Shown here piece by piece: positions 1-64,000 of a stretch of 64,000 nucleotides of DNA; the first letter of the stretch is position 1, and every line of letters starts with the position of its first letter. The notes beneath the pieces were generated by a model. The model did not search any database and was not told the origin of the DNA. It was given only the letters and a program-made list of their open reading frames with translations. The DNA is from Phallusia mammillata (lineage: Eukaryota): NCBI GenBank assembly GCA_965637545.1, contig OZ281500.1:7316001-7380000 (forward strand). The letters are read 5' to 3'. The position numbers and the translations under genes are program-made.

Positions 1-90
1 GTATTTACTTTTTACTACGAAGCTGACATGTGCACCATACGAGGTAGGCAACGGCCATTGTGATTCAACTTTCGACGGACTTACCACTGA

Positions 91-231
91 GCCTGTGTGG
101 CGTGGCTCAATTGGTAGATTGCGAGTCCCGAAAAGATTCATGTGGATTTTTCTTGCCTTTACGCCTTTCCTTATGAGAATGCTTTTTGTCCGACTGATTG
201 GGTATAACGATTTCAATAGACCTGGTGTACT
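91..231 (+). mobile_element. Degraded tRNA-derived SINE (family A), box B deleted; in a CDC27 intron
   Basis: GCCTGTGTGG..GGCTCAATTGGTAG (box A-like) followed by a body colinear with the fuller copy at 8277-8520 (e.g. gactgattgggtataacgatttcaatagacctggtgtact vs ggctgattcggtatagcgccttcaatgggcctggcgtact). Confidence 0.7.
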
Positions 232-292
232 ATGAACCACGTTCGGATTAGGCTGGTTATGCAAAAATGTAAACGAAAGCTGTTTTCGACAG

Positions 293-1500
293 GAATCGTT
301 CAACATGCACAGAAGCGATCAACGACGGCATTAAACACCCTTGCTAATGCGTTGTCCCTGGAACCTCGCAATGCGCTGTGTAAATTTCACCGTGCAAGTA
401 TTTTATTCGCCACCGACCGCCACGAGGAGGCGCTAAAAGAACTGCTCCAATTGAAACTGATTGTGCCGAAAGAAAGCCTCGTCTATTTCCTACTGGGCAA
501 GGTGAGACCCATTGCTAAACAATAGTTCTATTCTGGAATTGCATCAAACGTTTGGGTATTTAGCGCTTAAGGTTTACTTGCATTGGCTGTAGGCTTAACA
601 AAACCTAGCTAAACGGAGTATTAAATATAAATTCACATTTGGGAATCAGTTTTGGATAGTTTTTGTAACATATAGTTAACTTTATTTAAAACCTTAAAAT
701 CGACTGTAGGCTCAACAAACATAGCTAAACGGAAGTTAAACTATTTAAACGCAGTACTAAACAAAAAGATTGTTCAGGTTTACAAGGTTTTGGGTGAAAA
801 CCATCTCGCTATGATGAACTTCTCATGGGCGCTTGACCTCGATCCAAAGGGAATCAACAATCATATTAAGGAGGCAATTGATAAACAACAGGCTGGTGAG
901 GACGGCAAAATGTTCGATGACGGTGGAGAAACTGACAACAACGGTAAGACTGTATGCATTGTGACAGGACTGCTGTGTAAATCCGAGGTAGCTCTGTTTG
1001 AATAGGATGAACAGCTTTTTGGATCGATTTCTGTTATTGGACGTCAGTATGGTACATGTAAAATGATTTTGGCACCGGAAAAAAATTGACCAGCGCTATT
1101 TTGTGTGGAATAAATTTGTTTTGCCTGCGGATTTAGATTTTTGTTAAACACTCTTATTTTAAACCGGAAATAATTAGTTAAATACATTTTCCCAACTTTT
1201 GGTTCGGAAATAAAATAAAAAATACAAATTTTCACGTCATTTTTCATGTTTAAGTTGGCCACTCTTGGTATAAAACGTTTAGGCTAATTATTGACAAATC
1301 GTGATGACGTCAATGACTTTTGATTTGCGTCACGTGACGTCATGTTGTACGTAAAAGGTACAGAACTCGATTAAAAACGATCAAGATTACAAACCGGTAT
1401 TTCCTTTTAATCAGAAGATTCCAACAACAGTTCGGGGGACTTAGCGACCGCTATGGTTGAGGACGAATCAACAGAACATGACAGCGACGAGAGTTTGTGA
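293..1500 (+). CDS. CDC27: Cell division cycle 27 / APC3, last three coding exons (293-501, 778-943, 1415-1500); gene starts upstream of window
   Basis: TPR sequence GIVQHA...CKFHRASILF...VPKESLVYFLLGK|VYKVLGENHLAMMNFSWALDLDPKG matches the CDC27 C-terminus; GT-AG junctions are phase-compatible; TGA at 1498-1500; AATAAA near 1645. Confidence 0.95.
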
Positions 1501-1904
1501 ATTCTACTCAGCAGTGATTCAGCATTACCTGTCTCCAGCCTTACGTCCCATGAGCCCGACCTACACGTCCGTCAGTGGCAGTAAAACATCTTGACCTCCT
1601 GCATTTATCGTATTGTGTTGTCTACATATACGCGCGCATGTATGAAATAAAATTACAAGTGTGCGACAATTGTTTTTACAACATTTTCTTGTTTTGGGAA
1701 TCCAGGGCATCTGCTCCCATTAGTATCATCTCCACAACTTGAATTAATTGACTTAACGACAATGACTAATTTAATTGATCAACCAACGCAACATCATATA
1801 ATCTGTTGTGCAATAAGGCAAACATAGAAAACAAACGTACACATTTAAAAAAAAATCGCTCGCTTTAAATTATGAGCAAAACAAATACGAGACATAAAAA
1901 AGCT

Positions 1905-4900
1905 CTATGACTCCTGTGGCGCGGATTGGGCGTTTTCTCGATTACGTTTTTCATGGAATTCACTGTGGCTAGAAACTTCGCTGATAGGAACCATACAACA
2001 ACATTCGTCACATTTGTAACACGGCCCTGCGTTTGCCACTGTCGAGTTCCAAATTGATTTCTTTACACTGGTGCTTCTAAAAACACAAAAATGCAAACAA
2101 ATTTAGACACAATTTTACTTTAAGGATAAATAATTTTCAAACTGAAGTTTGACTTGGCAGGTTCCGTATTCGGAAAACAAAAACCTCATGACCTGTTTGC
2201 TAAGTTATCAACGGAAACACATTTCACTACTGACGTACTAGTTGGGGCCTTTACAAAGAAAACAACTTGTGTTGTAATTAGCACTTTGAGTGAAAAGACG
2301 TTTTCACACATACGTGACTGTTCTCTGAAACGTTAAATCACCAAATCGGTTCTTTTTTGTGAAGCACTGAAACCGAATTAAATAACCGAATGTTCGGTCA
2401 TGGGACCAAATAAATCGGGCTGGGACCAAAACTCTCTTCTTTGCTTTGATTTTGTAACCTAATGCATTGATTGCATAAAATCAACAAGTTTATCGAAAAA
2501 AATCAACCAGTTGATCGTTGTAACCAGCACTTTCTACTTCGTACTCCGCACAGCCACGTAAAAGCCTTTACACTTACTTTTTGGCTGGAATAACTTTTGA
2601 TATTTTCCCGGTTCCCTGGTTGTGACTTTCCTGCAGTGCATTGCGGATGGCAGCAGAAGTTTGAGATCGGGCGCGAAAGAAACCAAGCGGAACCGATGTT
2701 GCGTCATAAACAGTATGAGCGTTCTTCTTTACTGTAACGATGATTGTCAAAAATCAAACAAAAAGCAGCATACATACTTCATTATTCCTTATCAATAAGT
2801 ATTTTCAACCAAATACCGAAAACTTCTGACGCATAAACCTCAATACCAACTTGGAAGAATTACAAATCTCTATTATTAGGCTTTGAAAGCTCATAATTTA
2901 TGTCAGTAGGTTGTAGTACACCAGTCCCATTAAAGGTGGGATTCTAACCCACGACAGGAGTCTTCGGGAATAGGTTTGAAAGTGTTTGCGCAAGTACCCC
3001 TTGTCTATCATTACCGACAGGAAATTGAATTATAGTAATTGACATGTAAGTTAAGTTGTAGACCTTTTTGGGCATTCAGTGGTGTTTTATGTAATATAGG
3101 CTACTGAATTCGTTTTCACAAACATGTCTTACCCCGTGTTTTTGTGCTTTGTACCCCCTGGTTAAAAACCGGTAGTACTAAAAAACGCATGTTATCACAA
3201 GGTAGGCCCAGTTTTTAATAGACATGAATCACCTTTTGCAAAAATTAAAATTTTGCGGCTTTTAAAAGCGCTGACGGTTAGAGATATACGGGCTTGAAAT
3301 TAAAATAACACTAGAATCTGGTCTAATTTACCCTGGTCGGGCCTTGTATTTTTGACATCCTGCACTTCATGCGGCATATTGTATGCCATGCGGTAATGGT
3401 ATTTAGTACCACAAGTTAAAAAACCCAGAGAAACAAATTCTGTCAAACCATTTTGAGGACGCTTCTTTTTGTTCTTTTCTTCAGGTTTGTTCTGATCCTT
3501 TGCCTTCTTGCTTTCTCTAGCAGCAAAGTTCACAGAAGAAGGTCGCAGAAATTTGGAAATCGAATTCTGTTTGTTTGGTGAATTGGGTGGTCGCTTCCTG
3601 TTACTTGTTGTTGTGGATGAATATCGATTTGACGACCCGGGACTGGTTCGTCTCGCAGATGATTGAATCTAAAGCAATTATGCCGCAATTTGCATTCCAT
3701 TTACCTGTGAGGCTTAAATGACGACCTTACATTTAAGATTTGACCTTGTTTATTGAAACATATTTCAATGGAATTTTTGAAGGACGGTTGTTACGTTTGA
3801 CTTGTTGAATCATTGCTTCAACAAGCTAAAGTTAGTTGAATGCTGAATTTTTGGCTAAAATTTGATTTCGCATTATTCTTGGCATGAGCAAATTTCGACC
3901 AAAACAATTTGACATTAGTTAATTCAAGAAACATATTTTCTCAACTTTTGGGTATAAAAACAAATACTTTAAAGTTGTCTTTATTTTTAATTTAAGTTTG
4001 ATGACAGACCCGTACACTATACAGTTAGTAGATGGAATATAATAGTGGTTCCTGTAAAGCAATTTTGGACAGGCTGAAAAAATCGTTCCGAAAAATAAAT
4101 ATATGGGCAAAGAGATCAATCTCACCTCTTGTTGCAAATGCAAGGGCAAAGAGTCAAAAACTTCTCGATCGATGTCTGACATAGCGTAGGAAAATCCCTA
4201 AAAAATCGATTGTTATCTTTTAGTATCAACAACGCAAACTGTAAAACAAATCAAAAACAAATACCAGAACTGAATTTTTTGGGGCATTATTTTCACAGGT
4301 CGTCGAGTCTGGATCATTGTGCAATGGTTTGTCATTGTTCGCATCTTTGGCAATGTCTTGCTTCAACGTCTCAACAGTACTTTCTACGTGAGAAAACACA
4401 CATAACGAAGAGCATGTTTTAGGAGTTTTTTGTTGAAAGTATAAAAGTGTTATGTCAGAGGTCCTCAAAGTAATGTTTAGGAGTCGAATCAGACCAGCCA
4501 AGGCCCAACAAACTATAAATTACAGTGTTTAACATACCAAAACCATATTTTTCACAAGCTATATTTATTCAACATTTTAGTTACATCCAAACATGGACAA
4601 CTAACCTTGTTTTTTTTAAAAAATTAGACTAAAATTGGAGCGCTTTTCAGGTTGTGCAAATTGTATTAAAATTACCCATTTCCCGAAAACACGACCTTTA
4701 CAGAGACTTAAAATTGAAATTATAACAAAACTAATCAATTTATCTTCTAAAATCTAAACAAATCGTTTTTTTCTTTTCATAAGCATAAAAAGAGATTTCT
4801 TTGCAAAAAATGTAGTGCGGTTTGGACAAACGAAATTCGTGTTAAATTGCATGCTAAAAATGCGTTTGGAACGGTTTTGGAGTACCTGTAAACTAGATTA

Positions 4901-7900
4901 TAACAAAATCGGAAGCTTATCCATTTTTTCTAAATCAGATTGGAAATTCCAGCATTTCGCTCTAATGTGTCGAATTAGAAAACCGCAATAACTTGTCTGG
5001 CTATTTGTGGAGGCCTACGCATGCAATAACAAACCGAACCCAAAACTAAAATGATTTTACCTTCCTTTTTAGGTGAGGCCGTATTAATCAGGGTATTTTT
5101 ATTTGTAGGCAGTGAGTTCATGTTGTTTCCTTTTGCGATATTTGGCTCTGGAGTCTTGCGTTCAGTAGAAGACGACTTGAGCCTGGAGAAGAATGAGGAC
5201 TTCGTTTGGGTTTTCAACAAGGGACTGGTCTTTGTGCCAACATTCAAAGACTTCTTTGGCGAAGAGGTGTGGCTTGGTTGGGATGTAGTGTCGATATTTT
5301 TCGTGTATTGGGCGCTGTTTGAGCTTGGTGTGTCTTGAGTTTTCAGTGTGGGAGCGCTTGCTTTTTGAATGAACGAGTCTATTGAATTGTTATTGACTTG
5401 GTTTTCCGTAGGACCACTGTCTATCGAAACAACACAAAACGTATATTACAAGGAACATTTATTAAATAAAGCTTGTTATGTGTACCCTCCGTAGCCGTTT
5501 GTACAGACGAAGGTTTCGTCGGTGATTTCTGTCTGCTTTGCGTTGACAACATCGAGGCAACATTCTTACTCCCATCTCCTTCAAAATGAAAAACAAAGCA
5601 ATTCAATTCCGTTTCTAACCAACGTGTAACGAGCTCACACAACCCACCTGAAATGCTTTTAAAACTCTTCGAAGAAATTCCGAGCATTGTAATTGGAGGC
5701 GTCCTATGCAAATTATATCATAGTTTTTCTTAAATAAATGCTCACAGTGTACACGGCTTCAAATAGTCATTAGACGGTCGTTCGGCTACGACACCGCGAT
5801 AGGCTTACTATTTGTCAATGGTATACGTTTAGCGACACAAATTTAATCAACGAACAGTTTCTTAAAAATATCTTTGCTAAAAATCGCTTACCAAGCTCCA
5901 GTATCGCGTTTTGCGTCATTAAGAAGTTCGAGCGTTGCCAGGCAACATGCTGTCACGTGATCGGCTTCGTACTTCTCGATACGGCAGGAGCGTGAGACTG
6001 CTCGGCGTCTACTGTGACCGACATGCAGCGTCAAGCCATAAGCGACTCGGTTGTTCTATAAAATCCGACCATAAACAACAAAACAAACGTACTAACAACA
6101 TACAAGATGTTTTCGGTGTGATATTTTGTGGAATTCCTCTGTATTTAAATAACTAAGTTGGCAATCTTTATGATTAAGGCACTAAGGCGATTTATGTGTT
6201 TGTCACATACACACACTACAGTTTCTAGTAAATACTGTAAAAAACACTTACTACAAAATATCCCTTCATAAGTTCAACAATTTGGGATGTGACACTTTCA
6301 ATTTATAAAATATGTTATAAATCCTAAGAACAATATCACATATACTAAATACCTTGAACTTGTCTTTATTAAGTCTTTCCACTAGTTCAGTGATGAGACA
6401 TTGAACCCAGTGCTTGACTTTCGCCCTTGTGTCCAGTGCATCAGAACCAGTAAAGTTTTTACTGCAACCCACAGACTGGGCTATGTGCCGCTCCTTCACT
6501 GGCTCATGATCGATACCATGACACACCTCGCTTAACCATGACCTTACACAAAATGATTTTGAAGGCAAATTAGGCAACAAGATTTAAATTTTTTTCTGAT
6601 ATGAAGCAGTTTGCTTGAATGAAAAACAGCTGAGATTATTTAAGTAGACATATGATTTAGAAACTGGCAGCTTACCCAGTTTTTGCTCCAAATGTGTTAA
6701 CAAGGTTTTCACTGGATATGTCAGCAACTTGGCCTATAAAGTCAACTTTAAAATTCATGGCGAGAGATGCACCAAGTTTTCCACCTAAGTTCCGTCTAGA
6801 AACAAGAACAACAGGATTTGTAACATATTTGTTTTTGCAATTAACACACTTTACCCACATTTTTCCAATTTTTACTTTTTGAAAGAGTTCTGGTACACCA
6901 TCCATGGGCAAAATTGTTTGCTTATTTGGCTTGTTGATGCCACAAGCTAATTTTGACAACATCTAAAAAACATTTACAATCATACAAAATTATGTTAAGG
7001 TCAAGCTTTTTATTTTGATAAAAACACTCCTTACTAATTTTACCTTGTTGTGAGAAATTCCTGCAGAACAGCGAAATGAAGTCTGTTGCCAAATTGCCTG
7101 CCGCATGTTTTCCACTATTGATGCAGCAAAACTTAACCGAGCTACATGCTTGTTGTTGCAGCTTGTAGACAAATATTGCTTCAAACCAATCAGTCTAGAA
7201 TCTAATTCAAAAACTTAAAAATTTTGTCTCGCACATTGCTTTCTACAAACACTTATTTCACAAAACAAAATAGTAGAGAATAATAGATAAAATATGTGTA
7301 TTACTGTAGTTATTTTTGTTTGCAATTTTTGCACCACTTGCCTTGATTTTCAGAATTGAATTCTTTTGGAAATCCAACAACATGTGTATTTTTCAGTTCT
7401 TCTACATCTGGCAAAAAGTCTTTTGAACTATAATAATCAAAGTTGCATTTTTTGAAACAATACAACCATCAATTTGCAACAAACTAATCAACAAAAAGAG
7501 TACACAGGCAAACAACTAGGGTCACCTTGTAATGCTATTAAACTTCTCATTGACAACATTGGTTAAGTCAATGTAAGCTTCATCAATACTGGCTCTCTCC
7601 ACAGTGCCACCAAACTGCAACAAAACGGAGATAACTTCAGCCCCAGCATCACGATACCTGCACATAAAACAACATTTGCTTTGTGTTAAGGTGGACACAT
7701 ATACTAATTAAAATAAGTTAAACCACATTAACCTTGTCAGATCTGCTTTTCCATTTGCAGTTGGAACTTGTAGGAGAACAATTTCTGGACATTTTTGTTT
7801 TGCATCATCACCTCGCATTTGCCTTGTGACGCCTTTAGCTCTAGCCTCATAACTTACAGCAATTATCCTGATGAAATATAAATTGACACTGTGTAATATG

Positions 7901-8687
7901 AAAAAACCTGCAGAAAAAAAACGCAACAATTTTAGCTCCCTTCTTTCTGAATAATTGGAACTAGTGATTTTTTTAATAGCAAATAGACACAGGCCCTGTT
8001 TTTAATGCTTGTTTCATTCATACATACATTTACCTTTAAATTTTTTTATGAAAAGATGTTGCACATGGACAATACGCAGGTTTGTGTGTTATACAATCAT
8101 TGCTAAAAGGCCACTAAACATTCTGTAACTTTTAACATTTGTAACAAAATATGAAATATTGTTCCATTGATATTTTTTTCTTCTCTCCACCTTTTCACGT
8201 ATCATAAATAACAAAAACGTTATTCGTGTACGCCACTAAGTATTCATAATAAACTCTTCTTTACTAAATTCCATTCAGCTCAGTTGGTAGAGCGCGAGTC
8301 CCGGAAAGACTCCTGTCGTGGGTTCGAATCCCACCGCAGGCTAGATTTTTCTAGCCTACGCCTTGCCATATGGTGGTGAATGCTTGGTGACCGGCTGATT
8401 CGGTATAGCGCCTTCAATGGGCCTGGCGTACTGTGATTTATATATGAGTGTGCCGTGATCGCTGGTCTGCATAGACGCTTCAGGGCTGATCCCAGTTATG
8501 AATTTATGAATTTATGTTCATCTTAAATTCCATTCATTATAATATTAACTTACCCTCCACCTTTCCACTTATTATACTGAACAACAGCGCTTGGTTTTCC
8601 CCGCACACTGGGTTGCCTCCGTTGCTCCACTTGCACATAAAAACAATCCATATCAATGAGTACAACAATACGATCGTCCGCTGCCAT
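1905..8687 (-). CDS. POLH: Y-family DNA polymerase eta; 16 coding exons: 8687-8554, 7867-7733, 7657-7526, 7427-7342, 7201-7044, 6962-6859, 6795-6676, 6542-6353, 6055-5892, 5703-5486, 5420-5061, 4383-4265, 4197-4126, 3668-3332, 2731-2578, 2076-1905
   Basis: DRIVVLIDMDCFYVQVEQ, IIAVSYEARAKGV, ERASIDEAYIDLT, CSAGISHNKMLSKLACGINKPNKQT, RNLGGKLG and GCSKNF motifs are characteristic of Pol eta; C-terminal UBZ CDECCCMVPISEVSSHSEFH; the 16 exon intervals listed all join in phase, one via a GC donor. Confidence 0.95.
8277..8520 (+). mobile_element. tRNA-derived SINE (family A) in POLH intron 1, antisense to the gene
   Basis: Box A AGCTCAGTTGGTAGAGC, hairpin GAGTC-CCGGAAA-GACTC, T arm GTGGG-TTCGAAT-CCCAC, about 170 bp body, tail of TTATGAAT repeats; second copy at 91-231. 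Confidence 0.85.
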
Positions 8688-8968
8688 CGTTTTCTTAAAT
8701 TTGGTTGCACATTAAATGTCAACAAATATTTTAATCCGTTTTTTTAGTTTTTGACATGTTCCCGCTGTAATGGGAAACCCCCAATTACAGGATTTCTATG
8801 TGCGAAAAATGCCTAAGCATAAAAAATATACACTTCGACTTCTAATTTTATAAAAACATTTCGAAAACTAATTTTAATTCAACGCAGAAACGTTACGTTA
8901 GTTCTGACATAATTGTACCATGTGAAAACAAAAAGTGGGGTAACCACGCACATAATAGCGTGTAATAA

Positions 8969-9146
8969 TTTAACAAATTTGTCGTTCAACTTGTGTAATG
9001 CTAAACAAAATACCTACCGTTCTGGTGGGCTAAACGTCAGCAAAAATGCAAGATCTTGAAACAACAACTAGTATTTTGTTTAGCATCACAACAGTTGAAC
9101 GACAAATTTGTTAAATATGCAACCTGGTGGACAAAACGCCTGTTCA
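8969..9146. repeat. Interspersed repeat (9018-9146, related to 40356-40493) with an approximately 45 bp inverted duplication (8969-9013 vs 9071-9115)
   Basis: tttaacaaatttgtcgttcaac...ctaaacaaaatac is reverse-complemented at 9071-9115; cgttctggtgggc(t/a)aaacgtcagc start and aaacgc(c/t)tgttca end are shared with 40356-40493. Confidence 0.7.
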
Positions 9147-12088
9147 GTATTTTCAGCGTGTAATGTTGTTAGCAGCGATTTAACCTACTGATCAATTTTA
9201 AACGAATCAACGGTTACCGAAACACGTTGAGACGGATCCAATTCATTGTGACTACACGTCAGCGACAACTTGCATGAAAAACGCAATGTCCTTCAAAAAT
9301 AACGGTGGCATGTTAAAATAATATTTGTGTGGAGTTACACATGGTGGAAAACATAAATGTGAAATCAAACATAGTTGAATAGTTGACATACAATTGAGGG
9401 TTTTAAGGTTTCGGAAAATAAAGTGTACAGTTGGCCTAGGTAGCTGGCAGTAGATTTTGGCACAAATATGGATCAAAGAATTTTGGCCACCCTGCCCCAC
9501 TTGGCTGTTTGTAACCAAAGCTGCTTTTAAGGGACCACGACGTGACTCGGGTGCCTGGTTTCTGACGTACTGTGGCTGCCCCTGGTTAGCGAGAGCAATC
9601 AATAGTCGAACAGGTGCAAAGTGAATAGCAAAAAAGCCAAAGCCAAGACAGGCACGAAGCGTTTTATTGTGATAAAAAATTCCTCGCTTTGGCAGGTAAA
9701 ATATTTAAGGTCTCTAGTGAAACTGATCATCTGTGCAAAGCTCTACGAAGAATGAACATTAGAGAACAAACAAACGATATGGCGATGGCAGTAAAGCGTG
9801 GCTGGGTAAGTGCAAACAAATCATGCTCTCCTTATCTTTGGACAATGTGAAACCTAACGATCATAGGGGAACGTGAGGTGAATATAGTGACCGAATATCG
9901 CTGTATACATGATCAATAGTGATAACAATGGCGATAAGCATATGTCATGCTCTGATACAAGAATCTTGATTGTGTAAAACGAGTTGCTTCGCGAGTTATT
10001 TTACTCCCAAAGTCCCAAGCACAGACAGACGGAAGCTATGATTTTCTGTTTTGTTTTCTTTCGGCATCCAGATGTGGGAATTTTGAACTTGCGGCAGTGT
10101 TTGTGTTCCGCACAGTGCAGCGGCTGTATAGGCATGCTATGATAGCCTTGTGCGATCAAATACAGACATGTTACATGTCTATACATGTCACATGTACGTT
10201 GTTATGCATTAATGAACTGAATTGTTTGTCTACAATGTCATTTTTTTGTAAATTGGTAATCTGTATCAGGTGGTTTCACTATTTACTTGTCGGCCTTTAC
10301 TGTATTGCTACCTTTTATGTTGGATTACTGCAACCCTAATGCACGAAATCGGTGCGCAACAAATCATGTTTGTAAGACCCCACTTTAATTAGGACCCATG
10401 CAGCTGGTAGCTAATGAACCGGCCTCCTCTGAGAAGTGCGATTGTTAAAATTAAAAAATCTGACATTTACAGCGCTCCAGCGCTCCAGCGCTCCAGCGGT
10501 ACAGCTGGAAGCGAAAAGCGAATTTGCAGATGACAGTTTAACTCCAGGTCGTACAGACCAGTTTTAGTTGCATTAGTTTCTTTAGTATATATTAGTTGTA
10601 AAAATCAACTTATTATTTATGTGTGGCAGTGCCAATGTCCATTTTTGTGATTTAATTCAAGTATACTTGAGGCAACTGTTGATAATAACCAGTTACAACT
10701 TATTTTAAATGTCAGGCCCTGCTTCATTCGTGTGGTCACACGCGGATTTAATTCAAAAGTTATTAATAAGGTGGACAATTATTTGATATTTAGTCAATAT
10801 TCCAAATCAATACAGTTCTGATGATATAGCTTTGGACTGACTCCTGTCAATCATAGGAATTGTCGAATCGAATGTGATTGTGACTTTGTGAATCGAGCTT
10901 TTTTCTCACAAGTTACGAAAGCCACGCATCATTGAACAGGTGTTCGCCAAGCTGTTTTGCAGGATGAGGAAGGCCAGTGGTCAGCTTTAACCTACGCAAT
11001 TTTGCTGAGAGGAGGATATTATAGGTCAGCGGTCAGCGCTGTAGAAATACCTGACCTGCTGCTTTGAAGAAGTTTTAATTACGACACGAGATAGGCGCTT
11101 CTTGACATTTTCTATTGCCTGAAGTTGAAGTGATTACAGCCCGTTATAGCTGGACAGAAAGTTAAAACATGTTGTAAAAAGTTATCGTTTTTGACTTTTC
11201 TTGAAGAACGTTTCTTATTTGAGGTAAGAAGTACAAGTTAGCTACGAATTTCAGGTGGCACGGATGAACGTTTGCCGGTGCCCCATTCACTACCATTTTT
11301 GAGTTTGTTTTCTTAGTCCTTTCGAAAGCTCTTGACAAATATAACTCACTTAGATCCATTGTGAACACATTTGAAGTTCCATTAAGGTTTGTCAGATGGC
11401 AAGTTGTTTTAATGGAATCTATTGTAATTTATGTTTTGAAAAACAGTATCGGCAGAATTGTTGCGTTTTTTATGATTATGTTAAAATACTGTCTAATTTT
11501 AAAAGAAGACCTGAGCCAAAAACGAAGGTGTGTGTATTTTTATACCACAGACAGCAAATACCATGACAATCATAATCTAGTGTCACTAGTTTAAACATGT
11601 AAATGACAATCTGTTTCGGTTTCAGACAGCCATATTTAAAAAGCGGAATACATACGGCGTTTGTTCGTTCACAACATAGCTCCTTTCTCTATTGTTGATA
11701 ATTTATTCATCAACGACGCACGTGAAATTCTCTCGGCAGTGTATTGGGATAGCGCTAATCAAATGGCAGACTAAATTGCTCAGAGAATGAAGCCTTCAGC
11801 ACGGTCCTTGCCAGTACCTTTCGGTTTGCCAATTATGTCAAGTGGTGGTCTATGAAGGATAGCAAGGAAGAGGCTGACAGTTAATAGACGATGGCTGCTG
11901 GAAAAGGATAGGGTCATAACTTAACTTACCTTAACTTTAACTTTTTTTACAGAGATTATGATGATTATGTAGCTTATATCTCTGTGTTAATCACACGGCA
12001 CTCGCTAGAGAATACAACCAACAGCCGTTGAATATAGCCGGGTGACATAAACGACTGACCGTTTTCTCTACAGAGAACGAACACCGTC

Positions 12089-13516
12089 ATGGCGGGAATG
12101 TTTTCAATGCTCAACAACAGCCATATGCGGCTTGACACCGGGCCCAGCGGGTCAGGGTTTTGCAGTTGGGATGACAACAACCAAGGACGTATGACGCCTA
12201 GTCGAACCCCATTGCCCAGTCGTAGAAGTCCTGGATTTGGGCGCGAAAGCTACAGGTTGGTTAGAAAATCGTGAACTGCTGGCGCGCGATTTTTAACACA
12301 TCGTGTAAAATCATTTTCGCTTTGGTCGCTGTGGCGTGTATAATTATAACTTACGCACCAAATAGTTTTAAGGCATCGTATTCGCAAACTTAAAACTTCA
12401 CGCTTCATTGGAATTCAATCCGGATTGGGGCTAGGCCGGTCATCACTTTACCGCTTGTGTCTGCCCAAATTGTCAATTTATAAACAACACGCCCAACCCG
12501 AGCCCCGCTTTTTGGCCCACAAGACTTGAACTTAAAAAGCGAGGTGTCATTGTTTAACCTCAATGCCAAGTACTTAAACGGTTTTAAGTTCCCTTCTCCA
12601 TTGATAAATCTGTGCGTCACGTCAGTAACGGAAAAACGTTACGTGGGTGAAAAGGCGTAGAAAGAAAATCTTAACATTTTAAGCCGTCCTCTTGTGGTGG
12701 TTTTTGCTCCTGTTTAAAGAATTCTCAAATTCGCCATGACAAATTCTAGCATATATAGCCCTGACATAAATCTCCGAGCTAAAACACGAAAAAAACATGC
12801 TGTATAATAACCTCTTCGTACTTAGGATTCATATCGTTTGTTTTGTGATATATCATTTCGTATACATTTAATTGATGGACGTGGGCGCATTGGCTACGAA
12901 TTCTTGCTGCTGTGGTTTCAATCAAATCCAAATCTACACGTAAATACTTGACTACATATTCGAGAGGGTGCAGAGTTGAATGTAAAAAATGGCAAAATCC
13001 GTGTTTCCTTTGTTTTAGAAGTGACCATTCGTCAGGTTACTATAGCCGTTGTTCGTAGTGTCCTTGTAAGGATGGTGTCAATCACCAATTTACAGACCAG
13101 AACCACAAAAGGAAACGTCAATTGTCCCTGTTAGAGTGTTGGGCCGAAAATATACTTCTAGCTATAATAATCTTGTTCGCATTGTTCACTCATGTTGGTG
13201 CTCCAAAATAGTCTATTGTGTTGTACTCTATTGGAAAATACTCTATTGTATCAGATGGTCAGCAAAAAAACGTGTTGACAATACGATTGAGGAAATGTTG
13301 TCACCAACAATACGGCACATTTTAAGTGAAAATAAGAACTTATCCCGAAGACTAAATGCCTGCTTGGTGGCACACGATACCACTCGCATGTTTAGACTCA
13401 AACACAAACCAAAGTTTGAATTGTTTTCAAAACATCCGACGACCTCCATGCCCGAACCTCGCAGCAACTTTATTGACGCGTCAACTTTAGGCCCTAGCAT
13501 TACAAATACACCATAA
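12089..13516 (+). CDS. Putative two-exon orphan gene (12089-12255, 13255-13516), about 142 aa, unknown function
   Basis: ATG in ccgtcATGG context; donor TACAG|gttggt and acceptor gtatcag|A join in phase 2 to give MAGMFSML...RESYRWSAKKRVDNTIEEMLSP...ITNTP*. No recognised domain. Confidence 0.5.
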
Positions 13517-14055
13517 GTCAGTGCGTCATTTGTTAAACCTTGTCATTAGCATAGTTTACCACTTTAAAGGAATACCATGTTGCATTGATTTGAACTTACA
13601 CTTGAGTTAGACTTTCAGGGTCGTCGAAAGCGTTTTTAGGCACTTAAAGTGTTGTCACTACTAGAAAGTTGTGGGGAAAAACGTGTTATAGTGCTTTCAT
13701 TTGCGCCAATCCTCTCGTTATCGACCAATAATGATTACAAAACAAATTTTACGTCTGTTGATATGACAAGTACATGCATATAAGTAACTCTAGAGAAGTG
13801 TATTCTAAATATCACGGCGATGTAGCCACTATAACCCAGCCAACGTGAGATTTTCACGGTAGAGATGGCAACATCCACAAAACCTTTCGTTGTCAGAGGT
13901 GGTTAACCACAGACAAGCGATATTTTATATTAGATCGCATTTAAAGGCTAATTTTATATTTTAATGGGTCTTGGGTATACGTGTACAACATTTTGATTTG
14001 CACTTTGCTAGATACGAAACTGAAGTTTATGTAACTTTGTTATTGCAGCCCGGGA

Positions 14056-17000
14056 ATGAAGCAGAGCATGCGACGCGATCGACTGCCAAGACATTTGCGT
14101 CGAAAACGGTGAGGCATTTCACACACAACAACAATCTGTATTATATCTATGATTAAGTAATGCAAACCAGATGGTGCAATTTTTAATCTCTGATTTTATA
14201 CAGCATTCAGTTCTGTACGTTGTTTTACTTGCATCGCATCATGAACTTGCCAAGATGTAAACGGAAACATATCAGTATAAGGGAGTTTTCATCCGCCTGT
14301 TCGGTGTAAATATAGCTATAGGCGTTGAGAGGTGTGGGGAAATTCTTTGCATTTTTATTGGATCGTTACAAATAGATTTTCTTTAAATTTTCGGATGAAT
14401 AACGCAAAAAAAACGAATTTCAAATTTATAACACAATTGTAATAGCAAAGTTGTTAACATCGAACGGTGTATCCTTAAAATAGACGGCGTAGACTCACGA
14501 CAATCCACAAAACACATAATTCAAGCCACCATCCGTTAAACAGCAGTGGTGTGTCGCCTCATCGGCGTGCAACGCTTGTCAGACGTCAGTTTCCAAGCCT
14601 GTCAAACCACAAGTATCTTCCGTTTCAGTGCGTTTAATAATTACAGAACAAGCGTTTTAAATATGGAGCTTTGTATGTGATATGTGGTTTGGTTTGTCAT
14701 CGCGTTTTTTTTTGTATATTGCCAGGTTTGAACTTCACCCTATTCTACGAAGAAGCGTCTGCACGCTCATTTTAGCCGTTCTTTTCGTCTTTATCGGTAC
14801 TGGATTTATATTGGTGGATCAACTCGCCTTTAACTACGCAGTAGGTCGAAATATTCCCAGCCCTTACCTATGTACAAAATTTCCTCTGGGTTCCAATGCC
14901 GTTAAAAAGGCAAAACTCTTCCTATTATAGGGAGAACCATAGTTTCGTTTTCATTTTACAGGATTTTTTTTTACTTTTTCCCAATTTACTGAAAAACTAT
15001 CTTGTTAAATATACTTAAAACAATAGTTTTTTTGAGCACATGGTAGGTTAACTTAAAAGATACGTAATTCATCCTTCATTATAGAAGGCGCCATTATGTT
15101 TTTTTTTTAATTTTTATCAAAATCGCTTCTCCATAAGACCTAAATCAAACGGAAAGCATCCACATACCAACAACCACAAATTCACGCTAGGAAGTTATTA
15201 GACAGTGCCACAAATTCACTTAGTGCCATTTTGCCATAACCGTGATGTTTAAGGTCAACAATAGCCTATACACCGTGGCAACAACAATCTTGATCTGGTG
15301 CCTTTAGCCGGCGACACGCGTATTAGAGTGCAGCGAGCCATTTCCATAACATTTTTCTAAGTGCAGTAGTTTATCAGAGGCTTTTATCATCCCTGCGTGA
15401 ATTTGACACAAATCATGCACTTCTCAGACCCTTAATTGTTGACCCAACCTTATGCTTTCGCTGTTTTGTACGTACAGGTATCGATACGCGGTTTTACGGT
15501 TCTCGGAGGTGGCCTTATGTTGGCTATCATAGGATGCCTATGGTTTGGCTACAGCACAAGAAAACTTCGAACCCTGATGCGACGTATCGAGGAGGTTAAA
15601 ACTACCAAGGTGAGATTTCGTCTCCCGCCGTGAATTTTTGTGTTCGGTCAAGGTGATTTACGCCGTCAAGAAAATTGATCACTTGCGCACACAAATTATA
15701 TCCTTGAGACAAGGGTTAACAAACATCCCTAAACGAAAGCTGGCTTTAAAACATAAATCACTCTGTGGTATCAATTTGATTGTTTTACACCTTCATTTTA
15801 CAACAATATTAGTTGCAATGAAAAAGCTACAACAACAAATGGACTCGAATTTCATGTATTATATTTAAGTAGGTGTGAGATTTACAAACGTAATTTTCGA
15901 ATGGTACGTGGGGTATTTCTTTGTTTGGAATGTTCTATTTATAATTAGTAAAATGTCGGACACGTGCAAATTAAATTTGTTAAAGTCAACTATATATATT
16001 CCCGAAATAGCGAAGTAAATCATATTACATGCTTAAACATATGCAACAACTCCATACAGCGGCATAACGACATATTGCGTACAGCAACAATAAATTTTTC
16101 ATTGTCCCAGGCCTTAAATTATGCATGGCTCGTTATAAAGCATTAATATAGGCCGACGTGATTTCAGTAGCAATTAATCCACGTTTTTACCCCGGAACAT
16201 CTAGGAACAATAGCTTTCCCACAGGTCGCATTGGGATTTCCAGGTCTCTGTTCTGATTTTGGTCTGACAGACCGACGACAGATTTATATCAAAACCAATT
16301 TTTTATACTGGTTTTGTTTCAATGCAATCAGTAGTGTTCTTGAAAGAAATGAATTGTGAAAATTTTTTTTCGAAATATGGCAAGCAAAATGTTTTTTTGT
16401 AATTTAAATTTATAAAACCGTTATTTGCAACTTGTGGGTTTCATTTTAACCATTGGGCTTAAAATACAATCACAACTAAGCACGGTGAACGAATAAAAGG
16501 GGGGATGTTTTCCTAAAATTAAAAAATAAAATTTTTTGACTATTTAGGAAAATGTCAAAGGAAAGCGGAGCCTCAACTGTTTTTACTTTCTATACTTTCA
16601 TTTGCAAATTTAATGAAATCCAACCATTTTATATCAACCTTATGTTTTTTTCTCGTTTTAGTCTAGCTTTTGTTATTTTTATTTGTTCTCTAGAGTCTGG
16701 ACTACACTGACTGTACTTGATTATTTTATTTTGTTGTAGATTAAAGAGAAACAAGCTCTTAACGACCTGCAATTGCAGAAAAGCGCAAGAAATGTTGTTC
16801 GCTCTCCTTCGGCTCAATGGCCAAAAGGCGGACAAGCACCAAAAAACAATTTCTCTAAATTCCAGTAAGTTAAATTGTCAACCGTTTTCTCCTATTCTAA
16901 AAAAAACAACTGTTGTCAGGTTTGGTAAGCCGGAAATATATTAAAAAATAGGTGAATATGGCTCAAAATCCCAGTTAGTTATATTGTCAACCGTTTTCTC

Positions 17001-18262
17001 CCATCTAAAAAACAACTGTTGACAGGTTTGGTAAGCCGGAAATATATCAAAAATTAAGTGAATATGGACAGACGGTGGCTGATTAATTTGGGACACGTAC
17101 GTGTTGGCGGTTTTGTTTCGTTTCTTATCGAATAAACGTCAGCGCGTCAGCACAAAGGTGATTACTGCAAGCCGACATTGAACCACCACCAGCTGCCATG
17201 AATCTAAATATGTTACCACATCGGCCCAGCGAAACAATCCGTTTACATACCTTATGCATAATGCAATGCTGTATAACCGTGTAGAATTGCTTTGGCGGTT
17301 TTTTTTGTGTATGTATGGAAGTGGAAGGTAATTAAAAGGAACGTTTTCTCTCTGCCTAATTAAAAAATGATTTGTTTTTGTGTTATTTGTTTATTGACCC
17401 CCTACAACGCATTGGCACCTGGGCAGGCTTTAAAAAACGCTCTATGTGGGGCAATATAGTCCCTTTGAAAAAATTTTCGAAAACGAATGGTTCGTAGTGG
17501 TAAAAGGCAGCGACAATGGTTCAGGCCACAGCTGCATAATCGGTCGACTAAGGTTGTAAGTCGGGCCGGGCTTCGGCCTTCGGGTATTTTAACCAACGGG
17601 CTTGATTCGGGCCTGACTTAACATTCTGTGTCAGTAATTTTAAACATAAATTGCCTAGCTAAGTAACTAGTTGCTGAATTTAACCTACTGCCCAATAGCC
17701 CTAAAACGTCTTATTTAGGCCATTGTCTAATATTGTCCATTGTGTATGTACTCTTTAGTGGGCTTCTCAAAAACGATTCAGGTTTGGACCCGCTTACAAC
17801 TCTGCTTTAGAAACATGGTCACAACAAGCATAAACCAGAAAATAGCTACATTAATCCTCATATCATTGAGTCATACATCTAAAAGTGTGTAATTGTCGCA
17901 GATTTAGTTTGACAACTCCCAACGGCAAGCAATCTCATATGATCGGCGATACAGGCATCTCATACAGCAGCGACGATGAAGACGGCGAACGATTTTTACA
18001 CCAAGAAAGTCTTTCCACATTACGAGTTTCCAATCCAGCAGTGGCCAAGATTCGCTATGAGCATATTCCACCATCCCACAACATTGTCAGAAAAACGCAA
18101 TCTCTCGATCGACGAGTATTTGATATGAACTATGAAGTGAAACATTCGCAACGAGACTCGGTCTACTCAGAAATCAGCTGCAAAACTGACCCAACTCCAC
18201 ACAGATGCATAGGGAACGATGCCACTTTATACCTTAGCTGCGACCCGCTGAATGGTGTCTAA
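14056..18262 (+). CDS. Putative two-TM membrane protein; exons 14056-14108, 14726-14840, 15478-15609, one or more unresolved exons, probable last exon 17902-18262
   Basis: First three exons splice in phase: MKQSMRRDRLPRHLRRKRFELHPILRRSVCTLILAVLFVFIGTGFILVDQLAFNYAVSIRGFTVLGGGLMLAIIGCLWFGYSTRK..., with two hydrophobic segments. The last exon is open for 120 codons but needs an intervening phase-0 to phase-2 exon that I could not place. Confidence 0.55.
16862..17067 (+). repeat. Tandem duplication, period about 109 bp, two copies
   Basis: ccagt.agtta.attgtcaaccgttttctcc...ggtttggtaagccggaaatatat...gtgaatatgg at 16862-16960 and 16971-17067. Confidence 0.9.
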
Positions 18263-18271
18263 ATATTGTTA

Positions 18272-18374
18272 TTTTTTTTCTTCGCAGGGTTCGAACCCAG
18301 GACGCTCCCGGGGACGAATCCCTACCAAGGTTTTATATGTCTGTGTATGGGTCAGGCGCCTTAGACCATTTGAC
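18272..18374 (-). mobile_element. tRNA-Leu-like short retroposon (family B) with A-rich tail
   Basis: Minus strand reads GTCAAATGGTCTAAGGCGCCTGACCCATAC...GGGATTCGTCCCCGGGAGCGTCCTGGGTTCGAACCCTG then A-rich; colinear with 46975-47107. Confidence 0.75.
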
Positions 18375-19538
18375 AAAGCTCCTGCCCTAAATATTACGGC
18401 AACAATTAAGCTTGTGCTTGCGAATCTCGTGCGCCACTGTGTGGATTATGTAGCATTTACTGCTTGCTGCTGTGTGGTGCTGTTGAGTTTACGGTGCTGC
18501 TACGGGCAAAGCGAAGTTTTTTCATTTGCACCAAACCACTTTACTGTGGGATAATTTTTAATTTCCGTTTGTGAGAAATATTTCACGTAAGCTGCTTTCC
18601 GCTAGATCGCGCACTAGAGTCAAATTTGCACTGCAGTCGTAAGTTTGGATAGGTATCATCTGGTGCCCGCTAAATTAAATAACGCCAATATACAGTGTTA
18701 ATATTGAAAAGGGTAAATATATGTGCTTTGCCTCTTTGTTGTGATTTGAACACGTGCATTGCTGCACACTCATTTGCTTCTAATGATTTTCGCATTATTA
18801 TTTTTAGACCTTTGTTGACTTTTTGTTTTTTGAATATGATTTGGATTTTACCTGCTTGATGGTCATTTTAACACTTGTGATACTTTCCTATTTTCTTGTT
18901 CATTTTTGTCTTTTTATCGTCCCCTTCTATATAAATTTCGCACTACAGACACAGTGTACTATACAGTAAAGTTGGAAAATTACCAAAAACAAATCAGAAT
19001 TTGTAAGGTAATAGGTAGAAGGTAGATTTTTTGCTATGATACAACAATACGGAAAAGAGTTTCTAAACATCGACAATGCTGTAAAAAAGTGTCGTAATAG
19101 CAGTCCAAATGTGATAAAACAAAAATTGCAACAAGAAGCGTAAAATGGTATTTTTTAGCAAATAAAAATGCCCGCTAGGTGGCGTAGCGTAGCCGAATTA
19201 CCCTCTTCACCGGCTTCGATGATTTTTACATCTCAATTGGTTAATATACCTTACACAAGAAATATTATACATTGCCTTTCTTGATAAGTATCATGACGTT
19301 TATTTTTGATTTTTTTGCCTTCACAAAAAAGGGCACAAAAAAGTTTTAAATCAATTTTAAACACTTCTTCAACAAATGCCAAAAAAGAGAAATGAGCAAT
19401 GTTTTGTTTTTATTGAACTGTATCACAATATTTGTAGCTGTACGCAGCATGAGTTTTACAAAACTAAGTGTTTTGGACAAATCAAATATTTAACACAATA
19501 AATTTGTTTTTGTTCCAAAGCAACAACAAAAAACCTAC

Positions 19539-19734
19539 TCGGTTTGTTTCGGTCGAAGTGTGAAACGTGCCACGGGCCAGATCCGCAACTGCGCACGTGA
19601 CTAAGGCCTCCGACTGGCTTTGTGACGTCAGAGATCGCGATAGTTTTATCGGCGCGGTGGTAAAAAGTAAATACAGCGAGCAAAACAACAAAGGTTGCTA
19701 AAACCACAAGACAAAGACCGGTATGCTGCTGCAT
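19539..19734 (-). CDS. Candidate first exon of a small type II membrane or secreted protein
   Basis: MQQHTGLCLVVLATFVVLLAVFTFYHRADK... hydrophobic N-terminus followed by a good donor (A|gtaggt). Downstream exons not convincingly identified. Confidence 0.25.
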
Positions 19735-20435
19735 GCGACACGAAAGGTGCACACTGCAAAATATTGACAACATTTTTGGTAAAAAGCGAATGTAATAATT
19801 ACACTTTTCAAGACAATTATTGACAGTTTTTAGTCCATGATATGACTTTTCAATTTAGGGTTAAAAATTACCAAACTATTATTGACATGAAAAATAAATC
19901 AATACCAAGTTTTTGTTTATTACTTTTCACACATCTTAAAATCGTACAAACGACATGATATAAACATGTTAGAGAAAATTAACGTAAACCGTGAAATACC
20001 AAAAATGTTCGGAACCCGAAAAGAGTCAAAAATTATTCAAAACAATTCTTGAAAATTTTGCGCCTAATGATCTTTGACAAGAAAACTAAATTCAATAGCA
20101 TTATCTTGGAATGCAAACTTTAGCAGTTAATCTATTTCCGTTACCACAACATCCTAACGAAGCTTCCAATTTGAATCATCGGTTCCGCACGTACGCATTT
20201 ACCCAGAGGCGAGTTATTCGGGGTCACGCCGCGCTGGAATCGACAGCAATCGCTCGCTATTGGCCCGTTGGACAACGCGTATTGTTACGTCACAGTACGC
20301 GACGTGAGCGAGCGACGTACGCAAACATGCGGTTCTGATTTCACAAACATGTTGTTTTGTCAAACTTTTCTGTTTTGGTATTGTCTGAGTTTTCGTGTTT
20401 ATTGTGTGTTATAAGTTTTGATATCTAGGCAAAAT

Positions 20436-20806
20436 TAGGCCTACCATATGTCCTCGATCGTTTTGGAGGACACGTCCTCCTTTTTAACGAAAAGCAAGTT
20501 GTCCTCCAGAGACAACAAAAAATGCCCAAATGTCCTCCTTTTTGAATTTTCTGTATTTACTGAATATTGAAATAACAATTGTGCCTTTAAAAACGGCCAA
20601 AGAGTGTGAGCTGTGGTCATTGTTTATTGAAATTTATTTCTTAGTAAGTTTAAAACTTCATCCAACTTGGCCTTTAATAATTGACTGCGTGGAATTCATC
20701 AAATATCTTGTGCTTTTATTTTCTTGGGCACAAAAGTAGGCTAAGTTTTAATATTCTTTGTCGGGAAAACGTCATCCTTTTTGGTGATTAAAATATGGTA
20801 GGCCTA
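20436..20806. mobile_element. hAT-type MITE, 371 bp
   Basis: 14 bp perfect TIR TAGGCCTACCATAT / ATATGGTAGGCCTA; 8 bp flanks GGCAAAAT / GGCAAAAG (one mismatch); internal repeated TGTCCTCC motifs. Confidence 0.85.
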
Positions 20807-23800
20807 GGCAAAAGAAACTGTATTGCATTACTTTGCTTTGAAAAAACAACATTAACATTTGACCAGGCAATAAATAGCTTAACGCCATTCACAATCCCAT
20901 TTTCAACAAAATTGACCATTTTGTCGTTAAATAGACACTTTGTAGAATATTTAACTCCCAAAATATATTGGTGAAGTTGATATAATTTAGTGGTGTAAGT
21001 GAAACTATACCTAAATTTCTCGTCATTAGTGGGCGCGCTAAAACAGTAGAACTTCAAAATGTATCAGCCAGGTTTTTAAGCGGTACTTGACTTGTAAAAA
21101 AAGACAACGAAAATATTTTGCAAATGATTTCATCACAAAATTTAAATCAACTTTTTTGAATGACATAAATAAAAAAACGGGAAATCAAATATTCCATTTA
21201 TTAAAATACAAGGCCATTTAAATTAAAAAAATTTACATACTAAAAAGTAGTTTAATAAAATTAATACACACTACAAAGTAGTTTAAACAAACACTAAATG
21301 GTAAAAGTCAGCAAGGGTAATAATTTCATTGCTTTAAAATGTTTAAACGAATAAGCATGCTAAACTTGAGTCATCGGTCTGGGCTATGGAGTGCATTTTC
21401 CCTGCCTGACATTAGATGGCAATCTCCAAGTCACGTAGCTTAGTCGTAAAGCGAGCCACGCCTACACTCCCGCAATCTCACCATTTGCGGAAACACTAAC
21501 GTGATACAAGAACCGAGTTTCGGTTGCAGCTTGGTCGGGGTCTTTGCATTTACGATAATGTATCTTAAAATCAAATTGTAACGTCAATAATAACTAGGAC
21601 GTTCAACCCCGTTTCAAGGTCTTGGTTTATTTTGTGGTAAGGCTCGCTATGTCATGTGGTCTTTAAAGAGTGGTGTTGTAATGGTGAAACATTGGCTATG
21701 GTGTATATACTGCCACAAGCAAATAACATAAACTATATTATGTAAAGACAACAGAATACAATGTCAATTTAGCTGGAAAACACCAGGCCAAAATAAGTGG
21801 GCTTTTAGTGTTTATAACTTGGATGGCACCATAACTCGTGCTGTGCGTCACAATGTACTTTGCATAATATCAACCGAAAACGAAAACAGACAATGCAAGG
21901 CATGACAAAAAAAGCTTGACCAGTTGTTGACGCCAGAAATGTGTCGGCCCGCTTGGCGCCTCGCTTGGGGACACGCAGTGGCCGAGCTCACGTAGGCAAC
22001 TTAAAATGGACGCTTGTCATTAGCGAAGTTGTGTCCACAGGCACATATCCGAAATGTCAAATGGCTCAAATTCGAGTACCGTTTTAAAAGCGTCCCGGTA
22101 GTACTTTAATTGAAGTAATTTGGACAGGAAATTTTAAAACGATAATATCGTTAATTTGTGTATCAGCGGACTGTTGTGTTTACAATGCATGCAAACATTG
22201 GTTTGTAATGACTTTTAAAGCAAAAACAAAGAGTGAAATAATACAAGAATAAATTTCGGATTTTAAAACATTTCTGAAAAATGGTAAAAAACATTTTCAG
22301 AAGCACACAGGTGTTCGTTTACACAGCTCAAAAGCCGCCAACTTTCTGTAAATGCGAGATTGGATTAGTGAGATTTTGTCCTTTTTGGGCTTGTAAACAA
22401 ACAACCGAAGCTTACTACGAGGCCACAAGGAAGCGAAACGACTTTAAGGAGCGATGACAAAAGGCCATTCTCCGAAACCGAACCCGCTCACCGCGCAGGT
22501 CACGTAGCACATCGCAACAAAACAGGGGTTTCCCCCACGCACAATTCTCGGCAATCCGGGTTGGCGGAAAAAAACAAGGCGCGACCTAATTCCCCTCGTT
22601 GTCGCGCGCGTTCCATGGATGATTATAGCTTGCTGATGCTGTTGCAAGTCACGTAGCCAGTGCGTCGTTAACAATAAAAATTTAAAAACGTCTCTGCAGC
22701 TCCCAAAAAGTCTTTTTAAGTGTGTCGGCTATCCTGGAATTGACCCTCGATTTGTAACGGCAATTTTATGAATGCATTTAGCTTGATTGTATTTTTTAGA
22801 GCTACTTTCAATATGTTAAACTCGCGGGCTTAGAGTATTGATTCGTTTTTGTCCAAAATGTAAAGATTGGCCTTTGGGGGGTATAGAGAAATAACCGCAT
22901 GACTACGTGAGTTATACCATTTATTTTCATTGACATCGTATAAGCTGAAGTAGCACACAACGCATCGACTCTTATGAACCGTGTGCATAAATATGTTGTG
23001 AAGAACCGAACAAAAGAGGGTTAAATTAGTTTCCCTACGTCAGTGACAGAAGTGCCACGGCCTTTTTTCACCTCAAAAACCCCGAATTAAACAAAGTGTT
23101 GCAAAGTTACACAGTATCACACACGCAAATTTTGACCTAAGTCGAACTTGGCACTTGCCCGTCCTCGAGTACTTCACGCTTGTATTGAACTTTCTGCGCA
23201 GCCGGCGACTTACACAAATACGGAAAGGTTGCATTCGGTCACGCAGGCACGCGGCTGCTTGCCACAGTATGTACAACGTGCATATCGTTGCTTTCAAACC
23301 CTACACTATTGGCCAATAAACATCGGTCCTAATGTTTAACTGCGGTTAACAGGGCGTTGCCAAAAGTCACGTCGACAAAACCAAGAATGCGAACGCTCTA
23401 CAAACGAAGTGTTTCTTCATTTAGCCACTATTCCAATCAAGGTACTCGCCTCAAGGGAAAAGGGTAGATGGATTTATAAGCCATGCATAAATCTTAATGA
23501 TGATCTAGTGTTGATGCGCGCTTCATTGTCATTCATCACAATATCGCATGGCGTGAAAAACAAAGAGTACGGGACCAGGAAACGCTTTGTTCTTCACGAG
23601 ATCAGCTTTGAACAAAGGGAAAGCTTCGAGAAAAATTGTCGCCGTAGTATAAACCAATGCACAACCTCCTTCCGCGTACTCAGGGGCGACAGGTAGCGGC
23701 AAGAGATGACATCTGGTCGATGATTGGCAAATTTGAATGCTCTATTGGGAATTGGTGACATCTTGCCCTATAACCGCGGTACTCGTGTACGCGTGTTGTT

Positions 23801-24558
23801 GTTGGCTTGTCTTATGTAATACATATTTTATGGTCGCCCATTGGGATTTGCATTAGGATCGACTTGCATTAGGAGTAACGAAAAGTTTGTGACGATACCG
23901 GTGCTTTCTGGAACCGTGTTACTGGTGCCCACGCCATGTTAGCTTAAATATAATAGGGTAAATGTCGTATGATAACGATTTTGTGCAACGGTAAGATTTT
24001 TAAGAGTATATTTTATTTACGTACTTGTACCTATAGTTAGGCCTGAAAATCCGGTTCTACCCGTAAATTTATCGACAGTCAAGTTTGGCACGGAACAAAA
24101 AAAAATACAAGTTATGTAACTTCGGTACGTGCCATTATCGTCATACATATCCAAACTTAAACGCCTGTTAAAAGGAAAGAACCACACAAGCCCTTTTTCG
24201 TCAATCCACTGATATAACGAGGACGCCATGGCGAAGCGTATTCTGGCACGTACGCACTATGGACGCTTGTAAACAGATGGGCGCTGGTTGGCGGCCTCTT
24301 GGTGGTGGCGCATGTAGGATCTACACTGCCTACGTGACATCTTTTATGGGCAAAGTGGCTGCGGTCAGTTGCTACAGCAAAAACCAGCCGCTAACGGAAG
24401 GACGCCATTTTTATTTTGTTGAAATTCGTAACTCCAATGAAAACATTTCTAACGCCACAGATGGTGTTATTCTGCACATCGTGACATAAAGTTATGGTTC
24501 AACAGTTTTTAATAAGTTTAATGTATACGGTATAATAAAATCGACGAATATAATGTCC

Positions 24559-24667
24559 TAAATAGACGGAAAAAAGTATTTCCATTTCGATTATGATGGC
24601 ACGAGCTTTTGCCAAAACGTTGGAACAATAAAGCATGTCGCTTTTTACGTCTATTTGTGCCGTTATA
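24559..24667 (+). repeat. Degenerate hammerhead-like / fold-back repeat, same family as 53098-53272
   Basis: ttatgatggcacgagcttttgccaaaacgttggaacaataaagcatgtcgctttttacgtctatttgtgccgttat aligns with the 53.1-53.3 kb element; vestigial inverted arm aaatagacggaaaaaag at about 24560. Confidence 0.7.
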
Positions 24668-26377
24668 TCCTCATCAGTCTTACGAGCAGATTCGTGTGTA
24701 TATTTCAAAGTGTTGAATAATTTACCAGAATGTGTTGTCACTCTTATTCGGCAAATTTCAAGGAACTTCTGCTTTTCAGATGAGAAATCATTAATACGAC
24801 AAAAATGTTGGCATGGTGGGCGAGGTATGTAGAAGTGGCTCGAGCTATAACTTTTCTACTGCTAAATTGTAATTTGAACCACACTGGTCTGTACTTTATT
24901 TTTTGAACATCTCGCGAATACTTAGAATTTATGGCTATGACGCAGGAAAAATGTGGAAAGCGTTGTAAACAAAGTTATTATCGTCATGTGGTCGCTGCAA
25001 CCACGTTTACCCTTTGTTTCAACAAAAGTTTGGTAGGAAGTGGATCTTACGCTTGGGGTATGGTGCAATATACCTTGATGTGAAACCGAAAATAGCTGAT
25101 AAACTATTCTTAGCGTCCATATTCGTTGAGTGACGTGACTCCGTGTCTATGTATTCGTTTAAACTACGCAACGTTTAAACTTATCTTTATGTAAATCATG
25201 TGATTAAGTGCTTCAAATATTTTCTGAACTTCCCTGTAATGTTTAAGAAATATTCAATTTGTAACAACAAAATAAACTAAAGGAACAACCAAATGTATTG
25301 CGGTTCATTAAAGCAGGCGCGAAAAACATGTAAAAAGCAATTATTTGCACGGCGAATAATTCCCTGAACAGAAAACAAAAAACATGAACAAAAAGCTTGC
25401 GATGAAAAAATAGCAGACAAAAAGCAAATCGACAGGTCGGTCGTTTTGAGGAACGATTCTGAGATTGAGGTTGGCCGACTTGTGAGGCTTCAAAATGTTC
25501 CTGGTACGTCAGATGATGATGTCATGCACATAACGTAAGTTCGCGTGACGTCACTACACCTTAAAGCTTATTGAGTAAACGGGACACAAAGAATTAAAAA
25601 GCATGTTTTTGTTACAGACTTTCGTACTGGATATATGTGCTGTTAAACAACGTGCATTGCTAGGCATTGAAAACACTTAAGGCCAGGCAACGGCGATAAG
25701 AACGCAAAGGGCCGTAGTAAATCAGGGTACATGACAGGGTTTGTCCATCCAGCGGACATTTTGCAGCGATTAATAAACTGAACAGCGCGGAGCACGCCTG
25801 AAACCGTAGACGAAACATTGGGCTTGAAATATGAGCTTTGTAGTATGTACGTCAGCGGTAAGTTTGGTTTGAAATTTGATTACTGTATGTACGTTCAGCA
25901 ATACACAAATACATCAATAGGAATTAAGGGATTGCGCATATGAGTAAACTTCGTTTCGCTTACGCAATTCAGATTAGGCAGAAAGACAGCAGCCAATTTT
26001 CACGCGGGGAATGTGCCCAGGCAAACATGCGTCACAGTTTTTTTGCCACATCACCAATACAAATATTTGCAGACAGGCACACTCTTGCACTTGGGACATC
26101 ACGCATGCTTACTGACAGACGTGAAGACAGGTGGTATAGTTGGGACTTGCTGCCAACGAAGAGTCGGAATTTCAGACTTTTGCACCTAGATTCAACACGA
26201 ATATTACACTGCATCCGAAGACCGCAGCAGAAAAAAATAAAGGTTGATCCCATCCACAGTTTGCAAGTGTTCGCATTTTTGCTCACGGCGCCAAACCACT
26301 CCAATAGTATTTCTTTCCTTGCGGGGGCCCACTCGTACAACTTTAGCGACGACGCTTCACATTTACGTCACACATCA

Positions 26378-30954
<4,577 letters not shown>

Positions 30955-32023
30955 ATGTCACAGCAAAATGAACACAAGACCCTAAATAGCACAGTTAACA
31001 GTTGGTTTGACAAAATTTGCACCTGTGCAAGAAATAACGGTAGTTTGTTAGTTTTGCTTTGATTTCCATTTATCCTTTGACTGATTTCATGTTCATGGGC
31101 TTTCCTCACAAAGCTATTGCCTGTGGCAAAGGCAAAATCTACACTGGCGTAAATGCTAAATGACTTGCAAGTGAATAAACCTAATTGTTGGACTTTCAAC
31201 TTTGAAAGTAGTCGCTTACCCATAACCTTTCTGCCCTAAATACTAAAAGGTGTAATCACCAGCACTTAACAGTCACCAGCCGCCGAACTCGAACTCACTT
31301 TATCCAACAATGAGCAGATCATGAACTCGCAAATCATAACAACACCCCAAAATTTAATATATCCTGGTCTGCAGGGTGCGATATTCGATCTTTTTTTCTT
31401 TTTTAGAAGCCTTAATTAGTGTCACTGTCACCTGTGTTGTTCCACTAAAGACGAACAATTTAAGCAACAATCCATGAACAACAAAAGGGTTTTCAAACTG
31501 GTGCTGCAAATATTATGTTAAAATCGAAAAACTTAATGAACAGAAAGCGGATCACACTCACCCAAAAAGAAATAAATTAAAGAAGACTTGTTTTCGACGT
31601 CAAATACAAATAAGGGGTGTTGTAGCAAGTACATTAGGTAATATCAACAAACTCGGTCCAAATCGCATTATCGTTGTAAAAAAACTGTCAAAACTGCTTT
31701 AATTCTCACTTCGCTTTCAGGCTCTGAAACTACGCGGTTTATATAGGGTCTGTCGCGAACGAGTCGCACTCCTTCTTCCACCAGCCTTTTTCGTTGGTCT
31801 CTGTGACTTTTTTAAAGAATAAAATGGTTGGTTTGAAGCAAACTCTCTCACTACGTTCATCTTGCGTTTCTTACACGGCACCGGACAGAATGCCTTCTTT
31901 CTTTTCTTCTCTTCAAATGTGCCGCGTTCGACCAACAAGTCGTCAATGGTCTCTGCTGCCACTTGTCTTTGATAGTAAAAAATCTCATTGGTGACACCAA
32001 GCGAGTAGAAAGTGTGTTTTTCA

Positions 32024-32521
32024 CAGGGAGTCGAACCGCTTGTCATATGGGTTCAGGTTCGGTTCGGGTTCACTTGGTTTTGTTTTTAAGGGTTCGGGTT
32101 CGGTTCAGGTTTTTAAAAATGTATATTTTCGGGTTCGGGCAAAGTATCCGGTCCGAACCGGTTTGCGGTTTTCAAACCGGTTCAATTTTTTCGTTTTAAT
32201 TTAATTCTACCCATCCTACCTGTCCTTATCAAAATCCAAAGAATTTTGCCCGTGCACTGCTATTTTTGAAACGCCCTGTAAGTGTTATCTCATGTATTCT
32301 TTAGTACGCTGTTTTTAAAAAAATCATAAAATATAAATCAGACTGCATTTTTTACTGGTTCGGTTCCGGTTCGGGTTCAACGCCAAACAAAATATAGGGT
32401 TCGACTCCGGTTCGGGTTTTTAGAAAATCGTAATTAGCGGTTCGGGTTCGGTTCGGGTTTAATGATATTAACCGCTCAAACCGGTTCGCGGGTTCGGGTT
32501 CAGTTCCGGTTCGACTCCCTG
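32024..32521. mobile_element. hAT-type MITE, 498 bp, with subterminal GGTTCG repeats
   Basis: 15 bp perfect TIR CAGGGAGTCGAACCG / CGGTTCGACTCCCTG; perfect 8 bp TSD GTTTTTCA (32016-32023, 32522-32529). Confidence 0.95.
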
Positions 32522-33225
32522 GTTTTTCAGAAATACAACAAAAGCTATAAACTCGTGGAACGTTATAGCCACCAAGCTCGCCATCTCACGGACAGTGCGC
32601 TTTTACTTACGTTTTTTAAATTGGTTTCAGTGCCTGATTTTGTATTGGTATTAGTTTACTATCTTGGATACTCAAGAGTATTCAATTTTGTAACTTACCA
32701 ACATCTTACAAGACGAGTTTCAGATGATCAATTCCTGTGTTTTAAGTTTTGGGGCAACCATCCACTTAAAATGATAAATAATGATAACAGAACGGTTTCG
32801 CATACACGTACAAATTGTATTGTCGAGACACGTTTGATTTGTACGTTCACCATTAATGTCCGATGATTTAGTGTCACACAACGCGCATTTGTGTTCTAAT
32901 AAATTGCCACAAAAAGCGCTAGAGACTGAATTTAGCTCTTAGCCTATACACATAGACAACTATTTTATTCAGGGGAAGCTCTTGTATGTAACAGACATTG
33001 TTTGCTATTTTGGAACACCTCTTGCACTAAAATACAAAATTAGATTTGTACGCAGATTTGAATGAGGGGTGAGTTTGTATGAAACATTTTTCGTCTTTAG
33101 CAATTTACATTTTTTTATGATTATGTCAAAGTCTTCAAACGTTTGACAACATCATTGTAATATGTTAGCCAAAGCAAAAAAAGTTAAAAGCACCATTGTC
33201 CTGGTAATTTGGCAAATTCTTGTAT

Positions 33226-34447
33226 CGCATTTTAAATTAGATGAAAAGCTTTTTGTCCGTCCCCGGGTGTTTTACCACGGGCTTTGGGAAAAAACACCAT
33301 TGTCCTGGTCATTTGGCAAATTCTTGTATCATTTTTTGTGAAAATTGTGTCTTTGTAATATAATACGTGTTAATCGAATTTGCTGAGTCGAATACCGCAT
33401 TTGAAAGGTTCAATTATTATAGATAGGTACGACATAAAGGTTCTGCTTTCTGTTGTGTGAAACATGTTTAAAAAACAACAATACGACAAATATAAATGTT
33501 TGACTTTTCGACGAAAGTAATTTCGGAGCTACAGTTGAAAACATATAACTTACATCATATGCCGCCACTCGAATCATTTCGTACATCGTCGTTAGAACCT
33601 GGCTATGAAGTTTTAGTTTGCAGCATTGATTGATTCTAAATATGTGCAAGGCAAGCACCATATTTTGCAGCAAGAACCTTTTCGAACTGAAAATTTGATA
33701 TTGATGCATTTGCATGTGAAAATTTCGAAAACTTACTGTGTCGTTTCGAATTTCGAGTCAAACAGTGGGCAACATGCGCGCAGATTACGTTTCATGCTTT
33801 CGGGCTTCGCTAATGACAAAGCTTCCGGTCATCGAGTTGCGCCGTTAAGCACGCTCGGGCTCAACCGCTTGCGTGCATTGCATTCTGCCCAGCGCGCACC
33901 GGTTGTAGACGTCACTTTTACGGCTCGTTTAAAAAGGCATTTGCTGCTAGCGGGCGGCCAGAATAGCCCTGAGCGCGTGCGCCGTGCAACCAGCCATCAG
34001 TCGTGGATACGTTTTCCAGCGAAGCCCAGGTGGGACAATGGTGGAGCGATCCAATTCAAGTTTAAGGGCAGTAAGTTTAGCAATGCTTGATAGGGCCGTT
34101 ATGAACGATACCACTGCTATTGCTGGTTCTGCACAAAACGACAGCGACACAAGACAGGATTATGATTATCCGCTCAAAGACTTTGATATTTGGAAGCATT
34201 ACTTGAGGCCAAGTCACGCGGAATGGTTCGTCATCTCGTTGTACGTGATTGTTTTTGTCATTTCCATCGTCGGCAACTCACTTGGTAAGGAAAACTATTT
34301 TTGGATTATGTTCATCTGGTCGTTAGTGGTAGTATTGTTAAGGGTCGTTTGTCAAACCGATCTTGCGCATTTTAAATTAGCTGAAAAGCTTTTTGTGCGT
34401 CCCCGGGTGTTTTACCAAGGGCTTTGGGAATATACATTTTCCTGATC
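33226..34447 (+). repeat. Two direct copies of an approximately 80 bp repeat (33226-33309, 34366-34447) bracketing exon 1 of the orexin receptor
   Basis: gcattttaaattag.tgaaaagctttttgt.cgtccccgggtgttttacca.gggctttgggaa is present in both; the first copy is also flanked by a partial tandem repeat (caccattgtcctggt..tttggcaaattcttgtatc). Confidence 0.85.
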
Positions 34448-37400
34448 GCTGTATCAAGTATCTATAATCGATGGGGATCATCAATGAATATAAATCGCTC
34501 AAATGACACAACAGGACCAATAACATGCAACAAATCGATTGATTCATGTTTTCTTGTTCGATAATTTGTTGAAAATGACAGTTTGGTTTTAACTCTTTGA
34601 TATACGGGGACAGTTTACATTTTTTTCTCGGATTGAAGCTGTTTCCAAATAACGTATATGCTACACAGAAGTTCCGAATACAAATCATTCTATATTCGTT
34701 TTATGTGGACCAACTGTAAAGCGGAAAATTAAGCCGCTATTAGTTGGAATGAAAACGCGAAGTCACATTGCCGCCTGCGGAAGGCTTAAGACGCGCTAGG
34801 GTTCTCTAATCTAAATCATGCAGCCTCTATTTGCGGCGTAACATAACGACACACATATGTACGCGAATGACCGGGTGACGCAGAAAATTGCAATGCGACC
34901 GAGTAACAGGCTGCAATTAAACGAACGTCATAAATATTGCGTAACTTGTTTTGGTACCTTGTGCCACAAAGCTGGCTTATACTTGAGTTATTAGAACGCC
35001 ATTCTCAATCCCCGAGGGAATTTTACAATTGTTTGTTTTTCTGCTTTGCAATGGCGTGCAACCGAATTTAATGTCAATCGTTTGGCGTTTATGTGAAAAA
35101 CGCCTGTTAAACAAATCGCACGCAAAATGCTTAGTGTTTTGGTCTTCTTCTGTTTAAATAAATATTCGATGACTAAACAACTTTTTGCGTAACACAATTG
35201 CGTTGTGATGGTATATAGTTTGTAAGTGCTAATTAGCCAACATAAAATGCAGTAAAAAGCTATTTGTTGGTCCTGTGCAGTTACATGAACCTCGGTCTTG
35301 CCTTAAGCAGCATCACGCCATTGTTCTGATGTCGATCATATGATTTATACCGGGTCCGCCACTTGTGTTTTGTCGCGCAGTGGTGGCGTACATTCTCCGC
35401 CGAAAGCATTTGCACACCACTGTGAATTACTTCATGCTGAATTTGGCGCTTGCCGACGTACTGGTGACGATTATTTGCCTCCCACCAACCATGATGGTCG
35501 ACTTTCTCGAGTCCTGGCTTATGGGACGTTTCCTCTGCAAGCTTGTCCCTTTTTTGCAGGTAGGAATTAACCCACATAAAGATCTTAGTGATAAAACAAC
35601 CTGTTTACAGGACAGCAGAAAATAAATTTAATTAATTCGTGTTTCGACCATTGTAGTTATTGAGGCGTTTTGCCCTGCGGAAGATGCATGGAATAGAAAA
35701 ATGTATCAAAATAAACCTTTGATCATGTTCTGATTATAAACAGATATTGGTGGATTTATCGTCGTATTAATAAGCGAAATAATCCTGGCCCAGTATAATG
35801 ATTTTTTGTGAAATTTGAAAATTTAATGAAATTTATTATGTTTCTTTGTCTGTATGCTATCTGTCTGTTTCAAAACCCTAGAGTCCGGTATTAGTCACAA
35901 AACTGCAACAATCCGATATGCAAAAGGTTGCCATAAACCGCAATCGTTACCATTGGCACAAATCCTACATCATGTCTGCATAAATATTCAAAAACATACG
36001 ACCATATTTATATGTGACCATAATGATATTCCTATGTACAACAGATGACTGTCACTCTTGTTTCCTCTCTTACCCTTGGTGCAATTGCTGTAAATCGATG
36101 GTTTGTCGTTTGTCATCCACTGAGGTGCAGTACTTTTCACAAATCCTCAAAGTCAGCTGGCATGGTGATGGCCGCAATTTGGCTCTTCAGTCTTTCAACG
36201 CTTTGCCCTGTTGCATTCTTTAACGAGCTAACACCTGATTTTGAGGGTTATGAGGAATTGTCTTTGCTGATGTCCTGTGGAGAACACTGGCCAAGTAGCC
36301 TACAGACTTTACAAACATATTTTTTCCAACTTAAATTATTAAAACACCTTGCAGTTACATCTTGTTGTTGTTCTTTTTTTTGAAAATAAATGCATGCAAA
36401 TATAAAGTTGAAAATGTTGCAAAAATCTTCTACACTAATTTAAAACGTACAAAATAGGAACTGTTTTATAATAATGTTTTGTATTTCAGCATTAACCTAT
36501 CAGGCAGCGTTTCACACTTATTACGTCACAGTCGGATACGCTCTACCGCTTTTCATTCTGGGTGTGACTTACACGAAAGTTTTCAAGGCTCTTTCACGAA
36601 AAGAGGTGATTTAAATACGAAGCAAACAAGAAAAATAAAAATGGAAAACTGTTTTTTGTTCATTTTAATGTTGCATAATGACATACGAAGGTTAAGGAGT
36701 ATTATTGTCTTAAAGTAAGCCCAAATCACTTTGTTGAGGGTTAATGTTGTATTACCGTAGATACGAACTATTAAAAAAATTGCATACATATAAACCCTCT
36801 AGGATGTAATCAAGTGGGTTTTGACCTCTTTGACTGACCCTTGTCATGGTAGAAACATGAAGTGGTTCCTAACTAATCGATCACATATCAATGCCTGTGA
36901 CTAAGCCATGTTTCCAGGACATTTACCAAGTTCAATTTATAAACCGCAAGGATTGACGTTGTATGGCGAGACAGTCTTCAACATTTATCCATGTTGTCTA
37001 GATTCCTGGTTTTTCGTTGGCTGGACGATCCAACTGCAAGTGTAGCGACGTCGAAGCAAGACGAACAAATGACAATCTTGCCAGCAGTCGATTACCGGTA
37101 TAACCCAATATTCTGTTTGGCATTGTGTCGATGTGTCTCTCTGTATATGCTGTTGGCACGCCACAACCGTATGTCTAATTAACCTTGTAACTTCGTGCGG
37201 TGGCCATAATAAGATAAGCAGTGATCAGGTGCTACGGGATGAAGAAATAATGCGTAACCACGTTAGGGCTGTCACGTAAAGCAAGACACCAGGCTAACAC
37301 GCACAATTAGGTGCCAGCCTGCAAAAATGTGTGCGTTAACGTAATAATGAATTTATAAGTGAGCAGTGGAAAAAACACAAAAATTTACCAGTCAAAACAA

Positions 37401-40400
37401 AAAAACTCGAAAATTGTTTTTAATTTTACATTTTTTAAAAGAAAATCCCGTTACCAAAATAAACGCGCATTCATATTTTTAAAACACACAATGGGTCACA
37501 ACATTATTTGGCTGCCGTTCCCGGTGGGATACTACGCTCAGACATGGGGTCGAATACAGGCGTCCTGTATTCGAATACTTTACGAATACCTGCATGACTG
37601 TATTCGAATTCGTGAATACTTTGGTAATTTTTGAGTGACAGCAATTCGAATGGTATTCGAATAAAACGAGTCAAGTATTTGTATTCATGAATTGTTGACC
37701 AAACTACAATGACCAGTAATTCGAATACTATTCGATTAAACCAAGGCATGTATTCGTATTCATGAATTCTACGCACTTTTTGAAGTTCGGCAATTCGAAT
37801 TGTATTCGAATAATGCGAGTCAAATATTCGTATTCACGAATTGTTTCGTAATGTTAAGGTGGCAGCAATTCGAATTGTATTCGAATAAAACGTGTCAAGT
37901 ATTAGTATTCATGAATAGTTGACCAAAAAACAACAACGTGTAATTCGAATACTATTCGAATAAACCCCAAGCGTGTATTCGTATTCATGAATACTTCGTC
38001 CTTTGTGAGATGTAGCAATTCGAATTGTATTCGAATTAGTAGTTCTAGTTATTTGTATTCACGAATTGTTCAGTTGTTGTGAGAAGCAAACAATTCGAAT
38101 AGCATTCGAATGCACCAATTCGGATATTTGTAGTTGCGGAAAATAAAAGAAAAAGGCGCCCCGAAACTTAAAAGGTATTCGATCAAAAGGTAACATGGGT
38201 TTATGAATTGCAAATTTATTGGTAAAAATGTAAACGAACGAGCTTTTTGTTGCCACATTAGCTTGACTGATTTAAGTCTCCGTTATATAAATTTCACCAA
38301 ATTTACATGAGATGTTTGCTTCATGAACACGCTACACCTGTCATGTGCTGAGAACAACCCAATGTTGCAAGCTTTGTAACACAATTCCATTTATGTAACG
38401 TCACAATTAAACTTCTATGTGTCATTGTTTCGTAACATGAACGAAAACTTGTCAAAACAGGTCACCTTCACTGCCAATTTGAATTGTAGTCGAATCTATT
38501 TGGCAAAAATGTGTAGCAAAATATTCTCGACTACTCCTAGTCTGGAGATATTTGACAATTCGAATTGTATTCGTAAAAATGTAGTCATGTATTCGAATTT
38601 ATGTATCTTACGTTGCCAAAGGCTGACAACAATTCGAATTGTATTCGTAAAAATGTAGTCATGTATTCGATTTTGAAAATTGTTACGTAACCACTGGCTG
38701 ACAACAATTCGAATTGTATTCGTAAAAATGTAGTCATGTATTCCATTTTACGAATTGTTACCTTGTCAAAGGCCGACAACAACTCGAATTGTATTCGTAA
38801 AAAATATCGTGTATTCGAATTCGCAAATTCTTAGGTTGCCAAAAACCTACAACAATTCGAATTGTATTCGAATAAATTTACCCAAGCTATTGTATTCGTG
38901 AATTGTTGGTTCAAAAGATAACATCAACTATTCGAATTGTATTCATGTACCATCGAACGAAAGCCAAAATTATTCGAATACAGCACGAAGGTAGCAAAAC
39001 CTGTATTCGAATGCATTCGAATACGAATGACGAATACGAATTGCCCCATGTCTGACTACGCTTGCTCGAGGTTGTAATGATTTATTGTGGAGAGAATTCA
39101 AAAGCGTACAGAATCGATAATAGAGAAATACAACCCAAATGCAGACTAACACTGATTTAGAATATTCTGCTTTGTGGAGCTACAAATGATGATGAACGCC
39201 TTTTTTATTTTTGGCAGTTGAACTCGGCGTCTTCCATTATCAGCAGCGTCACAAGCAACTTATATGAAAGACCGCCGTCATTTACCAAAGGTAATAATTT
39301 AAATCAAAAGTAAATATACGTTAAGTTGGTCCCATTTTTCCTTGTTAACCTTGCGTGCCTTTCTTGTTTTGGCAGAGGCAAGACCTTTGGTTCAAACGCG
39401 GCGAACATCTTCCATGACACGACGTATCAGAAGACGCATCTCTCTGGCAAAATCTGACAAAATTGTTTGTCGTAAATGTTCAGCGAAGGTAAAACGCTAT
39501 GTGCAAATAATAACAACGAAAAAACACCCTTCAGACGAAAAAAAACCTAATATTTTTTGGATTTGCTCGGCGCTTCCAAACGGCATTTACCGGCTCAGCA
39601 AATCACCAGGCATTTAATTTGCATACACCGCAAATATCAAAAAATTAATCCATTAAATTAAGACAGAAACACGCATCAAATCATTAAATTCATATCCAGC
39701 GAGCTGCTTTTCTTTCCGTTAAGAGTTGAACTATCACGTACCAATTATTATTTTTATCGATTGTGAGTCATGTATATACGAAGTTTACACACATCACTTC
39801 GATAAGCTGGCAGGTAAAATTAATTTGGCACTTTATTGTTTAATTCCTTTCAGATGTTCACCAGATTACAGGATAAAGCGTTTATTGAAGAAGGACCCTC
39901 GCGTAAACTTCTTTCTTACGTGCACATTTTTAAAGAAAATTAAAACTCGAAACCGCAGTTGCCTTGATACGGGCATAAATATTTAAAACTGGATATTAAT
40001 TATTAATACTTAAGTGAGATACCCAATTATTCACTAAAATCTCATCTAAAGGAATTTGTAAACTCAGACATGTCAAAACAACCTTTAAAATTTTCGAGCT
40101 CTACGAGCCATTTGCTTCCATTGTTGGTAGAACTATTTTGCATCTCACGTGACTTACAGATCATGCTCATCCATGCGCGGAAGAAAAGTGCCCGGATGCA
40201 AGTTGCTCTCATCGTCGTCTTCGGTCTTTGCTACGCTCCTGTCATGATCCTAGATCTTGTACGAAGGTAAAATGACCTGTAATACTTTAAATCTACTATT
40301 AGTTTAAGCATTCTTTTTTACAATTAAACATGATTATTGCTCTACAAAGCCCTGTCGTTCTGGTGGGCAAAACGTCAGCATAATTGCAACTTTTTAAAAA

Positions 40401-41905
40401 ACGACTAGTAGACCAATGTTGTTTATACCATTACACTAGTTAATCGACAAAAGTGTTAAATGGGCAACATTGTGAAGGCGAAACGCTTGTTCATTAGCTT
40501 TTTACATATACATTAATGTACTATTGTTTCTATTTGTTATGAATGTAACAGTATTTTTATGTTTTAAAGTTTGTATTAATTTTCACCTTTTGTGGCAGCT
40601 ACTTAGCAAACGTTGACTTCATACAATAACAAAGATACTTTGTCCTTCCGATTTATCCACGTTTAATGGCATGGTCCTGTGGTCTACAAATAATAATGTA
40701 GCAGTACGGTATTATCTGATATCTGCGTACATGATGACCCGATTACAATCGTTCCAACATAAACTTAGCCACAGTGTCTAAATGTCAATGCACTAGGGAC
40801 ATACGTACCAGAGAAAACATGCTTTATGTCAGACATGCTCGTATAACAGAGAGATAATAACATCAAGAATAACTGACATATCTGGCCCTATAATCAGATA
40901 TTATATAGCAGTGGTAGCAGATGTTGTAAGGTAATTTATCCTGTTTCTTATACCATATTCCATATCGGGCAACTTGGTAAGCTTATTTCTTTTTTTAACA
41001 TAACTGAAAACCAAATCTAGTTATTTCGTTATGACCAGTTTAATACTTAAAAAGTATTTTTATTGACTTCCATTACACCATATTAGTTCACGATTTCGTT
41101 CGATAGTACAAATCTAAAATCAACATTTTACACTGTCAGCAGCAGCACAGACTAAGTATAAATTTAAACCATACTTCCACAAGAGACACACAATAATTGT
41201 ATTAAATATTTCACAATGTTCTGAACAACCAAATCTACCTTTCAACAGAGCCTTCGGGGGATTCGGCTCAGTTAATCGCGGAACGATCTACTTTGTCTTT
41301 GCGGTTGCTCACCTGTTAATGTACCTCAACAGCGCCCTCAACCCCATCATCTATAACTTCTTTAGTGGTAAGTTGCTTTAGCTCTAATATTTGCCTTGAA
41401 GTCGTTTTCTTTTAGCGCATACTTACGCAAGAATATAATACCCATAGTCATTGCGGCCAAAACTATCGTGTCTATCACATGTTATGTCCAATACGCAATG
41501 CCACAACAACGCGGTCGAAATTATACCTTACTTTATGTTATTCAGAAAACAATTGAAAGATGTGAAACAGGCAAATCAGCTAAATAGGCATATATACCAC
41601 TTACTATGTGTGTATGTATTTACATAATGGTGTGCAACTAATAGGTATGGCATGAATTTGGGACAATTAGGGTATAAATCAATATCCAGAATGACAGACC
41701 ATACTTTCTTACAACAGCAATTAAATATTTATTTGCATTTTCCACAGCTCAGTTTCGAAGAGAATTCCGTTCCACGTTTCGGTGCTTCCAAACATCAAAT
41801 GATAATCGACAACACACAACTCACCATGCCACTACGGGAAATTATACCCGCTCGGTGTCGCTGCAGAGCATATCCAGCCCTTCAAGACGGAGCACCAGAC
41901 GCTAA
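34038..41905 (+). CDS. HCRTR: Orexin/hypocretin receptor-like class A GPCR; exons 34038-34284, 35381-35559, 36045-36294, 36490-36605, 37002-37097, 39218-39290, 39376-39488, 40160-40266, 41249-41367, 41748-41905
   Basis: YLRPSHAEWFVISLYVIVFVISIVGNSL, NYFMLNLALADVLVTIICLPPT, LCKLVPFLQ, IPG, ARKKSARM..FGLCYAP, AHLLMYLNSALNPIIYNFFS follow OX1R/OX2R; intron positions resemble vertebrate HCRTR; phases consistent. Start codon choice uncertain. Confidence 0.88.
37539..39054. mobile_element. Non-autonomous hAT element, 1516 bp, carrying two internal minisatellite arrays (about 60 bp units); in HCRTR intron 5
   Basis: 11 bp TIR CAGACATGGGG / CCCCATGTCTG; perfect 8 bp TSD ACTACGCT (37531-37538, 39055-39062); repeated AATTCGAATTGTATTCG cores at about 37570-38110 and 38530-38950; no transposase ORF. 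Confidence 0.93.
40356..40493 (+). repeat. Interspersed repeat copy related to 9018-9146
   Basis: Shared termini cgttctggtgggcaaaacgtcagca ... aaacgcttgttca and colinear interior. Confidence 0.65.
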
Positions 41906-42895
41906 AACCTTACCAAAAAACAGCAACATATTTCCGTTTCTGCAAATGCGAATGCGAAAATACTAAACTAAATAACTACGATTTTTATGGGACATGAATC
42001 ATATTGTTTAAATAAATTACCCGGTTCCCGAACAGTTTACTTCCAAGAGATTATATTATTCTAATTTTTAAGGATTTTTATTACACCACTATGTTAACAG
42101 AAAATATATGGCGTAAGATTTCTGAATTATTTATTTATATGTCTTATTTTTTTGTTTCGTTGTTATTGATGAAAAAGTTGTTTTGTTGTACTGTGTGCTG
42201 ATGTTTATCGTCTACTGTGGTTAAAATGTCAGTAAATTACATATTTAAATATACTTGTGAATATTTTGATAGAAATCCTTCGTTCGCATTAAAATACTTA
42301 ATCATAAGTTTATCGTAATTAGTAATTCCCTGCACTCAAATTTTTAAAATGTAACTTACGTTATCAATGACGTCATTAGATGACGTCCACGTTTTCGCGT
42401 GCTTAGTTTTTATCGCATTTCCAACCAGCTGTTTCTAATTTGTTTGCGCGAGGTGCAAAGACAGATAACAGATGGATGAAGTTTTGTTATAAAGCGGTCT
42501 GTTTGGTACTTTGCACCCCACAACACAATGTGTGCCAGCCTCAAAGGATACACAGAAAAGGAAAAGTGTTCAGTCACATAAATACCTTAAATAACAGCAG
42601 TAGATGCCAGTTTATAAGCTGAACAACTTTTTATTGAAAACCAGACACTGTAGCTATATGTCGGACTATTTCAGTCTCCCAGCGTACTTGTAAACAGGTA
42701 CAATTTAATAACAAGATGTTAATGTTTAGTGCAAAGCCAAGATAGACAGAGGGAGAAACCTGTTTTTTAGGCTGTATTCTTGGCTTTCGATTAGAAACTG
42801 CGAAAACAAAATTATGTGATAATTATTATCTGAAATTTTCTTCCTAAAATAGAAAAATTAAGAGTTTGGTCAAATACTATCTGCACAAAATCAAA

Positions 42896-45800
42896 ATGTC
42901 ATCACCTGTTACCAAGCTTCGCAAATTTTCCCGCCTCTTCTCGCCAAGACCGGTTAGTCCACGCTCATCAGATTTACCTTCAGCAGCCGATAGCATTCAC
43001 AGGTTTGCGCCTGGTGTTGCACATTCGCCTACAGCAAGGTCAACTCCAAAGCTGGGCAACAGCATTGTTAGTCCTGGAAGCTCGCTGCCCAGTAAAAGGA
43101 ATATCTCAGAACAGTGGAGTTACACACCGACCGCCAACGCAAGTCAGATGATGGCAGGCCAATCCCTCGGCGGCGTGAGTCCGTATAAGTTTCTGCCACA
43201 TGCGTCGCGCAAGAGGCATTTTGGCATCAGTGACTTGCCCGAACATCGTCACAAGGTTAAGGTGAGCGTCAGTGACTATGAGTTCGCGTCAGACAAGTTG
43301 ACTTCTTTCACTTCATGTGCCGTATGTTTTTATAAGATCTAAATTTAACTAAATGAGGTTTGTCAAAAATGGTCAAATTGTTGATAAACTATATTTTAGT
43401 TTATTTGGTTCGTTTTGTCACTTAAAAATCCGCCTATTTCCAAATTCACAATTTTATAATTCTGTCAAAATAACTTTGACATATTTTAGGTTTTTAGCTG
43501 ATATATTTTGCAATTGTACAAAAATAGCTTTGACAAACTTCAGTTTTCTTTTGTAGGTTCATGATTCCGCCAACCAGTCGACTCACGACGATCACACGGC
43601 TCATAATCATATGACCAAAAAATGCAGCGTCTTTAGTGCATCAGTGGCTCCTGCTTCTACTCCCAAACACGGGAATCGATCCCAGATACTTCGGCTTTCT
43701 GGAGTAGCTCTTTCTCCAAGTTCAGTGTCCTGGTCATCTCAGAGTCCAGTGCCACTGTCTGGTCATAATAACGCCACAAAGTCAATTTCATCACCTCGTC
43801 ATTTTAAATGGAAGCGTTTCGCGAGTTGCGGCGTCACAACCAGTTTGAGGCACACCAAGCGGTTGCAAGATGTCATAGAGCAATGCCCATCAGGAAAGTT
43901 TTACTTTTGGGAGGACGATGAATCTGAGCTGATCACTTCAGAGCAGTTGGGACGCGGTGGCTTTGGAAGAGTGTTCGAAGGTTGGTGTGGATTTTAAATT
44001 AGCATCAATTTTGTGGAAATGTGGAATTAACATGATTTTGTGGTATTCGGAAAGATATACTGACACTGTTGTTTTCAAATTTAGGTCGATACCGTGGGGA
44101 AAAGGTGGCGATAAAGAAGATCGAAAATGCGTTTAAATCGAGACAAGCTGTTCTTGAAACTTTGCAGGTAAGGGAAAAATTAAAAATCCATATATGTGCA
44201 CAATCTTTGTATTGGCGAATAAACGCACAATAACACATCACGAAAAAAAAAGAAATGCCAAAAAGGGTGGTTAAACCTAAAAGGAAGCAACTAAGAATTC
44301 ACATCGGAATATGTGGTGCAGGATTTTTTACAAGATTGTGATTATGGTAATGTAGTTTTTCGATTGCTTTTAACAGGGTGAAATGAACGGACTTCGTTTG
44401 CGACACGCCAACATTGTCCGAACACTAGTGGTCGTGCAACCTACACCATCGCCGTCCAACAGCAATTCGCGCAGCTACTGGTAAGCCTTTGCATATAAAT
44501 TCATACACTAATGTGACACATAATACGCAAAACAGTCTACTATACGTGTGGCTGTGAGTAGAAAATAACACAAAAATGAGGCAAATTGAATAATTTAATC
44601 AGATGTAAAGTTGATTAAAACATATTTGTGCCAATGACTGACGTTAATTTTTTGTTGCTATATGTAAAGCTACGTTGTGATGGAACATGCCGGCAACAGA
44701 AATCTTTCACAACTGATTAATGATATTAAAGAACCTATAACCCCGCAACGACGATACAGGTAAGGACCTTTACACATTGGTATACGAGCTTTGTTTGGGT
44801 TCAATTAGGTAGCAGACATACAAATATTTGCTGAATGAAATTGGTACGTGCCCTTCAAAAAGAAAAGGCGTTAACACAAGTCAAAAATATTTCAATCTTT
44901 ACAATTCTTTGTATATTGCAGATTTTCTGCGGATATTCTTCAGGCCTTGGATTATCTTCACAGCAAACGACTAGCTCACCTTGATCTGAAACCTAGCAAC
45001 GTAATCGTGACGCATGATGACGTGTGCAAAGTGTGCGACTTTGGATCGTGCTTGCGTATTGCCAACGTCGATGAACCCCAGCAGGTAAATTTCTCATCAT
45101 GGCGTGGTTGTGAAACAAATTTTCTGACTGGTCGTAAAAAAATACTGATTTTTGTTCATTGATTGCTTGTGCAGGCGGACAAAAGTATAAGAGACCCGAA
45201 TTGTAACATTACCGGATGTTCTGACTCCATAATGAGCAACTCCACAATGCTCTCAGCACCATCATCATCAAAGTCATCCGGCTCGGCAAGATCGTCGTAA
45301 GTATTATATGCTTCGCCAGTATTAAGTACAGAGCCAGTCTTAGTTCCTCGGATTGGTGCATGTTCAGAAATTGTACATCACATTTGGTATTTTTTATTTT
45401 ATGGATGGCTAAAAATCAGTTAAACGGGACTTTATCTAGCAATAATTTCGACGCGCAGATTACAAGAGTTAAACAGGTTCCTTAGGTCTTATCACATTGA
45501 TGTTTTTTATTCAAAACGCTATGTCAACCATTTCAATTTTAAAATCATTGAAGGTACTGTGTGACTAAAATCTCTGAGCGATTGCAATACTTCAATACGC
45601 TTTTGTTTGCAGATCGCAGCTTATGGGGACTTTCATCTACCGGGCGCCGGAGTTACTTCGTGGTTACGTGCCTTGCACCAAATCGGACATATATTCGTTT
45701 AGCATCACAGCATGGCAGCTATGGAGTCGAGTCTTACCATACGCTGGTCAACACAACCACGCAACCGTGTTTGCTGTTGTTGCATTTGGTGCTCGCCCGA

Positions 45801-46446
45801 AAATTCCACAACCAAGCACTGCGTCGCCAGGTAAGCATAACGACTGTTTACTAAACACAAGAGTGATTTAATAGTGTATTCTGCTGGCATCAATGTCCAA
45901 AAACAAACACGTAACCCTTGTAGACCCAACCATAACTAAACGATCGCCTGTGTTTTAAATATACCAACACAGTTATAATCAAGCACTTATATTAACAAAG
46001 AAATTTACTTAAACCATTTCCTGAAATCAACGAGGTTTCGTCGAGTATGTAACCGTTCTCGTTTGCTAGGGTGCAATGGTTTGTTCAATTCGCTAAGGAT
46101 TGTACGGCGATGTCGCTTTTTGTTCGTGACAAAATCGCCGTACACCGAACAATACATTCCATAACAGCATCAAATGTCAGTTTAAATCCTTCGCATGGAG
46201 ACGTGAAGTCTGTTTTATTTAAGCCCTCACTGACAATTTTCAAACGTACTTTTCCAAGTGGTTTGCTGGTAAAAGTTATTTTATTTTTCTGTTTACTTTA
46301 TAGTCAGTAGCGCATGTGGAATGGCAAGTGCGGAAAGACTTTACTTCGACCTTATCGCATCGTGCTGGAGTGCGGACCCCGAACAGAGACCCACTGCAGC
46401 TAATGCAATGGCGACAATCAAGACTTGCCAAAATTTGCAGAATTAA
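42896..46446 (+). CDS. MOS: Mos serine/threonine kinase; exons 42896-43255, 43557-43980, 44085-44167, 44377-44480, 44670-44760, 44922-45084, 45175-45296, 45613-45830, 46304-46446
   Basis: EQLGRGGFGRVFEG, VAIKK, LRLRHANIVRT, VVMEHAGNRNL, HLDLKPSNVIV, CDFGSC, GTFIYRAPELLRG..TKSDIYSFSITAWQLWSRVLPYAGQHNHATVFAVVAFGARP and LIASCWSADPEQRP are Mos-like; all junctions in phase. Confidence 0.9.
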
Positions 46447-46630
46447 TAAAACACAGATTGACGGAGATATTTGACATTCGTTTTTGTAACATTCCTTCAC
46501 TTTTCCAAAGCTTTATTTTTTGTGATGTTTTCCGATATATATTGTTCTTTACCGCCCTTTTCTCATATTTCAAAATACAAAATACAAAAATACAATGTGT
46601 GTAGTGTGTGAGGTCGGCTACATATATATA

Positions 46631-46803
46631 GAGTAAACCTCGGTTGATCCGGATCCATTCGGACCATAAATTTTGTCCGGATTAGGCAAAGATCCGGATT
46701 AACCAATGTTGATTAGTTAAAGCTCTATCACATTACAAATCATTCGTACCTGAAGTTTTGTCCGAATTTGGCGAAGATCCGAATTTACCTAATCCGGTTT
46801 AAC
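46631..46803. mobile_element. Tc1/mariner (pogo/Tigger-like) MITE, right end degraded; same family as 56518-56702 in opposite orientation
   Basis: TA-GAGTAAACCTCGG start; interior aligns with the reverse complement of 56518-56702 (gattagttaaagc..tatcac.ttaca...aagttttgtccgaatt...aatccggttttaac). Confidence 0.8.
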
Positions 46804-46974
46804 TGGCGTCAGCGCAACACAACGTTTATGGGGGTTACATATACATATTGTCTTGCTGGAATATGTGACAACTTTGCCCTCACTGGGAAAAAAGTTACAA
46901 ATTAATGCATTTGCACATGCGACCTACCCATCCAATAGAAAAACACTTGCGGAAATAGGTAGTGCGGAATAAAT

Positions 46975-47107
46975 TGGCCGAATGGTCCGGCGCGCCTGAC
47001 CCACATACAGACATAAAAAACCTGATCGGGATTCGTCCCCGGGAGAGTCCTGGGTTCGAACCCCGTGAAAAAAAGAAGAGAGATAATGAAAAAAAAAAAA
47101 AAAAAAA
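46975..47107 (+). mobile_element. tRNA-Leu-like short retroposon (family B) with poly(A) tail
   Basis: TGGCCGAATGGTC (box A), CCTGA..TCGGG stem with an intervening segment, GGTTCGAACCCC (box B), then an A-rich tail ending in a long A run; second copy at 18272-18374. Confidence 0.8.
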
Positions 47108-50100
47108 CGCATTTTTAAAAAGTGCGGAAATTAATTGCTTTAATAGCCCAAGCATTTCATCGAGGCTTAAAATCAGTTAAACAGGACATTATGCAGCAAT
47201 AATTTACAAGCGCAACAGAACTCAAGGGTTTGAACATTTCCTTAGGTCTTCTTGTGCGTTTACAACTGCCTGTAAATAGTCTGCCAAACTATTTTGTTTT
47301 ATTGTGACCTTGACCTTAACAAAGGTATAAACTTCACCCTCTTTCGGGTTCACAACGCCATATCGGTTGTGCGACTGATATTCACGTGCAACTAGCAACT
47401 ATAACTGGAACTGCTATTGATTAAGCTTTTGTAGATGACAAAAATAGCATGTATGGGGTTCTGGATGGCGGCGTATATTCGTTTCGGAACCTAATTCGTT
47501 TCTTGTTTGTACGCGTGACAAATTTCATGTAGGTCGTGATTATTGTATTGGCGCATATTTCCTCAAAGGAGCGGGGACACCGGCTATTGTTTGTCTCGTC
47601 CTCAATTCAATAACCATTTGTGATCGGGTTGGCTAGGAAAACTAAACCAAACCGCCCTACAACGGTAGGCTTAAATGATGTTTACCAAGGAACTGTCTAC
47701 AGTGGCATCGCTTATTGATTATGAATTATCAAACGGTTTTCAATGTCGGTTGATTAACCCCACATGATTTAATTGGTTGAACCTATCATAGTTCAAATCG
47801 CATTAACATTCAAGAATTGTTTTTGTTTTGTCATTTTCAAACTGTAACGACATAGCAGCTACAGACTTTGGGCGAACTTTCAGATTTCGCATAAAACGAA
47901 CTTCATGGTTAAACGCACTGAAGTACAGGCCTAAGAAAAGTTCGTGGTGAGCTTGGTAAAAACTGATAACCATTACAATTCACATTGTTCATTCGCGGAA
48001 CAAACCGCCTGCGGTTGCTGTGTTTAAAGCAATACACGTCACTTCCGGTTAGCTATAGCTGTCTCATTGAAAATCAGCCGCATAAGCCAGCAATCACAGA
48101 TTTATTTCCAGTCCTCAGGCAGACAATACAAAGCGGTAGCCTGTTCGAAAGAAACACAACCCACGGTTGGGCATATAATACCATGACAAGCACCAACTGT
48201 TGATGACTTCAATATAAAGTAGTTATTACGTTATGCCAGCTGGATCTTTGCCAAAGATGGCCCACTTTAGCAAAAGCTGTACCATTACTTATAAAAATTA
48301 ACAAAACAACTTGTAATTATTGTAAAAAAACACATGTAATTCAACGTTAGCTACCCGATAGGTACTGTTGTCCAAAGAGTGGCTTTAATAGGCGAAGAAA
48401 GCAACGTGCACTTGCATAGCGGTTTTGCACATTTGTGCGAAAAGAAAAACATAAACGCGAAAGCTTCACAGTAAAAACATACAGCATAGTTAAGGCATCG
48501 ATTGTGTGCTCACGATCGCCATTCAAGACAAAGTAGCATAACGGGAGCAGATACGCTTTTTAACGCTAAATTCTTGCCCAATATTCTTTCAACAAACTGC
48601 GTATGTGACTGGATCGTCACTGCTTTTTAAGACAAGCGGAAAACAGTTCAAACACGTGCTTTACCGAATATTAGGCTCAAAACAGACAAAAAAACAAGTT
48701 TGTGTGTGCATTCGTATAAAATAATATGTCCCAATTTGCAGTACTAACGCATAAGTTCTGAACGTAATGTGGTAGAGTAAATATAAAGGTAGAGTAAATA
48801 TATGTTGAAATTCCTTAAGAGATGAAACATATTTTATCTTACCAAATCACATTTATCTGGAGTTGATTTTTGCAATAGTTGCAAAATTACCTTTTTAAGA
48901 AAAAAAATCTTCGAAATCGGCATGGGGTAAAGAAAACAAAAGTTTGAGAACCTCTGTTGCAAATGACACAACAACAAACTGCACGTACAAATAGCGTTAG
49001 AATATTTTAAATTCATGACATTGGTCAATACAGTCACAACATTACTTGGCAAAGTATGCTCGGTCGTTTTACGTGACGGTTAGAGTCAATCACTACTGGT
49101 AAGGTGCTTGGTACTGAGCTTTCTAGTGCAAGGAAGTGTAAATAGAGGTAAAAACACGGTTCGTTTAGCAATAGTTTAAGGATCAACATTTTAAACAACG
49201 TCCATATATATACATATAAGTCATATATATGTTTTATGATGGTAAATAAAGGCACAAACGGCACAAGAAAAATCTACACTGTAGAACAAAAAAGCAATTT
49301 GTCTGCTATGATTAGGAATGCACAATTGTAAAAAGTCACCATATGGTTTATTTTAAATGCCATTCTATATTTAAATTCTAATTTGCTTTTTCAGTGGGAG
49401 CTGTATTTTGTTGAGTCAATAAATAACGTAGCGCGTTACAGGGCACCAGTTTCGTTTTATAAGTATCAAAAGCAAATTTGAATTATTTAGCCTGGGGTAA
49501 ACAAAGGCACAAAAAATATGTTTGAATACGAATAGCCGATAAAAAAAATCGGATTTCAGATTCAACATTTTCGTAATTACAATTCTGGGACTTAAAACAA
49601 CATATAGTTCACCACAGGCTGTAAAAACATTCATAGGAAGTCACAAGGGACAAAATCGAAACGCATCATGTAGCAACGGATGGATGGTGTGAGCATCCTG
49701 AGTACAGTGACATGCAGCACACAATAGAGTAGAACATTTTCACAATGGCCTGTTGCTCTACCACAATTATATAAATATCAACACTTTGTCGGAACTCTTC
49801 AGCCTTTACAGTGAGCAAGCGGGCCGTAAACTTTGGTGTCTATTTGGTTCAGTTAGCGTGATGGGCAGCAGTACTTTGCGAAGCGGAACTGTATCGCATG
49901 GAATTCAATTTACTTTGTTTTTATTTAATGTACAACAGTAAGAATAGTATTATCGTTTACTGCTTCTTTTGATTTGTTTAGGGTTTCTCCTACTAAAAAA
50001 TCTAAAAAACGTACACCATTTATCGAGGGTAAAATAATCTAATGTGCATAAAGCGGTGCATGAAATAAAAGTACAAGTGTCGACTGTACACGTATAACAG

Positions 50101-50284
50101 TACCGTTGGCCCACGACTAAATTTAGAAAAGCTATACCGCGTACCTAATAGCTGTAACCGGAGCTTAGATAGGGTCTTAGCTTCCTTAAAGCACGTCACG
50201 CTTCCATGGCGCATCTCATACCTGCGCATTGTGCGTTCACGCGGAGCTCCACAGTAGTTTTTTCCCCTTGACCCGTGGCATCAG

Positions 50285-52448
50285 TTAGTGATGACATAAG
50301 CCCTTTTCTGCGCCTTGCCAGGCTTCGTGAAGGCTCGGTATGACTTTATGGGGCATCGACAAACCCTTTTTGCGAGCGCGGCCGTGCATTTGAACAAGGC
50401 TACATAACTTGCAGAAACTGCGAAGGTCATTTTCGCGGTTCTCCATACGTAGCCTGGTTTCAATGCGCTCCGGATACTTATTCCACGTACGCCATTGTAA
50501 ATATTCAGCGTAAGCAGTCTCGTTCTTCACTAGGTAGTTTAGATACTCTACCATTTTGGCAGGTGAATCAAAGTCTTGACTATGGATAAATGACTTGGTA
50601 GGCGCCACTTTTAGAATGTCCTTTTTCCGTGGTCCCCACACGATCGGCACCGCTCCCGAACGCAGTCCATTAAACCAAAATTTCTCAGTAAAGTAATCCT
50701 TGCATCCAATGGAGTTTTCAAACGAGAAATAGAATTTGTATTCCCCCAGTGCTTTGTAGAACTCCAAGGAGTAACGGTTACCAGCCAGTTGTTTGCCTCC
50801 GAAGCAACCGCCGAAGGTGTCGACCTTTGACACAAAAAGATGTTTATTTAGGTAAAGGAACAAAGACGCCCGATTCAAAGTTTTTTCATTCACATTTCAA
50901 CAGAGCAGTCGTATATAATATGAAATTGTGTGATGAAACGCCTGTTCCATGATTGACTTTAACTGTCTTGACTTTATTTGTTGTACCAGTCATCGAATGT
51001 TGACCATGTAAACATTGCATTTTCCACAGGTAAACATGACTGCGCCTTTATGAAGCATAAAATGACAACTTAGGGGAAAGGCAGTACCAGGTAGATGAAA
51101 ACAACGTAAGGTTTTAATAAAAACTACGTAGGTTATTCTAAAGAGTTCAATATATACCTGTAATCCGGCATCCATTAAACTCTTTGCGTAGCTCATGCGA
51201 GGTTGGTAACAGTTGCTAACAGCCCAGGCAGCAATCTTGTCCGAACCGCGCTTTCTTTGCAGTAAATCCTCCAATTCGGTCTCACCGGCTTTCTTCAGCT
51301 CACGCAGTATAAGATTAATGCTACCGTAAGGTGCGTACACATCAGCATCCGTTCGGTAATGAAACGTAAGATTGAAAAAGTTGTTCCATGTGCTACTCCC
51401 ACCACCACTACTGTGCAATGGACTTTCTAAACTCCACCAAGCAAAAAGCTGCCACGGCTGCCTAAAAACGACAACAACAAAAGGCATCATTTAATGTTGC
51501 ATAATGCATTCATCTCATCCTTAATTCGGTTTTGTGGTACACTACTGCAGTACTACAAAACTTTTTTAAAACAGTTTTATGTAAACATGGAAAAGGGCAT
51601 TGGAATAGGGTTTGGAGAAAACCTCAAATGTCAGCAAAGTTCTCTCGCTCGACACTGATTGCACGTCAAACATGCGTCCAGTAGAGCATAGCAGGAATGC
51701 GGGTGATCTGGTCAAGCGTGTCAGTTGTGTCAGTAAGGCCCGGTCTACCCCTTGTCCAGTAGCACTGTGACGCCCGTTAATATGAAAAGGCGTGGGTAAT
51801 TGGGACGTGTCTGTTATTTTCAACGACCTGCTTCTAAAATCCGTAATATGGGGTTTGGTGCCACCCTGGATCGTCATTGAGGGTTATAACGAGAGGTAAA
51901 AAACCGGTTATTTTCTACTGGGCAACAAAACGTTTGCTTTTTGCTTTACATAACAAACTGAGCAAAGGCATACTGAAATTATTTCATTGCGCACAGTATG
52001 TTTTTGTTTACATGTACCTGTTTTGTGGTAAACCGGAACTCGAGAGACCATCGAAAGGGAATACTACAGCGTGAACCTTGTCCATGTTCGATTTGTCGTA
52101 TGTGACATCGCATCGCACGTTGCCCAAACATTCCTGTGGGTTGGCCATATAACCAGGTTTGCCGTTGATGTTCTTCCATATCACTATAGTGTACGGCTTA
52201 CCATGTTCGTCCAGCATATCAGCCTCGTCAAATGTAAAGTCAGAAATGTTTGGCGGTCCCAGCGTAGAAGTTAATAACGGCGAACGAATGTTTATTACAG
52301 CTGGGGAATGTACGGCAAGCTCTGAGTCAGGGTCCACGATTAGCTTTTCGTTGCGATTGCGATATGGTCTCTGCAAGAACAGTACACCAGCTACTAGTAA
52401 TCCTGCCACAAACAGTCGGGATGCAAGTCGTGCAATCTTTTTTTTCAT
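50285..52448 (-). CDS. Alpha-1,3-fucosyltransferase (GT10 family); exons 52448-52018, 51461-51158, 50824-50285
   Basis: Type II TM anchor; NRQPWQLFAWWSLESP, FNLTFHYRTDADVYAPYG, AWAVSNC and YKFYFSFENSIGCKDYFTEKFWFNGLRSGAVPIVWG are GT10 motifs; junctions in phase. Specific orthologue not assignable. Confidence 0.93.
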
Positions 52449-53097
52449 GATGACAGTACGGTACCACAATAAGAATATCCTACAAACGGTAATTAAGGCA
52501 ACTGACGATTATCATAACATGATAGACAGTAACTATAAAGTTGTCAATCCTGGTCTAAAAAATGGACCCTGGAATGTGTAATTGTACTTGTTAATTGTTA
52601 TTTAATCTAAAAATACTCATAAAAGCAGTAAACGCATTTCAAATCGACCCTCCAACAACAACAACAACTAGCTAACTCGAAAATTTAGCATTAAAACTGA
52701 AGATACTTTCCCTAGGTCTCTCATACAGCAGATATCTGACTCCAGCCACAGGTTTGGACAAATACCTGACGGTTAGCAGCTACTCACAAGCCAGTCAGTG
52801 TGCAAACAAGAGAACACGTCGTAAAAAAGGCGAGGACTCATTGCGGGCAAAAAGCAAATCACCAGAGGTTTGTCACCAAGAGAGATTCGGTTCTCGTCGC
52901 ATTGTACAATTCTATTTGTGTAACTTGATAGCGTTTGTGGCGATGATATTAAATCCGTAGATGAATGGTCTGCCCGTGTGGAAGGCGCTGCCACGTTGTT
53001 CGATTCTTGTAAAAACTGAAATCCAGCTGTAAAACCGCTTAAGTTCTTACAAATTAATAATGAGCTTTGGAACACTATATACGGATCCAGTCATAAG

Positions 53098-53272
53098 TTT
53101 AATAATGAAAATAACGGCACAAAAATACGTAAAAAGCGACATGCTTTATTGTTCAGACGTTTCGGCAAATGCTCATATCGCTTATGATGGCATGAGCATT
53201 TGCCAAAACGTCTGAACAATAAAGCAGGTCGCGTTACAGGTCTATTTGGGCCGCGTTATTTTCATTATTAAA
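53098..53272. repeat. Fold-back element (arms about 78 bp) built on a decayed hammerhead motif
   Basis: 53098-53176 is the near-perfect reverse complement of 53192-53272; spacer plus right arm read CTTATGA TGGCA..TGCC AAAAC GTC; the left arm on the minus strand keeps TGCC GAAAC GTC. Confidence 0.85.
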
Positions 53273-54318
53273 TAATGAGCTTGTTTTACGGGTACGGATA
53301 GTACGGGACATTTAGCAAAGTGACAGATCTGCACAAATTGCATGTCGTGCAATGTTTATCGACACTTCTTCGAATTCCGACTTTTGCAACTACAACTTCT
53401 GCTCCAACTGAAATCATTTCAACCTTGTGACTAAACTTAACCGTGTACCTTTAGTAAACAGCTTAAACTCACAAGCAACACATGTCCTTAGTTTTACTAA
53501 TAGGCGGCAGTAATCACACAGCGTTATACGTCACGCTACGACTGCATTCATAACTAAGCCGGTAACAATTACTCACTGCCTTTAAATGTCACTAAGCCAT
53601 TTAGCTTTGGTAAGTTTTTCTGAATAATTTTGCTTTTATGTGGTTTCTTTTGTTTACATTGTTTGCTGCTTGAATCTACAACCTGAATTGATCATCGCTT
53701 TTGTACTCAAAAACTATTTAAAGTTCTATTTTTTTATGAATGAATATGATTATACATGCACATGACTAGATTATAATTTAATTCATGTTGCACCTACAAA
53801 CTTAACAAAGTGTCTTCATGTGCTTACATATGAAAGCAAACCGTAAACAAAGCACCTAACTGAAACCTGCAGTCCTATGCGGTGAACTACGTATCTGCAA
53901 ACAGTAAACCGAAACTTGTTTCTTACATGTTCACCTAAAAACCCACTTAAGTTGATAGCACAGACCTGATGGTCCAATAAACCAACTTATTTTGTAGATT
54001 AACTGGTAATGTCCAGCAATGTCCAGCATCTGCCTAATTCCACCTGCAGCTGCACCCGCTTGCTGTTATACATCAGGAAGTTGGTCGTGCGCTGAATCAG
54101 GTCTGCTGGCGGTAAGTCACAACAAATCACTCTCTGAGGCTTGTGACGTCACAATGTATTTTCTAAACTATTGTTATAGCTATCACACATGAAAGGGTTC
54201 AGCTGTGCTGTGTACATTCCTGCCTCCTGGTGAGTGGTTGACTTATGACTGTGCAAGCTAAGACCTATATCAAAAGCCTGTAACGGACCGTAAAATTGCC
54301 ACTTCAATACCAAGGACA

Positions 54319-57005
54319 ATGGTAAGCGATGTTGCGCCTGGTTTCGGAAGCCAGTTTCAGGAAATTTCTGCGCTTTTAAACAGTATTGTCTCCCAAGTGG
54401 CTGTCAGAAGTTTGGATTATTGTAAAACGAAAACTGTTGATGATGCGCTATGTTTACCAGCTGCCCCTAAAACACGAACGGACGACAAGTGCGAAACTGC
54501 CCATTTTTGCTCTGTTGGTGATGTGTTCAGTTTACCAGGGTGTCAGCAAAACTTTGATTTGACATTAGAAAATACTGTAGCTGAAATTGTCAGTGAACTG
54601 GTCTCTTCAACCATGGTTACCTGCAAATCCAGCAGCCCGATTCAAACATGTTCTTCAAAATTCAGTCAAACAGACAAGCTGTTGCCTGCTTACAAAACGA
54701 AAAGTGAGCAGTTTTCATGGTTGCAAGTCAACAATGAAGTGACATTTCTGATGGAAGACATGCTTGACCGCATTTGTAACTTCAAAGCAATTGAAATCCA
54801 AACAAGCTCAACTGAAAACGGTACTTCCAAACAATGGCCGGATCAAAATATATCTGATCCTACAGAATGTAACAAGATTGCTGATCAATTGCCAAGTAAA
54901 ATAAGTCCGCCATGCAGTAGCTCTTCTAGAGAAGAAAACGCGTGTCCAATGCACATACTCTCAGAAAATGATAGCCCAACTCCAAGCTCCGACATTTTTC
55001 AGGGTGGCGATATATTGGCAAGCTCTAAACAAGACTGTCCACCGCAAGGCTTATCGCCTAAATTAAAAGCTGAAGCTGACCCTTGGTTGCAGTTTGTTTC
55101 AGGCACTCGGAGTCCATCTTGCCACAATGCTGACCCTGTCAACAACGTCGATTTCTTAAAATGTAAATCGGAATGTATCTCGCTTCGTGATTTAGAAAAG
55201 AGCTCTCCAAACGAGATGGAGTTACCGACTGAAAAACGGCAAACATCAACTCTTATCAACACCGCTTCGGGTCAAATCATTTTACGGTACGAGTAGAAAA
55301 AATTGTATGCTATTTGTACATAAAAGCTTGCAACCGTTTGTTTACTTCAGGCCCACCGACATAACAAACAACTCCACCGTCATGAGCTGGAAGCCGTACG
55401 CATGGAAAGAAAGTGCAGGTAGCTATTTAATTTAGGTGTGGTTGCAAAACAAATAGCCATTCTTTCGCAGACGCTTACGCTATCGCTGGAAAATTTCCAA
55501 ACTGCCAAAATGAAATTCCAGAGCGCTCATTACCAACCCCTACCCCAACGCCTGACAACGATCCATCAATCAACTCCCACTTACAGGGAGGAAACGAGTA
55601 TGTTTCTAGCGCGACAAGCACGCCTCAACTGTTCGACAGTTCACAAATACCAAACAACCAACACGACTGCGGAAACATTTTGTCAAAGGATGCAATATCA
55701 CAAACAAATGCTGATGATTTTTTTACTCGTGTTGTTCCGGCTAGTGATTTACTCTGCGACAAAACAATGGTTAACCAGTACAGCGGGACCCAAGGGAGCC
55801 AGGCCAATGACCGATTTGTTCCTGAAGTGGAAAACAACATACAGAACACTTCTTTGTCTCATCAACTTGTTGATAGCCCACATGTCACACCTTGCAGTGT
55901 GAGTAACGTGCCAATATATAATGAAGAACGTTGCTCTAATCACACGAATGCCGAAGAGGATTTAAACGGTAGCATATCAAACCAATGTCGTCCTGATGCT
56001 AACTTTCCAATGACGGACAACGCCGAAAAAAGTGTGCAAAATGTGTCTGTACCAACAAATTGTGAAGAGGACGATGGCCAGATTTTTTACGACCTAGACT
56101 CTGTCACAACATTGCCAAGCGCGAAGGTAAATCAAACACTCACTGTATCAGACGTGCTTAGCCAATTCCAGAATCGGGATTTGGATCAAGAAGTCCCTGT
56201 GACGAAAGATTGTGAACTAACATCAACCCAGGATAGTGACGATGAATCTATGCACCCATGTAATAACAAACAACATGTCAAAATGCAAAAGGAAATTCTA
56301 TGTGACACAAGTGACATGGAGTATGAAACAGAGACGAACAGGTAAACAAGACATTTATTGTTTATGTTGGACAAGCAAGTTGCATCTAGTGGTGTTTCGT
56401 TCTGTTGTTACATTTTTTAAAACCATTTATCGTTGTTTTCTATTGACAGTTTCTACGACAAATTCTATTCGTCAAAGATGCAAAACGCAAGTAAGTTCAA
56501 AATAACCTATGATGGTACAATAAACCTCGTTAAAACCGGATTCGGTAAACCCTGATCTTTGCATAATTCGGACAAAACTTGAGGTTCAAAAGATGTGTAA
56601 AGTGATAAGGCTTTAACTAATCGACTTCGTATACACCGGATCTTCATATAACCGGGAAACATTTTTTGGTCCAAACGGGTCCAGATTAAGCGAGGTTTAC
56701 TGTACTTCCTTATCAACACTATCAACGTTTGCAGTGATTTTGTAAAAAAGCAGCGCTGTGTTGCCAAGAAAACGAATAGCTTGAGCCCATAAAATAAAAT
56801 ACCTTATACATTATGTTTAGGTTGTTGGCAGTCTGTTAATATGTAAGTTTTTGTCTTAAACCATTTAAGTCTCGAAACATTTTTAGGGGCAGAACGTTTG
56901 GAAAGGTTACAGCCGCTTCGAACTTGCGTGCGGCCACGTCGAATAGGACTCTCACGAAAGCACCGGGTATCACCTCTCCATCCTCGCTACACCCCGTACA
57001 AGTAA
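54319..57005 (+). CDS. Large Ser/acidic low-complexity protein with a C-terminal RAD51AP1/RAD51AP2-type RAD51-binding motif; exons 54319-55286, 55351-55418, 55471-56341, 56450-56490, 56887-57005 (true N-terminus may lie upstream)
   Basis: All five exons join in phase; the last exon gives RAERLERLQPLRTCVRPRRIGLSRKHRVSPLHPRYTPYK*, resembling the RAD51AP2 tail ([25 protein letters not shown], from memory). Confidence 0.75.
56518..56702. mobile_element. Tc1/mariner (pogo/Tigger-like) MITE, 185 bp, intronic
   Basis: TIR CAATAAACCTCG / CGAGGTTTACTG flanked by TA on both sides. Confidence 0.85.
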
Positions 57006-57920
57006 ACTAGTATGAGTTGCGTTTTACCAGGTTTGTTGGTTTGCCCTTAGTCGGTTTTCATTTCTTAGTTTCTGTTTCGTATGTGCAAATTTCGTTAGTT
57101 TGTTTCTGATTGCAATTATTTTTGGTACGTTTAAATTATATTTACGTTGTTAAAATAAAAACTATAAATTTGATCTGGCTAAATTGCAAACCGATTCGAA
57201 TAGGCTTCTTTTTTATGTCTTCATACCTCCTCTACCTGTGCCACATTATACTGCTTTACAGCTTAACTTTAGCCTAAATACTAGCCCATTACAGTTAAGC
57301 AAAATAAAGCTAAATTTTCGCAAAAGCGCACAGGCTGTAACACTGGCGTTGAAAGCAGACTGCTGCCGTATACACACAAGCAGGAAAAAAATGTTGATCG
57401 AGTACGTCCGCTTTTGGTTTGCCACAACACGTTGCTAAATTTCCCAGAACTGTCAAGGACATTTCGGTATACATGCGGCTAATTTTCCACGACAATTTAC
57501 ACAAGCGACATTGGTACTCAAAAAACGCTTTTTATTTCTAAACTGAGCCTGTGGTTCGTGGACATAGCCGTCGTAAATTAAACAATTACTTATTTGCAAC
57601 ATACAGTACTTGATCTAGACGCCAGCGCCAAAAGCAAGTGTAGAAAACGTTGTAGAAATACTGCAGCCCAACTCGTAGTACAGTCTTTGTAGGCCAAAGC
57701 CTGTATCTCAACATACTGCACAAGAGGTGCTTTTCTGAAATAACGTCTTGCATGCCGTAGCTGAGATAGCAAGAAAGCTTTGTGACTGGATTGCCTCTGT
57801 CAGCATCTACTTGCCAGACGTAGCAACATCAATTTGTTAGACATGAACAATAAGCCTTTCAGGCAGTCGCGGGGCCCATAATGCATACAGTAAATACGTT
57901 TTTACATTTTTCATACATTT

Positions 57921-57992
57921 TTCACGCACGCAAATCAATCACAACAAATCATTTTTTTCACGCATGCAAATCAAACACAACAAATCATTTTT
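57921..57992 (+). repeat. 36 bp tandem repeat, two copies
   Basis: ttcacgca(c/t)gcaaatcaa(t/a)cacaacaaatcattttt twice. Confidence 0.9.
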
Positions 57993-58582
57993 TGCTGAAA
58001 TCTAGCATTAATACTTCTCTACAGGCAATGAAACCAATACCTACTTGGCATATTACTATGCAAGCAACCGACATCCTGCTACTGAGGTCTAATGCAAATA
58101 TCCATAATGTCAGTTTAAAAACTTAGTCCAAAGCAGGTTCTCGTATTACAAACGCTTGGTGGAAACAAAAGGTCGAAAAACCAACACTACAAAGCAAATT
58201 TAAACAAGGTTGGCTTGAAAAAAATAATAGTCAGGCTATCATTGCGTCAGCTGAATATATAACTTTCCTTTTGTCTGAACTGCAGCTGCAAAGACCGCAT
58301 TTGGGTCGACCTGTCTGGTTTATGTTTTTACGTGACTGAAATTCTGGTTAAATTAAACATGACAAAATCGGTGGCTTTCTTGCGCTTTATAGTGGGACGA
58401 TTTGATCCCTAAGTGTAATTTGTAAACCAGTGGCATAATACAACGTGAGTTCGGGTAATTTATTTGCATCTTTTTAGGAAAACCGCCGAAATATACATCT
58501 GTTACTGTACACGGCAAATAAAGCAGGCAAAGCACACGAAATCGAGCAGGCGTCATTAAAAAACGTTCGATTAGACACAAAG

Positions 58583-61500
58583 CTAAAAGTGATGCATTGC
58601 GTCTTCGTCGTAATCAAGCAGTGCATCGAGAATCTGAATAGATCGCGATTGTGCTGGAGCTGGTGATGACCGTTCTTCCTTGTGCACCAGCTTGTAGACA
58701 GCAGTGCCTTTATCCACTGGTACGTTTTGATCGCTAAATTGGGAACATCGTTTTGTATTAGTTAGGGCTCGAAGGTGATGCAATTCTAACAAACTCTGTA
58801 ATTAGTTTTTTGGGCTGCATTTTGCTGACAAACAAGCCAAGTACACTTAAAAATGGGAGATTATAGGCAGAACAAATTATGATTTAGGTGAAAATTGTTT
58901 ATGCTAAAAGGATTATTTTATACTAGCACTGACTAAAATTAAATGGTATTTTCAAAAAAATACAAACAAATGGCGTTATTTTTTCAGTGATCAAGTCGTC
59001 CAAGATATTCACTTTTCAAGTTTTAAAAATATGAATATAACAACTTAACCAAGAAAGTTATGAGTTATCACTAATTGATTTCTCCACAAACGCTAAAAAG
59101 TAAGAACGTGTCCAAATGCAGATTGTCTAAAACAGTGGCCAAAGCCCAAGAGCAGGGGTTCTTAGCCAGGGTTGCACGCACCCCCAAGGGGTGCGAGAAC
59201 TGTTCCTAGGGGGTGCGGGGATTACTTGTATAAAAATTAAATTACAATGGTTTTGTTATTTAAGACATTACAGAAGTGGGTGCGAAAGTTGGTTGGTGAT
59301 TTGAAAGAGGTGCAGCAAGGAAAAAGATTAAGAACCACTGCCCTAATGTACAAAAAATTCAACCAACCCGAAAGCTGCTGGGTCTGGCACATCAGCACCT
59401 CTAGCGGCAGCTGTGTTGACGAGTGTGTTGACAATCTGATTGGCGCTGTACATTCCAACTGGAGTGTTGTATTGCGCATGCACGATGGTGGCTGACAAAG
59501 GACCCTCGATCTCGATACGCTGACATGGATAAGCAGCTGCTGCGACCTTCAATGTGTTGCCAGGGTTTGTGCTGAAATAATTCTCATACATTTTTAGGAA
59601 ATTCAAGTTATATTAAACATACGACATTTCATTTGTCTTGCAAGATATGGCATTATCCTGATGAAGGCGTCTTGTATCAGTTGTATGGGACTACGAAACG
59701 TCGATTATTTATAATAAAACTGCTGGAAGAGCAATACTCGTTTATACTCTATGCCTGGCAGCAACAGTTTAATAAATAACATTTCAAGTTTTTCATAAAT
59801 TGTGCTGTCTATGATCACTCTACAATCTATGCAAGGCGTATACCAAGTCACGGTTTACAGAAAAACATGTTAGAAAACAAATAGTTTACTCACATTCCTG
59901 AAGGTTGTTTTCCTTTCAGTCGCAGTTTATCCTGAAATTGTGAAATATCAAACTTATTTTTTTGCAGTCAGAAACGTTTTAAAGTGGTAAAACATCGACT
60001 TACGTGAAGCCATTGAACTTGTGGCTTGAAGTCTGGTGCTGGTTTTGGTGGTTTCATTTGTCGCCGAATATAATCGGGCAATTTCTTTTGTTTAGTTCCA
60101 TCGCTGTTACAAAAGGATACATATTAGCTAAAAATTTTAGATAGGCTACTCACCATACGCTGGCTTTACCTATCATTAGTTGTTGATTCGTCGTCATCAT
60201 ATTTTGCATCAAAATCCTCAATTTCAACTTTCTTTGGCTTGTTTGTTCTGGGTTTAGGCGCCGGTGGTGGTGGTTGGGGGCTTGCACAAACTGGGTTTGG
60301 GGCTAGTTGGGGACTGGGACTTCGAGTGACTGGGGGCAGGAGACTGGGACTCTTGGGTACCAGTTCACCGTTGGGAGTCGAACTACGTACTTCTTCCTGG
60401 GCAGCGTTGCTGAGAAAAGCAAGTTTAAAAATTATGTACCGTCTAATAAGACATTTGTAAACAGTAGGTTTAGCTGATGAAAGGTGACAAAACATGTTCT
60501 TAATAATAAGACACTCGTGAACAATAGTTTTATCATTATCGGTCTGTACATGCGTAAAAAACTGAATATTTTGAGATAAAAAGGTAGCGAAAGCTGACAA
60601 GACATTGTGTGGATATAAATTGTTCTTTATATGCACTGTTTTCACTAGTAAGACATTCGAAAACAATATCTCTCTGTGCATGTGTAAAAAAGGTGGTTAT
60701 TTGCATGAAAAAAGCAAGTGAAAGCTGACAAAACGTTATGTGGTTTGCTTGCGACTATTGATTTAGTGCAAAACAAGCTAGTGCGTGTTTCAGGAGGTGG
60801 TGTTCAATTCTAACCGCTTTTCTCGACTATCGCGGGCATCACCGCGCTTTGTTTTGCCCTTGCTTCTTCGTCCGACTTTGATGGTAATTTTTGGCATGTT
60901 GTTCGAGCCAATCTGTACCCCGTTAGTGTCTGCTTTCGTAGCATCCCTTCTACCGGTTCCATTCATCAACACCAAACCCACCTCGCTTTGACAGTTTTTG
61001 TTTGGACTGGTTACGTTTATAAAAACATCTTTTGGCGATCTATATTTAAATTATCTTAACTTGACTTGATTCTTGTGAAAAATTATGTCAAATTACTGTG
61101 GGTGGTCAAAATTTTTTGTAAATGTTTCTCAGGTCACTTATGGTTAGAAAACTTGCAATTAAATACTTAAATTATGTAATAAATATGCGTACCTTATTTG
61201 GCTCGAAGGTCTTTCACTGAAAAACATTGTACATTAAAATGTTAGTTATAGAATTATTTTTTCTTTACATAACCTTAATCTTTCCATGATAATCATATTC
61301 TATGTTAATATGATTTACCTGAGGGGCGTCATCACTAGTTGACTTCTTGGTCGTTCCCTGTAAAAACACAATGCGTTGCATTTTGGTTGCCACATACCAC
61401 ACTAAAATGTTGCTTTGATTTAAACAGATTTAGTTCAATTTATTGGTCTTACATTTCTGACACGGATGTGAAGTTGGCTTCAGAGTGACGTTTCTTGTTA

Positions 61501-62981
61501 AGTGTTTGTTCGATTTCTTCTTGACTGTAATAAAAGTAATGAAACATGTAAACAAAAAAGCATGAAAAGAGGTTGGTTGGAACGACATAAAAGTGTTAAA
61601 TTTGCCAATTGACAGACCCTTGATTTAGCGTGGACAGCTACACATTTCAGTACATGATTATTAACAGCAACAAAGACCGCTTCGAACGGTCAGTTGGCGA
61701 TGACAGGGCAGGGATGCCTTGCATACAACAACTGTTAATAGCTGCCATTCGCACCCTAAAACACGTCGGCCCTGTTTTCCAGCAGTCGTCGCAATCCATG
61801 CTGATGACACAGACCCAAAATAGAATGACTGATAACAACGATTAGTGATGCACCAGAAGATGGAGGGGTAAAGGGAACAACAGACTTTTGCGGTTGTGCT
61901 TGGGCATTTAAAGTGCTCTTGTAAGCAATTTGGGGAACACGTTAAAGTACTTTCCCAAATTTTCGGGATTTTTATTTCGTTTGAAGTTTGATAGATTGGG
62001 AACAAAATGTGTACTCGTTACTGCACGCCCAATTACTTTGCCATCCACCAAATACACAAAGGCTATGCAACCCCTAATGAATACAAAAATGATATTTTTT
62101 AGTAGTTACAGGAGGACAATTTTGATTGTTTTGACTTCAGTAACTACAGTAACGGCCTGGTATTTTTTTTTACTTAACAGGTCAAAATGTAGCTAAAACA
62201 GCCACAGAACGTGGAAAAACAAGACACGTTGAATTTGCATGTCACAAAAATAGTCAGGCTACAAACTAAATTACAGCTATCGCCGCTGTACTTTTAAGTA
62301 TTATTTACCTCAATAGAGTCATGTGAAGCGTCAAACCAGACAACTTGACCCTTTCCATGATTTCGGGCAGATCGTTGTCACTGATGGCAAAACCATTGAT
62401 AGCAACCAGTACATCTCCTTGCATCACATTTGCCTGTGCAGCTTTACCGCCAGGTGTCACCTTAGAATCAAATGTGAGTTTTTGACAAAAGCACTTACAC
62501 TCATGCAGCTGAACTCCAACCGTAGCAGATTTTTATGTAAAGACTTTGTTCCATACTAAATCAAAATCATACATTTTAATACAAATTATTACAAAATTTA
62601 GAGGGCACAGACATAACACATATACTTGCAGAAAATAAAAAAGAATGTATGAGTGGGTGTAACGCAACAACACGTTTTCGAAACCTAATTGAAAGGTGTT
62701 GAGTACTAAATTTATACCACTTCTCTCCATGTGATTAATGAACAGTCTGTCGGCAATAGGAGAAACCACTGTTTGGGAAAGCACATTTTCTTACCAAACT
62801 GGATTTATATTTTTTGATGAAGGAAAACTTGTTTCAGGTTTTTGGTTTAAATTTGTTTATGCAAAGTTAATTACTGACGATTACTTACCCGTGATACCAC
62901 AACTGGTTTAAAGTTCAGGGGTCCACCAGACAGTCGAAAGCCCCAAGGGGAACCTCCCGACATTGACACCTCATAGGGCAT
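58583..62981 (-). CDS. ALP/Enigma (Zasp/PDLIM) family protein: PDZ + ZM + AM motifs, no LIM; exons 62981-62889, 62460-62309, 61524-61453, 61357-61319, 60985-60815, 60409-60170, 60103-60004, 59931-59894, 59571 to about 59399, about 58789-58583
   Basis: MPYEVSMSGGSPWGFRLSGG...VVSR|VTPGGKAAQANVMQGDVLVAING (PDZ); IVHAQYNTPVGMYSANQI (ZM); VDKGTAVYKLVH...QSRSIQIL (AM-like). Junctions in phase except that the last one is uncertain. Confidence 0.85.
59153..59340. mobile_element. hAT (Charlie-like) MITE, 188 bp, older insertion
   Basis: TIR CAGGGGTTCTTA / TAAGAACCACTG; internal CCCCAAGGGGTGC motifs; flanks CCCAAGAG / CCCTAATG match 5 of 8. Confidence 0.75.
59651..59770 (+). ncRNA. Second minimal hammerhead-like motif, antisense to the host Zasp-like intron
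   Basis: ATC CTGATGA AGGC GTCTTGTA[TCAGTTG]TATGGGAC TAC GAAAC GTC GAT; the base of stem II has mismatches; downstream tail homologous to 27779-27825. Confidence 0.55.
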
Positions 62982-64000
62982 TTTTAAAGCCGCCTATAAC
63001 ACCAAACTTGCTAATCCTGAAAATTAAAAAACCTGCTAAAATTTGCCCCTATTATTCTCAACTATATAGACTAAGTAACTATACTAATGCTTTTTCATGT
63101 TTGTTACTGCTTCCATGGGGCACTAAAGCCTAATGATAGCCGAGCAGTTATCTTCCCGAACACTTCGTTTATCACAGAGCAATTCGTTTCTTCGTCGCCA
63201 TTCTGATTGGCTAATTACGGAGCAAAGAAGAAACCAAGATTGTTGAGTGACCCCGTGGTGTTAAGGTCATTTGTCACTTTTGCTTTGCATGTCGGGGTGT
63301 TGACAGGGTTGCTGTACATCACATTGTTTCATACAACTCAAGCTGTTGATTACTGCTACAAGATCAAGTCGTGGCCAAGGGAAAGGTTTGGTAACTTTGT
63401 TTTGTTTGATTGCATTTGTAAATAATACCATATTTTGTCCGCCTTTTAGGTGAAAATATGTGACCTGGCCTTTTACATAACCAAGTTCAGTGTTTCTCAA
63501 ACTTTTTTTTTCTCAAACGTTACTGCACAGTAACTAACTACTGTACAGTATGAAAACCACAGCATATACACGTATACATCAATTTGACTCATATTAAACA
63601 ACAAAATGGAATTCTAGCATTGCCAAGCACAACCGAATTTTGTCATCATATCCTAAACATGTGATGGTAGTTGCACTTTTCAAAGAGATCTTTCTGGGGC
63701 AAATTGGAAAACCCCTCATGGCACACACAAATAACAAAAAGAAGTGTGAAAATATGGCTGTTTTTCAAATTTACTGCAAGACAAATATTTTCGACCAATC
63801 ACATCATGTAGAAACCGATTTTAGAAGAGTGTGACGCACGTTTTACTGTTGTTGTACCTTGGAGGAACAATTTGTCAATGCCACTCTTTCAAGCATTGTA
63901 ACATCGCGTTCCGGTCTATGTGGAAACGACAATGGAATTTCATGCCGGCGCATCTGTAAAGAAAGTTCTATTAGATTGTTTACGACAAACACTTTATTTC

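What the first reader, a model, noticed from the sequence alone, without database searches (positions are those of the whole stretch)
54319..57005. RAD51AP2-like gene apparently outside vertebrates
A disordered protein of at least 680 aa ends in LQPLRTCVRPRRIGLSRKHRVSPLHP. This matches not only the shared RAD51AP1/2 core (R.GLSR..R...LHP) but also the upstream PL.TC.RP.RIG seen in RAD51AP2, which was described as vertebrate- and meiosis-specific. If the host is a tunicate, this pushes the origin back.
Basis: partly seen in the sequence, partly recalled or inferred. Interest (0 to 1): 0.7.

Follow-up and report, generated by a model that had tools for sequence, protein, structure and literature searches.

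The report
Sea-squirt RAD51AP2-type RAD51-binding gene
A sea-squirt gene encodes a long, probably floppy protein whose last 38 residues carry the peptide that human RAD51AP1 and RAD51AP2 use to grip the DNA-repair enzyme RAD51, which suggests that the RAD51AP2 type, described as vertebrate-only, is older than vertebrates.

Summary
The last exon (56887-57005, +) encodes a RAD51-interacting motif that scores 32.2 bits on Pfam PF15696, against a cut-off of 25. Only two places in the 240-Mb genome pass that cut-off.

An all-GT..AG, in-frame model joins five exons into a 688-codon gene (54319-57005). No RNA junctions could be obtained. One relative in an unidentified ENA assembly has the same exon order, the same intron phases and three shared short motifs.

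The genome is a tunicate's: it carries the tunicate-type cellulose synthase plus GH6 gene.

The second PF15696 locus, 0.72 Mb away, looks like RAD51AP1. It has WNPP just upstream of LRIGLSR. So the window gene is a separate paralogue.

Three features point to the RAD51AP2 type:
- a very large 5' coding region;
- a tiny penultimate exon followed by a motif-only last exon;
- Arg-Pro just before R-x-GLS, as in the mammalian SRPI.

Every RAD51-contacting residue known from the human RAD51AP1 structure is kept. Six of the seven matching RAD51 pocket residues are identical in the tunicate RAD51.

Orthology to vertebrate RAD51AP2, meiotic expression and binding itself remain untested. This is a new member of a known kind, of moderate interest. 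The scan's notes hold no earlier record of it.

The parts
54319..55286 (+). Exon A: first coding exon from the first ATG, 322 codons plus 2 nt. Ser/Thr-rich and acidic. Donor is CG|GTACGA.
   Evidence: Open frame 54262-55293. A contig of a possible RNA run covers 54186-54389 unspliced. The divergent fucosyltransferase neighbour ends near 52469. The donor position and phase 2 are identical in the relative L006.
55252..55286 (+). Conserved short motif LINTASGQIIL(R) at the very end of exon A. It resembles a BRC repeat (TASG core) but has Ile where BRC repeats have Phe.
   Evidence: Same motif, LINTASGQLIV(R), at the same exon end in L006. This is the only part of the big exon that aligns. There is no Pfam BRC match. 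A predicted complex with DMC1 gave no answer.
55351..55418 (+). Exon B, 68 nt, encoding PTDITNNSTVMSWKPYAWKESA with a conserved PT...WKP-aromatic-x-WK motif. It is flanked by introns of 64 nt and 52 nt.
   Evidence: GT..AG on both sides restores the frame between the two long ORFs. L006 has the matching exon CPTLETVQEKKTIQWKPFPWKQN with the same phases.
55471..56341 (+). Exon C, 871 nt (289 full codons). Very acidic (net -31) and Asn/Ser-rich. Donor is AG|GTAAAC, phase 2.
   Evidence: Open frame 55431-56342; composition. The L006 counterpart, 5125-5686, is also acidic and ends in phase 2.
56450..56490 (+). Predicted 41-nt micro-exon encoding (S)FYDKFYSSKMQNA(R). It is needed to bring the last exon into frame.
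   Evidence: It is the best of 21 stop-free AG..GT candidates of length 3n+2: pyrimidine-rich acceptor and a GTAAGT donor. No RNA support, and no recognisable counterpart in L006, although L006 also needs a 3n+2 exon here.
56556..56704 (.). High-copy short repeat inside the last intron. A related copy lies at 53100-53180, upstream of the gene.
   Evidence: Word depth of 10^4-10^5 in DNA contigs, with many joints and loose ends.
56887..57005 (+). Last exon: 2 nt, 38 codons and the stop. Strongly basic (net +9).
   Evidence: Acceptor TTTTTAG|GG. It has the same phase 1 and the same distance (6 residues) before LQPL as in L006/P0002. AATAAA lies at 57154 and 57303.
56904..56984 (+). RAD51-interacting motif (Pfam PF15696). 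Its core is VRPRRIGLSRKHRVSPLHP, equivalent to human Site-M (R-I-G-L-S-R) and Site-C (L-H).
   Evidence: 32.2 bits against a cut-off of 25. The genome scan gives 31.4 bits at the same place. It aligns to human RAD51AP1 chains 9qnc_B and 9qn8_B. The contact residues are taken from PMC12704761 and PMC1636435.

Best explanation
This is a real five-exon tunicate gene (54319-57005, +) encoding a protein of about 688 residues. The body is acidic and probably mostly disordered. The last 38 residues, encoded by their own short exon, form the RAD51-binding peptide of the RAD51AP1/RAD51AP2 family.

[quoted passage not shown] The Leu-His pair nine residues later would sit in a shallow groove on the ATPase core. 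That would tether the long body to RAD51 filaments.

The same genome has a separate RAD51AP1-type gene. This gene has the very large 5' coding region, the tiny penultimate exon and the Arg-Pro flank of mammalian RAD51AP2. It is therefore most likely the tunicate counterpart of RAD51AP2, and probably acts in meiotic recombination.

Shown: the motif, the frame-consistent gene model, the second paralogue, conservation in one other species, and the tunicate host. Inferred: splicing, RAD51 binding, orthology to RAD51AP2, and a meiotic role.
For: Motif and uniqueness:
- PF15696 is above the cut-off, and only two such loci exist in 240 Mb.
- The residues whose mutation abolishes binding in human RAD51AP1 (R316, L319, L328, H329) and RAD51AP2 (L1134, L1143, H1144) are all present with the same 9-residue spacing.
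- The cryo-EM contacts R333, L334, L336, L345 and H346 correspond to R, I, L, L and H here.
- The tunicate RAD51 (multi-exon, C7:1.955 Mb) is identical to human RAD51 at F92, R95, I100, T119, Q145 and D184, which line those pockets.

Gene model:
- All junctions are GT..AG and in frame.
- The only relative found (L006/L007, ENA assembly) has a 640-codon exon, a WKP exon, an acidic exon and the motif exon in the same order. Its intron phases 2, 1, 2 ... 1 fall at the same residues.

RAD51AP2 type:
- Human RAD51AP2 has one exon of 1083 aa followed by exons of 27 aa and 49 aa, the last encoding the motif.
- The mouse and human SRPI directly precedes R-x-GLS and is required for RAD51 binding. Here it reads VRPR, and RRPL in P0002. 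Human RAD51AP1 has SQSL and the tunicate RAD51AP1-like gene has PSTL.
- The other locus (L001) carries KWNPP 23 residues before LRIGLSR, like the human WVPP Site-N.

Host: the cellulose-synthase GT2 and GH6 matches are adjacent on one strand.
Against: - No RNA junctions were found. The runs that hold the locus are DNA, and the one possible RNA contig covers only 54186-54389.
- The micro-exon has no recognisable counterpart in the relative.
- The body shows no significant similarity even to that relative outside three short motifs. It could not be compared with vertebrate RAD51AP2 at all. Three word-index searches and one exhaustive HMMER search returned only the ENA relative.
- The Tyr-Leu-Lis-type tail, i.e. 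the Tyr-Leu-Lys that follows LHP in vertebrate RAD51AP2, is not kept as such.
- The two paralogues lie on one chromosome 0.72 Mb apart, which also fits a local tunicate-lineage duplication.
- Two short introns split what is a single exon in human.
Confidence: 0.6

Rival explanations
1. A tunicate-lineage paralogue, not an orthologue of vertebrate RAD51AP2. In this reading the RAD51AP1 terminal exon was duplicated locally or exon-shuffled onto an unrelated disordered gene. The likeness to RAD51AP2 in long body and RP flank would then be convergent. The protein would still bind RAD51 through the same peptide.
For: - Both motif loci lie on contig C7, 0.72 Mb apart.
- In both, the last intron is phase 1 and lies 17-19 residues before R-I-G-L-S.
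- The body has no detectable similarity to anything outside one relative.
- The LHP-Tyr-Leu-Lys tail of RAD51AP2 is not kept.
Against: - The gene is shared with a distant organism (GC 31%, body unalignable), so it is not a recent event.
- The RP flank matches the functionally required mammalian SRPI.
- The three-part 3' architecture matches human RAD51AP2.
Confidence: 0.3
2. The gene model is wrong. In this reading the motif exon belongs to another transcript or is a relic, and the two long ORFs are a separate gene or a decaying one.
For: No splice junctions were seen in any run. The frame can be restored only with a predicted 41-nt exon. The RAD51AP1-like copy of the motif carries an in-frame TGA, which shows that such exons can decay here.
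Against: - The two longest ORFs of the window and the motif exon lie in order on one strand within 2.7 kb.
- All junctions are canonical and in frame.
- Exon order, junction residues and all comparable intron phases are conserved in L006/L007.
- The motif exon itself is intact and above the Pfam cut-off in both species.
Confidence: 0.07
3. A chance match of a short basic peptide to a 39-position profile.
For: The profile is short. In the control genomes it gives sub-threshold hits in 3 of 14.
Against: Only 2 hits above the cut-off in 240 Mb, both with the full R-x-G-L-S-R...L-H spacing. The motif is conserved at 58% identity in a relative whose body has otherwise diverged beyond recognition.
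Confidence: 0.02

Closest known systems
RAD51AP2 (human and mouse; Kovalenko et al. 2006, PMC1636435; Ma et al. 2022, PMC8754306)
   Same: - C-terminal RAD51-interacting motif encoded by its own short last exon, preceded by a tiny exon and a very large 5' coding region.
- Arg-Pro directly before R-x-GLS (mammalian SRPI).
- The Leu and Leu-His residues that are essential for RAD51 binding.
- A strongly basic tail on an otherwise unrelated long body.
   Different: - 688 residues rather than 976-1159.
- The large coding region is split by two short introns (64 nt and 52 nt).
- The penultimate exon encodes 14 aa rather than 27, and the last exon 38 aa rather than 49.
- The tail after LHP reads RYTPYK, not Tyr-Leu-Lys.
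- Similarity of the body, meiosis-specific expression and RAD51 binding are all untested.
- The host is a tunicate.
RAD51AP1 (human; PDB 9qnc and 9qn8; PMC12704761)
   Same: The same Site-M (LRLGLSR against RRIGLSR) and Site-C (LH) peptide with identical spacing. It aligns directly to the solved chain.
   Different: - No WVPP-type Site-N within 30 residues upstream of the motif.
- About twice as long, and acidic rather than Lys-rich.
- A different, RAD51AP1-like gene exists elsewhere in this genome (L001), with KWNPP plus LRIGLSR.
BRC repeats of BRCA2 (FxTASGK A-motif)
   Same: The conserved exon-A end, I-N-T-A-S-G-Q-I-I, shares the TASG core. A hydrophobic cluster (M-S-W) lies about 16-18 residues later, similar to the spacing of the BRC LFDE module (BRC4 peptide in PMC11229353).
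   Different: Ile replaces the essential Phe. There is no Pfam BRC match when searched exon by exon. The predicted complex with DMC1 gave no answer. This is a lead only.

Membership tests
RAD51_interact motif family (Pfam PF15696; RAD51AP1 and RAD51AP2) | Profile score above the curated cut-off | tested here: met
   32.2 bits against 25. 31.4 bits in the genome scan, where it is one of only two loci above the cut-off.
RAD51_interact motif family (Pfam PF15696; RAD51AP1 and RAD51AP2) | Residues needed for RAD51 binding: Arg and Leu of R-x-G-L-S, and Leu-His nine residues later | tested here: met
   R-I-G-L-S-R-K-H-R-V-S-P-L-H-P read from the window. The residue list comes from PMC1636435 and PMC12704761.
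RAD51_interact motif family (Pfam PF15696; RAD51AP1 and RAD51AP2) | Motif at the extreme C terminus, encoded entirely by a short last exon | tested here: met
   The last exon, 56887-57005, encodes 38 residues, and the motif ends 6 residues before the stop. The same holds in L001 and L006.
RAD51_interact motif family (Pfam PF15696; RAD51AP1 and RAD51AP2) | Physical binding to RAD51 | not testable with these tools
   The tunicate RAD51 is multi-exon, and joined models were not to be submitted. Only conservation of six of the seven named pocket residues was checked; D50 was not checked.
RAD51AP2 | Gene architecture: very large 5' coding exon, tiny exon, then a motif-only last exon | tested here: met
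   Exons A to C cover 1907 nt, interrupted by two short introns, followed by a 41-nt exon and a 116-nt coding last exon. Human RAD51AP2 has 1083 aa, 27 aa and 49 aa. The splicing is predicted, not seen in RNA.
RAD51AP2 | SRPI-type flank directly before R-x-GLS, required for RAD51 binding in mouse and human | tested here: inconclusive
   The window reads VRPR, so Arg-Pro is kept while Ser and Ile are not; P0002 reads RRPL. The mammalian positions were derived from residue numbers in PMC8754306 and PMC1636435, not from an alignment.
RAD51AP2 | Tyr-Leu-Lys directly after LHP | tested here: not met
   The window reads LHP-RYTPYK and P0002 reads LHH-DHLS. The feature is described in PMC1636435, where it makes a modest contribution to binding.
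RAD51AP2 | Sequence similarity of the long body to vertebrate RAD51AP2 | not tested
   No vertebrate RAD51AP2 sequence could be retrieved. The searches returned only the ENA relative. The length bands and the weak score of a short motif limit what those blanks mean.
RAD51AP2 | Meiosis-restricted expression | not testable with these tools
   No run on record as RNA holds the locus.
RAD51AP1 | WVPP-type Site-N 20-30 residues upstream of the RAD51 motif | tested here: not met
   No [WF]xPP in the coding frames of the window gene. It is present as KWNPP at the other locus, L001.
BRC repeat (Pfam PF00634) | Profile match and the Phe of FxxA | tested here: not met
   No Pfam hit at E up to 10 for the exon-A tails of either species. 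Ile occupies the Phe position.

The most novel reading that the evidence does not exclude
The RAD51AP1/RAD51AP2 split predates the tunicate-vertebrate divergence. The ancestral RAD51AP2 would then be a multi-motif recombinase adaptor that combines the C-terminal Site-M/Site-C peptide with a degenerate BRC-like A-motif (I-N-TASG-Q) and a W-K-P aromatic motif about 20 residues later. These are two further conserved short motifs that nobody has looked for in vertebrate RAD51AP2.
Probability: 0.15. Interest if true: 0.6.

Novelty: new member of a known kind. Interest (0 to 1): 0.42.

Why it matters
The papers I could read call RAD51AP2 vertebrate- and meiosis-specific. Its only mapped function is RAD51 binding through its C terminus, and its only known role is securing the X-Y crossover in mouse.

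A tunicate counterpart sitting next to a separate RAD51AP1-type gene would date the two paralogues to before the vertebrate genome duplications. It would also show that the protein did not arise for mammalian sex-chromosome pairing.

The body has diverged beyond recognition between two invertebrate species, yet three short motifs survive: LINTASGQ, WKP-aromatic and the RAD51 peptide. Those islands are concrete candidates for the unknown functional sites of the long RAD51AP2 body. They can be tested in an organism whose eggs and gonads are easy to work with.

Tried and rejected
- **Exhaustive HMMER search with the 38-residue tail.** It gave 2 hits: one spurious repeat protein and P0002. The motif is too short to reach significance against 1.8 billion proteins, so the blank says nothing about vertebrate kin.
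- **Word-index searches.** I used exon A, an alignment of terminal exons and the LINTASGQ end of the 640-aa ORF. They returned only the query's own or allelic sequences. Length bands exclude most full-length proteins.
- **Other look-ups.** Atlas feature search of exon A and of P0003 gave no usable hit. The cluster look-up gave no names. The metagenome scan with the 52-aa open frame found nothing.
- **Reads.** X2 and X3 are DNA contigs collinear with the window. X1, possibly RNA, gives one 204-nt contig at 54186-54389. There are no splice junctions, so expression and splicing stay open.
- **Micro-exon counterpart in L006/L007.** None is convincing.
- **BRC-repeat idea for the exon-A end.** There is no Pfam match.
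- **Complex prediction, exon-A tail against the intronless DMC1.** The verdict was 'no answer', score 0.01. This is evidence neither for nor against binding.
- **Pairing the C-terminal peptide with RAD51.** Not attempted, because RAD51 is split over at least four exons.
- **Joined spliced protein.** It was never built, searched or folded. Exons were handled one by one by reference.
- **Supplement of PMC8754306.** The alignment figure is not held as text.
Full report
**What is in the sequence**

On the + strand, 54262-55293 is an open frame of 344 codons with its first ATG at 54319. A second frame, 55431-56342, has 304 codons. They are the two longest open frames in the 64-kb window.

Pfam's RAD51_interact model (PF15696) matches 56904-56984 at 32.2 bits against a curated cut-off of 25. 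A six-frame scan of the whole 240-Mb genome with the same model finds only two places over the cut-off: this one, and one 0.72 Mb downstream on the same contig.

**Gene model**

The frames can be joined with canonical GT..AG introns only. The model is:
- exon A, 54319-55286
- a 64-nt intron
- exon B, 55351-55418
- a 52-nt intron
- exon C, 55471-56341
- a 108-nt intron
- a 41-nt micro-exon, 56450-56490
- a 396-nt intron
- the last exon, 56887-57005

The split codons read R, D, S and R. The total is 2064 coding nt, or 688 codons. Among 21 stop-free candidates for the frame-restoring internal exon, the 41-nt exon has by far the best sites: a pyrimidine-rich acceptor and a GTAAGT donor.

I did not build, search or fold the joined protein. 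Each exon was handled by reference.

The upstream neighbour is a divergently oriented GT10 fucosyltransferase at 50285-52469 (-). Exon A is therefore plausibly the first exon. AATAAA lies 150 and 300 nt after the stop.

**RNA evidence is missing**

Two runs hold the locus, but they are DNA contigs collinear with the genome. One possible RNA run gives a single unspliced 204-nt contig over 54186-54389. No junction was seen. Splicing and expression are therefore inferred, not shown.

**Comparative support**

An exhaustive HMMER search with the 38-residue tail returned one true relative. It is a 47-residue called ORF (P0002) from an ENA assembly of unknown organism, present on two near-identical contigs. 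Its genomic context (L006, GC 31%) has the same layout on one strand:
- a 640-codon ORF ending in LINTASGQLIV-R; here exon A ends in LINTASGQIIL-R
- a 55-nt intron
- a small exon, CPTLETVQEKKTIQWKPFPWKQN; here PTDITNNSTVMSWKPYAWKESA
- an acidic exon of 186 full codons
- the motif exon

The intron phases are 2, 1, 2 ... 1 in both species. The first intron splits the same Arg codon, and the last acceptor lies six residues before LQPL in both. Both species also need a missing 3n+2 exon before the last one, but I could not recognise it in L006.

Outside these islands the two proteins do not align better than shuffled sequence. This is the usual picture for a disordered protein held together by short linear motifs. 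It supports introns 1 and 2 and the last acceptor. It also shows that the gene is not a recent accident.

**The host**

Earlier notes of this scan call the genome a sea squirt, Phallusia mammillata. I tested the tunicate part. A cellulose-synthase GT2 match (C3:28483830-28484297, -) lies 3 kb from a GH6 match (C3:28480812-28481030, -) on the same strand. From established knowledge, this fused arrangement among animals is the tunicate CesA gene. Introns of 52-64 nt and a 240-Mb genome also fit. The species name itself I did not verify.

**A second paralogue**

The other PF15696 locus (L001) has a penultimate exon ending in PLPQRKWNPP. After an 88-nt phase-1 intron comes a last exon reading ...KSPSTLRIGLSRNV-TGA-LKPLHPAASTKT.

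Human RAD51AP1 has KPKWVPP (Site-N, DMC1 and RAD51 binding) 28 residues before LRLGLSR, then ...RVKPLHP. L001 is therefore the RAD51AP1-type gene. Oddly, in this assembly it carries a stop at the Arg between Site-M and Site-C.

The window gene has no [WF]xPP in its coding frames. It is about twice as long, and acidic rather than basic. The genome thus has two distinct members of the family.

**Why RAD51AP2-type**

Kovalenko et al. describe human RAD51AP2 as one exon of 1083 aa followed by exons of 27 aa and 49 aa. The last exon encodes the whole RAD51-binding region, the body has no homology to anything, and the tail is strongly basic. The window gene has the same plan, with exons of 14 aa and 38 aa at the end and a tail of net charge +9.

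Ma et al. show that deleting SRPI (mouse 955-958) abolishes RAD51 binding and axis loading. SRPI is the first four of the C-terminal 22 residues in mouse, which correspond to the human C33 fragment. Combined with the residue numbers of the 2006 paper (L1134 in GLS), SRPI sits immediately before R-x-G-L-S.

The corresponding four residues are:

| Gene | Four residues before R-x-GLS |
|---|---|
| Window gene | VRPR |
| P0002 (ENA relative) | RRPL |
| Human RAD51AP1 | SQSL |
| Tunicate RAD51AP1-type gene (L001) | PSTL |

The Arg-Pro therefore sorts with RAD51AP2. This rests on arithmetic from two papers, not on an alignment, because no vertebrate RAD51AP2 sequence could be retrieved. The Tyr-Leu-Lys that follows LHP in vertebrate RAD51AP2 is not kept as such.

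**Likely mechanism**

- R333 pairs with D50.
- L334 is surrounded by F92 and R95.
- L336 is surrounded by I100 and T119.
- Site-C residues L345 and H346 enter a groove at Q145 and D184.

The window peptide keeps R, I, L, L and H at these positions with identical spacing. The tunicate RAD51 gene (multi-exon, C7:1.955 Mb, -) is identical to human RAD51 at F92, R95, I100, T119, Q145 and D184. D50 was not checked.

I therefore expect the tail to bind RAD51 filaments one peptide per protomer and to tether the acidic body there. In mouse, this interaction loads RAD51AP2 onto meiotic axes. A meiotic role here is inference only. DMC1 is present as an intronless 338-codon gene.

**Two further conserved motifs**

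The exon-A end, I-N-T-A-S-G-Q-I-I, shares the TASG core of BRC repeats (BRC4 peptide in PMC11229353). The W-K-P aromatic cluster follows at about the spacing of the second BRC module. But Ile replaces the essential Phe, Pfam's BRC model does not match exon by exon, and a predicted complex of the exon-A tail with DMC1 gave no answer. This stays a lead.

**Novelty**

The papers I could read call RAD51AP1, RAD51AP2 and NUCKS1 vertebrate-specific. No paper in the library links RAD51AP1 or RAD51AP2 to Ciona. A sea-cucumber genome paper analyses a RAD51AP1 gene, so the family is not strictly vertebrate-only in annotation practice.

I found no report of a RAD51AP2-type gene outside vertebrates, and the scan's own notes hold none. 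I could not check public gene annotations of tunicates.

I rate this a new member of a known kind, of moderate interest. The main open points are RNA proof of the model and true orthology against a tunicate-lineage duplication.

Noticed in passing
L001:1312-1605 (G000:C7:8091679-8091972, +): A RAD51AP1-type gene. Its penultimate exon ends in KWNPP (like the human WVPP Site-N). Its last exon reads ...LRIGLSRNV-TGA-LKPLHP..., with an in-frame TGA at the position of the conserved Arg. That would remove the Leu-His RAD51 contact. It could be an allele, an assembly error or a decaying gene.
   Followed up: partly
L011:1228-2244 (G000:C1:10461949-10462965, +): DMC1 is a single intronless 338-codon ORF (608 bits to human DMC1), whereas RAD51 on C7:1955285-1956750 (-) is split into at least four exons. 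The DMC1 gene may be a retrogene that replaced the original.
   Followed up: partly
window 53100-53180 and 56556-56704: A very high-copy short repeat (word depth 10^4-10^5 in DNA contigs). Its copies lie upstream of the gene and inside its last intron, and some contigs join the two on opposite strands. It looks like a MITE-type element.
   Followed up: no
window 50285-52469 (-): A GT10 fucosyltransferase gene in three ORF pieces (Glyco_transf_10 at 150 bits, plus the N-terminal domain), transcribed away from the RAD51AP2-type gene.
   Followed up: partly
G000:C3:28480812-28484297 (-) (L008, L009): A cellulose-synthase GT2 match and a GH6 match 3 kb apart on one strand: the tunicate-type CesA gene. 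I used it here as a marker of host identity. A second GT2 match lies at C6:17812787-17813236.
   Followed up: partly
L006:2364-10144 and L007 (ENA ERZ25067582, two contigs 99.4-99.5% alike): The only relative of the window gene that I found lies in an assembly filed as a metagenome. It is on two long contigs at about 23x that look like haplotypes of an AT-rich animal genome, with mariner and reverse-transcriptase genes nearby. The organism was not identified.
   Followed up: partly
I did not examine it.
   Followed up: no
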